IMG/VR virus record: IMGVR_UViG_2713896799_000019
DNA: 14,514 bases
Source: a virus
Lineage: Duplodnaviria > Heunggongvirae > Uroviricota > Caudoviricetes
Strand: one strand, 5' to 3'
The number at the start of each line of letters is the position of its first letter. Position 1 is the stretch's first letter. Under the pieces are notes generated by a model. The model searched no databases and was not told the DNA's origin. It saw nothing but the letters and a program-made list of their open reading frames with translations. Below, piece by piece: positions 1-14,514 of this stretch. The position numbers and the translations under genes are program-made.

Positions 1-420
1 CAGAACAATTTGAATATAACGGCGTGTCCGTCACCCTTTTCCGAACTGTCTGCGCTGCAGCGTATTGAGCATCTTGCCCTCCTGAAACGGCGGGCAGAAG
101 AGGCTGAAGCCAGCGGCAACCTGCAGGTGAGCGTGGAAGACCTTGTCAGAACCGGGGCGTTTCTGGTGGCGATGTCCCTGTGGCATAACCATCCACAGAA
201 AACGCAGTCACCGTCAATGAATGAGGCCGTGATGAAGATAGAGCAGGAAGTGCTCACCACCTGGCCTGCTGATGCCATTGCCCGGGCGGAAGAAGTGGTG
301 TTGTGCCTGTCCGGGATGAGTGAGCCTGTTCATGTGGATACGGATATCACCGAAGTGGCGAAAAATAATGCGCTTACTGATGATGATTTTTCTGCGGGAA
401 AGTCTTCGACGGCGAGCTGA
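1..420 (+). CDS. G: Tail assembly chaperone G, 5'-truncated by the window edge
   Basis: Frame-1 translation (LSELSALQRIEHLALLKRRAEEAE...RTGAFLVAMSLWHNHPQKTQSPSMNEAV...SAGKSSTAS) matches lambda gpG as I remember it. The open frame runs to position 1, so the true start is upstream. Stop TGA at 418-420. Confidence 0.9.
   Translation, partial: QNNLNITACPSPFSELSALQRIEHLALLKRRAEEAEASGNLQVSVEDLVRTGAFLVAMSLWHNHPQKTQSPSMNEAVMKIEQEVLTTWPADAIARAEEVVLCLSGMSEPVHVDTDITEVAKNNALTDDDFSAGKSSTAS
396..402 (+). other. Programmed -1 ribosomal frameshift slippery heptamer G_GGA_AAG joining G to T
   Basis: GGGAAAG sits in X_XXY_YYZ register relative to the G frame, 16 nt before the G stop. The -1 frame from here is open and encodes the T-like sequence through 854. 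Confidence 0.8.
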
Positions 421-854
421 ATTTTGCCCTCAGACTGGCGCGTGAGATGGGGAGGCCTGACTGGCGCGCCATGCTTGCCGGGATGACATCCACCGAATAT
501 GCCGACTGGCACCCCGTTTTTACCGCACGCATTATTTTCAGGATACCCAGCTGGATATGCATTTTTTCCGGGCTGATGTACGCCGTACTCAGCCTGTTTT
601 TTTGCGATCCGGATATGCATCCGGCGGATTTCAGTCTGCTTGCACCCCGACGTGATGATGAGCAGACGGAGATGCCGGATGAGGACGATATGCTGATGCG
701 GAAAGCGGCAGGACTTTCTGGTGGTGTCCGCTTTGGGGCTGACGGGAAGGAAATCGTTACGGTCAGTGATGACATGCGGAGCAGTACAGAGGATGAAGCC
801 ATGCTGATGATGGTGTCTGAGGGAATTCCAGGAGGTGTACGCTATGGCGGGTAA
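396..854 (+). CDS. T: Tail assembly protein T, expressed only as a G-T fusion through the -1 frameshift; it has no independent start
   Basis: The -1 frame translation (REMGRPDWRAMLAGMTSTEYADWH...VLSLFFCDPDMHPADFSLL...KAAGLSGGVRFGADGKEIV...MVSEGIPGGVRYGG) matches lambda gpT. Stop TAA at 852-854. Confidence 0.85.
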   Translation, partial: GKVFDGELNFALRLAREMGRPDWRAMLAGMTSTEYADWHPVFTARIIFRIPSWICIFSGLMYAVLSLFFCDPDMHPADFSLLAPRRDDEQTEMPDEDDMLMRKAAGLSGGVRFGADGKEIVTVSDDMRSSTEDEAMLMMVSEGIPGGVRYGG

Positions 855-3456
855 TTTTGCCGATCTGACAGCTGTTCTTACACTGGATTCAACCCGTTTT
901 TCTGAAGAGGCTGCACGGGTAAAGAAAGAACTGGGTGAAACCAGTGACCTTGCGGATTTGATGGCCGGGCGTGTCAGCCAGTCTTTTAAGAAACAGGCCA
1001 CTGCCGTTGAACAGGGCCTGAGCCGTCAGGCGCTGGCTGCACAAAAAGCCGGGATTTCCGTCGGGCAGTATAAAGCGGCCATGCGTACCCTGCCTGCACA
1101 GTTTACGGATATCGCCACGCAGCTTGCCGGTGGTCAGAATCCCTGGCTTATTCTGCTGCAACAGGGCGGTCAGGTGAAGGACGCCTTCGGCGGGATGCTC
1201 CCCATGTTCAGGGGGCTTGCCGGTGCGATCACCCTGCCGATGGTCGGGGTCACCTCGCTGGCGGTGGCGACAGGTGCGCTGGCGTATGCCTGGTACCAGG
1301 GGGATTCCACGCTTTCAGCGTTTAATAAAACCCTGGTTCTTTCCGGTAATCAGTCCGGACTGACTGCCGATCGCATGCTGACGCTCTCCAGAGCCGGACA
1401 GGCAGCAGGGCTGACGTTTAACCAGGCGAGTGAGTCACTGGCAGCCCTGGTGAATGCCGGTGTGCGTGGTGGTGAGCAGTTTGATGCCATCAACCAGAGT
1501 GTGGCGCGTTTTGCTTCTGTATCCGGTGTGGAAGTGGACAAGGTTGCAGAGGCTTTTGGAAAGCTGACCACCGACCCGACGTCGGGACTGATGGCTATGG
1601 CGCGCCAGTTCCGTAACGTGACGGCAGAGCAGATTGCGTATGTTGCGCAGCTGCAGCGTTCGGGTGATGAGGCAGGGGCCTTACAGGCGGCGAACGATAT
1701 CGCCACAAAAGGCTTTGATGAGCAGACCCGTCGCCTGAAAGAAAACATGGGGACGCTGGAAACCTGGGCGGATAAAACCGGGAAGGCATTCAAATTGATG
1801 TGGGATGCCATCCTGGATATCGGTCGTCCTGAATCCTCAGCGGATATGCTCGCCAGTGCGCAGAAGGCATTTGATGAGGCGGATAAAAAATGGCAGTGGT
1901 ACCAGAGCCGGAGTCAGCGCCGGGGAAAGACCTCCTCTTTCCGTGCCAACCTTCAGGGTGCATGGGATGACCGTGAAAATGCCCGTCTGGGGCTGGCGGC
2001 AGCCACGCTGCAGTCGGATATGGAAAAAGCCGGTGAACTGGTGGCAAGGGACCGGGCTGAGCGTGAGGCGTCACAGCTGAAGTATACCGGAGAGGCGCAG
2101 AAGGCGTATGAGCGCCTGCTGACGCCACTGGAGAAATATACTGACCGGCAGGAAGAGCTGAATAATGCCCTGAAAGACGGGAAAATCCTGCAGGCGGATT
2201 ACAACACGCTGATGGCGGCGGCGAAAAAGGATTATGAATCGACGCTGAAAAAACCGAAGTCGTCAGGTGTCAAAGTGTCAGCCGGGGAGCGTCAGGAAGA
2301 CCGGGCGCATGCAGCCCTGCTGACGCTTCAGGCAGAACTCCGGACGCTGGAGAAGCATGCCGGAGCGAATGAGAAAATCAGCCAGCAGCGCCGGGATTTG
2401 TGGAAGGCGGAGAGTCAGTTCGCGGTACTGGAGGAGGCGGCGCAACGTCGCCAGCTGTCTGTACAGGAGAAATCCCTGCTGGCGCATAAAGACGAGACGC
2501 TGGAGTACAAACGCCAGCTGGCTGCACTTGGTGACAAGGTTACGTATCAGGGGCGCCTGAACACGCTGGCGCAGCAGGCGGATAAATTCGCACAGCAGCA
2601 ACGGGCAAAACGAGCGGCTATTGATGCGAAAAGCCGGGGGCTGACTGACCGGCAGGCAGAACGGGAAGCCACAGAACAGCGCCTGAAGGAACAGTATGGC
2701 GATAATCCTCTGGCGCTGAATAACGTCATGTCAGAGCAGAAAAAGACCTGGGCGGCTGAAGACCAGCTTCGCGGGAGCTGGATGGCAGGCCTCAGGTCCG
2801 GCTGGAGCGAGTGGAAAGAGAGCGCCACGGACAGTATGTCGCAGGTAAAAAGTGCAGCCACGCAGACCTTTGACGGTATTGCACAGAATATGGCGGCGAT
2901 GCTGACCGGCAGTGAACAGAACTGGCGCAGCTTCACCCGTTCCGTGCTGTCCATGATGACAGAAATTCTGCTTAAGCAGGCAATGGTGGGGATTGTCGGG
3001 AGTATCGGCAGCGCCATTGGCGGGGCTGTTGGTGGCGGCGCATCAGCATCAGGCGGTACAGCCATTCAGGCCGCTGCGGCGAAATTCCATTTTGCGACCG
3101 GGGGATTTACGGGAACCGGCGGCAAATATGAGCCAGCGGGGATTGTTCACCGTGGTGAATTTGTCTTCACGAAGGAGGCAACCAGCCGGATTGGCGTGGG
3201 AAATCTCTACCGGCTGATGCGCGGCTATGCGGAAGGTGGTTATGTGGGCGGTGCCGGAAGTCCGGCGCAGATGCGGCGGGCGGAAGGCATTAATTTTAAT
3301 CAGAACAATCACGTGGTGATTCAGAACGACGGTACGAATGGTCTGCCAGGTCCACAGATGATGAAGGCAGTGTATGACATGGCCCGCAAGGGTGCCCGTG
3401 ATGAAATTCAGGCACAGATGCGCGATGGTGGTCTGTTCTCCGGAGGTGGACGATGA
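844..3456 (+). CDS. H: Tail tape measure protein H
   Basis: About 870 aa, with long stretches identical to lambda gpH as remembered (QALAAQKAGISVGQYKAAMRTLPAQFTDIATQLAGG, ...KYEPAGIVHRGEFVFTKEATSRIGVGNLYRLMRGYA, ...DGGLFSGGGR). ATG at 844 follows AGGAGG at 829-834. The GTG at 835 listed in the ORF track is less likely. Confidence 0.95.
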   Translation: MAGNFADLTAVLTLDSTRFSEEAARVKKELGETSDLADLMAGRVSQSFKKQATAVEQGLSRQALAAQKAGISVGQYKAAMRTLPAQFTDIATQLAGGQNPWLILLQQGGQVKDAFGGMLPMFRGLAGAITLPMVGVTSLAVATGALAYAWYQGDSTLSAFNKTLVLSGNQSGLTADRMLTLSRAGQAAGLTFNQASESLAALVNAGVRGGEQFDAINQSVARFASVSGVEVDKVAEAFGKLTTDPTSGLMAMARQFRNVTAEQIAYVAQLQRSGDEAGALQAANDIATKGFDEQTRRLKENMGTLETWADKTGKAFKLMWDAILDIGRPESSADMLASAQKAFDEADKKWQWYQSRSQRRGKTSSFRANLQGAWDDRENARLGLAAATLQSDMEKAGELVARDRAEREASQLKYTGEAQKAYERLLTPLEKYTDRQEELNNALKDGKILQADYNTLMAAAKKDYESTLKKPKSSGVKVSAGERQEDRAHAALLTLQAELRTLEKHAGANEKISQQRRDLWKAESQFAVLEEAAQRRQLSVQEKSLLAHKDETLEYKRQLAALGDKVTYQGRLNTLAQQADKFAQQQRAKRAAIDAKSRGLTDRQAEREATEQRLKEQYGDNPLALNNVMSEQKKTWAAEDQLRGSWMAGLRSGWSEWKESATDSMSQVKSAATQTFDGIAQNMAAMLTGSEQNWRSFTRSVLSMMTEILLKQAMVGIVGSIGSAIGGAVGGGASASGGTAIQAAAAKFHFATGGFTGTGGKYEPAGIVHRGEFVFTKEATSRIGVGNLYRLMRGYAEGGYVGGAGSPAQMRRAEGINFNQNNHVVIQNDGTNGLPGPQMMKAVYDMARKGARDEIQAQMRDGGLFSGGGR

Positions 3457-3782
3457 AGACCTTCCGCTGGAAAGTGAAACCCGGTATGGATGTGGCTTCG
3501 GCCCCTTCCGTAAGAAAGGTGCGCTTTGGTGATGGCTATTCCCAGCGTGCGCCTGCCGGGCTGAACGCTGACCTGAAAACGTACAGCGTGACGCTTTCTG
3601 TCTCCCGCGAGGAGGCCACGGCACTTGAGTCGTTTCTGGCTGAGCACGGGGGCTGGAAATCCTTTCTGTGGACGCCGCCTTATGAGTGGCGGCAGATAAA
3701 GGTGACCTGCGCAAAATGGTCGTCGCGGGTCAGTATGCTGCGTGTTGAGTTCAGCGCAGAGTTTGAACAGGTGGTGAACTGA
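3453..3782 (+). CDS. M: Tail tip protein M
   Basis: 109 aa, MKTFRWKVKPGMDVAS...VEFSAEFEQVVN, near-identical to lambda gpM. ATGA overlap with the H stop. Confidence 0.95.
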   Translation: MKTFRWKVKPGMDVASAPSVRKVRFGDGYSQRAPAGLNADLKTYSVTLSVSREEATALESFLAEHGGWKSFLWTPPYEWRQIKVTCAKWSSRVSMLRVEFSAEFEQVVN

Positions 3783-4480
3783 TGCAGGATATCCAACAGG
3801 AAACACATCATGAGACGACACGCCTCACTCAGTCAGCCCAGGTGGTGCTCTGGGAAATCGATCTGACAGTGGTCGGTGGAGAACGTTATTTTTTCTGTAA
3901 TGAGCAGAACGAAAAAGGTGAGCCGGTCACCTGGCAGGGGCGACAGTATCAGCCGTATCCCATTCAGGGGAGTGGTTTTGAACTGAATGGCAAAGGCACC
4001 AGTACGCGCCCCACGCTGACGGTTTCTAACCTGTACGGTATGGTCACCGGGATGGCGGAAGATCTGCAGAGTCTGGTCGGCGGAACGGTGGTCCGGCGTA
4101 AGGTCTACGCCCGTTTTCTGGATGCGGTGAACTTCGTCAACGGAAACCGTGACGCCGATCCGGAGCAGGAGGTGATCAGCCGCTGGCGCATCGAGCAGTG
4201 CAGCGAACTGAGCGCAGTCAGTGCCTCTTTTGTACTGTCCACGCCGACGGAAACGGACGGCGCTGTTTTTCCGGGACGTATTATGCTGGCCAACACCTGC
4301 ACCTGGACCTATCGCGGCGATGAGTGCGGTTATCACGGTCCGGCGGTCGCGGATGAATATGACCAGCCAACGTCCGATATCACGAAGGATAAATGCAGCA
4401 AATGCCTGAGCGGTTGTAAGTACCGCAATAATGTCGGCAACTTTGGCGGCTTCCTTTCCATTAACAAACTTTCGCAGTAA
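3782..4480 (+). CDS. L: Tail tip protein L
   Basis: 232 aa, near-identical to lambda gpL across most of its length (…VVLWEIDLT…GGERYFFCNEQNEKGEPVTWQGRQYQPYPIQG…, C-terminal Cys-rich CSKCLSGCKYRNNVGNFGGF). TGATG overlap with the M stop. Confidence 0.95.
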   Translation: MQDIQQETHHETTRLTQSAQVVLWEIDLTVVGGERYFFCNEQNEKGEPVTWQGRQYQPYPIQGSGFELNGKGTSTRPTLTVSNLYGMVTGMAEDLQSLVGGTVVRRKVYARFLDAVNFVNGNRDADPEQEVISRWRIEQCSELSAVSASFVLSTPTETDGAVFPGRIMLANTCTWTYRGDECGYHGPAVADEYDQPTSDITKDKCSKCLSGCKYRNNVGNFGGFLSINKLSQ

Positions 4481-4490
4481 ATCCCATTTT

Positions 4491-5234
4491 ATGACACAGA
4501 CTGAATCAGCGATTCTGGCGCACGCCCGGCGGTGTTCGCCTGCGGAATCGTGCGGCTTCGTGGTGAGAACGCCGGAGGGAGACAGGTATCTTCCCTGCGT
4601 GAATATCTCCGGTGAGCCGGAGGCGTATTTCCGGATGTCGCCGGAGGACTGGCTGCGGGCAGAAATGCAGGGTGAGATTGTGGTGCTGGCCCACAGCCAC
4701 CCCGGTGGACTGCCCTGGCTGAGTGAGGCCGACAGGCGGCTGCAGGTGCAGAGTGATTTGCCGTGGTGGCTGGTCTGCCGGGGGGCGATTCACAAGTTCC
4801 GCTGTGTGCCACATCTTACCGGGCGACGCTTTGAGTACGGGGTGACGGACTGTTACACGCTGTTCCGGGATGCTTACCATCTGGCGGGGATTGAGATGCC
4901 GGATTTTCATCGCGGGGATGACTGGTGGCGTAACGGCCAGAATCTCTATCTGGATAATCTGGAGGCAACTGGTTTTTACCGTGTCGCACTGACAGCGGCG
5001 CAGCCGGGCGATGTGCTACTGTGCTGTTTTGGTTCATCGGTGCCGAATCATGCCGCCATTTACTGTGGTGATGGCGAGCTGCTGCACCATATTCCTGAAC
5101 AACTGAGCAAACGAGAGAGGTATACCGACAAATGGCAGCGACGCACACACTCCCTCTGGCGTCACCGGGCATGGCACGCATCTGCCTTTACGGGGATTTA
5201 CAACGATTTGGCCGCCGCATCGACCTTCGTGTGA
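4491..5234 (+). CDS. K: Tail tip assembly protein K (MPN/JAMM plus NlpC/P60 two-domain protein)
   Basis: MTQTESAILAHARRC... matches lambda gpK. JAMM motif HSHPGGLPWLSEAD (HxHx7Sx2D) and NlpC/P60-like Cys/His (DCYTLF, NHAAIY) are visible. Start at 4491 chosen by homology over the upstream ATG at 4431. Confidence 0.9.
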   Translation: MTQTESAILAHARRCSPAESCGFVVRTPEGDRYLPCVNISGEPEAYFRMSPEDWLRAEMQGEIVVLAHSHPGGLPWLSEADRRLQVQSDLPWWLVCRGAIHKFRCVPHLTGRRFEYGVTDCYTLFRDAYHLAGIEMPDFHRGDDWWRNGQNLYLDNLEATGFYRVALTAAQPGDVLLCCFGSSVPNHAAIYCGDGELLHHIPEQLSKRERYTDKWQRRTHSLWRHRAWHASAFTGIYNDLAAASTFV

Positions 5235-5803
5235 AAACGGGGGCCGAAGCCATCCGGGCGCTGGTCACACAGCTCCCGGCGTTTCGTCAGAAACTGAGCG
5301 ACGGCTGGTATCAGGTACGGATTGCCGGGCGGGACGTCAGCACGTCCGGGTTAACGGCGCAGTTACATGAGACTCTGCCTGATGGCGCTGTGATTCATAT
5401 TGTTCCCAGAGTCGCCGGGGCCAAGTCAGGTGGCGTATTCCAGATTGTCCTGGGGGCTGCCGCCATTGCCGGATCATTCTTTACTGCCGGAGCCACCCTT
5501 GCAGCATGGGGGGCAGCCATTGGGGCCGGTGGTATGACCGGTATCCTGTTTTCTCTCGGTGCCAGTATGGTACTTGGTGGTGTGGCTCAGATGCTGGCAC
5601 CGAAAGCCAGAACTCCCCGTACACAGACAACGGATAACGGTAAGCAGAACACCTATTTCTCCTCACTGGATAACATGGTTGCCCAGGGCAATGTTCTGCC
5701 TGTTCTGTACGGTGAAATGCGCGTGGGGTCGCGGGTGGCTTCTCAGGAGATCAGCACGGCAGACGAGGGGGACGGTGGTCAGGTTGTGGTGATTGGTCGC
5801 TGA
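5132..5803 (+). CDS. I: Tail tip assembly protein I
   Basis: 223 aa, MAATHTLPLASPGMARICLYGDLQRFGRR..., near-identical to lambda gpI. Overlaps the 3' end of K by 103 nt in another frame, as in lambda. Confidence 0.95.
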   Translation: MAATHTLPLASPGMARICLYGDLQRFGRRIDLRVKTGAEAIRALVTQLPAFRQKLSDGWYQVRIAGRDVSTSGLTAQLHETLPDGAVIHIVPRVAGAKSGGVFQIVLGAAAIAGSFFTAGATLAAWGAAIGAGGMTGILFSLGASMVLGGVAQMLAPKARTPRTQTTDNGKQNTYFSSLDNMVAQGNVLPVLYGEMRVGSRVASQEISTADEGDGGQVVVIGR

Positions 5804-5821
5804 TGCAAAATGTTTTATGTG

Positions 5822-5842
5822 AAACCGCCTGCGGGCGGTTTT
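5822..5842 (+). terminator. GC-rich hairpin (8 bp stem, 4 nt loop) followed by a T-rich tract, between I and J; possible attenuator or RNA-stabilising structure
   Basis: aaccgcc-tgcg-ggcggtt followed by ttgtcgttt, with the J ribosome-binding site (GAGGAA) immediately downstream. Confidence 0.4.
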
Positions 5843-5863
5843 GTCGTTTATGGAGCGTGAGGA

Positions 5864-8800
5864 ATGGGTAAAGGCAGCAGTAAGGGGCATACCCCGCGTG
5901 AAGCGAAGGACAACCTGAAGTCCACGCAGTTACTGAGTGTGATTGATGCCATCAGCGAAGGGCCGATTGAAGGTCCGGTGGATGGATTAAAAAGCGTGCT
6001 GCTGAACAGTACGCCGGTGCTGGACACTGAGGGGAATACCAACATCTCCGGTGTCACGGTCGTGTTCCGGGCAGGTGAGCAGGAGCAGGCACCGCCGGAG
6101 GGATTTGAATCCTCCGGTTCCGAGACGGTGCTGGGTACGGAAGTGAAATACGACACGCCGATCACCCGGACCATCACATCTGCAAACATTGACCGATTGC
6201 GCTTTACCTTCGGTGTGCAGGCTCTGGTGGAAACCACTTCAAAGGGGGACCGGAATCCGTCGGAAGTCCGCCTGCTGGTTCAGATTCAGCGTAACGGTGG
6301 CTGGGTGACGGAAAAAGACATCACCATTAAGGGCAAAACCACCTCGCAGTATCTGGCCTCGGTGGTGGTGGATAACCTGCCGCCGCGCCCGTTCAACATC
6401 CGGATGCGCAGGATGACGCCGGACAGCACCACAGACCAGCTGCAGAACAAAACGCTCTGGTCGTCATACACCGAAATCATCGATGTGAAACAGTGCTATC
6501 CGAACACGGCACTGGTCGGCGTGCAGGTGGTTTCGGAGCAGTTCGGCAGCCAGCAGGTGAGTCGTAATTATCATCTTCGCGGGCGTATTCTGCAGGTGCC
6601 GTCGAATTATAACCCGCAGACGCGGCAATACAGCGGTATCTGGGACGGAACGTTTAAACCGGCATACAGCAACAACATGGCCTGGTGTCTGTGGGATATG
6701 CTGACCCATCCGCGCTACGGCATGGGGAAACGTCTTGGTGCGGCGGATGTGGATAAATGGGCGCTGTATGTCATCGGCCAGAATTGCGACCAGTCGGTGC
6801 CGGACGGCTTTGGCGGCACGGAGCCGCGCATCACCTGTAACGCTTACCTGACCACACAGCGTAAGGCGTGGGATGTGCTCAGTGATTTCTGTTCGGCGAT
6901 GCGCTGTATGCCGGTATGGAACGGGCAGACGCTGACGTTCGTGCAGGACAGACCGTCGGATAAGGTGTGGACCTATAACCGCAGTAATGTGGTGATGCCG
7001 GATGATGGCGCGCCATTCCGCTACAGCTTCAGCGCCCTGAAGGACCGCCATAATGCCGTTGAGGTGAACTGGATTGACCCGGATAACGGCTGGGAGACGG
7101 CAACAGAGCTTGTGGAGGACACGCAGGCCATTGCCCGTTACGGTCGTAACGTCACGAAGATGGATGCCTTTGGCTGTACCAGCCGGGGGCAGGCGCACCG
7201 CGCCGGGCTGTGGCTGATTAAAACGGAACTGCTGGAAACGCAGACCGTGGACTTCAGCGTGGGTGCCGAAGGGCTTCGCCATGTACCGGGCGATGTTATT
7301 GAAATCTGTGATGATGACTATGCCGGTATCAGCACCGGTGGTCGTGTGCTGGCGGTGAACAGCCAGACCCGGACGCTGACGCTCGACCGTGAAATCACGC
7401 TGCCATCCTCCGGCACCACGCTGATAAGCCTGGTTGACGGAAATGGCAATCCGGTCAGCGTGGAGGTTCAGTCCGTCACCGACGGCATGAAGGTGAAAGT
7501 GAGCCGTGTTCCTGACGGCGTTGCCGGATACAGCGTGTGGGGGCTGAAGCTGCCGACGCTGCGCCAGCGCCTGTTCCGCTGCGTGAGTATCCGTGAGAAC
7601 GACGACGGCACGTATGCCATCACTGCCGTGCAGCATGTACCGGAAAAAGAAGCCATCGTGGATAACGGGGCGCACTTTGACGGCGACCAGAGCGGCACGG
7701 TGAATGGTGTCACACCGCCAGCGGTGCAGCACCTTACCGCCGAAGTCACCGCAGACAGCGGGGAGTATCAGGTACTGGCCCGCTGGGACACGCCGAAGGT
7801 GGTGAAGGGCGTGAGCTTCATGCTTCGCCTGACCGTAACAGCGGACGACGGCAGTGAGCGGCTGGTCAGCACAGCCCGGACAACGGAAACCACATACCGC
7901 TTCAGACAACTGGCGCTGGGGCGTTATATGCTGACGGTCCGGGCGGTAAATGCCCGGGGGCAGCAGGGTGATCCGGCGTCGGTATCGTTCCGGATTGCGG
8001 CACCGGCAGCGCCTGTCACTATTGAACTGATACCGGGGTATTTTCAGATAACGGCAGTCCCGCGTCTTGCGGTGTATGACCCGACGGTGCAGTTTGAGTT
8101 CTGGTTCTCGGAAAAGCGGATTACGGATATCCGGCAGGTTGAAACCACAGCCCGCTATCTTGGTACGGCGATGTACTGGACAGCTGCCAGTATTAATATC
8201 AGGCCGGGCCATGATTATTACTTTTATATCCGCAGTGTGAACATCGTCGGTAAATCAGCGTTTGTGGAAGCTGTCGGCCGGCCGGTTAATGATGCTGAGG
8301 TGTATCTCAATTTTTTTGAAGGGAAAATAAACAGCACCCTGCTGGGGCAGGAGCTGAACGATCGTATTAATGCCTCGGCATTGCGCAGTGAAGTTGAGCA
8401 ACTGGAGGATGAGATCAATCAGCAGATAGAGAGTGATATTGCTGAAGTGACCCAAAAAATCGGGGAGACAGAAAACAGCCTCACACAGCTGGTTGCGAAA
8501 AAAAATGATGAGCTGTCACTGGGTATATCACAGGTGAGCCAGAGAGTGGATAACGTCAGCAGCGAACTCACGCAGACGGTCAGTCAGAGTAATGAGGAGA
8601 ATGCACGCCAGATAGCGCAGGTTCGCCAGTATGTGGATCAAAAAAGCAGTGAAATCATGACGACAACGGACCAGAAGCTGGGAGATCAGGAGGCCACCAT
8701 CCAGCAGATACAAAAGGTTCAGACGGACACCAGTAATAACCTGAACAGTATGTGGGCCGTGAAACTGCAGCAGATGCAGGATGGTCGCCTTTATATTGCG

Positions 8801-9565
8801 GGTATCGGTGCCGGTATTGAGAACACCCCTGACGGCATGCAGAGTCAGGTGCTGCTGGCGGCAGACAGGATTGCGATGATTAATCCTGCAAATGGCAACA
8901 CAAAACCGATGTTTGTTGGTCAGGGTGATCAGATATTCATGAATGAAGTGTTCCTGAAATATCTGACGGCTCCCACCATTACCAGCGGCGGTAATCCTCC
9001 TGCATTTTCCCTGACACCGGACGGAAAGCTGACCGCTAAAAATGCCGATATCAGCGGTAACGTGAATGCGAACTCCGGGACGCTCAACAACGTCACGATA
9101 AATGAGAACTGTCAGATTAAGGGGAAACTGTCAGCCAATCAGATTGAAGGCGATATTGTCAAAACGGTGGGAAAATCCTTTCCGAGAAATGGCAGTTATG
9201 CCAGCGGTACAATAACGGTCACTGTGTACGATGACCAGGCTTTTGACCGTCAGATAGTAATCCCACCCGTTCTGTTTCGCGGTGGTAAGCATGAAAACTT
9301 TAACAGCAACAACCAACAGTCATACTGGTACTCAACCTGTAAGCTGCAGGTGCTGAAGAACGGACAGGAAATCTTTCAGCAACCCGCGACGGATGTCAGC
9401 AGGGTATTTTCATCTGTCATCGATATGCCTGCCGGACACGGGCATGTCACCCTGACTTTCAATGTTTCTTCATATGGTGCTAATAACTGGACGCCAACGA
9501 CCAGTATCAGCGACCTTCTTGTTGTCGTGATGAAGAAATCAACAGCCGGTATCAGTATCAGCTGA
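5864..9565 (+). CDS. J: Central tail fibre / host specificity protein J, mosaic variant
   Basis: 1233 aa. The first ~810 aa are near-identical to lambda gpJ as remembered ([41 protein letters not shown]...). A longer, coiled-coil-like segment is encoded at about 8340-8750, and the C-terminal part from about 9160 is divergent. Confidence 0.95.
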
Positions 9566-9584
9566 ATTTTATAACCCCAATACG

Positions 9585-9608
9585 GGCGCCAGAAATGGCG
9601 CTTTTTTA
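9585..9608 (+). terminator. Rho-independent terminator-like hairpin with T6 tract downstream of J
   Basis: ggcgcc-agaaat-ggcgc followed by ttttttatt. Confidence 0.55.
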
Positions 9609-9631
9609 TTGCAGAAAAGCGAGAGGTAATT

Positions 9632-14514: not shown

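Follow-up and report, generated by a model that had tools for sequence, protein, structure and literature searches.

The central tail fibre protein of phage lambda, gpJ, has been solved in several structures (PDB 8iyk, 8xcg-8xck) and mapped into named domains, one of which, the alpha-helical shaft (AHS), refolds upon receptor binding (PMC11101478). At one end of the lambda shaft residues 809-835 form the FNIII-proximal helix, and at the other residues 841-861 become beta-strands on binding (PMC11101478). In phage 21, LamB is the native and sole receptor of the wild type, which does not plate on lamB-deleted cells (PMC11336670 Table 1; bioRxiv 10.1101/2023.04.13.536812). The substitution I1025T gives phage 21 the use of OmpC, and additional mutations extend this to OmpF (PMC11336670); the phage 21 stock used in the experiments differs from the GenBank sequence by E1071K. 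Two further gpJ proteins, A8 and 1A2, are engineered chimeras (Brodel et al. 2024; PDB 9wca, 9wcb).

Here, we describe a gene J (Table 1) encoded in a 14,514-nucleotide stretch of Caudoviricetes DNA (IMG/VR record IMGVR_UViG_2713896799_000019), referred to below as the window. This gene, from an Escherichia coli prophage, was assembled by recombination from three parts that meet at domain borders. Taken as a whole, the explanation that we consider probable is that J is a functional three-module member of the lambda gpJ family with a phage-21-like tip, for which LamB is the most likely receptor. The protein is 1233 amino acids long, compared with 1132 in lambda, and contains the Pfam domains FNIII-A_GpJ, Phage-tail_3, Ig_J, Ig_J_second, Phage_Tail_Tip and Ig_GpJ_C. 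The lambda domain order (PF24801, PF13550, PF24421, PF24489, PF09327, PF12421) is retained, with each match above the Pfam cut-off, as is the order of the gpJ family as a whole: hub, two FNIII/Ig domains, shaft, tail-tip fibre and C-terminal Ig-like receptor-binding domain (RBD). The C-terminal 444 residues match solved gpJ chains with E values of 1.7e-107 (8iyk_J) and 6.2e-109 (8xcj_Z). Open reading frames and the Pfam matches of neighbouring genes place J in a lambda-type tail operon, H-M-L-K-I-J, followed by lom and stf, and the window is collinear with lambda positions 9000-24000.

Table 1 Features of gene J and its 3' flank (positions are those of the window)
Feature	Positions	Strand	Residues	Basis or property
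Gene J, tail-tip/central tail fibre protein	5864..9565	+	1233 aa	ORF list, translation, Pfam
Module 1, hub domains and FNIII-1, lambda/phage 21 lineage	5864..8020	+	1-~719	G+C 0.593
Module 2, FNIII-2, long alpha-helical shaft and central straight fibre	8021..9157	+	~720-1098	G+C ~0.50
Alpha-helical shaft (AHS), ~12 hendecad repeats	8288..8749	+	809-962	Alignment, periodicity, AF2
101 residues without counterpart in lambda J	8369..8671	+	~836-936	Pairwise and multiple alignments
Central straight fibre (beta-prism), ends at I1098	8750..9157	+	963-1098	Pfam Phage_Tail_Tip, aa 945-1073
Module 3, phage 21-type Ig-like RBD	9158..9562	+	1099-1233	Pfam Ig_GpJ_C, aa 1111-1233
Candidate terminator-like hairpin with T-run, 3' of J	9584..9603	+		Consensus scan, consensus match only

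A window taken from a 17-kb draft contig might be suspected of carrying a degenerate prophage or a chimera created during assembly, with J a non-working gene, and some database relatives (P0028 and P0126) do contain exact internal duplications that resemble assembly errors. This suspicion is effectively refuted, however. The J reading frame is uninterrupted, all of its modules are under purifying selection and the identical 1233 amino acid protein is present on at least 24 NCBI contigs. Carriers include three assemblies with contigs of more than 5 Mb, in which the upstream lambda-like tail operon is also 99-100% identical to that of the window.

The first-pass annotation of this DNA had described J as a mosaic whose first two thirds match lambda, followed by a shaft segment longer than that of lambda and a homologous but strongly diverged C-terminal region. 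Alignment to lambda J and to prophage J proteins, which it had proposed as a check, bears out all three points. Identity to lambda is about 93-98% over the first ~800 residues (by 100-residue block, 94-99% as far as residue 700 and 87% for residues 701-800), is 81% for residues 1001-1100 and falls to about 43-44% over the last 133 residues. Opposite residues ~836-936 of the window protein the lambda sequence has a gap of 101 residues, the placement of which is ambiguous by a few residues. The mosaic with a swapped specificity cassette can now be drawn more sharply, as three modules with located breakpoints. The left breakpoint (~8003-8026) coincides with the border between FNIII-1 and FNIII-2 and the right breakpoint (~9152-9169) with the point where the central straight fibre (CSF) gives way to the RBD. 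No Chi site is found at either breakpoint, the sole Chi of the window lying at 11840.

Each module has its own set of close relatives. Module 1 is 90-100% identical at the nucleotide level to lambda, phage 21 and PhiR49_2, compared with 54-97% to the J genes of prophages in strains MFDS1022581 and 08-00022. Mismatches to the 08-00022 gene are dense as far as 8020, whereas only four are seen across 8021-8829; for the MFDS1022581 gene, there are two in 8281-9168. Other E. coli prophages have a J that is ~99.6% identical to this middle block, with 100% amino acid identity over residues 836-1100. Module 2 comes from a prophage lineage other than that of module 1 and brings with it FNIII-2, a shaft of ~154 residues and the beta-prism fibre. 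The RBD occupies a patch of ~400 bp, entered at 9152-9169 and left at ~9550-9562, and the right arm around this patch again matches the MFDS1022581 and 08-00022 prophages (98-100%). Because the downstream lom, stf and tfa genes are 98-100% identical to those of the same two prophages, the RBD is an isolated patch, and module 3 was probably inserted as a ~400-bp cassette, the conserved sequences on either side of it being '[14 protein letters not shown]' and '[17 protein letters not shown]'. The G+C content along J is 0.593 (5864-8020), 0.496 (8021-9150) and 0.475 (9151-9565). The AT-rich character reported for 8340-8750 is therefore real but is not confined to that segment: the drop begins at the left breakpoint and reaches the end of the gene.

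At its ends the shaft can be aligned with lambda AHS residues 809-835 and 840-861, and the extra 101 residues lie exactly between these lambda-type functional ends. Residues 836-962 (127 residues) are rich in glutamine (19), serine (15) and glutamate (14), followed by threonine (11) and asparagine (10), and contain no proline. The segment had been described as heptad-like and Gln/Glu/Ser-rich; the composition stands but the heptad does not, as the hydrophobic periodicity is 3.65 residues rather than 3.5, corresponding to a hendecad (11/3), and none of 2000 shuffled sequences equalled the observed power. In an 11-residue frame the hydrophobic core occupies positions 3, 6 and 10, and this pattern is maintained along the shaft. 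An AF2 model of the C-terminal 444 residues contains a continuous helix from residue 840 to residue 963 with pLDDT 70-80; the model is of a monomer (mean pLDDT 53.9) and is informative for the helix only, pLDDT values below 50 in the CSF being unsurprising when one chain of an intertwined trimer is modelled alone. By analogy with the lambda gpJ structures, the extra residues should form a trimeric, near-straight hendecad coiled coil of parallel helices, which by calculation should add ~15 nm to the central fibre.

No Pfam model covers residues 819-944, no solved structure spanning the long shaft was found in a structure search, and the matches obtained there (polycystin-2, apolipoprotein and a trimeric autotransporter stalk) were weak and composition-driven (E = 0.01-0.5). 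A protein search with the insert alone found 18 short E. coli J fragments and nothing else. A literature search of limited extent gave no published description of a long hendecad shaft. Recent tandem duplication was considered as the source of the extra segment and ruled out: Tandem Repeats Finder detected no DNA tandem repeats within it and the direct repeats are short chance matches only.

The spacer is 49 residues long in lambda, 77 in phage 21 and 150 in the window. These three length classes, without intermediates, account for 149 of 153 relatives from a representative protein search whose output consisted mostly of fragments; two proteins with outlying lengths of 127 and 248 residues carry exact duplications within them and may be assembly artefacts. 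Could the additional length simply be a neutral polymorphism that travels with the module and has no effect on infection? Both lambda and phage 21 use LamB despite their shorter shafts, and the long shaft is found with at least five RBD types, so it is not tied to a single receptor. Nevertheless, the long shaft is under purifying selection (dN/dS 0.12-0.16), no indels separate lineages that have diverged to dS >1, the length classes are discrete and the hendecad core persists throughout. On balance, we regard neutrality as rather unlikely.

The long shaft and the phage-21-type tip are not rare in E. coli. Among 5426 complete genomes, 771 (~14%) encode the long shaft and 1082 the phage-21-type tip at 95% or higher nucleotide identity. 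Phage isolates present a different picture: in 50,697 phage records, 253 of which matched the J query, only PhiR49_2 and PhiR40_1 have the long shaft.

The CSF is 73% identical to that of lambda and 94% identical to that of phage 21. Its last 20 residues before the RBD belong to the A8/MFDS1022581 lineage (E1081, Q1084, K1086), and this end of the fibre is the region in which single substitutions widen receptor use. At the junction, I1098/V1099 of the window correspond to I1025/V1026 of phage 21, the wild-type isoleucine being kept. The RBD beyond it is identical to that of phage 21 J at 131 of 133 residues (~97% at the nucleotide level), the two differences being S1105 (A1032 in phage 21) and I1133 (V1060). 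The window has glutamate at the position of E1071K, and its RBD differs from that of the experimentally tested phage 21 at three residues because the stock carries this change. Identity is 44% to the lambda RBD and 82% to the A8 type (24 differences in 133 residues); this falls short of near-identity to the A8 allele, and the window RBD lies in the same broad clade.

The first-pass annotation took the divergence from lambda as a sign of a receptor other than LamB. The near-identity of the RBD to that of LamB-using phage 21, together with the retained isoleucine, means that this reading is not supported. The phage 21 tip is itself far from that of lambda and yet uses LamB, so that divergence from the lambda RBD does not imply a different receptor. 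By analogy with phage 21, LamB is the most likely receptor, and one or a few mutations would suffice to reach OmpC and OmpF. The nearest prophage relatives have the OmpC-binding A8 tip or one resembling 1A2, and the tip swap in this gene probably went towards LamB.

A competing proposal is that J uses OmpC, alone or with LamB, as a result of joining a phage-21-type RBD to an A8-lineage fibre end at the junction that controls receptor breadth. The A8 RBD is similar to that of the window (82%, as above), A8 delivers DNA via OmpC in ompC-complemented lamB ompC double-deletion cells, and the A8 gpJ-OmpC complex has been solved (PDB 9wcb). The RBDs of A8, phage 21 and the window have one and the same long loop, '[18 protein letters not shown]', the single junction substitution I1025T suffices for OmpC use by phage 21, the fibre end of the window is unlike that of phage 21 at the three CSF positions named above, and S1105 and I1133 are both A8-type states. 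Against this, of the 24 RBD positions that discriminate phage 21 from A8, 22 carry the phage 21 residue in the window, I1098 is the wild-type residue and wild-type phage 21 forms no plaques on lamB-deleted cells. OmpC use is thus unlikely, and LamB is the receptor we favour.

If the trimer works as the solved lambda structures suggest, infection would begin with binding of its RBDs to a trimeric porin, from which a signal would travel up the beta-prism; the shaft would then unlock the FNIII clamp, allowing the tip to open. A ~15-nm coiled coil separating the FNIII clamp from the helix-to-strand switch could alter reach or trigger mechanics, and the tip might reach its porin across O-antigen or capsule. 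If so, this would explain why long shafts are scarce in phages that were isolated with rough laboratory strains as hosts. That long-shaft J proteins make up an uncharacterised functional class of fibre in this sense, and that fusion of the phage-21 RBD to the A8 fibre end has already widened receptor use to LamB plus OmpC, is a combination we think quite doubtful. Lying in the signal-transmitting part of gpJ, the long shaft nevertheless offers a ready natural variant for tests of fibre length, adsorption and tip opening, and is relevant to engineered lambda delivery particles with chimeric gpJ.

With its three known pieces and a tip that most likely still binds LamB, J is an instructive yet ordinary case of phage module shuffling. 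A single gene shows how lambdoid host recognition is rebuilt, with whole structural domains traded at domain borders and a 400-bp receptor-binding tip exchanged alone, inside conserved flanks. A second lesson is not to infer a receptor from divergence from lambda: the phage-21 tip, only 44% identical to that of lambda, shares its porin, whilst the A8 tip, 82% identical to that of the window, binds OmpC.

How, then, does J compare with its known relatives? PhiR49_2 and PhiR40_1 (PV340570 and PV340560; isolated on ECOR13), for which a literature search found no publication, share the 150-residue spacer, but their shafts are only 69% identical to that of the window in amino acid sequence (~77% in nucleotide sequence) and their RBDs, which share 62% identity with the window RBD, fall in the 08-00022 class. 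The prophage J proteins of 08-00022 and MFDS1022581 (WP_047662477.1 and WP_332832659.1) share FNIII-2, shaft and CSF at ~100% identity but differ in the hub region (~72-78%) and in the RBD. In place of the phage 21 RBD of the window, MFDS1022581 has the OmpC-binding A8 type (98.5% nucleotide identity to published A8 despite OCR errors), whilst that of 08-00022 resembles the 1A2 type, a comparison made with OCR-damaged 1A2 text that yields no exact identity. The phage 21 fibre (OL657228, CPT_21_21) shares, besides its RBD and junction, the N-terminal 800 residues (94-98%); unlike the window, it belongs to the 77-residue spacer class, making the window shaft 73 residues longer, differs at seven CSF residues and has no lom gene after J. 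Finally, lambda gpJ shares the gene position between I and lom/stf, the Pfam order, the near-identical first 800 residues, homologous shaft ends, the beta-prism and an Ig-like RBD, but its shaft is 101 residues shorter and roughly heptad (periodicity 3.4) rather than hendecad, its CSF and RBD are the diverged forms described above, and the lower G+C of the 3' third sets the window gene apart.

The window carries a lambda-type tail operon, and its sequence matches a 17-kb draft contig from E. coli (GCA_001264215.1, LFZJ01000009.1) exactly. Its tail-tip protein gene, J, encodes the full gpJ architecture as defined by Pfam, with no Pfam model matching residues 819-944 (see table). Compared with lambda J, the protein is 94-99% identical per 100-residue block to residue 700 and 87% identical at 701-800; residues ~836-936 lie opposite a 101-residue gap in lambda, identity is 81% at 1001-1100 and the last 133 residues are about 43-44% identical. 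The near-identical N-terminal part, the extra segment and the diverged C-terminus described in the first-pass annotation are thus all borne out. The same annotation had noted low G+C at 8340-8750: G+C is indeed low there but the drop is not confined to this stretch, falling from 0.593 (to 8020) to 0.496 at 8021-9150 and 0.475 at 9151-9565. An antisense open frame of 582 codons (6464-8212, minus strand) within the G+C-rich part of J has one end near this drop at the left breakpoint and is most likely a composition artefact.

Coordinates of J, its domains and neighbouring features
Feature	Position	Strand	Remarks
J ORF	5864-9565	+	1233 aa (lambda J, 1132 aa)
FNIII-A	J aa 86-207		Pfam
Phage-tail_3	J aa 330-498		Pfam
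Ig_J	J aa 610-714		Pfam
Ig_J_second	J aa 716-818		Pfam
Phage_Tail_Tip	J aa 945-1073		Pfam
Ig_GpJ_C	J aa 1111-1233		Pfam
Terminator-like hairpins	9584-9603 and 10258-10279		on both sides of lom
ORF with ORF6N domain	13025-13636	-	Pfam; directly after tail-fibre genes

Alignment of J with its counterparts from three E. coli prophages (strains 08-00022 and MFDS1022581 among them) and from phages lambda, 21 and PhiR49_2 resolves three blocks with different best relatives, in agreement with the proposal of a mosaic with a swapped specificity cassette. From 5864 to ~8020, nucleotide identity is 90-100% to lambda, phage 21 and PhiR49_2 but only 54-97% to the 08-00022 and MFDS1022581 genes. There are then only four mismatches to 08-00022 at 8021-8829 and two to MFDS1022581 at 8281-9168, whilst from ~9152-9169 to ~9550-9562 the best match is phage 21 (13 mismatches in about 390 nt; 131 of 133 residues identical), with dense mismatches to both prophages. 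Downstream, lom, stf and a DUF4376 gene are again 98-100% identical to MFDS1022581 and 08-00022; the phage-21-type tip is thus a ~400-bp patch within a right arm of that kind. The breakpoints coincide with domain borders: the left (residue ~720) falls between two FNIII/Ig domains and the right (residue ~1098) where the central straight fibre (CSF) meets the receptor-binding domain (RBD). The 14- and 17-residue flanks of the RBD patch are conserved in all non-lambda types and plausibly serve as homology arms for cassette exchange.

Divergence from lambda had suggested a receptor other than LamB, a reading that is not supported, as the RBD is near-identical to that of a published LamB user, phage 21 (OL657228). 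Plating on double-receptor knock-outs identified LamB as the native and sole receptor of this phage; the single J substitution I1025T, at the trimer axis directly before the RBD, gains OmpC, additional substitutions lead to OmpF use, and the laboratory phage tested has E1071K relative to GenBank (PMC11336670; bioRxiv 10.1101/2023.04.13.536812). Window J has the wild-type isoleucine at the I1025 equivalent (I1098), glutamate at the E1071K position and only two RBD differences from phage 21, S1105 (alanine in phage 21) and I1133 (valine), both of which are the states found in A8, a published OmpC-binding gpJ chimera (complex, PDB 9wcb). The MFDS1022581 tip is 98.5% identical to A8 at the nucleotide level, the A8 text containing OCR noise, and that of 08-00022 and PhiR49_2 looks like the OmpC-binding type of a second chimera, 1A2, as read from an OCR-damaged published sequence. 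The nearest relatives of the middle block (second FNIII domain, shaft and CSF) thus seem to carry OmpC-type tips, and the window phage has probably exchanged such a tip for one of the LamB type found in phage 21. The 20 CSF residues adjoining the RBD belong to the A8 lineage (E1081, Q1084, K1086) and to a part of J in which destabilising changes make receptor use broader. LamB is the probable receptor; OmpC or dual use is a good deal less probable and anything else very unlikely.

Q, S and E, as first described, and also T and N abound in the extra segment, which lacks proline. It is not heptad-like, however: its hydrophobic periodicity is 3.65 residues (11/3), at a power reached by none of 2000 shuffles, and with residues 830-962 arranged 11 to a row, hydrophobic residues align at three positions over about 12 rows. 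The periodicity of the shorter lambda segment, in contrast, peaks at 3.4. In lambda gpJ, the alpha-helical shaft (AHS, residues 809-861) lies below the second FNIII domain and flips about 180 degrees upon LamB binding, residues 841-861 becoming beta-strands as the FNIII clamp is released and the tip opens (Ge and Wang, PMC11101478). Both AHS ends are conserved in window J (809-835 corresponding to lambda 809-835, and 941-962 to lambda 840-861), and the 101 extra residues separate them, placed where the two functional sub-segments meet. An AF2 monomer model has one continuous helix at 840-963 (pLDDT 70-80), the beta-prism being unmodelled, as expected of a monomer. At about 0.15 nm per residue, the insert would add roughly 15 nm. 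Repeat searches ruled out a recent duplication. The segment is under purifying selection: comparison with JNE23-011 gives a dN/dS of 0.12 and comparison with PhiR49_2 one of 0.16, and no shaft indel separates the compared J lineages even at dS of about 1.3.

The spacer from the FNIII-2 end to the prism start was measured in 153 relatives carrying both anchors. Its lengths fall in discrete classes of 49 residues (lambda class, 15 proteins), 77 (phage 21 class, 100) and 150 (window J class, 34), counts that mirror hit sampling rather than natural frequencies. The four outliers comprise a mis-anchored fragment, a distant protein and two proteins, with spacers of 127 and 248 residues, that have exact internal duplications. 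Conservation and quantised lengths together argue that the extra length matters; reach through O-antigen or capsule, side-fibre matching and altered trigger energetics are candidate roles. At least five kinds of RBD accompany the long shaft (those of phage 21, A8, 08-00022 and JNE23 type, plus an unrelated tip in library relative P0130), indicating that shaft and tip reassort independently. Another library relative, the J fragment P0126 (248-residue spacer), has a non-Ig C-terminus and a shaft with one exact 31-residue and one diverged ~50-residue duplication; if real, it means that shafts can grow by block duplication, though it may be an assembly artefact.

Among 5426 complete E. coli genomes, the phage-21-type RBD is present in 1082 (nucleotide identity at least 95%). 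The long shaft insert is found in 32 by megablast (18 at 99% or above) and in 771 by blastn, mainly as a ~77%-identical lineage; blastn against 50,697 phage records gave two matches, PhiR40_1 and PhiR49_2. No full-length megablast match to the combination (8100-9565) exceeds 92.9% in these genomes, and a contig look-up places the exact 1233-residue protein on at least 24 public contigs.

Mosaicism extends well beyond J within the tail operon, since identity to the MFDS1022581 prophage switches between ~100% and ~75% along successive segments of the tape-measure ORF (835-3456; 873 residues from a GTG start, 870 in the NCBI call, 853 in lambda). The stf gene (10290-12386) is also a mosaic: identity to MFDS1022581 is 97-100% except for a ~87% stretch at about 10916-11065, whereas identity to 08-00022 falls to 61-85% over the distal part of the gene (about 11666-12400). 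The 3' half of the DUF4376 gene (12386-12988) is 99-100% identical to 08-00022 and only 54-76% to MFDS1022581, and the stf/DUF4376 region constitutes a second, independent specificity cassette adjoining J. In two other genomes with an identical J (L008, 14765-21719; L009, 14765-21717), stf is disrupted by IS21-family and IS66-family elements whilst J and lom are intact. The flanking terminator-like hairpins, and the absence of lom from the position after J in phage 21, fit lom being a self-contained moron; the ORF6N-domain ORF is a candidate moron or regulatory gene. GGGAAAG (396-402), the slippery heptamer of the lambda G/GT -1 frameshift, occurs close to where the G-like ORF (10-420) ends and shortly ahead of the T-like ORF (447-854), a placement consistent with a conserved programmed frameshift.

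We propose that a J trimer would close the tail tip, with three Ig-like RBDs displayed on a fibre that combines a beta-prism with a hendecad shaft of three helices, and that porin binding, most likely to LamB, would trigger a lambda-like shaft-unlocking sequence. The long hendecad shaft class is the only feature for which we found no description in the literature; the parts of window J are otherwise of known kinds, common among E. coli prophages.
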